This document shows positions 1 to 32,000 of a stretch of 32,000 nt of DNA, in pieces. A program made the position numbers and the translations under genes. Positions within the stretch are counted from its first letter, which is position 1. Every line of letters starts with the position of its first letter. The DNA lies in NCBI GenBank assembly GCA_030690755.1, contig JAUYGA010000030.1, forward strand, positions 1 to 32,000, in the 5' to 3' direction. The notes below the pieces were generated by a model. The model had not been told where the DNA came from. It saw only the letters and a program-made list of their open reading frames with translations, and ran no database searches. The DNA comes from Nanobdellota archaeon. GTDB lineage: Archaea > Nanobdellota > Nanobdellia > Woesearchaeales > JAUYGA01.

Positions 1-72
1 GTCATCTTTTATTGTAGCAGTTATTGTGTCTTGATGAACATCAAGACCAGCAAATAATTGCATTTTTTCCAT
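1..72 (-). mobile_element. IS110-family (DEDD) transposase, N-terminal 24 codons only; the gene continues past the left window edge
   Basis: The reverse translation from the ATG at 70-72 gives MEKMQLFAGLDVHQDTITATIKDD. The x-G-(I/L)-D-V-H-x-D pattern near the N-terminus is typical of IS110/IS1111 transposases. A GGAGGTG Shine-Dalgarno-like motif (rc of 77-83) lies just upstream. Confidence 0.5.
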
Positions 73-197
73 AAAAACACCTCCTATTTTAACACTAAGC
101 TGCCAAGCAACTTAATAAAGAATTCTCATCGCTTCACATACTTTTTTTCACAAAATTAATAAATAAAACGTATAAAACATGGTTAGGTGGTAAAAAT

Positions 198-479
198 ATG
201 CTAGAATCAAAAATAGGCAACACCCCCAATAGTAACGCACCTGAAGCTGCTTTTGAAGAGCTCTTGAATCTTATGACTCAGATAAGCATAACTGCAAAGT
301 CCGGCATGTTCAGCGCTCCAATGATAGATAGATTTTCAGAATTGTACGGAAGACATAACAGCAAACTTAACAAGCAGCAGCTTGATGTTTTGAAAAACCA
401 AGAAAACAAACTCAGGAATGAGACCTGCTATGATAATTTTTATGAACATTCTCTGTTGGCTTGTGTTTACAATTACTGA
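198..479 (+). CDS. hypothetical small protein (93 aa); may be non-coding IS-end or intergenic sequence
   Basis: This is an ORF-track entry only and I recognise no motif. It lies between the IS110 start and the 3' end of the PurN-like gene. Confidence 0.2.
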   Translation: MLESKIGNTPNSNAPEAAFEELLNLMTQISITAKSGMFSAPMIDRFSELYGRHNSKLNKQQLDVLKNQENKLRNETCYDNFYEHSLLACVYNY

Positions 480-568
480 GTAACATAAAAATTTTATTGA
501 GATGAAAAATTTTAAAAACAATACTTTAGATGAGGTTTTCAATCTGGCGGATAATCTGCTTGTTGAAT

Positions 569-1405
569 TCAGTCTATTCTATAACCATCAGGTATTTTCT
601 GCAATTGCGCTGAATCATGTTTATCTTCGAAAAAAAGCGCTCCTCTTTCATCCTGTAAGTATTTACCTTGAGCAAGATAGGTGAGGGTATTTGGGAAAAT
701 TACCCAGTCACCAATTCTTTTAAGTCTGCTTTGGTGTACATTTGTTATTTCTTCTGCTTTTTTTGGTTCATCCTTAAAAAATTGGTTAATTTCTTCTTTA
801 CTAGGTGAATAACCAAACCATTCATGAAAATTAACTTCTAAGGGAGAAGAGATCATAAGAATTCTTCCGCCGTCAACAATTGGTTCGATTATGTGAGTTG
901 TTGACCTAAGCTCATGTTCTCCTGCTAAAATTGCGTCCCTTACTGCGTTGTCTCCTGTGTACTTTCTGCTTCCATCCTCATTTTTTATAGAAAGATCTGC
1001 AGGATGAACATTTATTCCAAGAAATGCACTAATTAATGGCGCTGTTGCAATACTCATATATCCAGCGTAAGCTGCAACTGTTGCGTCATATGGAGCTAAG
1101 GCGCGTACATTTTCTGCATCAAATTCTGCTCTGACTTCTAAATCTCGAAGCAGCGCATTTCTTTTTGCATAGAATCCCTTTTTGTCTCTCATGACAACAG
1201 GTATATCATATTCTTTTCCGATTCTTGCTGCATTGCAATCAAAAGTGTCGCTAAATATAACAACAACAGCGTAAGGAAATTTACCAAATTCTTTTTCGTA
1301 AGCTTTTTCTGTCTTGATGATTTCCACTAAATTAGTTCCACTACCAGACATCAGCCCTGCAACTCTCATCTGGCCATCTTCTGGGTTATGTAAGGGTTTT
1401 AACAT
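569..1405 (-). CDS. formyltransferase-family protein, PurN-like (phosphoribosylglycinamide formyltransferase-like) with a C-terminal extension
   Basis: It has the N-terminal GSGTNL motif, NVHPADL (equivalent to the HPSLLP region) and DGGRILMIS (equivalent to the DxGxII region). It sits directly downstream of purD on the same strand. Confidence 0.65.
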   Translation of the reverse strand: MLKPLHNPEDGQMRVAGLMSGSGTNLVEIIKTEKAYEKEFGKFPYAVVVIFSDTFDCNAARIGKEYDIPVVMRDKKGFYAKRNALLRDLEVRAEFDAENVRALAPYDATVAAYAGYMSIATAPLISAFLGINVHPADLSIKNEDGSRKYTGDNAVRDAILAGEHELRSTTHIIEPIVDGGRILMISSPLEVNFHEWFGYSPSKEEINQFFKDEPKKAEEITNVHQSRLKRIGDWVIFPNTLTYLAQGKYLQDERGALFFEDKHDSAQLQKIPDGYRID

Positions 1406-1453
1406 TTTTTGTCTACTACTTTTTTGTTTGTCTTTTATTGAATTGATACTTTT

Positions 1454-2770
1454 TTATCTGTTGGTTGCTTTGTCGGATATATCGCTTCTTATTGCCCATC
1501 CGCCTTCAACAGCAATTTTTGATGCTGCAGCATAGGCAGTTGTTTTTGCATCTATGATTCCATCAGCTGAATATGCAGTAACTCCTAAAACACGGCCACC
1601 GGCAGTGACGATTTTTTTATCTTCGCCTGCAAATGCTGTGCCTGCATGGAACACTTTAACATTTTGCATTGAAGCCACTTCTGCTAGGCCTTTAATTTCA
1701 AGTCCTTTTTTGTAATCACCAGGATAGCCTTGTGATGCAAGAACAACGCAGCAAGCTGCCCCGCCTTTTATTTCTAATTTTATTTCGTCAAGTTTTCCTT
1801 CAAGAGCAAGTGATAATGGCGCATACAATCCATTTTTCAACATCATCATTGCAGGCTGGCATTCTGGATCGCCAAATCTTGCATTGAACTCAATTACTTT
1901 TGGTCCATCTTTTGTCATCATCATTCCAGCATACAAAAATCCTTTGTATTCATGACCTCGTTCTTTCATTCTTTGCACTATAGGATTCATTATTTTATTT
2001 GCAACACAATTTACAACATGGAGTGGCGCGATTGGTGCTGGGCCATATGCGCCCATACCGCCGGTGTTTGGTCCTTTGTCGCCATCAAGCAGCGGTTTGT
2101 GGTCTTGAAATGAGATTCCAATTGGTAGAACTCTGTTTCCGTCAGATATTCCAAAAATTGAAAATTCTTCTCCAAAAAGTCTTTCCGCAATCAATACTTC
2201 TTGCCCATATGCGTCTGCATGTTTTGTTAATTCTTCTAAAGCTTCTTTTTTTGAATCACAAACTGTAACGCCTTTTCCTGCTGTTAGACCTCGCGCTTTT
2301 ATCACAATTCCCTCAGAATGAAAGTGCTTTATTGCCTCTGCAGCCTCTGCTGTCGAATGACATTTTGTTGATATCGCTTGAAGTATCCCAAGCTCTTTCA
2401 TTAAGTCATGAGAATAAAATTTGTCTGATTCAAGCTGTGTTGCTTCTTTTGTCGGGCCAAAAGCGCGATTGTATCCTTGTGAATTCAGATAATTGACAAT
2501 TCCGTTATTGAGAGGGTCTTCTGGGCCAACAACAACCAGGTCGATTCCTTCAGATTGTATGAATTTAAGAAAATCTGGGAATGATTCTGGTTTTATAAAA
2601 CTCTTCAAATAATTTGATGCTTTGTTTTCGCTTGCTGTTCCTGCATTTCCTGGCATGTAAATAACTTGAGCCACTTCATCGCTTTTGGCAAGGCTCTCTC
2701 CTAGTGCATGTTCTCTTCCACCTGAACCAATAACTGCAATCTTTTTTCCACCCATTTTGGCACCCTCCAA
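1454..2770 (-). CDS. purD: phosphoribosylamine--glycine ligase (GAR synthetase)
   Basis: It has the KIAVIGSGGREHAL N-terminus, ATP-grasp segments (GIVIKARGLTAGKGV, VIEFNARFGDPE) and a length of about 430 aa. Confidence 0.9.
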   Translation of the reverse strand: MEGAKMGGKKIAVIGSGGREHALGESLAKSDEVAQVIYMPGNAGTASENKASNYLKSFIKPESFPDFLKFIQSEGIDLVVVGPEDPLNNGIVNYLNSQGYNRAFGPTKEATQLESDKFYSHDLMKELGILQAISTKCHSTAEAAEAIKHFHSEGIVIKARGLTAGKGVTVCDSKKEALEELTKHADAYGQEVLIAERLFGEEFSIFGISDGNRVLPIGISFQDHKPLLDGDKGPNTGGMGAYGPAPIAPLHVVNCVANKIMNPIVQRMKERGHEYKGFLYAGMMMTKDGPKVIEFNARFGDPECQPAMMMLKNGLYAPLSLALEGKLDEIKLEIKGGAACCVVLASQGYPGDYKKGLEIKGLAEVASMQNVKVFHAGTAFAGEDKKIVTAGGRVLGVTAYSADGIIDAKTTAYAAASKIAVEGGWAIRSDISDKATNR

Positions 2771-2934
2771 TTATTTTTATTTCTGGTCGCTAAATTAGTT
2801 TATAAGTTTATCTGTGTTGCAGAATATATTTACTTTTTAGAAGTACTGACAAATCTGAATTTATTTTAAAAAATTAAAAGAAATATTTTTAGTGAAAATA
2901 AAGCAGTTAATTTATCTAACCCTTTTAGACTAAT

Positions 2935-4158
2935 TCATATCTTCAGATTCTTTTTTATGCTTTCAATCGCTTTCTTGATGTCTTTAGGATGACCAAATGC
3001 GCTAAGCCTGACAAAGCCTTCGCCGCTCGGGCCAAAACCTGAACCTGGTGTGCATACGACATTCGCTTCCTCAAGAAGTTTGCTGAAAAAATCCCATGAA
3101 CTCATCTGATTCGGGCATTTCATCCAGATATAAGGAGCATTGACGCCACCATAGCATTTTATTCCAATGCTTTCCAGGCCTTTTTTGATTACAGAAGCGT
3201 TTTTCATATATAGGTCAATTACTTTTTGCGTTTCTTTTAGTCCTTTCTTGTCAAGAGCTGCAATGCCGCCTTCTTGGGCAATGTTAGACGCGCCGTTAAA
3301 CTTTGTGCATTGTCTTCTGTTCCACAGCGAATTGAGATTTGCTCCATCTTCTGTCATCAATGTTTTTGGAACAACAGTCCAGCCAAGTCTAACGCCAGTA
3401 AAGCCTGCTTCTTTTGAGAAACTGTTTATTTCTATTGCGCATCTCTTTGCGCCAGGTATCTCATAGATGCTTCTAGGCAAACTTGAATCATAAATAAACC
3501 GTTCATAAGCTGAATCAAATATAATGACTATTTTGTTTTTAATCGCATAATCTACAAATTTCTTCAATTGTTCTTTAGTTGCAACTGCGCCTGTTGGATT
3601 GTTAGGGCTGCAGATGTATATTATGTCAACTTTTTCTTGAGGTATCTCTGGGAAAAAGCCATTTTTTTCAGTGCAAGGCATATAGACTATCCCTTCATAT
3701 TGTCCATTTTCCCGAATCTTGCCTGTCCTTCCAGCCATGACATTGCTGTCCACATAAACTGGATATGCAGGGTCCTGGATTGCGATTATAGATTCTTTTG
3801 AGAATAATTCCTGGATATTTGCAGTATCAGATTTTGCGCCGTCGCTTACAAATATCTCATCAGCCTCAATCTTTTCGACAGCTTTTTTGTACTTCACTTC
3901 AGCAATTTTCTTTCTCAGCTCAGTATTGCCTTGCTCATCGCCATAGCCCGTGTAAGTTTCAACAGAAGCGAGCTTTTTAACACCCACGCCAAGTCCTTTA
4001 ATGATGCTTGATGGCAGGGGTTCAGTAGTGTTTCCTATACCTAGGCGCATTATCTTTACGCCAGGATGTTTCTCGGAAAAAGCTCTTGTTCTTTTTGCTA
4101 GCTCAGGAAACAGATAGCCTCCTGGAAGATTTTTGTAAGCTGGATTTGAATTTGCCAT
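2935..4158 (-). CDS. dapL: LL-diaminopimelate aminotransferase (class I/II PLP aminotransferase)
   Basis: The N-terminus (NPAYKNLPGGYLFPELAKR...KHPGVKIMRLGIGNTTEPLP), the SPNNPTG motif and SFSKEAGFTGVRLGW (PLP-lysine region) match DapL-type enzymes. The length is 407 aa. Confidence 0.8.
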   Translation of the reverse strand: MANSNPAYKNLPGGYLFPELAKRTRAFSEKHPGVKIMRLGIGNTTEPLPSSIIKGLGVGVKKLASVETYTGYGDEQGNTELRKKIAEVKYKKAVEKIEADEIFVSDGAKSDTANIQELFSKESIIAIQDPAYPVYVDSNVMAGRTGKIRENGQYEGIVYMPCTEKNGFFPEIPQEKVDIIYICSPNNPTGAVATKEQLKKFVDYAIKNKIVIIFDSAYERFIYDSSLPRSIYEIPGAKRCAIEINSFSKEAGFTGVRLGWTVVPKTLMTEDGANLNSLWNRRQCTKFNGASNIAQEGGIAALDKKGLKETQKVIDLYMKNASVIKKGLESIGIKCYGGVNAPYIWMKCPNQMSSWDFFSKLLEEANVVCTPGSGFGPSGEGFVRLSAFGHPKDIKKAIESIKKNLKI

Positions 4159-4316
4159 AGTGAATATAGAATGCGCAATTGGTTTTTATAGTTTGCTGTT
4201 TTTACGGCCAATATGAACCCTGCAGCCAGCAGCAATATATGATGCTCTATTAAACAAATTATAATAAGCGGTTCCTTTTGAGAAATTTTCGGCTTAAAAA
4301 TCGCATTAGATGATTC

Positions 4317-5579
4317 TCAAGTTTTTTGGTTAATGATCCATTTCCATACGGGCATTATTGTAATTTTTTTATTCTTGATATTTATCTCATCTGCTTGCTC
4401 ATAGGTAAGCAACAGTCCTTTGTTCAGCTTGAATTTATCCATTGCTTCTAATAACCCATTCACTTCCCTCTCCTTATTCTTTTCATCCAACAAATGGCAC
4501 ACCTGTATGCTTTCTCTGATCTTTGTTCCATCTTTGACAATAAAGTCGCATTCATTTTTGCCGACGAAATAGTATGTTTCTTTTTTCGCTCTTTTTAGTT
4601 CTATAAAAACAATGTTTTCCAGTATCCTTCCCTTGTTTTCAGAGAAGTTCAGGCCAGTTATTTTATGGAAGGCCGAGTCGACAATATAGATCTTTCTCGC
4701 CGTGTTCAATTGTCTTTTTGCAGAGAAGTCAAATCTCAGAAGTTCGAAAAACAGATATGAGTTCTGCAAGTAAGAGATGTATTCTTTCACAGTTATTGCG
4801 TTTGACAAGCCAAGGCTTTTCTTAAGCGAATTATATGTGAATTGCGATGAAAGGTTCGTCGCCAATAAGTTTACGAGTTCCTTTAGTATTTTCTGTTTCT
4901 TTATGGCGTATCTGGCTATTATGTCCCTATAAAGAATGTTCTCATAGATTGTCCTTATATAATCATCATCTTTGTTTTTCAGATATTCAGGCATGCCGCC
5001 TTCATTTACAAAATATTCAAAGTTTTTTATTATTCTGATTTTTTTTTCAAGAACATATGCAGTATTTTTTTCAATCTTTATTTCTTTTGAATCAAGATAC
5101 TCTGAAAAAGAGAATGGATAAACTTCGAAGGCCTTATATCTGCCTGTTAATCTGGTTCCTAATTCTTTGCTGAGCAGGGAGGCATTAGAGCCTGTGATGA
5201 TTATCTTCTTGCCATTATCCTGAAGTCGTCTTACAAATGTCTCAAATTTTTCTATGTTTTGTATTTCATCGAAAAAATAGATTTTCGGTATTCCATAAGC
5301 TTCCATAAGCACCTCGTTAAGCAGCTCAAAATCCTGGGCCCTGAAATCTATGAATCTTTCATCTTCAAAATTGACATAGCAGTAATCATCTTTCTTTTGC
5401 ATTACCTGTTTAAGCAAAGTGGATTTTCCGCTTCTTCTGACGCCTGTTAATATTATTATGCGGTTATCCTTGAAGGAGTTCAGAATATCGGCTAGAATGG
5501 TTCTAGTAACTGTTTTTTCAATAGTGATTGTATTCTTTTGCTGAGCAATAACTTGCCTGAGAGTTTCTTTCTGTATCAT
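4317..5579 (-). CDS. AAA-type ATPase of the archaeal ATPase / DUF4143 family (COG1373-like)
   Basis: It has a Walker A motif (GVRRSGKST) and a Walker B-like motif (IYFFDEIQ). The length and C-terminal architecture are typical of the DUF4143 family. A TATA-like tttatatataaa lies about 25 nt upstream of the ATG. Confidence 0.7.
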   Translation of the reverse strand: MIQKETLRQVIAQQKNTITIEKTVTRTILADILNSFKDNRIIILTGVRRSGKSTLLKQVMQKKDDYCYVNFEDERFIDFRAQDFELLNEVLMEAYGIPKIYFFDEIQNIEKFETFVRRLQDNGKKIIITGSNASLLSKELGTRLTGRYKAFEVYPFSFSEYLDSKEIKIEKNTAYVLEKKIRIIKNFEYFVNEGGMPEYLKNKDDDYIRTIYENILYRDIIARYAIKKQKILKELVNLLATNLSSQFTYNSLKKSLGLSNAITVKEYISYLQNSYLFFELLRFDFSAKRQLNTARKIYIVDSAFHKITGLNFSENKGRILENIVFIELKRAKKETYYFVGKNECDFIVKDGTKIRESIQVCHLLDEKNKEREVNGLLEAMDKFKLNKGLLLTYEQADEINIKNKKITIMPVWKWIINQKT

Positions 5580-5739
5580 ACTAAATAGTAATTAGTATTT
5601 ATATATAAATCTTTGCATTGGAAATTAGTATGATAAATGCAAGGCGTTTTCCACCCGATGCGGGCAGCGGTCAATCATCGTGACTGTTGAAATACCAATT
5701 AAATCATTGAGCAAATACCAAAATCAAAGAGCGTTATTC

Positions 5740-6240
5740 TTAGAAGTTGCTTATCTTTTCTTCCAGACCAGAACCTTTTGGGATGTACAATTTCGCTTTG
5801 TTCACTTCTATCGCATCAAATTCATTGTTGCCTGGAAAATCTTTTTTGTGGATATAGATGAAAGGACCTGTTTTTGGATTTGCGACTGGAAATTGGTTTA
5901 CATGTTTCCATGAAAAAAACCAGATATCTCGTTGTTTGATTAATTTTTCAATTTTTTCAGTTTCTGTTGTTTTAACTGAAGAAGGCGATTTGCTGATATC
6001 ATAAATCATAAAAGCCCAGTAAAGATTTTTTCCAGGGTTTTCTTCCTTGAATTTAGTTGGTTGGTCTGCTGCTACTGTGAATGTTTGGTGGCACTTTTCA
6101 TATCTGCATTTGAGCTCAATTCCAGTATCATGGTCATAAAGGTCTATGCCTCCATTCTCTGTGTGGCGCATGTTAAGCAGTTTGCCTAGCCAATTCACAT
6201 TACATCTTTCAATATAATTCATAAAAGTTCGTGCATCCAT
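5740..6240 (-). CDS. hypothetical protein, possible PD-(D/E)xK nuclease fold
   Basis: The only hint is a D...D-x-G-I-E-L-K segment (IDLYDHDTGIELKC) resembling the D-(x)n-ExK restriction-endonuclease-like motif. It lies upstream of the ATPase on the same strand. Confidence 0.35.
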   Translation of the reverse strand: MDARTFMNYIERCNVNWLGKLLNMRHTENGGIDLYDHDTGIELKCRYEKCHQTFTVAADQPTKFKEENPGKNLYWAFMIYDISKSPSSVKTTETEKIEKLIKQRDIWFFSWKHVNQFPVANPKTGPFIYIHKKDFPGNNEFDAIEVNKAKLYIPKGSGLEEKISNF

Positions 6241-6423
6241 TTAGTTGAGTATTGGATGATTTGTTTTAAAGTTTGTGTAACATTTATGTAAAATTCAGAA
6301 AACTTTCAGAAATTCCGTGATAATTACGCATTTTTATCGTCAATAACCACTCGCCTCACTCGCCAACCACCCTGTGAAGGTATATAAATCACTTAATCCT
6401 ATGTAGAATAAGAAAAATAAAAA

Positions 6424-6465
6424 CTGGACTTATGATCCAGTCAACACATGCACCTGTGAAGTTGA
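6424..6465 (+). repeat. partial duplicate of the tRNA anticodon arm plus the start of the variable arm, followed by its own bulged hairpin
   Basis: 6424-6458 matches 6532-6566 at 33 of 35 positions. The copy folds as CTGGA/TCCAG (loop CTTATGA), followed by TCAAC-ACA-[TGCACC]-TGT-GAA-GTTGA. Confidence 0.8.
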
Positions 6466-6504
6466 ATAATATGCGACAAGTATAAAAATTTATGGTTTTA
6501 AAAT

Positions 6505-6614
6505 GCCAGGGTGGTCGAGTCTGGTAAGACGCTGGACTTATGATCCAGTTGACACATGCACCTGTGTCACACGGGTTCAAACGTCAACATGGGCTGAAAA
6601 TCCCGTCCCTGGCG
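6505..6614 (+). tRNA. intron-containing tRNA: Ser-like class II body, anticodon loop CTTATGA (anticodon UAU), 19-nt BHB intron in the T-loop (6582-6600)
   Basis: The elements I can read are:
- Acceptor stem GCCAGGG/CCCTGGC, with G73.
- D arm GTCG-AGTCTGGTA-AGAC.
- Anticodon stem CTGGA/TCCAG.
- Variable-arm hairpin TGACACA-TGCACC-TGTGTCA.
- T stem ACGGG/CCCGT, whose loop is interrupted. Removing 6582-6600 restores TTCAAAT. Confidence 0.8.
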
Positions 6615-6732
6615 CATATATTTTAGATAGGATTGAAAATCAGTGATTTATCTGCGAGTCGCTCGCAGGCTCGCGACAAGTGCCTGCGCATTTTTAGTTA
6701 ATTTTTTATAGCCCTGTTATTTTCTTTAATTC

Positions 6733-7299
6733 ATGGCCCAAAAGGATGTTGAAATTGAACTTAAGTTTCCGTTGAATAATTCTTCTGAAGTAATTAAGTT
6801 TCTGAGTAAGAATGCGGAACTGAAAGCAAGGGATGTTCTTCAGAAGGATATCTATTTTATTCCTGCGCATAGGGATTTTTTGAATGTTAAATATCCGTTT
6901 GAGTGGCTCAGATTAAGGGAATCTCCTAAAGGCGCATCATTTAATTACAAGCATTTCCATCCAGAAAATGTTGAGAAGACTGATTATTGCGATGAATATG
7001 AAACAAATATTGAAACCCCTGAATCTGTCAAAAAGATACTGAAAAGTTTGGATTTTAAAGAAGCAGTGGTTGTTGAAAAGAAAAGAAGCGCTTGGGTTTT
7101 TGAGAAAACTGAAATCTCAATAGATGATGTTAAAGAATTGGGCTTTTTTATTGAGATAGAAGCGCTTGAACATTTGTCTGACGCTGCTTTTACAAAAAAA
7201 TATCTTTATGACGTTCTAAAGAAAATCAAAGCTGATGTCGGGAAAGAGGATTTGAGGGGTTATCCATTCAGAATTCTTGAGAAAAATCATCATGCGTAA
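6733..7299 (+). CDS. CYTH-domain protein (triphosphate tunnel metalloenzyme / class IV adenylate cyclase-like)
   Basis: It has the N-terminal EIELKF (ExExK) signature, a size of about 190 aa and a C-terminal FIEIE strand. Confidence 0.75.
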   Translation: MAQKDVEIELKFPLNNSSEVIKFLSKNAELKARDVLQKDIYFIPAHRDFLNVKYPFEWLRLRESPKGASFNYKHFHPENVEKTDYCDEYETNIETPESVKKILKSLDFKEAVVVEKKRSAWVFEKTEISIDDVKELGFFIEIEALEHLSDAAFTKKYLYDVLKKIKADVGKEDLRGYPFRILEKNHHA

Positions 7300-7362
7300 T
7301 CACTAATAAGTGGCTACATTTCCGAAAGGTTTATAAATAATATTTGCGTTTTCTCATTCATC

Positions 7363-8397
7363 ATGGTAAAAAACCCAGAAACTCCAGAGAACCGAGAAAA
7401 ACCAGACTCTGTGCCGCAGCATATGTGGGATAGATTTAAAGACGATCCTGAGATTGGTCCAATTTGGGCAAAAAAACGCGCTCAAGAGAATAGAATGAAG
7501 AGCAGTAATCTTGGTAGTATGATTTCAGCAATGGCTGGAAGTATGCTTGGCATAAATCTAGATGAAGAGTCTGTTAACATAGATTCAGACGGTCTTCAAA
7601 CGAAAATTGCAGAATATGATTTTAATAAATTATCGCAGATGAGGGAATTATATGTGAAAATATCCTCAGAAAAGAGCAAGTATGATCAGCTTGCAAGCGT
7701 TCACAAAGCAGGAAATATTCAATCTTCTGATAAACGCGACCAAACTAAACAGGATAAGCTTGTCTTCTATATTGGCATGTATGCATATTCCCTCAGCATG
7801 AAATTTAACAGCTTAGCTGATTTATTAAAGACCACTTATGATGCCGAAGAGTTCGGCAAAGAGCTTAACGAGAAAGTCGATGCAATTATTGGGTTCTCAG
7901 AGCAATCATATAAATTCATAAATCAAAGTAATAATTTGATGGATTATCTTTACAATCAACCAGTCAAGTTAGACAAAATTGATGTGGCTGAGTCGGAAAA
8001 GAAAGAACATAGACGTGTTTTCAAAGAGCTTCCTATGAAGAAAAGCGAGGCCGGATTTCTGCTTAGCGATAATAGGAAAGTTCTAGAGAGCATACAGATA
8101 AATAAGATCTTGATGAATGTCTATGATGCAATCAGTTCAGCTATCAATGGGCGGGCTGAGGAGTCATTCAACTATTTGAAACTTTCACAGAAAGGAGCGG
8201 CAGCTTATATAGAATCTAGTAAGATGATATTTAAAACTAAAGAGCAGATGACAATCGCGAATAGCACGATGCTACCTATTGCGCAATATCTGCTTGACAG
8301 CGTGGATCTGATTAATGGCTCAATACCTGCAACCCCAACAAAATACACCCGATTAAGAGTTGCATGTTCGGATGTTGTAAGGCAGCTGGCTCAATAA
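7363..8397 (+). CDS. hypothetical protein (344 aa)
   Basis: This is a long ORF co-directional with the CYTH gene and 63 bp downstream of it. I recognise no motif. Confidence 0.5.
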   Translation: MVKNPETPENREKPDSVPQHMWDRFKDDPEIGPIWAKKRAQENRMKSSNLGSMISAMAGSMLGINLDEESVNIDSDGLQTKIAEYDFNKLSQMRELYVKISSEKSKYDQLASVHKAGNIQSSDKRDQTKQDKLVFYIGMYAYSLSMKFNSLADLLKTTYDAEEFGKELNEKVDAIIGFSEQSYKFINQSNNLMDYLYNQPVKLDKIDVAESEKKEHRRVFKELPMKKSEAGFLLSDNRKVLESIQINKILMNVYDAISSAINGRAEESFNYLKLSQKGAAAYIESSKMIFKTKEQMTIANSTMLPIAQYLLDSVDLINGSIPATPTKYTRLRVACSDVVRQLAQ

Positions 8398-8431
8398 AAA
8401 ACATTGTTTGATTATTATTCTAATTTTTTGC

Positions 8432-8944
8432 TTATTTTTCAATCCCTTTTTCAAGCGCAATCTTCCATTCGTCATTGACAAAATCTTTTTTATTTATGAG
8501 CGCTTTCAGTTCTTTTCTGCTAAACCATTTCCCTTCTGAAACATCCTCTTTATTTACATTGATTGGTCCGTCATAGTCCATCCTAAAAATGCGGACATGT
8601 TTTATCCAGCCAGAAACATCATGGATGAAATGCGCAACTTCTTCTAGGTTTTTTGCAGGAACATTTATCTCTTCTTTTAGTTCGCGCTTTGCCGCTTCTT
8701 CATATGATTCGCCAGCCATCGCATGTCCGCCGGCAGAAGTGCACCAATGCCCTGGAAGATATTTCAGTTTCTCAGACCTTTTTTGAAGAAAGATTTCTCC
8801 TTTTTTGTTAAACACCAGAACATGGACGATTCTATGGCTTAACTTTTTTCCATAGATTTCATGCTTAGGAACAGAGTAAAGCACTTTGTCATTCTCGTCA
8901 ACAACGTCGCGGTATTCCATTTTTTGAGTTTTCTGTTTTATCAT
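8432..8944 (-). CDS. Nudix hydrolase (IDI-like N-terminal region)
   Basis: It has a Nudix box (GGHAMAGESYEEAAKRELKEEINV). It is a paralog of the ORF at 12629-13147. Confidence 0.8.
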   Translation of the reverse strand: MIKQKTQKMEYRDVVDENDKVLYSVPKHEIYGKKLSHRIVHVLVFNKKGEIFLQKRSEKLKYLPGHWCTSAGGHAMAGESYEEAAKRELKEEINVPAKNLEEVAHFIHDVSGWIKHVRIFRMDYDGPINVNKEDVSEGKWFSRKELKALINKKDFVNDEWKIALEKGIEK

Positions 8945-9228
8945 GCCAACAAAAACACAAATATTATATATTCCTTATGTTTTCTACATTGTTATGAGAT
9001 ACAAAAGTGATTGTCGGTGGCAATGAATTTCTTAGTTTGTTAGATTTGAGTAGATTAAAATTCTTTAAAATTTCTTCTGGATTTTGGTGTTAGATTTTTC
9101 TATGAACTTTTTGGATTATTGAATATTGTTTGATTTGTTGTTTGAAGTTGTAATTTAGTTTAAGCTTAGCTGGAGCTATATCGAAAAGTCAATGTTGAAA
9201 AATCAATGAGACTTAAAACTAGGAGGAA

Positions 9229-10047
9229 ATGAAAATGGAAAAAATAAAAATATCAGATGTTATAAAAGAAGTGGAGAAACATGCTCCCCCTTTGGACTGC
9301 GAACCATATGCTTTTTATGGCGCAGACAGAGAGTATACGAATGGTGTTGCTGTGTGTGTCGACCCTGCAATTGAGGTCATGAAGGAAGCAAAAGAAAGGG
9401 AAATGGGTATGATTGTTGCGCACCATTATCCATCCAACAGGTCAGCAAAATATGCTGCAGAAAATGGGCTGTATTTAATGGTTGTGCATCTGGCCCAGGA
9501 TGCTGCTTCCGAAGGCAACATAGATTGTTTTGCCAAACTTATCGGCGTTAAAAACATAGAGCCGTTTACAATAAGGTATAAAAAAATGATTGTGCCGCAT
9601 GGAGCAGTAACAGGAGACTTTGGTCGCTATTTCAGTCTGAACGGTTTTTTGGATTATGTGTTCAGTCCTGCCGAAATGAAAAGCGCAAAAAATCCATGTC
9701 GGCTAAGAGAGGACATATCTGACGCCATGAGGAGTTATGATTTGATGCCCAGGATAAAGATATTTGAACCGAAGAACGCGCGCAAGGAAATAAAAAGAGT
9801 GGGTGTCTCCACAGGCGCGGCGATTAAGCCGGAGTTCCTTGAGCAGATTGCGGCAAAAAATATTGACGCATATATTGCTGCAGAGATGGAGCAGCCGGCA
9901 GTGATGGTTGCAGAGGAGTTGGGAATAGTCCTTGTGGATGCAGGCCATTATGAGACAGAAGTGCCTGGCATGGTGAAGCTTTCCATGAAGATTGGAAGGA
10001 TTCAGATGGGCGCGATGTTTATACCAAATAAATATAATTTTAGGTAG
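9229..10047 (+). CDS. NIF3-family dinuclear metal-centre protein
   Basis: It has IVAHHYPS, HLAQDAASEGN and C-terminal DAGHYETE motifs. An AGGAGG lies upstream of the ATG. Confidence 0.75.
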   Translation: MKMEKIKISDVIKEVEKHAPPLDCEPYAFYGADREYTNGVAVCVDPAIEVMKEAKEREMGMIVAHHYPSNRSAKYAAENGLYLMVVHLAQDAASEGNIDCFAKLIGVKNIEPFTIRYKKMIVPHGAVTGDFGRYFSLNGFLDYVFSPAEMKSAKNPCRLREDISDAMRSYDLMPRIKIFEPKNARKEIKRVGVSTGAAIKPEFLEQIAAKNIDAYIAAEMEQPAVMVAEELGIVLVDAGHYETEVPGMVKLSMKIGRIQMGAMFIPNKYNFR

Positions 10048-10100
10048 TGTCTGTTAAGAACTATTTTTTTATTTTTCTTTATTTTTTTACAATTCAATTC

Positions 10101-11108
10101 TTATTCTGCAGTCGTTTTAAAGTAATTCATGCAATCATTAATTATTTCTTTGTATTCTTTAACTTCCTCTTTTAAAATGTTGACTCCTCTTTGGCTGATT
10201 TTTGCGTCAAGGTTTCTTATCTTAACTAAAGTATCATGATCATTATTTAATAATTCATCAAGAATGCCGAAAAGATTGTTTTTTTCTATGGCTTCTTTGT
10301 TATTATCATAAAGATTTTTTGCAATTCCAGATATGATTGCTTTTGAGTCATTTAAATCAGCAGTTTTTAGCAGATTGTCTAGATTGTAAACTTTCTTTCT
10401 CAGCTCTTCTGTTTCCTTTTCAATGAGGTGTAGGGGTCCTGGTATGTAATCAAGTTCTATCATTGCAGCACTTCCCTTGATGGTATGGTACATTTTTTCA
10501 AGTTCTCTGGTCTTTTCCACAAGTTCTGTGAAGAATGAATAATTTTGCCTGTTTTCTATTTTGATTAAATCTAAGGTTTTACTTTTGGCATTGACATCTT
10601 TGTTCAGGCTGTTTTTTATTGTTTCAACTGTGTTTTCTGTATCTTCAGCGCATTTTACGATATGAACATATTGAAATCTTTTTGCTGTATCCTGCGCCTT
10701 TTCTTTGTCTGTTGATGCCACCACTTTATTGAATCCGATGCCATATGTTCCTATAATTGATTCATAGTTCTTCAGCGAGAAAGCTTCGTCTCCCCACGAG
10801 CTTTTTTGGAATTCGCTGATTAGGGATTCTTGTCCTAACAGTTGGTTATGCAGTTCTGCTTGTTTGAATGTTGTAATACTTTGGTCAAGTATCGAGAGAA
10901 GGCTCGGGCCGTCAAAAGCAGGCATTTCGACATCGCTTACAATCAGCGAGTAAAGATTGTTTTCTTCAATTGATTTGTCTAGTTCCTTAAGAGCTTTTAA
11001 ACCATCTCGCGCAATGACTATTTCAAATTCATTCTTCAGCTCTCTGACAATAGCTTCTATCTGACTTTCATGGTCTTCAACAAAAAGTATTCTTTGTTTC
11101 ATAACCAC
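10101..11108 (-). CDS. response-regulator receiver (REC) domain fused to a C-terminal HPt phosphotransfer domain
   Basis: The N-terminal ILFVEDHE...LIVSDVEMPAFDG segment fits a REC acidic pocket and phospho-acceptor Asp. The C-terminal HTIKGSAAMIELDY matches the HPt HxxKGSA motif. Confidence 0.7.
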   Translation of the reverse strand: MVMKQRILFVEDHESQIEAIVRELKNEFEIVIARDGLKALKELDKSIEENNLYSLIVSDVEMPAFDGPSLLSILDQSITTFKQAELHNQLLGQESLISEFQKSSWGDEAFSLKNYESIIGTYGIGFNKVVASTDKEKAQDTAKRFQYVHIVKCAEDTENTVETIKNSLNKDVNAKSKTLDLIKIENRQNYSFFTELVEKTRELEKMYHTIKGSAAMIELDYIPGPLHLIEKETEELRKKVYNLDNLLKTADLNDSKAIISGIAKNLYDNNKEAIEKNNLFGILDELLNNDHDTLVKIRNLDAKISQRGVNILKEEVKEYKEIINDCMNYFKTTAE

Positions 11109-11157
11109 TGGAGAATGGGTGTTTTTTATAAAACTTGCTTATTTTTTTGTTTTCTTT

Positions 11158-12432
11158 CTATTCTTTTTCCCAGTCGACTTTCAAGAAGTGTGTTGCGCAG
11201 CTGATGCAAGGGTCATATGCTCTGATGAGTTTCTCTATCTCTAGAATAACTTGCTCTTTTGGCTTGTCAAGGATTGTCGGCAGGAATGCTGCAATATTTT
11301 CTTCTATATTTTGAAGGTTTTGTGTTGTCGGAGTTGTTATATTGCATGATGAGCAGAAGCCTTTTTCATCAATCGCGTATTTGTGGAACAATATTCCGCG
11401 AGGAGCTTCTGTTGCAGCTATTCCGATTCCAGGTTTTGGGATTATTTCAACAGGCTTTTCATCTTTCAGATCCAAACTCTCGAGAATCTCTATGCTTCGC
11501 TTTATGCCTTCCTGTATTTCGACTGCCTGCGAAAGATTGTTTATGAACGGCGAATATTTGTTTTTCTTGATGAAGTTTTGGTATTTTTGCGTATCCTGGC
11601 TTAGCAAACCATGATTGTTTATTATCCTTGCAACAGCTCCAACCATATAGCTTTTGCCTGTTTCTTTTGATGCAAATTCTGCTGTTGAACCTTCTCTGAA
11701 ATATTCTTTGAAATGCTGTTCATATGTCTCGACAGGAATGCATTTATCTCCCAAACAGTTTATGTGGTCATGGGAATAAAAGTAATTGTTTCCTGTCAGC
11801 GCAAAATATTCTTTGAATTTCTCAAACTTCGGAATTTCTAAATTATAGAATAATTCAGATGTTTTTTCTGCGTCTAGCTGTATGACTCGCAAATCATTTA
11901 TTAGTTTTTTCACGCATTCTTTTGTAGGTATCCTTGAAAATCCTCCGAGGATGGAAGCGACAGGATGGATGTCTCGTCCGCCGATAATATTGACCATATT
12001 ATTGCCTGCTCTTTTAATCCGCAGAGCAGTCATGATTTCATTCTTTTTGTCTTTTGCCATCCTTAAGGCGTTTTCATATCCGAGAAAGTCCGGAAGCGCG
12101 AGGAAGTATAGGTGGAGTATGTGACTTTGAATCATTCCGCCGATAATCAGAAGTTCTCTCAGCTTGTTTGTCTGTTCAGTCGGTTGAACTCCAAAACATT
12201 TTTCTACAGCAAGAACAGATGTTGTTGCGTGAACAGGCGAACATATCCCGCAAATTCTTGAGCTTATTGGCGAGAGATCATTGTATTTCTTGTCTTTAAG
12301 TATTCCTTCAAAATATCTTGAGCCTTCAAATATCTGAAGCTTGACCTTCTCAACCTGGCCTTTCTTGACCTTAATTCTAAGTCTTGCATGGCCCTCTATT
12401 TTTGTCAGATGATCTAAATTTATGGTTGTCAT
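11158..12432 (-). CDS. [NiFe]-hydrogenase large (alpha) subunit, group 3-type
   Basis: It has the N-terminal RICGICSPVH (RxCGxCxxxH) and C-terminal DPCISCATH (DPCxxCxxH) Ni-Fe ligand motifs. The size of 424 aa is typical of cytosolic group 3 enzymes. Confidence 0.85.
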   Translation of the reverse strand: MTTINLDHLTKIEGHARLRIKVKKGQVEKVKLQIFEGSRYFEGILKDKKYNDLSPISSRICGICSPVHATTSVLAVEKCFGVQPTEQTNKLRELLIIGGMIQSHILHLYFLALPDFLGYENALRMAKDKKNEIMTALRIKRAGNNMVNIIGGRDIHPVASILGGFSRIPTKECVKKLINDLRVIQLDAEKTSELFYNLEIPKFEKFKEYFALTGNNYFYSHDHINCLGDKCIPVETYEQHFKEYFREGSTAEFASKETGKSYMVGAVARIINNHGLLSQDTQKYQNFIKKNKYSPFINNLSQAVEIQEGIKRSIEILESLDLKDEKPVEIIPKPGIGIAATEAPRGILFHKYAIDEKGFCSSCNITTPTTQNLQNIEENIAAFLPTILDKPKEQVILEIEKLIRAYDPCISCATHFLKVDWEKE

Positions 12433-12449
12433 ATTAATTTCTCGTTATG

Positions 12450-12461
12450 GTTTTATATTTT
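12450..12461 (-). promoter_or_regulatory. TATA-like box for the hydrogenase large-subunit gene
   Basis: The minus strand reads caaaaatataaaacc, centred about 24 nt upstream of the ATG at 12432. This is consistent with a short-leader or leaderless archaeal transcript. Confidence 0.35.
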
Positions 12462-12468
12462 TGTTCAT

Positions 12469-12613
12469 GCGGCGGCAACAACAATGGCGGTACGACGGTC
12501 AAAATCTGCTGATTTTGTCCTGCTCGGTGCTCAAACGAAGTTTGGCATCACGCTCACTTTGTTCGGTGACATCCCATAAGGATTCTGCCTCGCCGTGCGC
12601 CGTTGTTGCCGCC
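12469..12613 (+). ncRNA. GC-rich structured element, copy A (unclassified family; strand assignment tentative)
   Basis: A 12-bp perfect terminal stem pairs GGCGGCAACAAC (12471-12482) with GTTGTTGCCGCC (12602-12613). Internal hairpins are 12497-12520 and 12571-12583. The element is homologous to 20003-20104 and, in reverse complement, to 20140-20219. Confidence 0.6.
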
Positions 12614-12628
12614 TAGTTTGTTATTTAT

Positions 12629-13147
12629 TCAGATTGTGCCTTCTTTTAGCATTTCTTTGAACATATCAACGCTGGGATAGTGGACTTTTTTGTCTTTTAG
12701 GAATTCATCAAGGTTTTCTTTTGATACGAACGCGGTATCTGCGACTTCAGACTCTTGCAGGACAAATTGGCCGTCTCTTCTTGTGTGGCCTGTTAGGAAT
12801 ATGTATGTGAATAATCTTTCTTTTTCATTTTCAATATATCTCTTGTTGATATATGTTAATTGGGGGTTTTTTATTCCCAGTTCCTCGCTAACTTCTCTCT
12901 TTGCAGCATCAATTGGCTCTTCTCCATAGGTAAGGCCGCCTCCGACGCCAATCTCCCAGCAGTCTGGAAACATCTTTTTTTCTTTTGTCCTCTTCAGGAA
13001 AAGATATTCTCCTTTTTCATTTTTCACAATAATTCTTAGTCCCCTGAATATCAATCTCTTTTGGAATGCTATGCTTCTTTCTTCTTTCCCAATCACCTTG
13101 TCGTTTTCGTCAACAATCACAAAATATTCTTTTGTTTCAGTTTTCAT
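12629..13147 (-). CDS. Nudix hydrolase
   Basis: It has a Nudix box (GGGLTYGEEPIDAAKREVSEELGI). The N-terminus (VDENDKVIGKEER) parallels that of the 8432-8944 paralog. Confidence 0.8.
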   Translation of the reverse strand: MKTETKEYFVIVDENDKVIGKEERSIAFQKRLIFRGLRIIVKNEKGEYLFLKRTKEKKMFPDCWEIGVGGGLTYGEEPIDAAKREVSEELGIKNPQLTYINKRYIENEKERLFTYIFLTGHTRRDGQFVLQESEVADTAFVSKENLDEFLKDKKVHYPSVDMFKEMLKEGTI

Positions 13148-13148
13148 T

Positions 13149-13694
13149 TCATCCTTTGTTCAACATTTTTTTTATCTTTTTAAATAACCAATATATTGAG
13201 CATGAGATTAAATAAAAATAATATGTTTGTAGAGGCAGTAAGATTATTAATATTATGGGAAATGATAGGCCCATCATTGATTTAAAAATTATTTCAGAAA
13301 GCCAGATAAGTATAAATGAAGGAAGCAAAAGAATTAAGCAAAAAAGCGTAAATAACTTGCCTGAATTACCATGCCCTATAATTAACCTCAACATTACATA
13401 TGCACCAACGGCGAGACTAATGAGAACTAAAGTTATAGTCATTATCAATTTCGCAATATTAAACTTCAAAAATTCACTTTTTAACCTCTTACGTATTAAG
13501 AATAGACTAAAACCAGGTATGAAAAATAAGATTATTGCCACCATAGAAAAAAGTACTGCTAAGGGCATCATTTCATTTTGATTGTTTATCTTTGATACCA
13601 GAAAAACAGTCAATATCAACAAAACAACTATACTGGCCACCAATCCGATTGCAATCCAGGTTTTTTCTTTTTTCTTTTGCATTTTATTTCTCAA
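13149..13694 (-). CDS. hypothetical multi-pass membrane protein
   Basis: It has several long hydrophobic stretches and is tightly packed in the same-strand gene string. Confidence 0.5.
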   Translation of the reverse strand: MRNKMQKKKEKTWIAIGLVASIVVLLILTVFLVSKINNQNEMMPLAVLFSMVAIILFFIPGFSLFLIRKRLKSEFLKFNIAKLIMTITLVLISLAVGAYVMLRLIIGHGNSGKLFTLFCLILLLPSFILIWLSEIIFKSMMGLSFPIILIILLPLQTYYFYLISCSIYWLFKKIKKMLNKG

Positions 13695-14229
13695 ACCCTA
13701 TTTCTTTTGCTATGCTTTGCATTGCTTTTATTGAGATTTCAAAAAACTTGTCGAATGTCATGCCTGTTTTTTCAATGTCAGCGATTAAATCTCGTCTGAC
13801 AGCAGCTGCGAATGCTGGCGCTTTAAACTTTTTCTTTAAACCGCTTACTTCCATTCCTTCAAGACCTTTTCTCATCAAGCCATAAGAATAAATTAATCCT
13901 GAAATATTATCTGCTGCAGACAATGCATAGTCAAGTTTGCTTTCTCTTTTGACTCCCAGGCCACCTTCATTATGTGATAAAATTGAATTAATAAGCGCTT
14001 CGTCATAACCTTCTTTTCTTAGTATCTCTGCGGTTTTCAGGCCATGGGTCTTTAGGTCTTTTTCAGTCTCAAAATCAAGGTCATGCAAAAGGCCTATTGT
14101 GTACCATTTCTCTTCGTCTTCGTTAAACTCGCGGGCAAGAAAGCGCATTATTGTACCTACCTCGAGGCAATGCATCCTGATTTCATTTGATTTGACGTGT
14201 TCTTCAAAAAGTTCTTTTACTGGTTTCAT
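13684..14229 (-). CDS. HD-domain metal-dependent phosphohydrolase
   Basis: It has H...HD signature residues (MHCLEV...IGLLHDLDFE). Its ends overlap both neighbouring ORFs. Confidence 0.7.
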   Translation of the reverse strand: MKPVKELFEEHVKSNEIRMHCLEVGTIMRFLAREFNEDEEKWYTIGLLHDLDFETEKDLKTHGLKTAEILRKEGYDEALINSILSHNEGGLGVKRESKLDYALSAADNISGLIYSYGLMRKGLEGMEVSGLKKKFKAPAFAAAVRRDLIADIEKTGMTFDKFFEISIKAMQSIAKEIGFEK

Positions 14230-14537
14230 TTTTTGTTTCGTTTATGTTTAATTATGTAGATTGTATATCCTATAATCGCACCCAAGAGAGCATAAAACGC
14301 TGGAGGTGTATATACTGCATACATCGCCCAGCATTCCATAGCATGACATGGAAAAAGAATAGATGAGATAAAACTTGCTGGAAAATAAAAAATGTGATAA
14401 ATTAAGTATGATAACGCACTGTCCTTTAATCTGACAAGGATAAAAAACAATAAACTAAGAAGTACCCCGAATAAAAATCCAACTAATGTTAAAATCCAAA
14501 TTATCTTATTTTTCTTTGTTATTATTCTTTGTTTCAT
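14226..14537 (-). CDS. hypothetical small membrane protein (103 aa)
   Basis: It has three hydrophobic segments and 4-nt overlaps with both neighbouring genes, which suggests translational coupling. Confidence 0.45.
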   Translation of the reverse strand: MKQRIITKKNKIIWILTLVGFLFGVLLSLLFFILVRLKDSALSYLIYHIFYFPASFISSILFPCHAMECWAMYAVYTPPAFYALLGAIIGYTIYIIKHKRNKK

Positions 14538-15412
14538 TTTTTGATATCTGTTTTATTATCAATACTGTCTGTTTTTGTTTCGATTTTCTTTTTCTCTTCA
14601 ATTTTGCAGCACTTCTTTTCTTCCAGAACTTTAAATCTGCTGAGCTTATTTATTATGTCTTGGTGCGTTAAACCAAAATTTTCAAAGAGTTTTATTTCTG
14701 CTGCGAAGTTTGCTGATGGTAATGGTCCTCTGCAGAGTGTGCATGGGAAATTGTCAACAGTGCATATTGCATTGCAGCCGCCATTTGTCAGAGGCCCCAT
14801 GCATTCTATTTTTTTTGTGAGAAAGCAGTCATTTCCGCGCTTGGGACATTGGTTGCATACTGGTCCGTTGAAAGGTTCGCTTTTTTTGTTTTCTGCAAAA
14901 TTGTCAAGGAATCGGACAAATTCGTCCTTTATTATTGGGCATCCTCTGAGGTAATAGTCGACTTTTATGTATTCGTCGATTCCTTTTGTTTCTAAAGAAT
15001 CTTTTAGCATGTGCTGGTTGTATACATATTTTATCAATTGATCATTTTCAATAAAGTTTCTGAGTCCAGGGATTCCACCATGGCATGCGCATGCTCCTAG
15101 AGCTACAACAAATTTTGATTTTTTCCTTATGCGCATTAGTTTTTCGAGTTCTTTTTTTGTTGTTATTGCGCCTTCTATTATTGCGATATCAAAATCAGAT
15201 TCGCGGTTTTTTTCTTTCAGTAGATGGAAGTATTGGACATCGAATTTTGATAAGAGTTCAATCAGATTGTCAAGAAAAAGTATTGTGAATTGGCAGCCCT
15301 GGCAGCATGTGAATGAGAAAAAGCCAAGCTTCGGCTTTCTGCCAGTATTTTCTTCTGGTCTCTTGGTTGACGCATTATTTGCCGCTGCTGATTTTGGTTG
15401 GCGATTCCTCAT
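14534..15412 (-). CDS. [NiFe]-hydrogenase small (delta-type) subunit, group 3-type
   Basis: The motifs FTCCQGCQ, ALGACACHGG, YLRGCP and the C-terminal Cys cluster (CNQCPKRGNDC...GGCNAIC...CTLCRG) follow the sulfhydrogenase delta / MvhG / FrhG pattern. Confidence 0.8.
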   Translation of the reverse strand: MRNRQPKSAAANNASTKRPEENTGRKPKLGFFSFTCCQGCQFTILFLDNLIELLSKFDVQYFHLLKEKNRESDFDIAIIEGAITTKKELEKLMRIRKKSKFVVALGACACHGGIPGLRNFIENDQLIKYVYNQHMLKDSLETKGIDEYIKVDYYLRGCPIIKDEFVRFLDNFAENKKSEPFNGPVCNQCPKRGNDCFLTKKIECMGPLTNGGCNAICTVDNFPCTLCRGPLPSANFAAEIKLFENFGLTHQDIINKLSRFKVLEEKKCCKIEEKKKIETKTDSIDNKTDIKK

Positions 15413-15437
15413 TTTTTTCTATACTCTTATGCTCTTT

Positions 15438-16151
15438 TTAGTTTATTTCTTTCTTCTTTTTCCCTGAATTCTTCTCTTTTTTAAAAAGATAAAATGAATA
15501 TCCGAATGAGAAAATGACTATTGCAAATATCGGAACTAAAACAAATATCATGCTGATTGCGCTGTTTTCGGGAGCAAAAAAGCTGAGGAGCATCATGAAG
15601 GCAGCAAGCATAAAAAGGAAACTGCCAAGCCTGTGCGTTTTGTTCCAGACTGTTTCAGAAGCAAGTGTCCATGGCGTCCTTATGCCGATGAAATAATTTC
15701 TTTTTATGCTTCTTAATGTGTAACCTAGATAAAAGAACAGCAAAGATATGAGGACAATCACAAACTTGCCCATCTCGAATTTATTGCCTAAAGCCTGCAT
15801 TATCATCCCAGTATAGATTGCGAACATGAATGCAACCATTGCAAGCTTGATTCCATAAAGGTGCTTGAATTCCTCAATGTTTTTCCGGTAAGGGTCGAAA
15901 TATTTGATTACCGAAAGAATTATGTAAATTGTAAGGGCTATTAATGGTAGTCCGAAAAGAGCAAATGTCTTTGGTCCATAATTGTCAATTTCTCCTTTAA
16001 AATTCCAGTGTGTAGGAATCTTGTCTGGCAGGGTTGGGTAAACATATATGCCGATGATTATCATTAAAAGGATTATTGCAATCGGAATTATCTCTTTTAC
16101 AATTTTTGTTATTTTTGTTAGCGGTTTCGTTTGGTTATCTTGTTTGGTCAT
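15438..16151 (-). CDS. SdpI/DUF1648-family membrane protein
   Basis: The N-terminal motif LPDKIPTHWNFKGEIDNYG is typical of DUF1648. Multiple TM segments follow. Confidence 0.6.
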   Translation of the reverse strand: MTKQDNQTKPLTKITKIVKEIIPIAIILLMIIIGIYVYPTLPDKIPTHWNFKGEIDNYGPKTFALFGLPLIALTIYIILSVIKYFDPYRKNIEEFKHLYGIKLAMVAFMFAIYTGMIMQALGNKFEMGKFVIVLISLLFFYLGYTLRSIKRNYFIGIRTPWTLASETVWNKTHRLGSFLFMLAAFMMLLSFFAPENSAISMIFVLVPIFAIVIFSFGYSFYLFKKEKNSGKKKKEIN

Positions 16152-16291
16152 ATGGATATTGAGGTTTTTGAGTTATATAAAACTTTCTGAGCTGCTAAAT
16201 AAATATTTGACTCTTAATGAGGTTTTCATGAGGTTTTTCACCAAAACCATTAAAAATCAGCGTCTATTATTATAACTAAAACATAGCTAAA

Positions 16292-18913
16292 ATGATACAA
16301 TTTTACCCGCTAGATGTTACATACAAGGAACATGAAGGAAAGGCCGTAATCTATCTATTTGGCAGAACGTCTTCTGGAGAGCAGATCCTTGTTTTGGACA
16401 GGAATTTTGAGCCTTATTTTTATGTTCTTTTGAAGCAGAATGCTGATGTCGACCAGTTAAGAAATAATTTTAAAAAAATCAAGATAGAAAGCGATAAGGA
16501 AACTGCTGGCGCAAAGGATTTTGTTTTTGTCACAAAAACCGAAATTGTTGAAAAGCTTTATTTTGGGAAAAAAGTCCAGGCGATAAGAGTCTATTCAAAC
16601 CTGCCAAGGTCTGTTCCTGTTCTGAGGGATTTTTTGAAACAGCAGCCTGATGTCAGCGTTGTTCTGGAAGCAGACATACAATTCACAAGAAGGTATCTGA
16701 TTGACAAGAAGATAACTCCGTTGTCGCTTTGCGAGGTTGATGGTGAAGAGGGCAGCGCAAGAGCCAAGGTAAAATACATTATTGATGCAAAAAGCATAAA
16801 ACAGCTTGGCGATCAGATCATTGAAAAGCCAAGAATGCTTGCTTTTGATATAGAGACTTATTCTCCTGATAAGCGAATAATCCCTGAGCAGAATCCCATT
16901 CTTATGATTTCTTTTTATGGCGATTTTGACGCCTCAGGCGCAGGAGGAACTTCGGGAGTTGACTCAGGAAGTGGTTTTAAGAAAGTCATTACTTGGAAGA
17001 AATTCAAGACAGATTTTGATTACATCGAGTTTGTCAATAGTGAAGCAGACCTTCTTGAAAGATTCAAAGAGGTTGTCGAAGATTATAAGCCTGATTTTAT
17101 GGTAGGATATTTTTCTGATGGATTTGATCTTCCATACATAAAGACAAGGTCTGAGAAATACAAAATCAAGCTGGACATTGGTCTGGACCACTCAAACATA
17201 GAACTTGGCAAAGGAACAAAAAACACTGCGCAGATAACAGGTATAATCCATCTTGATATCTTCAAGTATGTGAGCAAAATCCTTGGAAAGACTCTTGAGA
17301 CAGAATCTTACCGTTTGGATTTGGTTGCAAATGAACTTCTTGGAGAAAGAAAATATGATGTGGATATAGGGGAGTTGCATAAGGTCTGGGACAATAAGGA
17401 TGTTTCTCCAGATGAGATTGAAAAATTCTGCATATACAATCTTCAGGATTCTGTTCTGACATTGAAACTTGCAAGAAAAGTATTGCCAAACATAATAGAA
17501 CTGGTAAAGATTATTGGCTTAACTGTTTATGATGTCAACAGGATGAGCTCTTCACAGATAGTCGAATGGTATCTGATAAATAAAGCAAAGGAGTATAATC
17601 AGCTTGTTCCTAATCGTCCTCCATACACTGAGACAAAAGAACGCTTAGAGCAGAGTTTTGAAGGCGCTTTTGTTTTTGAGCCAAAACCTGGACTTTACAA
17701 AGAGGTTGCTATTTTTGATTATCGCAGTCTATATCCTTCAATAATCAGTTCTCATAATATCTCTCCTGGGACTCTTGACTGTTCATGCTGCGAAGATGAT
17801 GGAGATTATGTTCCGACAAGTTTTCTTAATGAGGTTGTTCGTTCTGAAAAATCAGAAAAAACAGAAAAAAATGAGAAGCCAGAAAGAACAGAAAAGGAGC
17901 CTGCGCAGAAAAAGGCAAAGCATTGGTTTTGCAAGAAAAGGAAAGGTTTCATCCCGATAATAATCGAGGAGCTTATCAAGAGAAGGATGCGCATTAAGGA
18001 GATGATGAAATCAGGCGATGCTGAAAAGAATGTTTTCTTAGACGCAAGGCAGCAGACATTGAAACTGATGGCCAACTCATTTTACGGTTACCTCGGCTTT
18101 TTCGGAGCAAGATGGTATTCTATCGAATCCGCTGAAGCAGTAACTGCATACGGCAGGCATTACATCCTTAAAGTCATAAATGAAGCCCAGAAGAGAAAGT
18201 TTGTTGTCCTATACAGCGACACAGATTCTATCTTCCTGCATCTGGAAGGAAAGACATTGAAAGAGGCTCTTGATTTCAGCGAGGAGATAAATGTAGAGCT
18301 TCCAGGCATAATGGAACTGGAATTTGAAGGGGTTTTTCCTGCAGCATTATTTGTTTCTGCAAAAGAAGGAAGCTATGGCGCAAAGAAAAAATATGCCTTG
18401 CTTGACAAAAAAGGAAACATCAAAGTCAAGGGTTTTGAATCTGTAAGAAGAAACTGGAGCCTTATTGCAAAAGATTTGCAGGAAAAAGTTCTTGGGATTG
18501 TTTTAAGGGAAGGCTCTGGGAAAAAAGCCCTGGAGTATGTGAAGAGCGCAATAACTGATCTTAAAGACCATAAAGTTTCGCTCGATAAAGTCCAGATATT
18601 CACGCAGCTTCAAAAAGAAATAGAGGATTATGATTCTGTCGGTCCTCATGTACGCGTTGCAATGCGCATGAAAGCAAAAGGTATTGATGTAGGTCCTGGT
18701 TCGATAATAAGATATGTGATTACTTCTGGAAAAGAACGTATTGGCGAGAGGGCAAGGCTTGTTGAAGAGATATCGCAGAAGGACTATGATGCAGATTATT
18801 ACATAAATAACCAGGTTATTCCTGCAGTTGATAAGATTCTTGCAATATTTGGGTATAGTAAAGATGATTTTTTGAGCGAGAAAAAACAGAGCAAGCTTGA
18901 CGGATTTTTCTGA
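16292..18913 (+). CDS. polB: family-B DNA polymerase
   Basis: It has Exo I (FDIETY), motif A (DYRSLYPSII), motif B (KLMANSFYGYLG), motif C (YSDTDS) and KKKYA. No intein-like block is present. Confidence 0.9.
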   Translation: MIQFYPLDVTYKEHEGKAVIYLFGRTSSGEQILVLDRNFEPYFYVLLKQNADVDQLRNNFKKIKIESDKETAGAKDFVFVTKTEIVEKLYFGKKVQAIRVYSNLPRSVPVLRDFLKQQPDVSVVLEADIQFTRRYLIDKKITPLSLCEVDGEEGSARAKVKYIIDAKSIKQLGDQIIEKPRMLAFDIETYSPDKRIIPEQNPILMISFYGDFDASGAGGTSGVDSGSGFKKVITWKKFKTDFDYIEFVNSEADLLERFKEVVEDYKPDFMVGYFSDGFDLPYIKTRSEKYKIKLDIGLDHSNIELGKGTKNTAQITGIIHLDIFKYVSKILGKTLETESYRLDLVANELLGERKYDVDIGELHKVWDNKDVSPDEIEKFCIYNLQDSVLTLKLARKVLPNIIELVKIIGLTVYDVNRMSSSQIVEWYLINKAKEYNQLVPNRPPYTETKERLEQSFEGAFVFEPKPGLYKEVAIFDYRSLYPSIISSHNISPGTLDCSCCEDDGDYVPTSFLNEVVRSEKSEKTEKNEKPERTEKEPAQKKAKHWFCKKRKGFIPIIIEELIKRRMRIKEMMKSGDAEKNVFLDARQQTLKLMANSFYGYLGFFGARWYSIESAEAVTAYGRHYILKVINEAQKRKFVVLYSDTDSIFLHLEGKTLKEALDFSEEINVELPGIMELEFEGVFPAALFVSAKEGSYGAKKKYALLDKKGNIKVKGFESVRRNWSLIAKDLQEKVLGIVLREGSGKKALEYVKSAITDLKDHKVSLDKVQIFTQLQKEIEDYDSVGPHVRVAMRMKAKGIDVGPGSIIRYVITSGKERIGERARLVEEISQKDYDADYYINNQVIPAVDKILAIFGYSKDDFLSEKKQSKLDGFF

Positions 18914-18937
18914 GAATGAGTTGTTATTTGCAGTTAT

Positions 18938-19510
18938 TTAATCTGACTTTATTTGAGTAGTTTGTTCATTTTGCGCATCAAAGCTTCTTGGGATATAATC
19001 TCTGTCTGCTGCAAAATTTAGGGATTTCATAAAGAATTCTTGGAATGTGTCTGCTATATCTTCTATGTCTCTGGGATCATTCTTTGCTGCGTGGATTCCT
19101 TCATTTATTTTCATTGCAGCAAGATGCTTTGTTCTTCTAGTAGTTATAGCATAATCATGATGTGTCAGATATTCATCAATTTCAGATCCATAAAAAAGGC
19201 GTAGTTGTTTAAGAACTTGGATCTGGCTGGCTGTTCCTATGCCTTTTCTTTCTGCAGCTGTGAAACTATCATGATTAACTGCGTCCATAGGATAGAAATC
19301 GCCGAAGACAATCTGTTTTTTATCATGGTTGACATAGATTAGTGTATGTCCGATTAAGTGCTTGTTATCCTTTTCAACATCATTTATGTGGAAGTTAAAA
19401 TAATCTGCATATCGTCCACCAGTCGTTCCAAAATGAGATTCAATTATGCATTCCACAAAATGCGCAGGATTCTGTTTTACAATATCTGATAGTTCATTGA
19501 AGTTAACCAT
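18938..19510 (-). CDS. hypothetical protein (190 aa)
   Basis: This is an ORF-track entry. A weak RKGIGTASQ segment resembles GNAT motif A but is not enough for a call. Confidence 0.4.
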   Translation of the reverse strand: MVNFNELSDIVKQNPAHFVECIIESHFGTTGGRYADYFNFHINDVEKDNKHLIGHTLIYVNHDKKQIVFGDFYPMDAVNHDSFTAAERKGIGTASQIQVLKQLRLFYGSEIDEYLTHHDYAITTRRTKHLAAMKINEGIHAAKNDPRDIEDIADTFQEFFMKSLNFAADRDYIPRSFDAQNEQTTQIKSD

Positions 19511-19794
19511 TTCATTCCCTCTGTGTGTTATGCATCTTGTTTTATTAATTTCATATTTTTACCACTTACTTGTAGTTAATTTATAAATATTTCTTTATTC
19601 TGTTTGAGCCTTTGAAAAACAGGCATAAAATAAGATGAACTTAAAAATCTAGTGAATCTGCCCCAAGTATATACCTCATATACTAAAGATATAAATGTTC
19701 CATAAACTATGCTATAGCAAAGTAAAAGACTACTTAGAAATCTAGAATTTTAAAACATAAATGACTGAATATAAAGAGTAACTCTGAAACTAAA

Positions 19795-19938
19795 ATGCTG
19801 AATATATTCAATAATCTGGAATACCTGGAGCCGAGATGCCCAAAATGCGGAATTGTCCTAGATTATGATGGAAACACAAAATACGAAGAAAAACACAAGG
19901 CCCACGTCTGCTGCCATTGCGGCGTTGTTCTGAAATGA
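19795..19938 (+). CDS. small zinc-ribbon protein (47 aa), not in the ORF track
   Basis: My translation is MLNIFNNLEYLEPRCPKCGIVLDYDGNTKYEEKHKAHVCCHCGVVLK. It has two Cys pairs (CPKC ... CCHC) with typical zinc-ribbon spacing. Confidence 0.45.
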   Translation: MLNIFNNLEYLEPRCPKCGIVLDYDGNTKYEEKHKAHVCCHCGVVLK

Positions 19939-20002
19939 ATGTTGTTCTAATTTTTTTTGTAGGGTAGCTAATAATTCTGGCTTTAACTTTTTTATTCTAA
20001 CT

Positions 20003-20104
20003 GCGGCAAGAATAATGGCGGCAGACGGACATTTTCTACTGAAAATGTCCTACGCGACACTCCGTAGGAGCCATCCCTCGTCGCGTCTGCGCCATTGTTG
20101 CCGC
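20003..20104 (+). ncRNA. GC-rich structured element, copy B (same family as 12469-12613)
   Basis: It has a terminal stem (GCGGCAA..AATGGCG-G-CAGACG pairing with CGTCTG-CGCCATT-GTTGCCGC). A perfect 10-bp hairpin spans 20027-20050, and a second hairpin (CTCC-GTA-GGAG) spans 20060-20070. Confidence 0.6.
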
Positions 20105-20139
20105 ATGTGAAAATTATAGATTATGAAAAATCCAACTCT

Positions 20140-20219
20140 GGCGGCGGCGAGCCGGGGGACGTCCCTTACGGGGTGGCGAGCAGGGCAAATTTACAAAGTA
20201 AATTTGACCGTCGCCTGCC
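20140..20219 (-). ncRNA. GC-rich structured element, copy C (inverted relative to A and B; lacks the outermost stem)
   Basis: Its reverse complement aligns with the cores of A and B (GACGG - AT-rich hairpin - CCTGCTCG - short GC hairpin - CTCGCCG). The hairpins are at 20184-20209 and 20163-20172, and the second has a GUAA loop on the minus strand. Confidence 0.55.
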
Positions 20220-20298
20220 AGAAGTAGATGGATTTTTTAAATATCCCTTAAGAAAGATAGATTTGCGATGGGTTTTTATTATTTTGACTATTCCTTTA

Positions 20299-20322
20299 TT
20301 TTGCGCCGATGATGACGTTATC
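20299..20322 (+). repeat. 24-nt exact direct repeat copy 1 (contains a C-box AUGAUGA); second copy at 20459-20482
   Basis: ttttgcgccgatgatgacgttatc is identical at both sites, exactly 160 bp apart. Confidence 0.9.
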
Positions 20323-20462
20323 AACCCCTAACTTTTACGAAAAGTTAGGACCAAAAGAGGTCAGGCATAAAGCCTGACTACGCTCTTTGAAAGTAGCTTT
20401 GATGCGAGCGGTTTTTAATTCTTTCTCGATGGTTTTTTAAAAGAAAATGCAATATTACTTTT

Positions 20463-20526
20463 GCGCCGATGATGACGTTATCCCCGCGATGGTTTAGTCC
20501 ATCGATAAGATAACTTACTGAGGCGC
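20463..20526 (+). ncRNA. C/D-box-like K-turn hairpin RNA candidate
   Basis: 5' GCGCC pairs with 3' GGCGC. The C box AUGAUGA (20469-20475) faces the D box CUGA (20518-20521). Inner stems are GUUAUC/GAUAAC and CGAUGG/CCAUCG. Confidence 0.55.
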
Positions 20527-20690
20527 GCTTAAATTCAGTTTTTTTAAGTCATTTAAATTGCAAACAATAGTTCACAATTTAAGCATCATCCCAGACTTCA
20601 TCGTCTTTGTTATCCCAGAGCTCTTTCATTTTCTGCTGCTGAACTCTATGTAGAAATTTGTCGTATTGACTGCTTTTTTTTATCAGCATT

Positions 20691-22082
20691 TTATTTCTCT
20701 TTAATGAATCCGTATCCAATCAGTCTGAATCTTGTTCCGACTCTTCTGGAGATTGTTACTCTTGCGCCGATGTCTGCGCATACCGGTATCTTAAGCTTGC
20801 AGTGGAACTTGTTTTTTCCGAGAGAATCGACTATTCCTACAGTCGCGGATGAATTGACATTCAACATTAAAGGTTCGCCAAGTTTTATCGGTTCTACATC
20901 AAGCTCTTTATCAGATCCGACAACTCTCTTGAGAAGGTGCGGCTGCATTGTTAGCTCGTACCAAATCTCTGGCAATTTTCCTGGCAGGCCTACGATTGCT
21001 CCGCTTAATGTATCAGCTTTTACAATGCCTGGATCAAGCTGTGTCAGTATCCCGACTGATCCGCCTGGATGAATCTGATTTACTTTGACGTTTCCTGTGA
21101 TGGCGCTGACTATTTTTGTTTTTATTGGTATCCATACTTTTCTGTTTTTCTCTTCAATTTCTCGTCCAGGTTTTATTTCGATTTCATCTCCGACTTTCAG
21201 TATTCCTTGCTTTAATGATCCTCCAAGGACGCCGCCGACAATCTTTTCAGGTGAAGAACCTGGTTTGTTGATATCAAATGATCTTGCCACAAACATGATT
21301 GGTGTTTTTGTGTTGTCTCTTTCTGGCGTAGGTATTTGCTTTTGTATTGCCATTATCAATGCATCGATGTTTATTGTGTGCTGGGCAGAAATTGGTATGA
21401 TTGGAGCGTTTTCATAGCTTGTCCCTTTAAGGAAGGATTTTATCTGCTGATAGCTTCTTTGCGCCTGCTCTTTTGGGACTAGGTCTATCTTGTTTTGGAC
21501 AACAATTATTTTTTTTATTCCGACAATCTCTAAAGCTGTCAGATGTTCCCGTGTTTGAGGTTGCGGGCAGAATTCGTTTGCTGCTACGAGAAGCAAGGCG
21601 CCGTCCATTATGTTTGCGCCAGACAACATTGTCGCCATAAGTGATTCGTGCCCAGGCGCGTCGATGAATGATACTTTTCTTTGAGGAACTGCAGCTGCTC
21701 CGCATTTTGGGCATTCTTTTTTTGCGCAGTAGCATTCTGGCTCTTCGCAGTTCGGGCATTTATAGATTACAGCGTCAGCATATCCCAGTCTTATTGTGAT
21801 TCCTCTCTTGATTTCTTCAGAATGCGTGTCAGTCCATTTGCCTGAAAGTTTTTCTGTCAGCGTTGTCTTCCCATGATCTACATGTCCGACAAAACCAATG
21901 CTTACTTCTGGCTGAGAACTCTCTATTTCATTGCCGCTTGCCTCTTCTAGAACAAAGTCTTTTTTCTTGGCAGCGGTTGCAGTTGTTTTCGGCTTTTGTT
22001 TCTTCTCTTTAACGCTTTTAACTTTTGCATCTGTTGATTCGTCAACTTTTTCTATTTTTTCAGTTTCCTTTTTCTTAGCCAT
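20691..22082 (-). CDS. translation initiation factor aIF2 gamma subunit, with a Lys-rich N-terminal extension
   Basis: It has a G1 motif ([10 protein letters not shown]), DAPGHE, NKIDL and a zinc knuckle ([20 protein letters not shown]). I prefer the start at MAKKK (22082) because tttataaa (22108-22115) lies about 29 nt upstream. The ORF track extends the ORF to 22124. Confidence 0.9.
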
Positions 22083-22140
22083 AGTTATTAACAAAAAGTC
22101 GAATGAGTTTATAAATTTAAACAATCAACAGAGAATAGTA

Positions 22141-22545
22141 TTACTTTTTCTTCTCTTCTGTCTTTTCTTTAGCGACCAGCTTTTCTCTGCCTTCTTTTAA
22201 TATCTTAACATTGACTTCTGCAGTTTTTTCATATATTGTGTTTCCTGCAACAGTCTTTAGAACTCTTAAACCTTTTCTCTTGTTTCTTCTCAGACCTATT
22301 CCTTTTACTATAGGTATTTTTTTCCTGACACTTCCTCTGACGTCTTTTCTCATAGGAAATCCTGCAATGTCAGATCCGCCGGTTATCTCAAATTCATATC
22401 CTGGAAGATCAACTGATTCTCCTTTGAAAGTCTGACCTATCTTAAGTCCGTTAATGCTGCTTGCATTCGGTTCTTTTACGTCCTTCAGATAGCTCTGTCC
22501 TGTTTTTGGATTGCTTATGACAAGTTTGAATTCCATTTTTTGCAC
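22141..22545 (-). CDS. rps6e: 30S ribosomal protein S6e
   Basis: It has the hallmarks FKLVISNPKTGQSY...GYEFEITGGSDIAGFPMRKDV. Confidence 0.9.
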   Translation of the reverse strand: MQKMEFKLVISNPKTGQSYLKDVKEPNASSINGLKIGQTFKGESVDLPGYEFEITGGSDIAGFPMRKDVRGSVRKKIPIVKGIGLRRNKRKGLRVLKTVAGNTIYEKTAEVNVKILKEGREKLVAKEKTEEKKK

Positions 22546-22593
22546 CTATTATTCATATCTCGCGCTTTTATTAGTTGATTATTGACAATTATT

Positions 22594-23169
22594 TTATGGT
22601 CTTTGTCTTTTGACTTCTGCAAAGATTTTTCTCTCAACAGTCTTTTCTGTTTTCTTTTCAGTGTTGACTTTTGTTGATGATTTTTCTTTCTTGTGATGAG
22701 GCTCGTTCTTTGTCAAGTTCATCTCTTCTTTCTCGACTTCTTTAGCTTTATCAAGATGCTCTTTGATCTCTTCTTCCTTCTTTTCAATAGCTTCATCAAC
22801 TTTCTCTTCTGCATCTGTTTTAGCGTGTTTTTCCTTTGCCGGTCTTTTTGCTTCCTGCTTTTTCTCGGTAGCAGGCGCTCCGACAAGTTCTAATTTTAAT
22901 GAACCATCAGCGAATTTTACAGCGTCAACCTTGACATGATGAGGGATGTTTTTCATGCTTCTTTCCCAAATCTTTAAGTTAAGGTATTTTCCAATCTTGA
23001 TTTTGTCTTGTTCGACTTTCATGTGTCTTGCCATGAAGTCTCTTATCGCTCTCATTGCTCTTTTGGCCCTTCTATATCTAGGGACCTGTTCAGTGAGCTT
23101 TCTAAGAGGGATATTGTAAACTCTCTGGAGTTTGATTTCAGCGCTTTCCTTTTTCTTTTCTTTAGCCAT
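22594..23169 (-). CDS. rpl31e: 50S ribosomal protein L31e with a long K/E-rich C-terminal tail
   Basis: The L31e core is RVYNIPLRK...RRAKRAMRAIRDFMARHMK...IKIGKYLNLKIWERS. About 90 extra low-complexity residues follow. Confidence 0.8.
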   Translation of the reverse strand: MAKEKKKESAEIKLQRVYNIPLRKLTEQVPRYRRAKRAMRAIRDFMARHMKVEQDKIKIGKYLNLKIWERSMKNIPHHVKVDAVKFADGSLKLELVGAPATEKKQEAKRPAKEKHAKTDAEEKVDEAIEKKEEEIKEHLDKAKEVEKEEMNLTKNEPHHKKEKSSTKVNTEKKTEKTVERKIFAEVKRQRP

Positions 23170-23232
23170 TTTTGCGTTCTCTTGTTAAATTGATTTTTGT
23201 TGATTTAATTAAAATAATTAAATAAAATACGT

Positions 23233-23406
23233 TTAAACCTTTAGTTTAGTCCTTCTCCAGCTTCTCTTAACTGCTGTGTGTCTTCCTGGGTGAACCTTTT
23301 TCCCTTTGCCGTATTTCTTAGGGACAGTCCAAAAAGGAGCCCATCTGGTCTGCTTGTTTTTCTTGACAAGCCTTTGTTTTCTTGAAGGATTTTTGTATCG
23401 CGCCAT
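23233..23406 (-). CDS. rpl39e: 50S ribosomal protein L39e (57 aa), not in the ORF track
   Basis: My translation is MARYKNPSRKQRLVKKNKQTRWAPFWTVPKKYGKGKKVHPGRHTAVKRSWRRTKLKV. It has the characteristic RW.P.W and HWRRTKLKV-like ending, and it lies in the expected S19e-L39e-L31e neighbourhood. Confidence 0.85.
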   Translation of the reverse strand: MARYKNPSRKQRLVKKNKQTRWAPFWTVPKKYGKGKKVHPGRHTAVKRSWRRTKLKV

Positions 23407-23517
23407 TTTTTTGAGTTTGTCTTTTTTATTTTTTTTGTTTGTCTTTTTTATTTTTTTTAAATGATTGTTATTTTTTTGGTTATGTTTTATTTATGTTCTT
23501 TAAATTGTTTATTTTTG

Positions 23518-23862
23518 TTATCTTCTTGTTATGCTTATATCTCTCTTCTTAGGCAGGAATTCTCGAAGTAATGACTTGAGCTGCTCGTCTGTTACCATTT
23601 TCAGTTTTCCGCTTTGTATGCCTTGCGACATGACCAGCAGAACCTTGACAGCCTGTTCCGGATGCGCCAGTCTCAGATTGGAATAGCGTTGCAATGCTTC
23701 TTTTGAAAAATATGGTTTGACCATACTTTCCATCTTCTCAACCTGCTGCATGAAAGCAGCTTCCTCATTTGCCTGAGATGATTGTGATTGATTTTGTCTT
23801 GCTTGGATTTCTGCGATTTTTCTTTTTCTTATCTCATCCAATTCAGACATTTTATTCTTCAC
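23518..23862 (-). CDS. PDCD5/TFAR19-like double-stranded DNA-binding protein
   Basis: The pattern is typical of the archaeal family that sits between S19e and L39e: RKRKIAEIQ...ALQRYSNLRLAHPEQAVKV...GKL...VTDEQLKSLL. Confidence 0.75.
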   Translation of the reverse strand: MKNKMSELDEIRKRKIAEIQARQNQSQSSQANEEAAFMQQVEKMESMVKPYFSKEALQRYSNLRLAHPEQAVKVLLVMSQGIQSGKLKMVTDEQLKSLLREFLPKKRDISITRR

Positions 23863-24385
23863 TGCGCGATTCTACTTTTTCTTCTTTTTTAGGTTTTTTA
23901 GATTCAACCTTAGGAATAACTATTGTTTCCTTTATTTCCTTCACTTTTTTAGGTGTAGGATTCTTTTTTATGTCAGCGGCAATCTTGTCTAAAAATGATT
24001 TTCCTATTGGTGTGATTATTTTTCCTTTATGAACACCCTTTTCAACCTGTTTTATGAAGCCGGCTTTCTCAAGCTGCTGCAGAATCTTTCGGATTATATT
24101 GCCTGAACCAATTCTGAAATGCGCAGGAGCAACCCCTCGTCTTTTCTTGCTGCCATACTTTACTCTCAGCTTACTGACGCCTATAGGTCCTAATCTGTAA
24201 ACATTTTTTAGAATAGAAGCAGCTCTGAAATACCACCAGTCTTCATCAATCGGGGGTCTTTCCCTGCTGACGCCTGTCTTGACATATTCAGCCCACTCAG
24301 GGGCCTTTATTGCATTCACTTTCTTAAGTTCTGCAGCAGCTCTTTCGACAAGTTCCTGCTGATCAACATCATATGTGGTAACCAT
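23852..24385 (-). CDS. rps19e: 30S ribosomal protein S19e with a K-rich C-terminal tail
   Basis: It has PEWAEYVKTGVSRERPP..DWWYFRAASILKNVY...GVSKLRVKYG...GSGNIIRKILQQLEKAG. Confidence 0.9.
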   Translation of the reverse strand: MVTTYDVDQQELVERAAAELKKVNAIKAPEWAEYVKTGVSRERPPIDEDWWYFRAASILKNVYRLGPIGVSKLRVKYGSKKRRGVAPAHFRIGSGNIIRKILQQLEKAGFIKQVEKGVHKGKIITPIGKSFLDKIAADIKKNPTPKKVKEIKETIVIPKVESKKPKKEEKVESRSEE

Positions 24386-24544
24386 TTTAGTATTATACCC
24401 CTAACGTTTGTATGCGACCTTGCGGTCTTTGATGCAGTACATTTGGAACATACCGCAGAAACCTTGACTATGCAAGATTTAATTGAATCAATTGCAGAAA
24501 ACTGAGTTAGTTTATAAATGTTTCTCAGATTTTTTTTAAAATAA

Positions 24545-25801
24545 TCACGCCGCCTTCATCAGTTTCATTATGAGTTCATTGCTTCTCTTTATTCCTTCAG
24601 GTATCCTATCTTTGAAAAATTCTTTTGTCGCATCAAACTGCAAACCATATCCTTCTAAGTCGCCATGATCGACGATACTTGCCCACTCTCTAACTGCAGT
24701 ATGAAATTCTAAATCATCCCCTCTTATGTTTTTATCAAACAATGCTGCATTTATTGATTCTTCAAGAAGTTCAGGATTTCTGAACAGGTATTCTGCTATT
24801 CCAAGCCTTAGCCTATATACTGGTGTCTGGCATATTAAGTTCTCATAAGGTTTTATGTTCAACTTATGCCACGCATCGACCATTGTGAGTATGCTCAGAT
24901 GTGAATTCGGTTTCCTTTGTTTCTGGCTGCCGAGGCTGAATTCCCCCAGTATCTTGTCGTCAAGTATTATTGAATCAGATGTATTGAAGACAAATTCTCC
25001 TGCTTTTGTTATCCTTTCTCTGAAATCTTTTTCTTTTTCCTGAATCATCATCTTGAATAATTCTGATTCTGACTGCGCATATTGTTTTATTCTTTCTTTT
25101 GCATAAGGATTTAAGATTGCGATTCCTGAATATATGTGGGCTTTCCCTCCGTAAATTCGAAGAGTCATCAAAACTTTGACATTATCTATGCCGCCCATAT
25201 ATGCTGGATTTGCCCAGGGAAAGAATCCTGCGTTTTTCCATGCTGTTCCCATGCTTTCAAAACACACATGAGTTACTGCTTGAGTGTCTGCTGTGATTTT
25301 GTCATGCTCTTCATATCCTGGAATTTCTATTATTTTAGAACCTAACTTTTCAAATGTTTCTAATGCGCGAGCATACGCTTCATCAGAACTTCTATGCCTG
25401 ATGACTGCCAACGTCTGTCCTGCTGTGCTTATAGTTGGGCTGTGCAATGAATGGCATGTCACAATATTTACATCGCTAGGAAGATATTTTTCAAAGGCAT
25501 TAATTTCAGGTGTTTTTACAGAAGTTTGTCCAGCGACAATTGCGCCTTTTTTTGTTGACGGGCCGAACTGTTTGACGACATCCCCTATATTGTCTGCTTC
25601 CACTGAATAGATTATCAGATCGCTTGTTCTTGAGACTGCGATTCCGTCATTTAGAATTTTGATGTTTGTGTCTTTCAGTTCTTCCTCTAACTGGCTTCTT
25701 TTTTCCGGCAGGTCGCAACCATTGACATGATATCCATTTCTAGAGAATTCTTTTGCATATAATTTTCCCATGTCTCCTAATCCGATGATGCCTATTTCCA
25801 T
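24545..25801 (-). CDS. tyrA: prephenate dehydrogenase (TyrA family)
   Basis: It has a Rossmann N-terminus (IGIIGLGDMGKLYAKEF) and a size and C-terminal region like NADP-type prephenate dehydrogenases. I chose the start at MEIGIIG (25801). The ORF track extends to 25837 and would overlap the upstream gene. Confidence 0.7.
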   Translation of the reverse strand: MEIGIIGLGDMGKLYAKEFSRNGYHVNGCDLPEKRSQLEEELKDTNIKILNDGIAVSRTSDLIIYSVEADNIGDVVKQFGPSTKKGAIVAGQTSVKTPEINAFEKYLPSDVNIVTCHSLHSPTISTAGQTLAVIRHRSSDEAYARALETFEKLGSKIIEIPGYEEHDKITADTQAVTHVCFESMGTAWKNAGFFPWANPAYMGGIDNVKVLMTLRIYGGKAHIYSGIAILNPYAKERIKQYAQSESELFKMMIQEKEKDFRERITKAGEFVFNTSDSIILDDKILGEFSLGSQKQRKPNSHLSILTMVDAWHKLNIKPYENLICQTPVYRLRLGIAEYLFRNPELLEESINAALFDKNIRGDDLEFHTAVREWASIVDHGDLEGYGLQFDATKEFFKDRIPEGIKRSNELIMKLMKAA

Positions 25802-25823
25802 TAAGAAACAAAATACACTATTT

Positions 25824-26411
25824 CTATTTTGATGCAAACTTATATTCTTCTGTCCTTGCAGACATGATTACTTTGCTGCACTTTGTATTGTCTAGGGCAG
25901 AAAGTTCCTCTTCCAGGCCTTCTCTTGATTCTACTTTTGTGCATATGTAAATAGGTGTTGATGATATCTGAGATGGTCTGCGTTGGGCTGCAAGAGTTTT
26001 CAGACTGAAATCTTGTATTGCTATATCATATTGCCCTGCTGTTTGTCCAATTTGCGCGACAATATGTCCTATGTCCTTAGTTTCTGATAAATTGACAAAA
26101 GATAATCCAGCATAATTCAGAGATATGAATTCCATCGCAGTTAGGATATAAGCTCTAGGGTTTCTTCCGAAATTATTAAAAGTGAAGTTATTGAAAGGAA
26201 AAGGTATTGGACTTGCTGGTTTAAGGTCCCATACAAGTTCGCCAGAATATGATAATTTTTGTCTCTCTTCGTTTGTGTGATCATAGATGATTTTACCTTT
26301 CTCTGCATTAAACTCGCATCTGTCGGGTTTGTCTTTAGCTGGTTGAAAGTTTCTGTGCAGAGTGGTTAGAACATCTGCCAGAGTGTTTAATTTTACTTTT
26401 CCATTATCCAT
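25824..26411 (-). CDS. hypothetical protein (195 aa)
   Basis: This ORF lies on the same strand immediately upstream of tyrA. I recognise no motif. Confidence 0.45.
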   Translation of the reverse strand: MDNGKVKLNTLADVLTTLHRNFQPAKDKPDRCEFNAEKGKIIYDHTNEERQKLSYSGELVWDLKPASPIPFPFNNFTFNNFGRNPRAYILTAMEFISLNYAGLSFVNLSETKDIGHIVAQIGQTAGQYDIAIQDFSLKTLAAQRRPSQISSTPIYICTKVESREGLEEELSALDNTKCSKVIMSARTEEYKFASK

Positions 26412-26541
26412 TTTTATGCCCCCTGTGATTATTTGGCTTTTTAATTAAAATCAATTTAATTAAAAATCTTAGAACCCCTTTTTTTAAACTGAAAGCAAAT
26501 AAAGATTTAAAAAATTAATTATTAAAAAATATAAAAATTGT

Positions 26542-27462
26542 TTACTTCTTCCGCTTTTTTGTCTTCTTGATTTCTTTCTCGAGCTTTAGCTTGTCAAGAA
26601 GCTCTGTATAGCGATTTCTGATAGTTACTTCTGTGACGCCTGCAATGTCTGCTACTTCTCTTTGCGTTCTTTTCTCGCCGTGTATCAATGCAGAGACATA
26701 TAGCGCAGCTGCTGCAATTCCTGTCGGTCCTCTTCCTGAGGTTAATTCGGCTTTTTGCGCTTTGTCCAGTATTTCGACAGCTTTTGTCTGCGTATCAGGA
26801 GATAGTTTAAGCGCAGATGAGAATCTTGGTATGTAATCTGCTGGGTTTGATGGTAAAATTGTTATCTGAAGTTCTCTTGTTACAAAGCGGTAGGTTCTGC
26901 CAATTTCCTTTTTTTCAATGTTTGATGCTTCTGAAAGCTCATCAAGCGTTCTTGGGACTTCATGTCTTCTGCATGCAGCATATAATGCTCCTGCAACTAC
27001 AGATTCCATTGATCTTCCTCTGACAAGTCCTCTTTGAACAGCCATGGTGTATATTCTTGCAGCCTCTTCTTCTACAGATGCTGGAAGCTTTAAGTATGAT
27101 GAAACCCGCTTAAGCTCAGCAAGAGCCAGTTTTAGGTTTCTTTCAATTGCAGTTGATATCCTGTACTGCCATTTTCTGAGTCTGAAGAATTTGTTTCTTT
27201 CTTTTCCGCCAAGTTGGTATAAGTCTGATTTTCTTCCGACCTCGGTCCCAAGACCCTGATCGTACTGTGTATAGGTCATTGGCGCGCCTGTTCTTCTTTT
27301 CTTCTCGCCTTCATCGCTTTCGAATTCGCGCCATTCCTGCGAGAAATCAACCATTTTATCTTCAACAACAAGACCGCAGTCCTTACAGATGACTTCACCT
27401 TTATCTCTATTGACGAAAAGGTTTACGCTTCCGCATTCAGGACATTTTTTCCCTATAGCCAT
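26542..27462 (-). CDS. tfb: transcription initiation factor IIB (TFB)
   Basis: It has an N-terminal zinc ribbon (CPECGS...CKDCGLV), two cyclin-like repeats, and a C-terminal KKTKKRKK tail. Confidence 0.92.
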   Translation of the reverse strand: MAIGKKCPECGSVNLFVNRDKGEVICKDCGLVVEDKMVDFSQEWREFESDEGEKKRRTGAPMTYTQYDQGLGTEVGRKSDLYQLGGKERNKFFRLRKWQYRISTAIERNLKLALAELKRVSSYLKLPASVEEEAARIYTMAVQRGLVRGRSMESVVAGALYAACRRHEVPRTLDELSEASNIEKKEIGRTYRFVTRELQITILPSNPADYIPRFSSALKLSPDTQTKAVEILDKAQKAELTSGRGPTGIAAAALYVSALIHGEKRTQREVADIAGVTEVTIRNRYTELLDKLKLEKEIKKTKKRKK

Positions 27463-27836
27463 TTTTGACCTCAGATAATTTTGTTCTACCTGTCTTTAGT
27501 TATAATGATTATAAAATTATTAATTACTATGTTAAATATAAAATAGACTAGTCTGCTCTTTTTACTAGTACAAGTCTATTTTCGCCCCCTCAATCTTAAA
27601 TAAATGAATATTAAACCCTATAATATAACTAATGTGTCAAAAATCGATAAAATTGTATTTATCGAATATATCTATTGAAATTACAATAATCTTATATATA
27701 AATTCAGTTCTTAGTATATAAACCTTTCGGTTTTTTTAGAGGATAATGCCAAAAAAAACACTGATTAGGAACCACTTTTGAAGGAGAAAAGCCTGTTGAA
27801 AAAGTTTATTAAGTGCAATTACTGATGCCATAAACT

Positions 27837-29129
27837 ATGGGCAATCTCAATAATTCTAGCAAAAATTCTAGCAAAACAGCATTGCATGTCCCAGAGATTC
27901 TTCTGCCAAACCCGGAAAACAAGGACATAGACTTGAAGTATTGGTCAGTCATCGCATGCGACCAATATACATCTGATAAGGCATATTGGGAAAAAATCGA
28001 GAAAATGACTGCCAACAAGCTTTCTGCAATGCATTTGATTATTCCTGAAGCTTTCCTTAGCAAATCTGATGAAGATTCAATCAATAGGGAGATTGATGAA
28101 AAAAATAGCAAAATGCAGTCATACTTAGATAAAGGCATATTGAAGTCTGAAGGGAATTGTTTTGTTATGGTCGACCGAAAAACACCTTACGAAAAATCAA
28201 GAAAAGGTTTAGTTGTTGCTTTAGATTTGGAAGAGTTTGAACTGACTGATAATGTTGAAAGAACTGAAAGTAAAAGTCTTATCAGAGCAAGCGAAGGAAT
28301 TATAAAAGAAAGATTGCCTGCAAGAATAAAGCTAAGGGAAAAAGCAGCCCTTGAGATGCCGCATATAATTGTCTTGATTGATGACCCCAAAAAAACAGTG
28401 ATTGAGCCATTATTCAAACAAACACCTGATTTAGAGAAACTCTATGATTTTAAGCTGATGGAAAAATCAGGGAGACTAAAAGGCTACAAGATTTCCAAAA
28501 AACAAATAATCGGAAAAATTGAAAAATCCTTGGCCGCATTGAAACAGAAAAATGGGTTTATTTATGCAATCGGCGATGGCAATCATTCATTTGCCGCAGC
28601 AAAAATGCATTGGGAAATGCTTAAAAGTAATGGAGCAGAGATGAATCATCCTGCCAGATATCTGCTCGTAGAGTTGATGAACATACACGATTCTGGAATA
28701 AAATTCTATCCGATACACCGAGTTGTTTTCAATACAGAACTCAAAGAGCTGCTTGACAAGATGGACGTTTTTTTCAAAAAGAAAGGTACCAAGATTATTC
28801 TTGATGAAAAAAATCCTAAAGGACAAAAGATAACAATCTTATCTGGAAAGAAAAGACTTTCATTGTCGCTAAAAAATTCAGAATTTATCATAGAGTCGTT
28901 CCAGAACTTTCTGGATAGTTTTTCAGATAAGGATATTGACTACATCCATGAGGAGAAAAAAGTTCGGGAGCTTGCAAAAAAAGGAAACATCGGTTTTCTG
29001 CTTCCACCTATAAAAAAGGCAGAGTTTTTCAAAATAATAAGAAAACAGGGAATGCTCCCAAAAAAAAGTTTCTCAATCGGCCATTCGGACGAAAAACGGT
29101 TTTATTTGGAATGCAGAAAAATCCGCTGA
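27837..29129 (+). CDS. DUF1015-family protein
   Basis: The segment IGDGNHSFAAAK matches the family's conserved (A/G)DG(H/N)H..A motif. The overall length (about 430 aa) also fits. Confidence 0.55.
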   Translation: MGNLNNSSKNSSKTALHVPEILLPNPENKDIDLKYWSVIACDQYTSDKAYWEKIEKMTANKLSAMHLIIPEAFLSKSDEDSINREIDEKNSKMQSYLDKGILKSEGNCFVMVDRKTPYEKSRKGLVVALDLEEFELTDNVERTESKSLIRASEGIIKERLPARIKLREKAALEMPHIIVLIDDPKKTVIEPLFKQTPDLEKLYDFKLMEKSGRLKGYKISKKQIIGKIEKSLAALKQKNGFIYAIGDGNHSFAAAKMHWEMLKSNGAEMNHPARYLLVELMNIHDSGIKFYPIHRVVFNTELKELLDKMDVFFKKKGTKIILDEKNPKGQKITILSGKKRLSLSLKNSEFIIESFQNFLDSFSDKDIDYIHEEKKVRELAKKGNIGFLLPPIKKAEFFKIIRKQGMLPKKSFSIGHSDEKRFYLECRKIR

Positions 29130-29238
29130 TGTTTCTTGCGAGCCATAATCAGTTCTTTAAACGATAAGTAAAAACACTGTTATTTATAAAGAAAAAACGT
29201 AAAGTTTATATAAATAACTGATATTTTAATATCATAAA

Positions 29239-30099
29239 ATGGAAAATTACATTACCATAGAGATGCTTGAAGAAAACAGGCCTTTATTAATTGGAAGAAT
29301 ATTTACAGAAATGCAGCTAAGCATATTGAAAAAAAAATTACAAAAAAAACCTTTGAATTCCAACGAGAAAACGTATTATTATAAGTTTATTAAGCCAAAA
29401 ATTCGCGCAATGATGGCCTTCTTCAACATTAATGAGCTAAACGTCAATGGCAAGGAATTTATTAAAGAACAACGTTCGGAGGAGGCTATACAGATAGTTC
29501 ATAAGCTGGAACAAAAACATAAAGGCAAAAAAATCATCCTTTCAGGGTCATTCTTATTCAATAAAACATACAATGATGTTGATGTATTTATTTTTTCAAA
29601 ATACGATAAAGAGGATTATCAGAAAGGTAAGATTCATGTTACGTTCTTGCCTGAATCTAATCTTGGTTCGTTATTTTTTAACTCATTATCTAAAATTAGC
29701 GTAAGTAATTTCAACTACACTGCAAAGACGGAGTTTGACATAGGATTAAATAGCGTGTTGCAAACATACGAATTATTAATTAATGCAATTCTAAATAAGG
29801 AAGATCATGAAAAGAATCTCAGAGACTTCATCCTGCAAACAGAATATATCTCTAAAGGCGTTGTTTTGAACCCCAAACAATTATATTATACTCAAGAGAA
29901 ACTTTCACGCAAAAATCTCGACATTTTGTCCAATACGTTTATTAATTCGTTGACATTAAGCTATACTGCAAAAACTTTAAAGACAAAACTTAAAGCGCAG
30001 GTTAATGATTACAAAAAATTATTGATAGAATACAAGAATGCTAAGAACCTGCCGATATATATTGATACATATTCAAAGGTGATTTCGCTTGCAAACTGA
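29239..30099 (+). CDS. nucleotidyltransferase-domain protein (minimal NTase core with N-terminal and C-terminal helical regions)
   Basis: It has an NTase signature (LSGSFLFNKTYNDVDVFIF, i.e. GS-x9-13-DxD). Confidence 0.6.
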   Translation: MENYITIEMLEENRPLLIGRIFTEMQLSILKKKLQKKPLNSNEKTYYYKFIKPKIRAMMAFFNINELNVNGKEFIKEQRSEEAIQIVHKLEQKHKGKKIILSGSFLFNKTYNDVDVFIFSKYDKEDYQKGKIHVTFLPESNLGSLFFNSLSKISVSNFNYTAKTEFDIGLNSVLQTYELLINAILNKEDHEKNLRDFILQTEYISKGVVLNPKQLYYTQEKLSRKNLDILSNTFINSLTLSYTAKTLKTKLKAQVNDYKKLLIEYKNAKNLPIYIDTYSKVISLAN

Positions 30100-30406
30100 C
30101 GAAGCCAAAGCATTAATAAACGCGATTTTGGGGTCTGATGTAAGATTTGATGGGCACTTCGATAAATGTTTTTCTAATATTAAAGACGCTCAGCAAGAAG
30201 AGATTATTGAATGGGTTAAGGCATGTAAAGAGCTAAAGAGCAGTCCAATACAATCAAAAACCAACAGTGAGATGATAGGATTTGTAAAGCGGATAGGAAG
30301 CAACCTTAGAGCAATACTAACTAAAGAGAAGAAAGGATATTTTATTGAATTATTCCTTGACAAGCATAAATATTATGAAACAGAAATGAAAAAACTCGGA
30401 TTCTAA
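30089..30406 (+). CDS. hypothetical protein (105 aa), overlapping the upstream NTase gene by 11 nt
   Basis: This is an ORF-track entry. The overlap suggests co-translation with the NTase gene. No motif is recognised and no Rx4-6H HEPN signature is seen. Confidence 0.4.
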   Translation: MQTDEAKALINAILGSDVRFDGHFDKCFSNIKDAQQEEIIEWVKACKELKSSPIQSKTNSEMIGFVKRIGSNLRAILTKEKKGYFIELFLDKHKYYETEMKKLGF

Positions 30407-30471
30407 AAATATCATGCGCCGACTTATTCTCGTAATGCTTTTTATATTCTTTCTCTTCTTCTTTCATTTTC

Positions 30472-30550
30472 CTGTGTTTTATGAAATGGTTGCACGCAAA
30501 ATAAGATACTCCAACAAACAGGACGGCCAATATTATGATATTACAATTCT
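30472..30550 (-). pseudogene. relic copy of the dedA 3' end (direct repeat R1)
   Basis: A gapless hand alignment with 31700-31778 gives 63 of 79 identical positions. The relic translates as ...AVLFVGVSYFACNHFIKHRK, against the dedA C-terminus ...AVLLVGVSYFVYHHFIKHRK. Confidence 0.75.
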
Positions 30551-31015
30551 TATAGTTTCTCTTTGTATTTTTATTATCAATTCTTTTACTCGTTTTAGCT
30601 CGTTCAAGTCTATGCTTGTTTCCACGCCGTAAGTTGATGTTTCTCTGCTTTCTCTTATTGTCGGATTTGTTATGCTTTTTTCAACATCCAATGTGTCGAA
30701 TTGTGTTACTAAGTCTTTATCTAATTCAATTTTTCCTTCATCGATCAGCGTTAGTACTGCTGTTACAGTGCATGCCTGGTTTTTTGAGATATAACCATGC
30801 TTTGCAAGTATTGCCAGAAAGCAGTGATAGATAGAATAAAACCCCACATTTAGGGCCCAGTCATACATTTTTTGTTTTTCAAGAGCTTGTACAACTAGGT
30901 AATTATGTTCTGACTTTTTTATATGCTTTCGAGCTAAATCCATGTCGGGTTTTGCTTTTACAAGTCTCTTTGGCTCGCTTAGACACCATTTCAGGTGTTT
31001 GTCTGCTTGCGGCAT
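30533..31015 (-). CDS. HEPN-domain protein (partner of the upstream MNT)
   Basis: It has a helical profile and a C-terminal RESRETSTYG segment (the R-x-x-R-x-x-x-x-Y type seen in archaeal HEPN domains). It overlaps the upstream NTase gene by 25 nt. Confidence 0.65.
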   Translation of the reverse strand: MPQADKHLKWCLSEPKRLVKAKPDMDLARKHIKKSEHNYLVVQALEKQKMYDWALNVGFYSIYHCFLAILAKHGYISKNQACTVTAVLTLIDEGKIELDKDLVTQFDTLDVEKSITNPTIRESRETSTYGVETSIDLNELKRVKELIIKIQRETIRIVIS

Positions 31016-31626
31016 TTTTTTATTACCTCAGCGTATTTTTCAGGGTTGTGAAATATTAAATTTTCTGATAGTATGCTGTAAAATATCTTGTCTTCCTTGT
31101 TTGATGCAATGTCTTTTTCAGTTATTTCCACATAGCGTATTGGTTTTTCCACCAATCCTGAATGTCTTATTTCGTTTTTGATTTTTCGTATTTCATCTGT
31201 TTTGCTTTTGTCATAAATCAACAGGACATCAATATCATCATACTCTCTGCTTTTTATTGATGAGCCGAAAACCAAGCCGGTTTGTGCGTATGAGTTGAAT
31301 TTTTTTAGGCTGTGCAATGCCACTGTGAGCCATTTTGGAAATTCCTCGAGGCTCAAAATATACTCGATAAATTTGATTGCTAATGGATTGCTGTAATTGT
31401 ATGAAAAATATGACGCATTGCCCATATCCTCCTTGATTAATATATTTTTTTCTGTCAAAAGGTGGCACAGCTTGTTTGCATGGGCGTGGTTAATTTTCAG
31501 TATTTTAGCCAACTGTCTGGCATTATATTTCTCTCTGTAATGCTTGAATATGTATTTGGCAATCTGAATTTCTATTTTTGTGAATTGTATGTTATTAGCA
31601 GTCATATGTATGCTATAAACATACAA
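30991..31626 (-). CDS. wHTH plus minimal nucleotidyltransferase (MNT) protein
   Basis: It has an HTH-like segment (ARQLAKILKINHAHANKLCHLLTEKNIL) and an NTase signature (LVFGSSIKSREYDDIDVLLIY). The true start is possibly MTANN at 31605. Confidence 0.7.
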   Translation of the reverse strand: MYVYSIHMTANNIQFTKIEIQIAKYIFKHYREKYNARQLAKILKINHAHANKLCHLLTEKNILIKEDMGNASYFSYNYSNPLAIKFIEYILSLEEFPKWLTVALHSLKKFNSYAQTGLVFGSSIKSREYDDIDVLLIYDKSKTDEIRKIKNEIRHSGLVEKPIRYVEITEKDIASNKEDKIFYSILSENLIFHNPEKYAEVIKKCRKQTNT

Positions 31627-31683
31627 AGATATTTAAATGTTTCGGTCAAAAACCATTTTTACAGTGTTGGCAGGTATTTGCTC

Positions 31684-32000
31684 TTACTCGTTTATTTTTC
31701 TGTGCTTTATGAAATGGTGGTACACAAAATAAGATACCCCGACCAACAAAACTGCCAATATTATTATGTCAAGAATCTGGCTGTATTTGAGTATTTCATC
31801 CCAGTTACTTTTCAGGTAAAATCCGACAACTGTCAGGAATGTGTTCCATAATCCTGCGCCCAAAACAGTGTAGAATGAGAATTTCCAGATATTCATCTCA
31901 GCGATTCCTGCAGGGATAGATATCAGATGCCTGACAACAGGTATGAATCTGCTGATAAAAATAGTCGGACTGCCATGCTTTTTGAAGAAACTATGGGTCC
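31684..32000 (-). CDS. dedA: DedA-family membrane protein, C-terminal part (the gene runs off the right edge)
   Basis: The reverse translation contains RFIPVVRHLISIPAGIAEMNIWKFSFYTVLGAGLWN, a typical DedA/SNARE-associated segment. Confidence 0.75.
   Translation of the reverse strand, partial: THSFFKKHGSPTIFISRFIPVVRHLISIPAGIAEMNIWKFSFYTVLGAGLWNTFLTVVGFYLKSNWDEILKYSQILDIIILAVLLVGVSYFVYHHFIKHRKINE
31700..31778 (-). repeat. direct repeat R2 (functional dedA 3' end) matching R1 at 30472-30550
   Basis: See R1. The two copies are 1228 bp apart and bracket the MNT-HEPN pair. Confidence 0.75.

What the first reader, a model, noticed from the sequence alone, without database searches (positions are those of the whole stretch)
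6505..6614. tRNA with a textbook BHB intron in the T-loop, a Ser-like class II body and a UAU anticodon
T-loop intron, seen directly:
- The T stem ACGGG/CCCGT encloses TTCA-AAC-GTC...GGC-TGAA-AAT.
- That is outer helix, 4-bp helix (TTCA/TGAA), 3-nt bulge (AAC), inner helix (GTC/GGC), then a 3-nt bulge (AAT) on the other strand.
- This is the bulge-helix-bulge geometry used by the archaeal splicing endonuclease.
- Cutting two nucleotides into each bulge removes 6582-6600 (19 nt) and restores a canonical TTCAAAT T-loop. The intron therefore sits at about position 59/60.

Odd body and anticodon:
- U8-G9, a 3-bp D stem with G13/A22, a 7-bp variable-arm hairpin and G73 are the pattern I associate with archaeal tRNA-Ser.
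- The 7-nt anticodon loop reads CU-UAU-GA, so the anticodon is UAU (AUA codon), with G37 rather than the A37 expected for ANN-reading tRNAs.
- ATA codons sit at invariant Ile positions in polB here (FDIET 16849-16851; SLYPSII 17741-17743).
- A Ser- or Leu-charged AUA reader would therefore be mistranslating.

Possible explanations are an unusual tRNA-Ile(UAU), a degenerate tRNA-Leu(UAA) or tRNA-Ser, or a non-translational tRNA-like element such as an integration target.
Basis: partly seen in the sequence, partly recalled or inferred. Interest (0 to 1): 0.72.

Follow-up and report, generated by a model that had tools for sequence, protein, structure and literature searches.

The report
Intron-hidden class II tRNA reading AUA
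A real transfer-RNA gene in a tiny (DPANN) archaeon is hidden from standard gene finders by a short intron in its T-loop, and it joins a serine-type body to an anticodon for the isoleucine codon AUA, a combination not described in Archaea that may mean natural off-code decoding.

Summary
Window 6505-6614 (+) is a tRNA gene interrupted at position 59/60 by a 19-nt bulge-helix-bulge (BHB) intron (6582-6600). ARAGORN and Rfam miss it. Deleting the intron in silico gives a clean 91-nt class II tRNA with anticodon UAU, G37 and G73.

It is not a one-off. Ten further UAU genes were found in DPANN, "Methanosarcinales" and Nitrosopumilaceae MAGs, plus a syntenic CAA gene in the closest relative. They share the body, with compensatory changes in every stem. 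Eleven genes, counting the window, carry a T-loop insert in the same BHB register.

The host is a Woesearchaeota-like archaeon that uses ATA as its commonest Ile codon and reads it as Ile. The tRNA body nevertheless carries archaeal Ser determinants (G73, G30-C40, 7-bp V-arm) and a Leu-like anticodon loop (A35, G37). The gene sits in variable regions and is absent from most relatives sampled.

The best reading is an accessory, nev-tRNA-like "off-code" AUA reader whose charging follows its body rather than its anticodon. A class II tRNA-Ile is the main rival. The 59/60 intron type is already known in DPANN.

Two features are new and unexplained:
- a gene-specific upstream copy of the anticodon and V-arm;
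- an intron that looks like a diverged duplicate of the adjacent exon.

The parts
6505..6581 (+). tRNA exon 1: acceptor 5' strand, D arm, anticodon arm (anticodon TAT at 6539-6541, G37 at 6542), 22-nt variable arm (6549-6570), T-stem 5' strand, T-loop positions 54-59
6582..6600 (+). 19-nt BHB intron at tRNA position 59/60. Central helix H is 6576-6579 paired with 6595-6598. The bulges are 6580-6582 and 6599-6601. The inner helix is 6583-6585 paired with 6592-6594. The sequence resembles the preceding exon (GTCA-CACGGGTTCAAA versus GTCAACATGGGCTGAAAA).
6601..6614 (+). tRNA exon 2: T60, T-stem 3' strand CCCGT, acceptor 3' strand CCCTGGC, discriminator G73. CCA is not encoded.
6424..6458 (+). Upstream 'shadow' fragment: a same-strand copy (33 of 35 identical) of the tRNA's own anticodon arm plus V-arm 5' strand and loop, lying upstream of the proximal TATA-like box
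6481..6488 (+). Proximal TATA-like box (TATAAAAA) at -24 to -17 from tRNA position 1. An A/T-rich box lies at a similar distance in the family members.
   Evidence: sequence read directly; function inferred
6354..6388 (+). Upstream block (cctcactcgccaaccaccctgtgaaggtatataaa) conserved with relative L022, ending in a distal TATA-like box (6381-6388)
6621..6624 (+). Oligo-T run just after the tRNA; candidate archaeal terminator
   Evidence: sequence read directly; inferred
6327..6336 (+). Left copy of the 10-nt direct repeat CGCATTTTTA that brackets the whole tRNA unit
   Evidence: about 0.03-0.1 expected by chance
6687..6696 (+). Right copy of the 10-nt direct repeat CGCATTTTTA

Best explanation
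SHOWN:
- 6505-6614 is a genuine archaeal tRNA gene split at position 59/60 by a 19-nt BHB intron.
- It belongs to a family of class II (long V-arm), G73 tRNA genes. The family occurs in a few DPANN archaea (Woesearchaeota/Nanoarchaeota) and in some 'Methanosarcinales' and Nitrosopumilaceae MAGs.
- Most members carry the same T-loop intron and a TATA-like box about 25 nt upstream.
- The host reads AUA as Ile.

INFERRED:
- The precursor is cut in the two 3-nt bulges by the archaeal splicing endonuclease and ligated, presumably by RtcB. CCA is then added, giving a 91-nt class II tRNA that pairs with AUA.
- SerRS and LeuRS ignore the anticodon, and every known class II tRNA with a 'wrong' anticodon is charged according to its body. 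I therefore expect this tRNA to be charged by its body.
- Ser is the most likely amino acid (G73, G30-C40, 7-bp V-arm). Some Leu is possible through A35 and G37.
- On that reading it is an accessory, low-impact 'off-code' AUA reader, an archaeal counterpart of the nematode nev-tRNA-Ile(UAU). It would coexist with the host's normal Ile decoding rather than being its housekeeping tRNA-Ile.
- The unspliced RNA prefers an alternative fold that lacks the BHB. The intron could therefore limit how much mature tRNA is made.
For: Gene and intron:
- In-silico splicing turns a non-detection into a tRNA call.
- The spliced RNA folds as a cloverleaf with z = -4.05.
- The BHB register is conserved in 11 genes whose inserts range from 14 to 88 nt. 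It includes a compensatory TTCA/TGAA to TTCG/CGAA change.
- 87.9% of cells are paired versus 82.1% in shuffles (0 of 500 reach the observed value) and 34-56% when the register is slid.
- A 59/60 intron was cleaved experimentally by a DPANN endonuclease (PMC3239211).

Selection on tRNA shape:
- Compensatory changes occur in the acceptor, D and T stems, and every V-arm is a perfect 6-8 bp hairpin of different sequence.

Body type:
- G73 and G30-C40 are the archaeal SerRS determinants, and G73 is a LeuRS antideterminant (PMC9976931).
- A canonical Woesearchaeota tRNA-Leu(UAG) has A73 and a 14-nt V region (L023).

Accessory status:
- Only 4 DPANN species genomes among 185,579 species representatives matched the pattern.
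- The gene is absent upstream of TctA in 6 of 8 lineages sampled.
- It lies next to a PDC-S01 defence-candidate ATPase that the syntenic relative lacks.
- The closest relative has CAA at the same locus.
- 6 of 12 members have one stem mismatch.

Precedents:
- The DPANN archaeon ARMAN-2 has a tRNA-Ile(UAU) with an ordinary 37/38 intron.
Against: - ATA is 3.9% of codons and the commonest Ile codon. It sits at invariant Ile positions. A well-expressed Ser-inserting AUA reader should be strongly harmful.
- Yeast tRNA-Ser carrying GAU or GAA anticodons is lethal (PMC6125640).
- One member lies directly behind the 16S-23S rRNA operon, and two MAGs each keep two divergent UAU copies. That looks like a useful gene.
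- All anticodons seen in the wider family (UAU, CAA, GAG, GAU, GAA) keep A35 and are Leu anticodons or one step from them. That fits a Leu-type origin better than a Ser-type one.
- No charging, expression or splicing data exist.
- The whole-genome tRNA set and TiaS status are unknown.
- The family search was biased, because the scan pattern fixed the anticodon arm.
Confidence: 0.45

Rival explanations
1. It is a true class II tRNA-Ile. IleRS recognises the UAU anticodon on this body, and the tRNA is an auxiliary or main decoder of the abundant AUA codon in a lineage that, like N. equitans, may lack TiaS and tRNA-Ile2(CAU).
For: - AUA is read as Ile and is the commonest Ile codon.
- tRNA(UAU) replaces Ile2 in N. 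equitans and K. cryptofilum (PMC6000648; PMC8450103).
- One member follows the rRNA operon.
- Two divergent UAU paralogues occur per MAG in two cases.
- A class II GAU gene sits next to a UAU gene in L011, which gives both Ile anticodons together.
- Structure is under purifying selection.
Against: - No class II tRNA is known to be charged by IleRS. C. elegans IleRS does not charge nev-tRNA-Ile(UAU).
- G73 and G37 replace the A73 and A37 usual for Ile and for ANN-reading tRNAs.
- The family is rare among DPANN genomes and is missing from close relatives at the same loci.
- The ortholog in the closest relative has CAA.
Confidence: 0.25
2. It is a Leu-type tRNA, descended from tRNA-Leu(UAA) by an A36U change, and is still charged with Leu, perhaps by a LeuRS that tolerates G73. 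It would then insert Leu at AUA, a conservative error.
For: - The anticodon loop CUUAUGA is one change away from the Leu loop CUUAAGA and keeps A35 and G37.
- The L022 ortholog is CAA, and UUG is read as Leu there.
- The upstream fragments of L003 and L004 read UAA.
- The family's anticodon spectrum clusters around Leu anticodons.
- The nev-tRNA precedent applies.
Against: - G73 is invariant in the family and is an antideterminant for archaeal LeuRS.
- The canonical tRNA-Leu of a related Woesearchaeon has A73 and a much shorter V-arm.
Confidence: 0.1
3. It is a silent or decaying relic: a duplicated class II tRNA gene whose anticodon mutated. It is poorly expressed or not matured, and persists in a recombination-prone, island-like region.
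For: - Distribution is sporadic and the neighbourhoods are variable.
- Half of the members have one stem mismatch.
- The unspliced RNA prefers a non-BHB fold.
- Partial copies lie upstream.
Against: - The window copy has no mismatch in any stem.
- Compensatory substitutions run across the family.
- The BHB register is kept despite 14-88 nt inserts.
- A TATA-like box is conserved.
- Identical anticodon loops occur in divergent paralogues.
Confidence: 0.1
4. It is a tRNA-like element with a non-translational role, for example an attachment site for integrating elements, a substrate for a tRNA-dependent enzyme, or a decoy or regulator working together with its upstream copy.
For: - A gene-specific upstream copy is present.
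- A 10-nt direct repeat brackets the unit.
- The unit is inverted relative to its flanks in L022.
- Defence and toxin-antitoxin genes lie nearby.
Against: - No integrase or element borders were seen.
- There were no hits in viral, phage or plasmid collections.
- The anticodon loop and full cloverleaf are conserved as expected for a decoding tRNA.
- The upstream copy has no significant RNA structure.
Confidence: 0.1

Closest known systems
T-loop (59/60) BHB introns of ARMAN-2 pre-tRNA-Cys(GCA) and pre-tRNA-Pro(GGG) (Fujishima et al. 2011, PMC3239211)
   Same: A DPANN host, an intron at 59/60 in the T-loop, and a BHB built on the T stem. The ARMAN-2 tRNA-Cys intron was cleaved in vitro by the epsilon-2 endonuclease.
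   Different: The carrier tRNA differs: here it is class II with anticodon UAU. Here the intron is shared by a whole family and resembles the adjacent exon. The host's endonuclease type is unknown.
Nematode nev-tRNA-Ile(UAU) (Hamashima et al. 2012, PMC3333845)
   Same: A class II tRNA carrying the UAU anticodon in an organism that reads AUA as Ile. It is multi-copy and conserved within a clade, and its anticodon is one step from Leu(UAA).
   Different: nev-tRNAs are eukaryotic and have Leu determinants, being charged by LeuRS. The archaeal family has G73 and a 20-23 nt V-arm, which are Ser-type features. It also has a T-loop intron and an upstream partial copy. Charging is untested.
tRNA-Ile3(UAU) of Nanoarchaeum equitans, Korarchaeum cryptofilum and ARMAN-2
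   Same: An archaeal tRNA with anticodon UAU for AUA. Two of the three hosts are DPANN.
   Different: As far as I know those are ordinary class I tRNA-Ile genes. The Korarchaeum gene is closest to its own tRNA-Ile(GAU), and the ARMAN-2 gene has a 37/38 intron. This one is class II with G73 and G37.
Candida (CTG-clade) tRNA-Ser(CAG)
   Same: A Ser-type class II body (G73) combined with a Leu-like anticodon loop (A35, G37). This rests on my own knowledge, not on a tool result.
   Different: That tRNA drives a full codon reassignment of a rare codon. Here AUA is abundant and keeps its Ile meaning.
Bacterial allo-tRNAs (Mukai et al. 2017, PMC5389517)
   Same: Class II-like tRNAs with Ser or Leu identity and unexpected anticodons, found by metagenome mining.
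   Different: allo-tRNAs have 8/4 or 9/3 acceptor/T branches. This family is a standard 7/5.

Membership tests
Archaeal BHB tRNA intron | Two 3-nt bulges on opposite strands separated by a 4-bp helix | tested here: met
   TTCA/TGAA with bulges AAC and AAT. The same register holds in 11 genes, with helix H 95.5% paired.
Archaeal BHB tRNA intron | Flanking outer (h) and inner (h') helices, the strict hBHBh' form | tested here: inconclusive
   The outer helix is the 5-bp T stem (96% paired). The inner helix is 3 bp with a G.U pair in the window and only 64% paired across the family, being absent in L006 and L009. Several members are therefore of the relaxed hBH type.
Archaeal BHB tRNA intron | Excision restores a canonical tRNA | tested here: met
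   Excision restores the 7-nt TTCAAAT loop. ARAGORN calls the spliced sequence, and its MFE fold is a cloverleaf.
Archaeal BHB tRNA intron | Cleavage by the splicing endonuclease and ligation in vivo | not testable with these tools
   No RNA data are available and no EndA gene lies in the window. The precedent is in vitro cleavage of a 59/60 intron in ARMAN-2.
Class II tRNA | Variable arm longer than 10 nt that forms a stem-loop | tested here: met
   22 nt with a 7-bp stem. Stems in the family are 6-8 bp and covary completely.
Archaeal tRNA-Ser | Discriminator G73, G30-C40 and a long variable arm | tested here: met
   The rules are taken from PMC9976931.
Archaeal tRNA-Ser | Ser anticodon (NGA or GCU) | tested here: not met
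   The anticodon is UAU, with G37 next to it.
Archaeal tRNA-Leu | Discriminator A73 | tested here: not met
   G73 is invariant in 12 of 12 family members. The canonical Leu(UAG) of relative L023 has A73.
Archaeal tRNA-Leu | Leu anticodon (NAG or YAA) | tested here: not met
   UAU is one change from UAA. The ortholog in L022 has CAA.
tRNA-Ile3(UAU) | UAU anticodon in a host that reads AUA as Ile | tested here: met
tRNA-Ile3(UAU) | Class I body with the A73 and A37 typical of tRNA-Ile, and charging by IleRS | tested here: not met
   The body is class II with G73 and G37. Charging itself cannot be tested here.
nev-tRNA-like (class II tRNA with a non-Leu/Ser anticodon) | Long V-arm plus an anticodon for another amino acid | tested here: met
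nev-tRNA-like (class II tRNA with a non-Leu/Ser anticodon) | Charged according to the body, not the anticodon | not testable with these tools
   This needs aminoacylation assays or charged-tRNA sequencing.
allo-tRNA / tRNA-Sec | 8/4, 9/3, 8/5 or 9/4 acceptor/T branch | tested here: not met
   The branch is a standard 7/5. An eighth pair between positions -1 and 73 is not conserved, and position 74 varies.

The most novel reading that the evidence does not exclude
The family is a set of conditionally matured, off-code class II tRNAs. The precursor rests in an alternative fold, in which the insert pairs with the V-arm 5' strand and the T-stem 3' strand, and that fold hides the BHB. Only on refolding is it spliced into an AUA (or UUG/UUY/AUY) reader that carries Ser or Leu. 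This would be regulated mistranslation, or a tRNA 'toxin', located in defence and toxin-antitoxin islands. The gene-specific upstream copy would act as a partner, either as a decoy or as a gene-conversion template.
Probability: 0.08. Interest if true: 0.92.

Novelty: new variant of a known kind. Interest (0 to 1): 0.74.

Why it matters
- **Annotation.** Standard tRNA finders miss these genes, so DPANN tRNA inventories and codon-capacity inferences may be incomplete.
- **Genetic code fidelity.** If the tRNA is charged by its body, Archaea harbour natural Ser- or Leu-carrying readers of Ile, Leu and Phe codons. That would be a prokaryotic counterpart of nematode nev-tRNAs and a test case for how cells tolerate or exploit code ambiguity.
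- **tRNA identity.** If it is charged with Ile instead, it would be the first class II tRNA-Ile and would rewrite an identity rule.
- **Synthetic biology.** In either case, G73 class II bodies with free anticodons are natural candidates for orthogonal tRNAs.
- **Intron origin.** The intron's resemblance to the adjacent exon offers a concrete, testable route for how non-canonical BHB introns arise.

Tried and rejected
- **Direct detection.** ARAGORN, with and without intron mode, and Rfam at gathering and relaxed thresholds all fail on the unspliced gene.
- **PolB synteny.** It works only for the closest relative, L022. At 55% PolB identity the tRNA locus is no longer linked.
- **TctA synteny.** Six further lineages lack the tRNA there. 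A tRNA-like stretch in L030 aligned too poorly (67% identity) to call it a decayed copy.
- **Mobile-element origin.** There were no matches in viral contigs, phage records or plasmid records, and no integrase was seen next to any member.
- **Diversity-generating retroelement.** Rejected as an explanation for the upstream copy. No reverse transcriptase is nearby, and the differences are mostly ordinary transitions, often G to A, rather than adenine-specific.
- **tRNA-Sec, allo-tRNA or an 8-bp acceptor stem.** Rejected, because the geometry is 7/5 and position 74 is not conserved.
- **Second intron or shifted anticodon register.** Rejected. The 5-bp stem with a 7-nt loop leaves no room.
- **Weak Rfam hits over the intron.** The CRISPR-DR56 and sR60 matches (E = 0.44 and 5.6) were treated as chance.
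- **Printed reference sequences.** I looked for archaeal tRNA-Ser and tRNA-Leu sequences in papers and found none.
- **Upstream fragment as a structured RNA.** Not supported (z = -0.73).

Full report
**1. The observation**

- a perfect 7-bp acceptor stem followed by G73;
- U8-G9;
- a 3-bp D stem with G13.A22;
- a 5-bp anticodon stem with loop CTTATGA (anticodon TAT at 6539-6541, G37);
- a 22-nt variable region with a 7-bp stem;
- a 5-bp T stem enclosing 26 nt instead of 7.

ARAGORN finds no tRNA in the window. Rfam finds nothing at gathering score, and nothing at E <= 0.05 over the whole window. A relaxed scan of the locus alone gives only a partial tRNA match of 25.5 bits.

Deleting 6582-6600 in silico turns the locus into a clean ARAGORN call, class II with anticodon tat. 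The 91-nt spliced sequence folds by MFE into the class II cloverleaf (-41.6 kcal/mol, z = -4.05). An independent Logan assembly of SRR13727535 is identical over the whole locus. This is a real sequence feature and not an assembly artefact.

**2. Host**

The window is archaeal chromosome. It carries TFB, aIF2-gamma, PolB, [NiFe]-hydrogenase subunits and purine biosynthesis genes at about 37% GC. Its PolB is 100% identical to an NCBI protein from a "Nanoarchaeota archaeon" MAG, and its relatives are Woesearchaeota. The host is therefore a DPANN archaeon.

**3. A family, not a singleton**

A pattern scan for this anticodon arm, followed by a long variable region and the start of the T-loop, returned 11 loci from 185,579 species genomes. 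Nine of them are archaeal class II tRNA(UAU) genes with G73:
- two in Nanobdellati MAG NIOZ-UU113;
- two in Woesearchaeota MAGs;
- four on "Methanosarcinales" MAG contigs;
- one in a Nitrosopumilaceae chromosome.

The other two were chance matches in bacteria. The metagenome scan added one more UAU gene (L018).

The closest relative by PolB (71% identity, locus L022) is syntenic. It carries, at the same place, a homologous gene with the same T-loop insert but anticodon CAA.

Across the 12 genes:
- the acceptor, D and T stems show compensatory changes;
- every V-arm is a perfect 6-8 bp hairpin of different sequence;
- G13.A22 and G73 are conserved.

Six members have a single mismatch in one stem. 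The window copy has none.

**4. The intron**

In all 11 insert-bearing genes, T-loop positions 54-57 pair with the 4 nt that precede a 3-nt bulge next to the T-stem 3' strand. The 5' bulge is always positions 58-59 plus one intron base. Excision always restores TTCRAAT, although inserts range from 14 to 88 nt.

There is one fully compensatory change, TTCA/TGAA versus TTCG/CGAA. On a fixed-register alignment, 87.9% of cells pair, against 82.1% in shuffles (0 of 500 reach the observed value) and 34-56% when the register is slid. The outer helix is 96% paired, the central helix 95.5% and the inner helix 64%.

The arrangement is the T-arm equivalent of the canonical anticodon-arm intron. On the 5' strand the order is stem, then 4-bp helix, then bulge, and the cut falls after the second bulge base. 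I derived this from the known 37/38 geometry, so it is my inference.

The kind is already known. ARMAN-2, another DPANN archaeon, has 59/60 introns in tRNA-Cys and tRNA-Pro, and its endonuclease cut the tRNA-Cys 59/60 intron in vitro (PMC3239211). The intron alone is therefore a new member of a known kind.

**5. The intron looks like a local duplicate**

The unspliced RNA does not fold into cloverleaf plus BHB by MFE. Instead the V-arm 5' strand (GUUGAC) pairs with the start of the insert (GUCAAC), and the insert's AUGGG pairs with the T-stem 3' strand (-48.3 kcal/mol, z = -4.3).

Read as DNA, the insert resembles the exon immediately before it: GTCA-CACGGGTTCAAA versus GTCAACATGGGCTGAAAA. Across the family, inserts match their own V-arm 3' strand better than other members' (36 of 5000 permutations reach the observed mean). 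The own exon ranks first for the window, L003, L004 and L018.

This suggests the intron arose by tandem duplication of V 3' strand, T stem and T-loop. It then stayed similar to the exon, either through selection on the alternative pairing or through gene conversion. Which of these applies is unresolved.

**6. The upstream shadow copy**

At 6424-6458, upstream of the proximal TATA-like box, lies a same-strand copy (33 of 35 identical) of the tRNA's own anticodon arm and V-arm 5' half.

Nine of 12 family members have such a fragment at about -85 to -40, and each matches its own hypervariable V-arm. The self score is 11.2 against 5.6 for non-self, with 0 of 10,000 permutations reaching it. In L013 and L018 the fragment extends into a D-arm-like hairpin.

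The anticodon loops of the fragments drift (UAU, UAA, UAC, CAU), mostly by transitions. The fragment has no significant RNA structure (z = -0.73).

A 10-nt direct repeat brackets the whole unit in the window, and the unit is inverted relative to its flanking genes in L022. I cannot explain this architecture. The options are concerted evolution of a partial duplicate, or an unknown DNA-level function.

**7. The identity paradox**

ATA is 3.9% of codons and the commonest Ile codon in the window. PolB columns encoded by ATA have the same residue profile as ATT and ATC columns (I 61%, L 17%, V 11%, S 0.8%). They include FDIET and LYPSII, and they align to Ile in the Thermococcus polymerase structure. 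AUA is therefore read as Ile.

The tRNA body nevertheless carries the archaeal SerRS determinants G73 and G30-C40 together with a long V-arm. G73 is also an antideterminant for archaeal LeuRS (PMC9976931). A related Woesearchaeon has a canonical tRNA-Leu(UAG) with A73, a 14-nt V region and a 37/38 intron, so the textbook Leu rule holds in this lineage.

Against a Ser origin:
- the anticodon loop (A35, G37) is Leu-like;
- the ortholog in L022 is CAA, in a genome that reads UUG as Leu (77% L);
- on L008 and L011 the UAU gene sits in homologous arrays with other G73 class II, T-loop-intron genes reading GAA and GAG or GAU.

All of these anticodons are Leu anticodons or one step from one.

**8. 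Accessory behaviour**

- One member follows the 16S-23S rRNA operon.
- Two members sit upstream of a TctA gene. Six other TctA lineages, including relatives at 78% and 80% identity, lack the tRNA there. That spot instead holds toxin-antitoxin genes, nucleotidyltransferase genes or AAA_14 ATPase genes.
- The window's AAA_14/DUF4143 neighbour matches the PADLOC defence candidate PDC-S01 (E = 3.5e-112) and is absent from the syntenic L022 locus.
- Only four DPANN species genomes matched the scan.
- tRNA(UAU) was reported in only 2 of 167 archaeal genomes (PMC6000648).
- ARMAN-2 has a tRNA-Ile(UAU) with an ordinary 37/38 intron.

**9. Verdict on mechanism**

- **Shown:** a genuine tRNA gene with a conserved, spliceable-looking 59/60 BHB intron, and membership of a structured family under selection for tRNA shape.
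- **Inferred:** EndA and ligase produce a 91-nt AUA-reading class II tRNA.

The amino acid cannot be read from sequence. I weigh two points. Every known class II tRNA with a foreign anticodon is charged by its body (nev-tRNAs; the others from my own knowledge). This family also behaves as an accessory gene. On that basis my estimates are:

| Reading | Probability |
|---|---|
| Body-determined charging, Ser most likely, acting as an off-code AUA reader | about 0.45 |
| True class II tRNA-Ile | about 0.25 |
| Leu-charged | about 0.10 |
| Relic | about 0.10 |
| Non-translational | about 0.10 |

The toxicity expected from Ser at 4% of codons is the main argument against my preferred reading. Low expression, poor decoding with G37 next to U36, or maturation limited by the alternative fold would be needed to reconcile it.

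**10. Novelty and limits**

I found no paper describing an archaeal class II tRNA with an Ile anticodon. The intron position is known. The carrier, the family, the duplicate-like intron and the gene-specific upstream copy are not.

Limits:
- The scan pattern fixed the anticodon arm, so anticodon conservation is not independently shown.
- Only fragments of the genomes were available.
- No expression or charging data exist.
- Some "Methanosarcinales" contigs may be mis-binned.

Noticed in passing
window 6424-6458; also L022, L003, L004, L006, L013, L018, L008, L011 at about -85 to -40 from each tRNA: Each tRNA gene has, upstream of its proximal TATA-like box, a same-strand partial copy of its own anticodon arm and V-arm. 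The copy is specific to that gene (self 11.2 versus non-self 5.6, 0 of 10,000 permutations). The cause is unexplained: either concerted evolution or an unknown function.
   Followed up: partly
window 6566-6601: The 19-nt intron resembles the preceding exon segment (V 3' strand, T-stem 5' strand, T-loop). The unspliced RNA prefers an alternative fold that uses the intron copy instead of the exon copy. This suggests intron origin by tandem duplication.
   Followed up: partly
L008 (minus strand, about 3390-4085) and L011 (minus strand, about 7575-7905): Two homologous arrays of G73 class II tRNA genes, all with T-loop BHB introns. The anticodons are GAA, GAG and UAU in one array, and GAU and UAU in the other. 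The equivalent gene reads GAG in one array and GAU in the other.
   Followed up: partly
window 4317-5579 (-): The AAA_14/DUF4143 ATPase next to the tRNA is a strong match to the PADLOC defence candidate PDC-S01 (E = 3.5e-112). It is absent from the syntenic locus of the closest relative. Similar ATPases lie near the tRNA in L004 and upstream of TctA in L035.
   Followed up: partly
window 6327-6336 and 6687-6696; L022 1560-2100: A 10-nt direct repeat, CGCATTTTTA, brackets the whole tRNA unit. In L022 the unit is inverted relative to the flanking aminotransferase and CYTH genes, and the 'cactcgcc' upstream block occurs twice in opposite orientation.
   Followed up: no
window 20462-20527 (+): Candidate archaeal C/D-box sRNA with terminal stem GCGCC/GGCGC, C box GATGATGA and D box CTGA (MFE z = -3.8). 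Rfam does not detect it. Its first 24 nt are repeated exactly at 20299-20322.
   Followed up: partly
window 19990-20225 (+): GC-rich, apparently structured segments in an ORF-free, AT-rich 1.2-kb stretch. No Rfam match.
   Followed up: no
L017 585-667 (+): A bacterial-type class II tRNA with A73 and an encoded CCA, and a Leu-like body, that also carries a UAU anticodon. It lies on a 36% GC metagenome contig. This may be a parallel case outside Archaea.
   Followed up: no
L032 6343-6450 (+): ARAGORN's 'tRNA-Ser(tga) with intron' looks by eye like a tRNA-Asp(GUC) with a non-canonical insert in the D region. Non-canonical introns therefore seem common in these DPANN genomes.
   Followed up: no
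L009 1197-6498 (-): In this Woesearchaeota MAG the class II tRNA(UAU) lies directly downstream of the 16S-23S rRNA genes. This copy lacks the upstream fragment and has a D-stem mismatch.
   Followed up: partly
L023, L026, L029 downstream of PolB: In more distant Woesearchaeota, PolB is followed within about 1.5 kb by a class I synthetase of about 1045 aa (tRNA-synt_1, Anticodon_1, DUF5915; probably IleRS). That linkage is absent from the window.
   Followed up: no
window 30450-30550 and 31678-31778: A 101-nt direct repeat (78% identity) overlapping ORFs on the minus strand. These may be paralogous gene starts.
   Followed up: no

Follow-up and report, generated by a model that had tools for sequence, protein, structure and literature searches.

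Three GC-rich islands in one 32,000-nt stretch of DNA (hereafter the window) from an AT-rich, Woesearchaeota-like DPANN archaeon raise the question of whether they are structured RNAs, copies of a decaying repeat, or both at once. Window GC content is 36.7% overall, and the family-B DNA polymerase (PolB) encoded there has at most 55% identity to Woesearchaeota MAG proteins. An initial annotation had described the islands, elements A, B and C, as sharing one architecture, and its sequence statements hold: the motifs GACGGWCA, CCTRCKCG and CTCGYCG co-occur solely at A, B and C in a pattern scan of the window, A has a perfect 12-bp terminal stem followed by GGCG/CGCC and a bulged G, and B repeats this layout except that its outer stem contains one G.G mismatch. 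GC content is 0.535 at 20001-20200 versus a window mean of 0.367. Element A was also correctly placed between the Nudix stop (12629, - strand) and the start of the hydrogenase large-subunit gene (12432, - strand), two co-directional neighbours; the accompanying idea of an insulator or terminator gained no support, no T-run adjoining A on the - strand. The 1.2-kb spacer that houses elements B and C separates a 190-aa gene from the aIF2-gamma gene and also holds a C/D box sRNA; the essential PolB and aIF2-gamma genes are situated between the element copies of the window. Features are listed below; the strand of an element is that of the family orientation, which aligns all copies.

11158-12432, - strand: NiFe-hydrogenase large-subunit gene, start at 12432.
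12469-12613, + strand: element A, a singlet; covariance-model score 55.9 bits.
12471-12482, + strand: 5' strand of A's P1, GGCGGCAACAAC, perfectly paired with 12602-12613 in RNA and DNA folds.
12483-12485, + strand: AAT bulge of A, read from the sequence.
12486-12498, + strand: segment of A with P1b GGCG (pairs with 12598-12601), bulged G 12490, P2 TACG (pairs with CGTG 12594-12597), then junction AC and the GG at the base of P3.
12497-12520, + strand: P3 hairpin of A, GG-T-CAAAATC-TGCT-GATTTTG-T-CC, from RNAfold and a nine-sequence alignment.
12522-12593, + strand: P4' arm of A; GCTCGGTG (12522-12529) pairs with TGCCTCGC (12586-12593).
12530-12570, + strand: copy-specific 41-nt insertion with two extra hairpins inside the P4' arm of A.
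12571-12583, + strand: HP2 of A, ATCC-CATAA-GGAT.
12602-12613, + strand: 3' strand of A's P1, GTTGTTGCCGCC, paired with 12471-12482.
12629-13147, - strand: Nudix gene, stop at 12629.
20002-20105, + strand: element B, left member of an inverted doublet; 80.7 bits.
20002-20013 and 20094-20105, + strand: P1 of B, with the G.G mismatch.
20014-20016, + strand: AAT bulge of B, followed by GGCG 20017-20020 (paired with CGCC 20090-20093) and bulged G 20021.
20022-20024 and 20087-20089, + strand: P2 of B, CAG/CTG; P3 follows at 20027-20050.
20052-20058 and 20080-20086, + strand: P4' of B, ACGCGAC/GTCGCGT, all Watson-Crick.
20060-20070, + strand: HP2 of B, CTCC-GTA-GGAG.
20106-20137: 32-nt spacer of the B/C doublet, A-rich on the + strand.
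20125-20238: outer A-tract/T-tract clamp round C; AAAAATCCA (20126-20134) pairs with TGGATTTTT (20229-20237).
20138-20221, - strand: element C, right member of the doublet, tail-to-tail with B; 76.1 bits.
20221-20217 and 20142-20138, - strand: outer stem of C, CTGGC/GCCAG, shorter than the stems of A and B.
20216, - strand: bulged A of C, followed by GGCG 20215-20212 (paired with CGCC 20146-20143) and P3 at 20209-20183.
20181-20174 and 20154-20147, - strand: P4' of C, GCTCGCCA/CGGCTCGC.
20173-20162, - strand: HP2 of C, CCCC-GTAA-GGGA, followed by a C-rich bulge at 20161-20155.

RNA folding compared with dinucleotide shuffles gives z = -4.7 (A), -8.2 (B) and -3.1 (C), and DNA folding of the three gives z = -5.0 to -7.7 versus shuffles; the fold listed for B is its DNA MFE structure. 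Elements of the family are 80-145 nt long and GC-rich, with fold energies of -35 to -60 kcal/mol and often an A-tract/T-tract clamp, which is also present on the metagenome copies L164m, L313p and L164p.

The data refine the original linear list of motifs into a three-way junction. Its terminal rod runs from P1 (variable, often ...CAAYAAYAAU) through a 3-nt AAU-type bulge, GGCG/CGCC and a 1-nt purine bulge to P2 (NNCG/CGNN, 4 bp); the junction then reads P2, 'AC', P3, 'U' and P4' with HP2, with zero linker back to P2. P3 is an AT-rich hairpin of the form GG-N-CA(A/U)n...UG-N-CC, and P4' is an 8-bp helix that encloses HP2 and a C-rich bulge of 6-9 nt, G-rich on the other strand. Junction nucleotides are invariant (G-AC-GG-N-CA...UG-N-CC-U) and bulge spacing is fixed, and the motifs GACGG, CCTRCKCG and CTCGYCG correspond to the junction and the two P4' strands. 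An insertion of variable size, present in A and L092a, is confined to the P4' arm.

Preservation of pairing by compensatory change, first proposed from A, B and C, now extends to 9-11 copies from five independent loci. As originally described, hairpin 1 (P3) carries CAAAATC/GATTTTG in A, CATTTTC/GAAAATG in B and CAAATTTAC/GTAAATTTG in C, and hairpin 2 carries ATCC-CATAA-GGAT, CTCC-GTA-GGAG and CCC-GTAA-GGG, respectively. In the nine-sequence alignment, 18/32 base pairs have changed on both sides, 90.7% of cells are paired, P3 (helix 2) is 100% paired with 7 covarying pairs, and the covariation score is 0.390 versus 0.120 in shuffles (0/500 reach it) and at most 0.119 with slid partners, all of these numbers being inflated by an alignment made by hand in which the structure was already considered. 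Prediction of the helices from single sequences came first, and copies found later fit them. P4' is fully Watson-Crick yet different in B (ACGCGAC/GUCGCGU), L092b (CUGCGAC/GUCGCAG) and L313p (ACGAACCG/CGGUUCGU). An alternative fold X with a long P2 (NNCGACGG/UCGYCGNN) fits the counts about as well as fold Y, which contains P4'; covariation of pairs 41-78 and 42-77 (A-U, G-C, C-G, U-A) and the three perfect P4' copies just named tip the choice towards fold Y.

Copies outside the window were found by scanning metagenome contigs with the three-motif pattern. Most of the matches listed were chance occurrences in GC-rich DNA, and the true copies among them lay in the low-GC contigs L092, L164, L172 and L179. 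A first covariance model, built from six copies, recovered all pattern-found copies, and a second, inverted copy in L092 was exposed by covariance-model search. Longer versions of the L164 locus added L313, with a canonical + partner (L313p) and a truncated - copy (L313m), and a highly diverged partner in L164 (L164p) reached only 14 bits. Beyond the window there are at least eight copies in at least four other low-GC metagenome loci. Within the window, A, B and C score 56-81 bits (E = 1e-8 to 1e-13), and no further copy was detected by covariance model, filters off included. Covariance-model matches are confined to the true copies (window A/B/C, two in L092, one each in L164, L172 and L179, and two in L313), with E-values of 1e-8 to 1e-17 across copies, and 100 GC-rich chance pattern loci, used as a specificity control, gave 0 matches. 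Together, the E-values and the covariation rule out chance hairpins, and both the existence of the family and selection on its fold are well established.

The initial annotation had found no known RNA class to match, and wider searches agree. No Rfam 15 family matched the elements of the window, L092, L164, L172 or L179 at the gathering threshold, the one match being an ordinary tRNA elsewhere. ARAGORN detected no tRNA at the elements, where the Rfam tRNA model is silent and no GTTCRAAT-type loop is present, and A, B and C lack RUGAUGA/CUGA boxes and an ACA box or pocket. Three further motifs were considered and rejected. Tandem G.A/A.G pairs of a k-turn or k-junction exist only on the complement and in 6/9 copies, being Watson-Crick in B, L092b and L313p, and the AAU bulge adjoins G-C pairs; an archaeal BHB motif has two 3-nt bulges, 4 bp apart and on opposite strands, whereas here the AAU and 1-nt bulges share one strand and the 3' strand is continuous; and a small ORF (ATGGCGG...) has no ATG in C and L172 and would have its peptide rewritten by the hairpin flips.

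Arrangement and distribution are repeat-like. Three copies fall within 32 kb of this genome, and all copies are intergenic. Singlets occupy two loci (A and L172), and tail-to-tail inverted doublets occupy four (window B/C, L092a/b, L164p/m and L313p/m), the members always belonging to two different subtypes; in L179 only '...AUGCGCC' of a partner remains. Subtypes are common to unrelated contigs (C with L179, B with L092b, A with L092a, and L164m with L172). All copies are <75% identical, and divergence of >30% among A, B and C, without near-identical copies, gives no sign of recent proliferation. Flank similarity between the window doublet and the L092 doublet is short and not significant.

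The family is also patchy among relatives. A second covariance model found 0 copies in ~0.75 Mb of related DPANN loci. Around PolB in 59 neighbourhoods from DPANN and Hadarchaeota MAGs, regular expressions and GC-stem scans gave only chance matches in GC-rich coding DNA, and covariance models gave no match. No copy was detected by covariance models in closest-relative contigs (aIF2-gamma 83-85% identity), and viral contigs searched with two patterns yielded chance matches only, none of which passes the covariance model. In a syntenic relative (hydrogenase 77% identity), genes for PolB, SdpI, the hydrogenase small subunit, HD, Nudix, a 169-aa protein and the large subunit are contiguous; the orthologous Nudix-hydrogenase site holds no copy, and there is a gap of only 15 nt where A would sit.

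Decay and breakage are seen at several loci. L313m lacks 25 nt of its 3' rod, and L164p is barely recognizable. Strains L164 and L313 are ~100% identical to the right of the doublet spacer and ~60% identical over the left partner and its flank, and the drop coincides exactly with the doublet. Four independent short-read contigs (Logan, ENA) break inside copies: L001 ends at ~12547 and L305 at ~12556, both inside A (Logan), and L314 and L315 start inside an L164-type copy, which fits either repeats or strain heterogeneity there. No copy is flanked by a target-site duplication, and Pfam searches of the window and the other positive loci detected neither a transposase nor an integrase. Selection on structure, which the initial annotation had set against a decaying repeat, stands; the exclusion of a MITE or REP does not, given the patchy distribution, the empty orthologous site, the decayed copies, the doublets and the assembly breaks. 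The two alternatives had been set too far apart, since selection on structure and repeat-like behaviour are both seen in the data.

No clear strand signal supports reading the elements as structured RNA in the orientation first proposed. In that orientation there are 3 G.U pairs, all in A, versus 8 A.C oppositions, and six copies have tandem U.C/C.U; on the complement the 8 A.C oppositions become G.U and the tandems become G.A/A.G. RNA folding energy is lower on the complement in 8/11 copies, by ~2 kcal/mol on average. For the singlets A and L172, the better-folding strand is the mRNA-sense strand of the co-directional neighbours (2/2; chance expectation 1 in 4). These weak signals mildly favour the complementary strand as the acting one, and the strand data are equally compatible with single-stranded DNA. 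The first-proposed orientation has HP2 loops of GNRA or GNA type and T-runs after C, L164m and L313m. No promoter motif was found at a fixed distance from the copies; a separate scan for promoters and terminators of bacterial type was uninformative.

Our preferred reading, held tentatively, is that the family consists of structured extragenic repeats of the REP/BIME kind whose active form is a folded single strand. On this reading the repeat occurs either singly within co-directional gene pairs or as tail-to-tail doublets, is gained, lost and decayed among close lineages, and is under selection for the folded single strand of the element. That strand may be single-stranded DNA, recognized by the recombinase or transposase responsible for spreading the element, or RNA in read-through transcripts that blocks 3' exonucleases or delimits transcription units; the two could also combine, with one element serving as a single-stranded DNA mobilization substrate and as an RNA transcript-end or insulator module. 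The data demonstrate the family, its fold, the covariation, the arrangement and the patchiness, while mobility, the acting strand and any host-level effect are inferences. Subtypes common to unrelated contigs look like old paralogous genes, which speaks against a REP-like repeat, as do the invariant junction nucleotides and fixed bulge spacing, which are expected of a functional RNA or ribonucleoprotein.

REP, BIME and REPIN elements are mobilized by RAYT Y1 transposases (PMC3116915, PMC3733652). Like the present family, they are GC-rich, extragenic, multi-copy and single-strand folding, occur as singlets and inverted doublets, can sit inside operons and keep structure more than sequence; REPs also stabilize or terminate transcripts. 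REPs differ in being simple imperfect palindromes of 20-40 nt with a GTAG or CGTC tag, whereas the family has a three-way junction, two fixed bulges and conserved junction nucleotides; at 80-145 nt, its elements carry no GTAG/CGTC tag at the palindrome foot. Furthermore, its doublet members are different subtypes that cannot pair with each other, no RAYT/Y1 gene lies near any copy in the positive loci, and the host is a DPANN archaeon. REP/REPIN and attC may be regarded as the closest analogues in the logic of a structure-conserved, bulged single strand, with a different architecture and host.

A solitary 151-aa Y1_Tnp gene (IS200/IS605 TnpA/RAYT-like) lies at 11304-11759 of L316, a 255-kb archaeal contig, ~0.8 kb from a DUF7557/PemK module; the 20-kb stretch around it holds no family copy. 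In L092, a 22-nt direct repeat (GTTGGTTTGGCTTCGCTG core, 95% identical) at 4542-4563 and 4970-4991 brackets ~410 nt that hold the doublet and two further hairpins, and could be an integration or duplication scar.

The main rival, though more doubtful, is that each copy encodes a small structured RNA that is transcribed on its own and acts in trans, with several paralogous subtypes in a genome, for example a protein-binding scaffold, an undiscovered ribozyme or an RNP component of one Woesearchaeota lineage. Strong compensatory covariation with invariant junction nucleotides, subtypes conserved across metagenomes, tolerance of a variable-size insertion in the P4' arm only, the HP2 loop types and the T-runs would all suit such genes. 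The setting offers some points too: B and C adjoin a C/D box sRNA in an sRNA-rich spacer, and the L164 doublet lies between divergent promoters, where convergent RNA genes would fit. Against this, strand bias is absent, the complement folding equally well or better, and there is neither a fixed-distance promoter motif nor a single-stranded variable segment usable as a guide. Absence from close relatives and ~0.75 Mb of DPANN DNA, truncated and degenerate copies, and the position of copy A inside an operon-like gene string that is contiguous in a relative also count against it. Hgc RNAs, GC-rich ncRNA genes of AT-rich archaea that Klein et al. reportedly obtained in 2002 from GC-content screens, are likewise small, highly structured GC islands in AT-rich archaeal genomes; they are conserved single- or few-copy genes with a clear strand, and no Rfam Hgc model matches the family. 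A wider formulation, which we consider rather unlikely, is that the copies are genes or cis-modules for a new three-way-junction RNA class in a Woesearchaeota sub-lineage, with at least four paralogous subtypes, each conserved among distant groundwater and sediment metagenomes, and with the invariant junction, the fixed bulges and the C-rich bulge (G-rich on the other strand) as a core that binds protein or ligand or is catalytic.

A classical MITE, a non-autonomous cut-and-paste transposon in which a transposase from another locus would bind the P1 stems as double-stranded terminal inverted repeats, is improbable. It would explain the 12-bp perfect terminal inverted repeats of A, the similar ones of B and L164m with their common sequence CAAYAAYAAT, the intergenic, multi-copy and patchy occurrence, and the assembly breaks inside copies. 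Yet target-site duplications are absent, C, L172, L179 and the L092 copies have other termini or none, the copies are highly diverged (<75% identical), and the internal helices covary, for which double-stranded DNA recognition would not select. Neisseria Correia, enterobacterial ERIC and pneumococcal BOX/RUP elements are structured MITE-like repeats that are transcribed into mRNAs, fold in the read-through transcripts and affect their processing or stability. They resemble the family in length (~100-150 nt), terminal inverted repeats and intergenic position; they differ in having target-site duplications and many near-identical copies, and are not known to show compensatory evolution over the several helices of a junction.

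More improbable still are integron-type attC sites or an analogue, that is, folded single-stranded DNA whose extrahelical bases are read by a tyrosine recombinase. Nanoarchaeota are known to have integrons (PMC9668308). The family shares with attC sites a fitting size (84-145 nt), a rod in which a bulged G and three unpaired spacer nucleotides keep fixed distances, folded-strand recognition as proposed here, and structure conserved while sequence diverges, and A has AAC/GTT at the inner end of P1. The bulged G or A and the 3-nt AAU/AAC bulge recur 4 and 8-9 bp below the junction, an arrangement that alone is not diagnostic of attC. The RYYYAAC/GTTRRRY core (R/L box consensus) is absent from both strands, the ends being GGCAACAAC...GTTGTTGCC, GCAAGAAT...ATTGTTGC and CTGGC...GCCAG, and the centre is the most conserved region rather than a variable one. 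Instead of direct arrays downstream of cassette ORFs, the copies form inverted doublets or stand alone; the essential PolB and aIF2-gamma genes lie between copies; and no locus encodes IntI or another integrase or tyrosine recombinase. Adjacent accessory genes such as toxin-antitoxin modules would suit a cassette, and L164m does adjoin a DUF7557/PemK toxin-antitoxin module, but a general link was rejected, with 0 elements in 57 kb round homologous DUF7557/PemK modules.

A diverged known RNA (5S rRNA, tRNA or pre-tRNA, SRP, RNase P, C/D or H/ACA) or chance hairpins and terminators is effectively refuted: this genome does have tRNAs missed by standard tools, and the complement carries GAGUAGGG, reminiscent of the 5S helix V region, but Rfam gives nothing consistent at E<=10 on either strand in six loci, the T-loop, C/D or ACA boxes and BHB motif are missing, the arm order is unlike 5S, and the covariance-model E-values and covariation speak against chance. 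The MITE, attC and known-RNA readings all fail because features that define those classes are missing.

The family is previously uncatalogued, with no match in Rfam 15 and no description in the searchable literature, where nothing specific was found on DPANN structured RNAs or repeats. Genomes of DPANN archaea are tiny and contain scant non-coding DNA, so that a multi-copy structured element kept by compensatory evolution is unexpected baggage. To our knowledge, no structured extragenic repeat family has been described in DPANN before. If the family is a mobile REP-like repeat, it would be the first of this kind in DPANN and would point to a single-strand-specific mobilizing enzyme. If it is an RNA, it would provide a new conserved fold with defined junction chemistry for a clade in which we know of almost no characterized ncRNAs. 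Either way, the covariance model offers a means of masking assembly-breaking repeats in Woesearchaeota MAGs, of taking a genome census and of guiding the design of RNA-seq, SHAPE and pull-down experiments.

Several features of the surrounding DNA merit description. The spacer of B and C contains a typical archaeal C/D box sRNA at 20461-20528 (+ strand; GCGCC-GATGATGA...CTGA-GGCGC), to which Rfam snoRNA matches are weak. Its first 24 nt are duplicated exactly 160 nt upstream (20299-20322), and the intervening 136 nt contain two hairpins (20327-20349 and 20360-20378), an arrangement that looks like an insertion or duplication within the gene. A truncated, C-terminal DUF7557 antitoxin remnant (20579-20719, - strand) abuts and overlaps the aIF2-gamma stop, which suggests a past rearrangement of the spacer; the full DUF7557 gene, of 74 aa, has a PemK toxin gene as its partner in L164/L309 and in thousands of Woesearchaeota contigs. 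Directly upstream of element B, a 47-aa ORF (19795-19938, + strand) with two CxxC pairs is zinc-ribbon-like, has no Pfam match and is followed by a T8 run. Around element A, the hydrogenase small (Oxidored_q6) and large subunit genes are split by unrelated genes for HD, membrane and Nudix proteins (window 11158-15412, - strand), and they are also split, in a different gene order, in the 77%-identical relative (L303 7603-11278).

Another GC-rich island (6650-6695, + strand) comprises the overlapping hairpins CTGCGAG-TCG-CTCGCAG and GCAGGC...GCCTGC followed by TTTTT; it has no covariance-model match and so is not a family member. It lies just 3' of a tRNA-like gene (6505-6616, + strand) with the anticodon loop CTTATGA (UAU, Ile) and two apparent non-canonical insertions, one forming a hairpin behind the anticodon arm and one of ~18 nt within the T-loop. 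This gene was missed by ARAGORN and is matched in its 5' half only by the Rfam tRNA model (25.5 bits, below the gathering threshold of 29). A 35-nt copy of its anticodon-arm region is present 108 nt upstream (6424-6458), and a 9-nt complement of its 5' acceptor region (ACCACCCTG) is present at 6366-6374.

Follow-up and report, generated by a model that had tools for sequence, protein, structure and literature searches.

A probable box C/D sRNA gene preceded by a likely target-site duplication of a short hairpin element in a Woesearchaeales genome

A 24-nt sequence (TTTTGCGCCGATGATGACGTTATC) occurs twice in an intergenic region of a Woesearchaeales genome, and its second copy opens a hairpin with a C box and a D box. 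Two questions are raised by this locus: what kind of RNA the hairpin encodes, and why its first nucleotides stand a second time upstream. The window analysed here is a stretch of 32,000 nt (positions 1-32000 of a 36-kb contig) from an archaeal MAG of 1.66 Mb, with 36% G+C and 87% completeness, whose sequencing source was a groundwater metagenome. Around the locus, 750 nt are free of genes; a small zinc-ribbon ORF (19795-19938, plus strand) lies on one side and the aIF2-gamma gene (20691-22124, minus strand) on the other. The first half of this gene-free stretch is occupied by a GC-rich three-way-junction repeat that is present twice.

The exact recurrence of the 24-mer had been reported in an earlier note made from the letters of the window, and direct reading bears it out: the two copies are identical at 24 of 24 positions and lie 160 nt apart, and they are the only copies in the whole 1.66-Mb assembly. 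The three hairpins described after the upstream copy (H1, H2 and H3) are also real, and no GGCGC closure for that copy follows them, as had been stated. The reading favoured here, to which a probability of about 0.6 is given, is that positions 20463-20526 are a box C/D sRNA gene and that the upstream 24-mer is a target-site duplication caused by the insertion of a 136-nt element. The features of the locus are listed in Table 1.

Table 1. Features of the locus in positions of the window
Feature	Position	Strand	Remark
TATA-like box	20273-20285	+	About 24 nt before G20303; candidate original promoter, judged from the sequence
Left copy of the 24-nt duplication	20299-20322	+	4-nt leader and the sRNA's first 20 nt; interpreted as target-site duplication
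'Family B' element, non-coding, 136 nt	20323-20458	+	Between the 24-mers; multi-copy
Element, hairpin H1	20327-20349	+	
Element, linker ACCAAAAGAG	20350-20359	+	
Element, hairpin H2	20360-20378	+	
Element, hairpin H3	20381-20410	+	
Element, 3' part	20412-20416 and 20433-20438	+	T runs, then an A/T-rich tail
TATA-like box TTTTTTAAAAG	20433-20443	+	In the tail of the element, about 25 nt upstream of G20463; candidate promoter for the intact gene
Right copy of the 24-nt duplication	20459-20482	+	Start of the intact gene
Probable box C/D sRNA gene	20463-20526	+	Divergent member of the Woesearchaeales family; from sequence, fold and orthologue family
Terminal stem GCGCC/GGCGC	20463-20467 with 20522-20526	+	Direct reading and fold
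C box AUGAUGA	20469-20475	+	G20468 directly before; 20468-20475 reads GAUGAUGA
D' guide CGUUAUCCCCGC	20476-20487	+	12 nt after the C box
Watson-Crick hairpin CGAUGG-UUUAGU-CCAUCG	20487-20504	+	In place of the D' box, spacer and C' box of the orthologues
D guide position UAAGAUAACUUA	20506-20517	+	Pairs back on the D' guide
D box CUGA	20518-20521	+	Direct reading

The hairpin, its guide and its orthologues

The sequence and the fold of the 64-nt hairpin both support the arrangement proposed in the earlier note, namely a K-turn RNA of the box C/D type. The C box is near the 5' end, the D box is near the 3' end, and a short terminal stem closes the two, as in archaeal box C/D sRNAs. The interior contains two further stems: GUUAUC (20477-82) pairs with GAUAAC (20509-14), and CGAUGG (20487-92) pairs with CCAUCG (20499-504). 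The minimum free energy is about -26.6 kcal/mol (z = -3.8), and an equally good fold was obtained in none of 200 shuffles. The lack of C' and D' boxes and the self-paired interior, which had also been pointed out, were confirmed by sequence, fold and orthologue comparison. Positions 20488-91 read GAUG, positions 20499-505 read CCAUCGA, and no UGAUGA is present, where the orthologues have CUGA and UGAUGA at these degenerate D' and C' positions. Half of the guide sequence of the window copy is sequestered in a stem. The D'-guided methylation by archaeal sRNPs normally needs the C'/D' motif.

The pattern TGATGA-N-GTTATCCC is found in 25 of 401 Woesearchaeales genomes, with exactly one match in each, versus a single match overall for the reversed control pattern. 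The family is defined here by the C box, one nucleotide, GUUAUCCC(C), a fixed 12-nt register and a single copy per genome; the window gene is the sole copy of this guide in its own genome. A CUGA follows the C box by exactly 12 nt in 21 of the 24 other matches, so that about 21 are canonical. Of these 21, 17 carry in addition a C' box, a D box and closing stems that differ in sequence yet remain complementary (covarying). These 17 consist of a stem, RUGAUGA, a 12-nt guide, CUGA, a spacer of 1-12 nt (mostly 4-5) and UGAUGA, followed by a second guide of 10-21 nt (mostly 12-13), CUGA and the closing stem. The second guides of the orthologues vary and match other 23S sites, for example the adjacent AGUUACUCC, 574-583 and 2559-2569. 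An A/T box is found 25-30 nt upstream of most orthologues, and the box at 20433-43 stands at a similar distance from the window gene. The extended pattern was confined to Woesearchaeales in the sample of the phylum that was searched. The number of matches compared with the control, together with the textbook parses of the canonical members, indicates that the window gene is a member of a real guide family.

The target of this guide was looked for in the assembly, which contains the 23S rRNA and lacks the 16S rRNA. Positions 20477-86 are a perfect 10-nt complement of 23S 2468-2477 (CGGGGAUAAC), the GGGGAUAAC strand of the peptidyl-transferase centre. If a D' box is placed 12 nt behind the C box, the box+5 rule selects G2471, which pairs with C20483; the features of rRNA guides, namely a length of about 12 nt, perfect pairing over 10 nt and a defined box+5 nucleotide, are thus all present. 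G2471 is the G two positions 5' of AUAAC, which we take to be E. coli G2446. An equally good 23S match was found for 7 of the 831 post-C-box 12-mers in the genome and for 241 of 20,000 shuffled guides, so the chance of a perfect 10-mer match to 23S is 0.8-1.2%. A naive snoscan-like genome-wide scan of 10-mer guides against 23S returned 43 matches versus 44 for the decoy. The check for rRNA and tRNA complementarity suggested in the earlier note was thus positive for the D' guide and negative for the second one: no target of the D guide was found in 23S or in 14 tRNAs, with the 16S rRNA missing from the assembly.

The Rfam database gave no match in the window at gathering thresholds, and the one hit spanning the whole locus, which had been named beforehand as a sign of a larger annotated RNA, was absent. 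Only weak generic C/D snoRNA matches appeared at relaxed thresholds. The snoR38 family was among them, and its alignment places the guide core GUUAUCCC on 20477-84. The consensus guide of snoR38 in Rfam (ACAGUUAUCCCUGU, then CUGA) picks the same G, in GGGAUAAC. The snR38/snoR38 site corresponds to Gm2815 in yeast, Gm4362 in human and Gm2805 in Arabidopsis (PMC8817022).

These data bear on a different reading, which is considered unlikely: the hairpin might be a structured K-turn RNA that binds L7Ae and has no guide function, such as an L7Ae decoy, a regulator or a stable relic. The absence of C' and D' boxes, the almost completely base-paired interior and the lack of a D guide target in 23S and the tRNAs would all fit such an RNA, and the fold is far stronger than in most orthologues (about -26.5 versus about -4 to -23 kcal/mol). 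However, the guide is the invariant element of the canonical family, and its perfect 10-nt match to the peptidyl-transferase centre is kept in the correct register; it would drift freely if the K-turn were all that mattered. Moreover, the guides of some canonical orthologues are also partly self-complementary. The earlier view that the locus looks more like a structured K-turn hairpin than like a methylation guide is therefore not upheld: directly behind the C box stand the 12 nt of the conserved D' guide, and they pair with 23S in register.

The MAG encodes fibrillarin, Nop5 and L7Ae. A predicted complex of its L7Ae with the RNA places the contacts at 20468-71 and 20518-21, with a score of 0.57 versus at most 0.11 for shuffled-RNA controls; this model is a matter of consistency only, as the tool gives no verdict for protein-RNA pairs. 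Sequence conservation was seen in a 224-nt contig of a relative (run X2, from a different groundwater study), which covers 20462-20685 with 19 substitutions and 7 gaps. The differences, as listed, include none over 20462-20533, and all of them are at or beyond 20534, with 16 substitutions and 8 indel entries over 20534-20634. Up to 3 substitutions are unlisted and possibly lie near the contig ends, the hairpin included; even when these are counted, the divergence of the hairpin is at most about 5%, compared with about 24% in the next 100 nt.

For the sRNA part of the favoured reading, the following model is proposed. The window sRNA of this woesearchaeote (DPANN) would descend from a canonical two-guide family that is widespread in the order. 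L7Ae would bind the K-turn formed by the C and D boxes and the 5-bp stem, and Nop5 and fibrillarin would then assemble. The 12 nt after the C box would pair with 23S 2468-2477 in the peptidyl-transferase centre. G2471 lies five base pairs from the D' box in the family and is thus the nucleotide that canonical members would be expected to methylate at the 2'-O position. In the window copy, a Watson-Crick hairpin appears to have taken the place of both internal boxes (D' and C') and of the second guide, and the 3' segment can pair with the first guide. With one K-turn and the guide retained, the window copy may still direct methylation, may act as a folding chaperone of the rRNA segment, or may be decaying.

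The 136-nt element and its flanking repeats

The upstream copy had been regarded in the earlier note as possibly the same hairpin interrupted by an insert of about 105 nt. The insertion itself is supported, since a multi-copy element of 136 nt lies between the repeats; a 24-nt target-site duplication fits the locus better than a second, split hairpin, to which the recurrence of a 9-mer (see below) still leaves some probability. The arms of H1 are CCTAACTTTT and AAAAGTTAGG. The segment of H1, linker, H2 and H3 is present in at least 11 copies in the assembly, several of them at contig ends, which indicates that this repeat breaks the assembly. H1 and H2 show covariation: 95% of the cells are paired, 7 of 17 pairs are changed on both sides, and none of 500 shuffles scored as high. 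Outside this MAG the strict H1-linker pattern was found only in Woesearchaeota MAGs of another family. H1 abuts the left repeat within 0-6 nt in every case and the right end is variable, while no terminal inverted repeats were found at the element ends. Neither the hairpin element nor a 130-nt structured RNA ('family C') that also harbours it has a match in Rfam, and nothing relevant on such elements in Woesearchaeota was found in the literature. One copy of the element is located inside a 140-nt tRNA-Arg intron. Inside the family C RNA, the element is flanked by a diverged 23-nt duplication whose start matches the 3' arm of H3 (GCGAGCG), and this match suggests that element copies might take some flank along.

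The contexts of the element elsewhere include tRNA ends, an ORF start and another RNA, and the flanking duplications range from 13 to 55 nt. In the same assembly, the element on contig C51 is bracketed by a repeat of 22-28 nt from the 3' end of a tRNA, and that on contig C82 by a 55-nt repeat of the start of an ORF. In other genomes, 13-23 nt are duplicated from the 3' ends of tRNA-Arg(TCG), tRNA-Arg(CCT), tRNA-Ile, tRNA-Asn and another tRNA; individual lengths are 21 nt (L122), 17 nt (L123), 22 nt (L126) and 13 nt (L046), and two elements are stacked at one tRNA in L122 and L126. A direct repeat of at least 13 nt in such a layout occurred at only 30 of 20,000 random anchors (0.15%). The copies thus resemble MITEs in being multi-copy and in having locally derived direct repeats that differ between copies, and depart from them in lacking terminal inverted repeats and a fixed duplication length. 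The range of 13-55 nt fits no known transposase.

The tRNA-Arg(TCG) locus provides a filled and an empty site: genome G111 carries the element with a 16-17-nt duplication, and the congeneric G399 has the same flanks with a single copy and no element. Neither synteny comparison nor the contigs of relatives revealed an empty site at the sRNA locus itself. The contigs mapped over the locus contained no joint that skips the insert; the aIF2-gamma relatives in metagenomes were at most 68% identical, and none had a C/D motif nearby. The X2 contig described above begins within 2-3 nt of the first base of the right repeat. This start would fit a graph branch between filled and empty alleles, and low coverage explains it equally well.

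Among the 24 orthologous sRNA loci, none has an upstream duplicate. Together with the recurrent repeat-element-repeat layout and the pair of G111 and G399, this leads us to read the upstream 24-mer as a target-site duplication; to judge from the sequence comparisons, a tiny mobile hairpin element most likely entered at the front of the gene and left this repeat behind. The identity of the two copies at all 24 positions suggests a recent insertion. As one element is found with perfect local repeats at unrelated targets, staggered cleavage with fill-in is favoured as the route. The element would thus have inserted at the 5' end of the sRNA gene and generated the 24-nt duplication. The TATA-like box in the element tail (20433-43) might now drive the intact gene, and the old box (20273-85) might drive a chimeric transcript of the truncated C-box fragment and the element, ending at the T runs.

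The tRNA copies also suggest another origin of the repeats. The 24-mers might be attL and attR of an integration by a tyrosine recombinase, with the 136 nt as the remnant or the cis-mobilisable miniature of a larger integrative element; we regard this as improbable, to about the same degree as a K-turn RNA without guide function. The tRNA-linked repeats begin at the GTTC of the T-loop and extend to the 3' end of the tRNA, a block that Williams is said to have described in 2002 as the classic identity block of integrases. Elements are stacked in tandem at one tRNA, the window repeat ends in an imperfect palindrome (GATGAC/GTTATC), and the MAG has five tyrosine recombinase genes, one of them 1.3 kb away from an element-bearing tRNA. 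However, near-identical elements have perfect local repeats at unrelated targets (several tRNAs, the sRNA 5' end, the ORF start and another RNA), which is incompatible with a fixed attP core. A circle of about 160 bp would also be an implausible substrate, no integrase adjoins the window's copy, and the strict H1-linker pattern is absent from the IMG/VR viral contigs. The single reverse transcriptase gene of the MAG was considered as well, and no link between it and the element was found.

A 9-mer within the locus was the basis of a third account. The recurrence of CGATGGTTT noted earlier is correct, though the positions given were one base too high; the two copies are at 20427-35 and 20487-95. 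A near-copy (CGATGGGTTT) is located at 20266-75. The 5' part of the sRNA, from the 24-mer through the 9-mer (about 37 nt), might have been duplicated in tandem first, and the element might then have landed in the upstream copy, displacing CCCG. We estimate the probability that a 9-mer recurs in this way by chance at roughly 3%, and the near-copy, about 32 nt before the upstream 24-mer, mirrors the downstream layout. But this order of events needs two steps where one would do, and all other copies show the simple repeat-element-repeat layout. In addition, C216, another copy of family B, has the same tail as far as ...TTCTTGTCG, which indicates that at least the TCG of the 9-mer belongs to the element. 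A prior duplication is therefore regarded as a very improbable explanation, well behind the integrase one. As an observation in its own right, CGATGG(G)TTT occurs three times (at 20266, 20427 and 20487) and is unaccounted for by the insertion model.

Several other candidates were rejected. A guide and scaffold of the IscB/Cas9/TnpB omega-RNA type would lack a linked nuclease, and the 'guide' is always the adjacent DNA. The IS200/IS605 and IS91-type elements make no duplication. The H1 sequence CCTAAC/GTTAGG resembles the core sites of an integron attC; the two are 11 nt apart and the element has no overall palindrome. A casposon was dismissed for the lack of terminal inverted repeats and of a link to Cas1, and a CRISPR-like repeat-spacer-repeat unit because the 'spacer' is itself a repeated element. 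Elsewhere in the window, an MNT-HEPN cassette has repeats of 79 nt and carries no such hairpins.

Beyond the insertion at this locus, it is tentatively proposed, with less confidence than the favoured reading itself, that Woesearchaeota possess an undescribed class of mobile elements (65-200 nt), non-coding and conserved in structure, to which the 136-nt insert belongs and which are mobilised in trans and insert at the ends of stable-RNA genes. If so, the targets of this class would be the T-loop to the 3' end of tRNAs, the 5' end of a C/D sRNA and a structured RNA, and it would make long variable duplications (13-55 nt) with a precise H1 end and a variable other end. Such elements would bring promoter or terminator signals to their targets, and their insertions might seed the non-canonical tRNA introns of DPANN archaea.

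Comparison with known systems

The closest eukaryotic counterpart of the window gene is the snR38/snoR38/human snR38A-C family (RF00213). Both are box C/D RNAs with a D' guide that contains GUUAUCCC and points to the homologous G of the large-subunit peptidyl-transferase centre, two nt 5' of AUAAC. However, the window hairpin scores 20.4 bits against a gathering threshold of 45; the gene is archaeal, has its own candidate promoter and lacks D' and C'. The resemblance comes from the boxes and from a guide that universal rRNA sequence dictates, and not from demonstrated common descent. The family aims at a peptidyl-transferase-centre nucleotide that is methylated via snR38 in eukaryotes, which suggests an ancient or a convergent need.

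Compared with canonical archaeal box C/D sRNAs (the sR families of Pyrococcus and the Woesearchaeales orthologues L144-L166), the window gene has the same boxes, closing stem, 12-nt spacing and overall length of about 60 nt, and its genome contains the L7Ae, Nop5 and fibrillarin genes. The differences are that the D'/C' K-loop has become a 6-bp Watson-Crick hairpin, and that the second guide has become a segment complementary to the first. This copy, with one K-turn and a self-sequestered guide, is a natural variant that could help to show what the second box pair contributes. Nothing relevant on box C/D sRNAs in DPANN was found in the literature, and the present analysis documents a conserved box C/D guide family in this under-studied archaeal lineage.

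The element is comparable to MITEs such as the Correia elements of Neisseria: it is short, non-coding, multi-copy and hairpin-rich, has duplicated target flanks and may provide an outward promoter. It differs from them in lacking terminal inverted repeats, in duplications of 13-55 nt versus 2-10 nt, in having one precise and one variable end, and in its strong preference for stable-RNA gene ends. Long variable target duplications are made by IS1634-type elements. From the integrative elements of tRNA genes that depend on tyrosine integrases, the element differs in its size of 65-200 nt, in encoding nothing, in its heterologous targets and in that no linked integrase or transposase was found; it resembles them in repeating the tRNA from its T-loop to its 3' end, in stacking and in its long repeats. 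The hairpin element bears on the rearrangement of tRNA and sRNA genes in tiny archaeal genomes, and it may partly explain the fragmentation of these assemblies. Taken against these systems, the window gene is of an ordinary class, the box C/D sRNAs, with an unusual degenerate architecture and a target in common with eukaryotes; the mobile hairpin element is apparently a small and undescribed one.

Family C and the element within it

Family C is a structured RNA or element that is ~130 nt long and occurs in multiple copies. It was found in 35 of the 401 genomes of the order Woesearchaeales, and no match to it was obtained in Rfam. Its covarying closing stem spans 12-16 bp (GTATGTGCATAGCATC / GATGCTATGCACATAC). 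The copies in the window's own assembly (G000) reach ~230 nt, seemingly because an element of family B (the multi-copy non-coding hairpin element) sits within them. A 23-nt duplication brackets this inner element; its two copies have diverged and agree at 18 of the 23 positions.

Features in the window, in G000 (by contig) and in related genomes
Feature	Location	Strand	Remark
Family C, G000	C92:2487-2714; C180:3811-4015; C191:1-205; C177 (both ends); C198:1-130; C225 end; C170
Family C, relatives	L037-L054
tRNA-Arg(TCG), 140-nt anticodon-loop intron	C200:1820-2033	(-)
Tyrosine recombinase gene	C200:3339-4445		~1.3 kb from tRNA-Arg(TCG)
ORF start duplicated around family B-like element	C82:~2150-2400	(-)
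Reverse transcriptase gene	C38:2877-3494	(-)	377-aa frame
79-nt direct repeats around MNT-HEPN cassette	window 30472-30550, 31700-31778
ATGATGA then GGAGTAACTT	C41:~2700-2790	(-)

Elements at tRNA genes and at an ORF start

The intron of the tRNA-Arg(TCG) gene contains a family B element, and 15 nt of the tRNA 5' end are repeated 60 nt upstream. Two loci in related genomes, L122 (JAHWIA010000075.1) and L126 (JAHWHT010000062.1), carry two hairpin elements stacked at the 3' end of a single tRNA, and behind each element stands a separate copy of the tRNA end. Compensatory changes distinguish the H2 hairpins of the two elements in L122. The duplication on C82 comprises the first 55 nt of the ORF (MDNSVNKRTIERL...), and the tail of the family B-like element provides a Shine-Dalgarno-like motif (AGGTGA) 8 nt upstream of the intact ATG.

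Only 14 tRNA genes were detected in G000 (ARAGORN, introns allowed), and many others may be concealed by unusual introns or unassembled; the 16S rRNA is also absent from the assembly. The reverse transcriptase gene is the only one in G000. No family B hairpins were found beside the 79-nt repeats, and the insertion of the MNT-HEPN cassette is separate from the family B matter.

Repeats in the window and a C-box locus on C41

Three copies of CGATGG(G)TTT lie in the window in a stretch of 230 nt (20266-75, 20427-35 and 20487-95). The first two copies each overlap a TATA-like box and lie ~32 nt upstream of a copy of the 24-mer, the exact repeat that brackets the family B element. At the C41 locus, where no clear D box was seen, GGAGTAACTT is antisense to 23S 2459-2468, which adjoins the target site of the box C/D sRNA encoded in the window. 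The same guide is the second guide of the orthologues in six genomes.

Follow-up and report, generated by a model that had tools for sequence, protein, structure and literature searches.

A two-gene nucleotidyltransferase-HEPN-type cassette beside an archaeal dedA gene, bracketed by two copies of the gene's 3' end

Toxin-antitoxin and small defence cassettes are among the most mobile archaeal genes and, to our knowledge, sequences seldom show how isolated two-gene modules move without transposases or integrases. Displaced 3' ends are known from T6SS/Rhs loci, for which a proposed route is homology-facilitated illegitimate recombination (Kirchberger et al. 2017, PMC5361080), and C-terminal displacement in Rhs, CDI and T6SS effector-immunity loci is also attributed to Jackson et al. 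2009, as cited in PMC5361080. In these systems the conserved upstream sequence serves as an anchor, of which the incoming module carries a copy, while the resident 3' part ends up further downstream as a same-orientation orphan; a dedicated recombinase is unneeded, and repeated events give rise to arrays. A duplicated gene end can also follow site-specific integration: Hill et al. are said to have reported in 1989 that integration of e14 or phage 21 into E. coli icd leaves a duplicated, alternative icd 3' end. With respect to gene content, the relevant systems are HepT-MntA type VII modules and PDC-M05, a candidate defence system enriched in Archaea (PMC12988326).

The locus analysed here lies at the right-hand end of the window (the whole stretch of DNA under analysis, 32,000 nt), where the last codons of dedA occur twice, on either side of two small genes. 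Its features, including a module next to it, are the following.

31684..32000, minus strand: dedA, 3' part, as far as the window reaches (32000); the full gene occupies 31684-32301 on the contig (205 aa)
31678..31778, minus strand: functional repeat copy (A1), comprising the last ~27 dedA codons, the TAA stop (31684-31686) and 6 nt beyond
31606..31677, minus strand: left end of the cassette (spacer), with BRE/TATA and palindromes, conserved in all ~70 loci aligned on the ATG
30991..31605, minus strand: gene for a wHTH-minimal nucleotidyltransferase (MNT-like), 204 aa, stop at 30991-30993
30533..31015, minus strand: gene for a HEPN-fold protein of 160 aa; overlap with the MNT gene, 25 nt
30536..30548, minus strand: new junction joining the right end of the cassette to the putatively displaced dedA end; position of the breakpoint approximate
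30450..30550, minus strand: relic (A2) of the dedA 3' end, putatively displaced; core 30450-30539
29239..30406, plus strand: neighbouring convergent two-gene module (286-aa NTase-like protein and 105-aa protein)

The dedA product matches the Pfam VTT_dom (E 1e-13; complete ORF taken from contig C229). Self-comparison, which a preliminary description of this DNA had proposed for setting the repeat limits, paired 30450-30550 with 31678-31778 as a gap-free direct repeat with a spacing of 1228 nt and 78% identity. The homologous core (31767-31678) corresponds to dedA codons -27 to +2, counted from the stop; beyond it identity collapses. Identical positions number 63/79 for 30472-30550, 79/101 for 30450-30550 and 86/121 for 30440-30560. 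BLASTN aligned the two flanks over 90 nt at 81% (E 2e-19), so that recount, repeat search and BLASTN agree on the same-orientation, gap-free recurrence of the ~79-nt dedA end that had been described earlier. The relic translates in the dedA frame, also as described, reading ...IIILAVLFVGVSYFACNHFIKHRK against ...IIILAVLLVGVSYFVYHHFIKHRK in dedA; it has GAA at the position of the dedA stop, and the frame continues to 30342. Lacking a stop at that position, the relic is an imperfect copy of a functional end. When the relic was compared with the whole 1.66-Mb genome, it matched the dedA end alone (84.5% over 71 nt, E 1e-8), and a third copy of the repeat was not found there. Given the BLASTN E value and the presence of only two copies in the genome, the repeat is neither a chance match nor a common intergenic repeat unrelated to dedA, and the latter explanation, which had been raised earlier as an objection, was rejected. 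Logan contigs of the source groundwater run, representing the same sample and a different assembler, cross both junctions with 0 differences; no cassette-free variant was seen among them, although contigs cannot show absence.

The ORF positions confirm that the interval between the copies contains only the wHTH-NTase gene and the overlapping HEPN gene, and that the HEPN stop codon (30533-30535) lies inside the relic. The 25-nt overlap is kept in all intact loci of the family, and the NTase gene has an alternative start at an upstream TTG, with which it would extend to 31626. Its product carries the motif G-S-S-x7-D-x-D, in which G114, S115, S116, D124 and D126 are invariant in 11 homologues and which fits the G-[GS]-x9-13-D-x-[DE] catalytic motif of HepT-MntA. 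The Pfam Polbeta match is below cut-off (E 9e-4), and the PADLOC PDC-M05 models gave E 5.9e-10 for the A component and a weak match (E 0.018) for the B component. An AF2 model predicts a winged-helix topology for residues 10-69 (pLDDT 74-89) and has low confidence in the NTase part (pLDDT 59). For the second protein, sequence-level support for the HEPN assignment is weak (Pfam HEPN, E 0.015, below cut-off; best PDB profile match 2hsb, E 0.047), and support comes at the fold level from the AF2 model (pLDDT 82) and Foldseek, whose top matches are mostly HEPN proteins (2hsb with prob 1.0 and TM 0.79; further matches to 1ufb, sacsin HEPN and 1wol). The protein has an invariant motif, R121-x2-R124-E-x-S-T-Y129-G, and in 10/10 homologues no His occurs 4-6 residues after either Arg. 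The earlier label of an MNT-HEPN pair thus holds as far as the fold is concerned, but not for the canonical Rx4-6H motif, which is absent. Structure prediction gives weak support for a complex of the two proteins, with an ipSAE of 0.39 versus 0.02 for the best control, the ipSAE mark being reached by 58/80 solved complexes and 2/110 mismatched pairs. As in HepT-MntA type VII and PDC-M05, the NTase gene comes first and is overlapped by a gene for a HEPN-fold protein, the NTase catalytic motif is present and the A component matches PDC-M05A; unlike in HepT-MntA, the NTase has an N-terminal winged helix, and R-E-x-S-T-Y-G takes the place of Rx4-6H. From this architecture we infer a toxin-antitoxin or defence-type cassette in which one protein would act as toxin and the other as antitoxin.

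At the left end of the cassette, an archaeal BRE/TATA element, TTTAAATA, is located at 31631-31638 (+ ruler), and TGTATG/CATACA palindromes span 31585-31626, overlapping the ATG and forming inverted repeat I1 (DNA fold z -3.3). Judged by these elements, this end is likely the promoter for a leaderless transcript combined with an operator for the wHTH; a scan for bacterial promoters and terminators was uninformative, the host being an archaeon. At the right end, cassette homology stops near 30546-30550 and dedA homology begins at 30539, with a possible microhomology of 2-4 nt (AAT/TAAT), and the last two codons and stop of the HEPN gene deviate from the family consensus. In comparison with diverged cassette copies from other runs, homology is lost at about 30546 and 31612, and across ~60 loci no conserved sequence was found more than ~15 nt past the HEPN stop. 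A compositional island was considered and rejected, as the GC content of the cassette (0.33-0.37) is like that of the flanks. The pair is a discrete, self-contained cassette of ~1.1 kb with its own conserved, putative promoter and operator.

The cassette belongs to a family of at least 55 non-redundant DPANN (Woesearchaeota-labelled) loci, each with a different gene neighbourhood (loci collected: 13 from genomes, 80 from metagenomes). In other families of the order, DNA counterparts that are 67-69% identical occupy unrelated loci, and together with the dozens of metagenomic loci and the loss of homology at the cassette limits they bear out the earlier proposal of a discrete unit that moves horizontally, a conclusion now supported for DPANN (Woesearchaeota-labelled) archaea. 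No integrase was found beside the cassette at the family loci inspected, no terminal overlaps indicative of circular intermediates in 18 short cassette contigs, no relative in IMG/VR, and no viral or plasmid carrier. Integron cassettes, including the toxin-antitoxin cassettes of chromosomal integrons, are similarly small, promoter-poor or self-contained units of one or two genes that occur in many contexts, sometimes as repeat-separated tandem arrays; unlike them, the dedA cassette has neither an attC-like end element, in keeping with the lack of conservation past the HEPN stop, nor an IntI nearby, and its flanking repeats copy the local target. As regards the target itself, no close relative of the source genome that might show an empty dedA site or a parental allele exists in any collection searched, and a search of 5.8 billion proteins yielded no DedA above 66% identity, the identity of the nearest homologue. 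Within the order, dedA homologues are present in only 7/151 genomes, none above 55% identity, and neither gene order nor neighbours are shared.

Tight, locus-specific flanking direct repeats of 20-97 nt and 81-100% identity were detected at 16/55 family loci (~29%), compared with 2/163 shifted control windows (~1%; Fisher P 4e-9); when wider flanks were compared, repeats of 138-305 nt were also obtained. The repeat is often the 3' end, up to the stop, of the co-oriented upstream gene, as for aRF1, a 354-aa protein, a 1079-aa protein and trxB, and at two sibling loci it is the end of the convergent downstream gene. Arrays as known from Rhs, CDI and T6SS loci occur at sibling loci L005 and L045. 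Across loci, junction positions relative to the HEPN stop cover -7 to +184 nt, and this variability in junction position and repeat length is easier to reconcile with illegitimate joining than with a precise enzyme. At two sibling loci the repeats are 100% identical (48 and 60 nt), and exact-protein look-ups of the genes flanking these loci returned the same arrangement only and no empty site. Uninterrupted gene order was seen in more distant relatives of two sibling loci. The shared footprint beside other genes suggests that the cassettes spread by recombination with no adjoining recombinase gene.

The two dedA copies differ at 15 positions in the 27 codons before the stop, 11 of which (73%) are third positions, and 9 codons differ synonymously; with P 0.002 against a uniform distribution and 0.025 against a 45% decay model, this skew is only moderately significant on its own. 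Pooling 9 loci gave 13/10/41 differences at the three codon positions (third positions 41/64, 64%; 37 synonymous versus 21 non-synonymous codons), with P 5e-7 and 0.0017 against the same two models, and the alignment is gap-free in all nine coding repeat pairs. As the differences fall mainly at third codon positions, the copies look like two alleles rather than a duplicate decaying in place. At the aRF1 locus, the TAG stop of the relic matches one population allele and the TAA of the functional copy another. In peptide alignments, the dedA relic scores 100 to the resident dedA end (resident self-match 132) and ≤65 to 119 other DedA proteins, which, together with the third-position bias, agrees with the earlier suggestion of a replacement 3' end supplied by the incoming DNA. 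The substitution pattern indicates that this DNA probably brought an allelic copy of the neighbouring gene's end.

To account for the repeat, the limits and mobility of the cassette, the family-wide footprint and the allelic substitution pattern, we infer a direction of transfer and a recombination pathway. In the reading that we hold to be probable, with moderate confidence, incoming DNA with its own dedA end and the cassette displaced the resident end, either by one-sided homologous plus illegitimate recombination or by a Campbell-type insertion. The DNA would have come from a related lineage in which the cassette already lay just downstream of dedA; on one side, recombination would have proceeded through the dedA homology, and on the other an illegitimate join would have connected the last HEPN codons to the resident dedA at a point ~27 codons ahead of its stop. 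Alternatively, a circular molecule carrying the dedA end and the cassette may have integrated by a single crossover within the dedA homology, for which 90 nt at 81% identity is a poor substrate. By either route, the incoming allelic 3' end would complete dedA and the resident end would become a non-functional relic downstream of the cassette, with no dedicated recombinase gene adjoining it. The duplication would be tolerated because dedA stays intact; in compact genomes, an insertion near a gene end that does not restore the gene is probably lost. As in Rhs, CDI and T6SS displacement, a second copy of the anchor follows downstream in the same orientation; the dedA copies differ like alleles. 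In those loci the toxin gene serves as the anchor and the payload consists of its variable tip and an immunity gene, whereas here an unrelated housekeeping or membrane gene provides the anchor for a complete, autonomous two-gene cassette as payload, in DPANN archaeal hosts.

The layout also resembles a target-site duplication, and ~90 nt of the resident dedA end might have been copied in place on arrival of the cassette, through an insertion process such as widely staggered nicks, template switching or replication slippage, the downstream copy then decaying. The 100% identical repeats at two sibling loci are what would be expected just after such an event, and in about a third of loci the repeats abut the cassette. 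A decaying relic should, however, change equally at all codon positions, contrary to the third-position excess both at dedA and in the pooled set, and it would hardly leave every coding pair gap-free; repeats of 20 to ~300 nt with such scattered junctions are unlike the product of one enzymatic stagger, and the aRF1 relic has its own stop codon type, common to another population allele. The allelic pattern could also have arisen if in-place duplication was followed by homologous recombination that swapped the allele of one copy. Overall, we regard duplication in place as unlikely. Coding-type divergence would equally fit two long-functional genes, so that the relic could be what remains of a tandem dedA paralogue replaced by the cassette except for its last 27 codons. 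This origin is highly improbable, in view of the lack of a second dedA in the genome, the much closer match of the relic to the resident end than to any of the 119 homologues, and the same footprint at many unrelated single-copy genes such as aRF1, with a single copy in relatives.

Site-specific integration, as put forward in the preliminary description, would involve an integrase of the tyrosine or serine type, supplied in trans or later lost by deletion, and a circular element with an attP resembling the dedA 3' end. As with e14 and phage 21 at icd, the gene end is duplicated in direct orientation, the element-proximal copy completes the gene with mostly synonymous differences, and the native end forms the far-side repeat; five tyrosine recombinases are encoded elsewhere in the genome. 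Unlike e14, which has an integrase gene of its own and a constant site, the dedA cassette has no adjoining integrase, and its relatives are found at many targets. That no integrase is visible locally was confirmed for the whole 36-kb contig (PF00589 had no match on contig C229 and five elsewhere in the genome), and since the space between the repeats is filled by two genes and their putative promoter, an internal deletion of an integrase would have to end exactly at both repeats. In addition, the right junction intrudes on the last two HEPN codons, nothing att-like is conserved beyond the HEPN stop, and sibling footprints derive from many unrelated targets, with lengths and offsets that a single attP/attB pair cannot explain. 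No tRNA gene was found near the cassette, and a tRNA or structured-RNA target was rejected. We therefore consider site-specific integration very unlikely. An IS or transposon also fits poorly, with only two genes between the repeats, no conserved terminal sequence at the right boundary that could form an inverted repeat, and repeats of no fixed length. In place of passive general recombination, the family might represent a new kind of recombinase-less archaeal mobile element with a dedicated insertion mechanism. Insertion at gene ends, with tens to hundreds of target nucleotides copied, might then depend either on the cassette's own wHTH-NTase or on a host enzyme that the conserved promoter/operator end recruits; we judge this scenario quite unlikely.

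Displacement of the resident end, the reading preferred here, would provide a concrete route, open to testing, by which cassettes could spread in small, compact DPANN genomes, through one-sided homology with illegitimate joining or by single-crossover integration, and would mean that 3'-end displacement, known from bacterial polymorphic-toxin loci, also affects ordinary archaeal genes. At dedA the insertion scar has been kept, and it recurs among more than 50 independent loci at the frequency given above, and a displaced gene end could serve as a practical marker to date and trace such transfers in metagenomes.

Around the convergent 286/105-aa module next to the relic, no flanking repeat was found. 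This module is also a mobile cassette, with a homologue of 67% DNA identity at G038:C13 between unrelated genes.

A repeat search of 30300-32000 returned a single strong direct repeat, 30450-30550 against 31678-31778, ungapped at 78% identity and a spacing of 1228 nt. The identity of 63/79 given for 30472-30550 in the preliminary description was reproduced exactly in our own recount, which gave 79/101 across the longer span, and BLASTN of the two flanks returned a 90-nt match at 81% (E 2e-19). In a whole-genome search for further copies, each copy matched only the other (E 1e-8). Homology runs from codon -27 of dedA through 2 codons beyond its stop (31767-31678) and is gone on either side. Translated in the frame of dedA, the relic gives IIILAVLFVGVSYFACNHFIKHRK, with GAA at the position of the dedA stop TAA. 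As had been noted from the sequence, just two overlapping minus-strand genes, of 204 and 160 aa, lie between the copies, and the stop of the 160-aa gene (30533-30535) falls inside the relic. Both junctions also appear, free of mismatches, in Logan contigs of the source run.

31684-32301 on contig C229 (JAUYGA010000030.1), minus strand: dedA, encoding a VTT/DedA protein of 205 aa
31678-31778: functional copy of the repeat, at the dedA 3' end
31585-31638: BRE/TATA box and TGTATG/CATACA palindromes, from conservation across aligned loci
30991-31605, minus strand: winged-helix nucleotidyltransferase (NTase) gene, MNT-like
30533-31015, minus strand: HEPN-fold gene
30450-30550: relic, the displaced dedA 3' end

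The relic has GAA at the stop position, which leaves its frame uninterrupted for 62 codons (30342-30530, minus strand), running across the 3' end of the convergent 105-aa gene. The native dedA allele may have ended in a more extended K/E-rich tail, or displacement may have been followed by loss of the stop.

The 36.4-kb contig C229, of which the window is bases 1-32000, belongs to an assembly of 1.66 Mb in 267 contigs (36% GC) from a groundwater metagenome, and its archaeal genes include TFB, a family-B DNA polymerase and ribosomal protein S19e. The relatives compared (0.6-2.1 Mb) all come from other families of the same order, and records holding related cassette loci are labelled Woesearchaeota or Nanoarchaeota. 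Gene content, distant relatives, labels and source together identify the host as a DPANN archaeon without a close sequenced relative.

The two genes behave as a discrete unit. When 40 genomes of the order were searched at the DNA level, the cassette turned up by itself in three other families (67-69% identity), with different neighbouring genes in every case, and GTDB genomes and JGI metagenomes contributed 13 and 80 further loci, with NTase proteins 63-75% identical. An alignment anchored at the start codon shows two features common to all loci, a BRE/TATA box (consensus CGTAAAGTTTATATA) and a set of TGTATG/CATACA palindromes overlapping the ATG; we interpret them as a putative promoter of a leaderless transcript and a putative operator for the winged helix. 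Beyond about 15 nt past the HEPN stop, no sequence is conserved across loci. In diverged cassettes from two other runs of the same study, homology to the window ends at 30546 and 31612. The HEPN C-terminus reads ...RETIRIVIS in the window and ...RETIR(I/V)(L/V)(N/G/A)E in relatives, and the cassette therefore joins the relic within the final two HEPN codons. A subset of cassettes (L063, L065, L101, L107, L109, L081 and others) carries an extra conserved upstream element of about 60-150 nt, at about -60 to -200 nt from the MNT ATG, with core GGCACACTCACGTAAAAAGCAGTAAGAATC, beyond which lies GC-rich sequence; this element may be a separate repeat or belong to a longer version of the cassette.

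Wherever flanking sequence sufficed, we compared one side of the cassette with the other for direct repeats, near-duplicate loci having been taken out by hand. Under strict proximity rules, a flanking repeat of 20-97 nt, 81-100% identical, was present in 16/55 non-redundant loci, against 2/163 same-length windows elsewhere in the same contigs (Fisher P 4e-9); wider flanks also revealed longer or more distant repeats, for instance of 138 nt (L061) and 305 nt (L025). Each locus has its own repeated sequence, which is therefore target sequence rather than part of the element. Often the repeat coincides with the 3' end of the upstream gene in the same orientation, up to the stop or a few nt from it; in two loci it is the end of a convergent downstream gene, and in others a promoter or 5' region. 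Examples:

L112: end of aRF1
L104: end of the gene for a 354-aa protein
L072: end of the gene for a 1079-aa protein
L066, L085: gene ends likewise
L025: trxB plus a complete 83-aa gene
L095, L073: end of the convergent downstream gene
L037, L070, L005: promoter or 5' region

Tandem cassettes with the same repeat between them occur in L005 and L045. Each array is a run of two different wHTH-NTase/HEPN-type pairs with the same 37-69-nt repeat in front of either pair (L005, 137-173 and 1366-1402; L045, identical to L137, 320-388, 1669-1728 and 2904-2963), and looks as if successive insertions had made use of a single anchor. Next to the L045 array lies an AbiEii gene. The L056 repeat (3387-3456 and 4592-4661) is a 70-nt GC-rich sequence of hairpin-like appearance that ends GGCTGGCTTTT, and may be a small RNA gene end or terminator rather than a protein-gene end.

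An empty dedA site cannot be demonstrated, since the closest dedA homologue anywhere is 66% identical and only 7/151 genomes of the order carry one, at ≤55% identity and with no gene order in common. Bacteria, candidate-phyla-radiation lineages among them, supply many of the named best DedA matches (58-68% identity), and this patchy dedA may itself have been horizontally acquired. Relatives of sibling loci do show the uninterrupted gene order: in genome G152, trxB is directly followed by the 83-aa gene, and in L130 and L132 an MFS-like gene starts 7 nt after aRF1. In L129, a third aRF1 strain with 88% DNA identity, homology breaks 8 nt past the stop and the genes found there are a different pair, of 142+117 aa. 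Gene termini are thus recurrent insertion points, and in compact genomes they are probably among the few places tolerating insertion. Across three related strains the aRF1 stop is followed by the MNT-HEPN cassette, relic and a 161-aa gene (L112, 3452-5448), by the unrelated 142+117-aa pair (L129, 3156-4060) or by nothing (L130, 4586-4632); the sequence just past this gene terminus is an insertion hot spot.

How the second dedA end arose was approached through the differences between the copies. Over the 27 codons before the stop, 11/15 differences fall in third positions and 9/15 differing codons are synonymous, a third-position excess with P 0.002 against uniform spread and P 0.025 against the roughly 45% share expected under neutral decay of one copy. 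In nine loci with coding repeats, picked for repeats that overlap an ORF, differences by codon position are 13/10/41 (P 5e-7 and 0.0017), with 37 synonymous versus 21 non-synonymous codons, and the alignment is ungapped in 9/9 pairs. Aligned with the resident dedA end, the relic peptide reaches a score of 100 (132 for that end against itself); with 119 other DedA proteins it reaches ≤65, so the source was a very close dedA. At the aRF1 locus, the TAG stop and trailing bases of the relic resemble population allele L130, and the TAA and trailing bases of the functional copy resemble allele L129. Substitution pattern, peptide score and stop types thus show the copies behaving as two alleles, each evolved as a working gene end. 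Duplication of the dedA end in place is rather unlikely, and could yield this allelic pattern if homologous recombination had later replaced one copy; that the relic is left from a lost dedA paralogue is highly improbable.

We consider it probable that the resident dedA end was displaced by an incoming donor end together with the cassette, with a presumed breakpoint at 30536-30548. Donor DNA would have entered as a gene end plus cassette, the donor end completing the gene and the resident end being pushed aside. Either one-sided homologous plus illegitimate recombination of linear DNA, from which such a pattern is expected, or single-crossover integration of a circle bearing a piece of the neighbouring gene, which fits equally, could have accomplished this, and the direction of transfer is likewise presumptive. 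Selection would act on the joins: one placed further downstream would delete neighbouring genes, and one placed further upstream would disrupt the gene if it were not restored by the donor end. An origin by the same displacement logic has been put forward for the orphaned 3' ends of T6SS and Rhs loci (PMC5361080). The preliminary description had drawn on site-specific integration into gene ends; for dedA we regard a fixed-site integrase as improbable: contig C229 has no detectable integrase, there is no tRNA target, the inter-repeat space holds no spare DNA, and family-wide the targets are many and different, with varying repeat lengths and junction offsets. A precise transposase fits no better, given the same diversity of targets, lengths and offsets. 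The e14/icd case presents the same picture as the dedA duplication, but with an integrase.

The NTase protein has an N-terminal winged helix (residues 10-69; AF2 topology H-H-H-strand-strand, pLDDT 74-89) and a minimal nucleotidyltransferase motif, G114 S115 S116 ... D124 x D126, invariant across 11 homologues; its matches are to the PADLOC model PDC-M05A (E 6e-10) and, below cut-off, to Pfam Polbeta. The 160-aa protein has no significant Pfam match (HEPN E 0.015). The best PDB match of its ten-homologue profile is the HEPN protein AF0298 (2hsb), and the top Foldseek matches of its AF2 model (pLDDT 82) are mostly HEPN structures: 2hsb (probability 1.0, TM 0.79), then 1ufb, sacsin HEPN and 1wol. 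The homologue alignment lacks the canonical Rx4-6H motif, and R121, R124, E125, S127, T128 and Y129 are invariant. The predicted NTase/HEPN complex scored 0.39 versus 0.02 for the best control, graded weak support by the tool, whose score mark is reached by 58/80 solved complexes and 2/110 mismatched pairs. In our reading, the two genes form a toxin-antitoxin or defence module of MNT-HEPN type that belongs to a non-canonical subfamily and whose activity is putative. PDC-M05 is an Archaea-enriched NTase + HEPN candidate defence system awaiting validation (PMC12988326).

A convergent pair of a 286-aa NTase-like and a 105-aa gene (29239-30406, plus strand; also L003, 1512-2694) is itself a mobile two-gene module, and in the window no repeat flanks it. 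In G038:C13 a DNA copy with 67% identity sits between 330-aa and 446-aa genes, by eye presumably dapA and glutamine synthetase. The last ~107 nt of the module (30306-30412) have 76-78% matches in three further genomes, and its promoter carries the same CGTAAAGTTTATATA box as the MNT-HEPN cassette.
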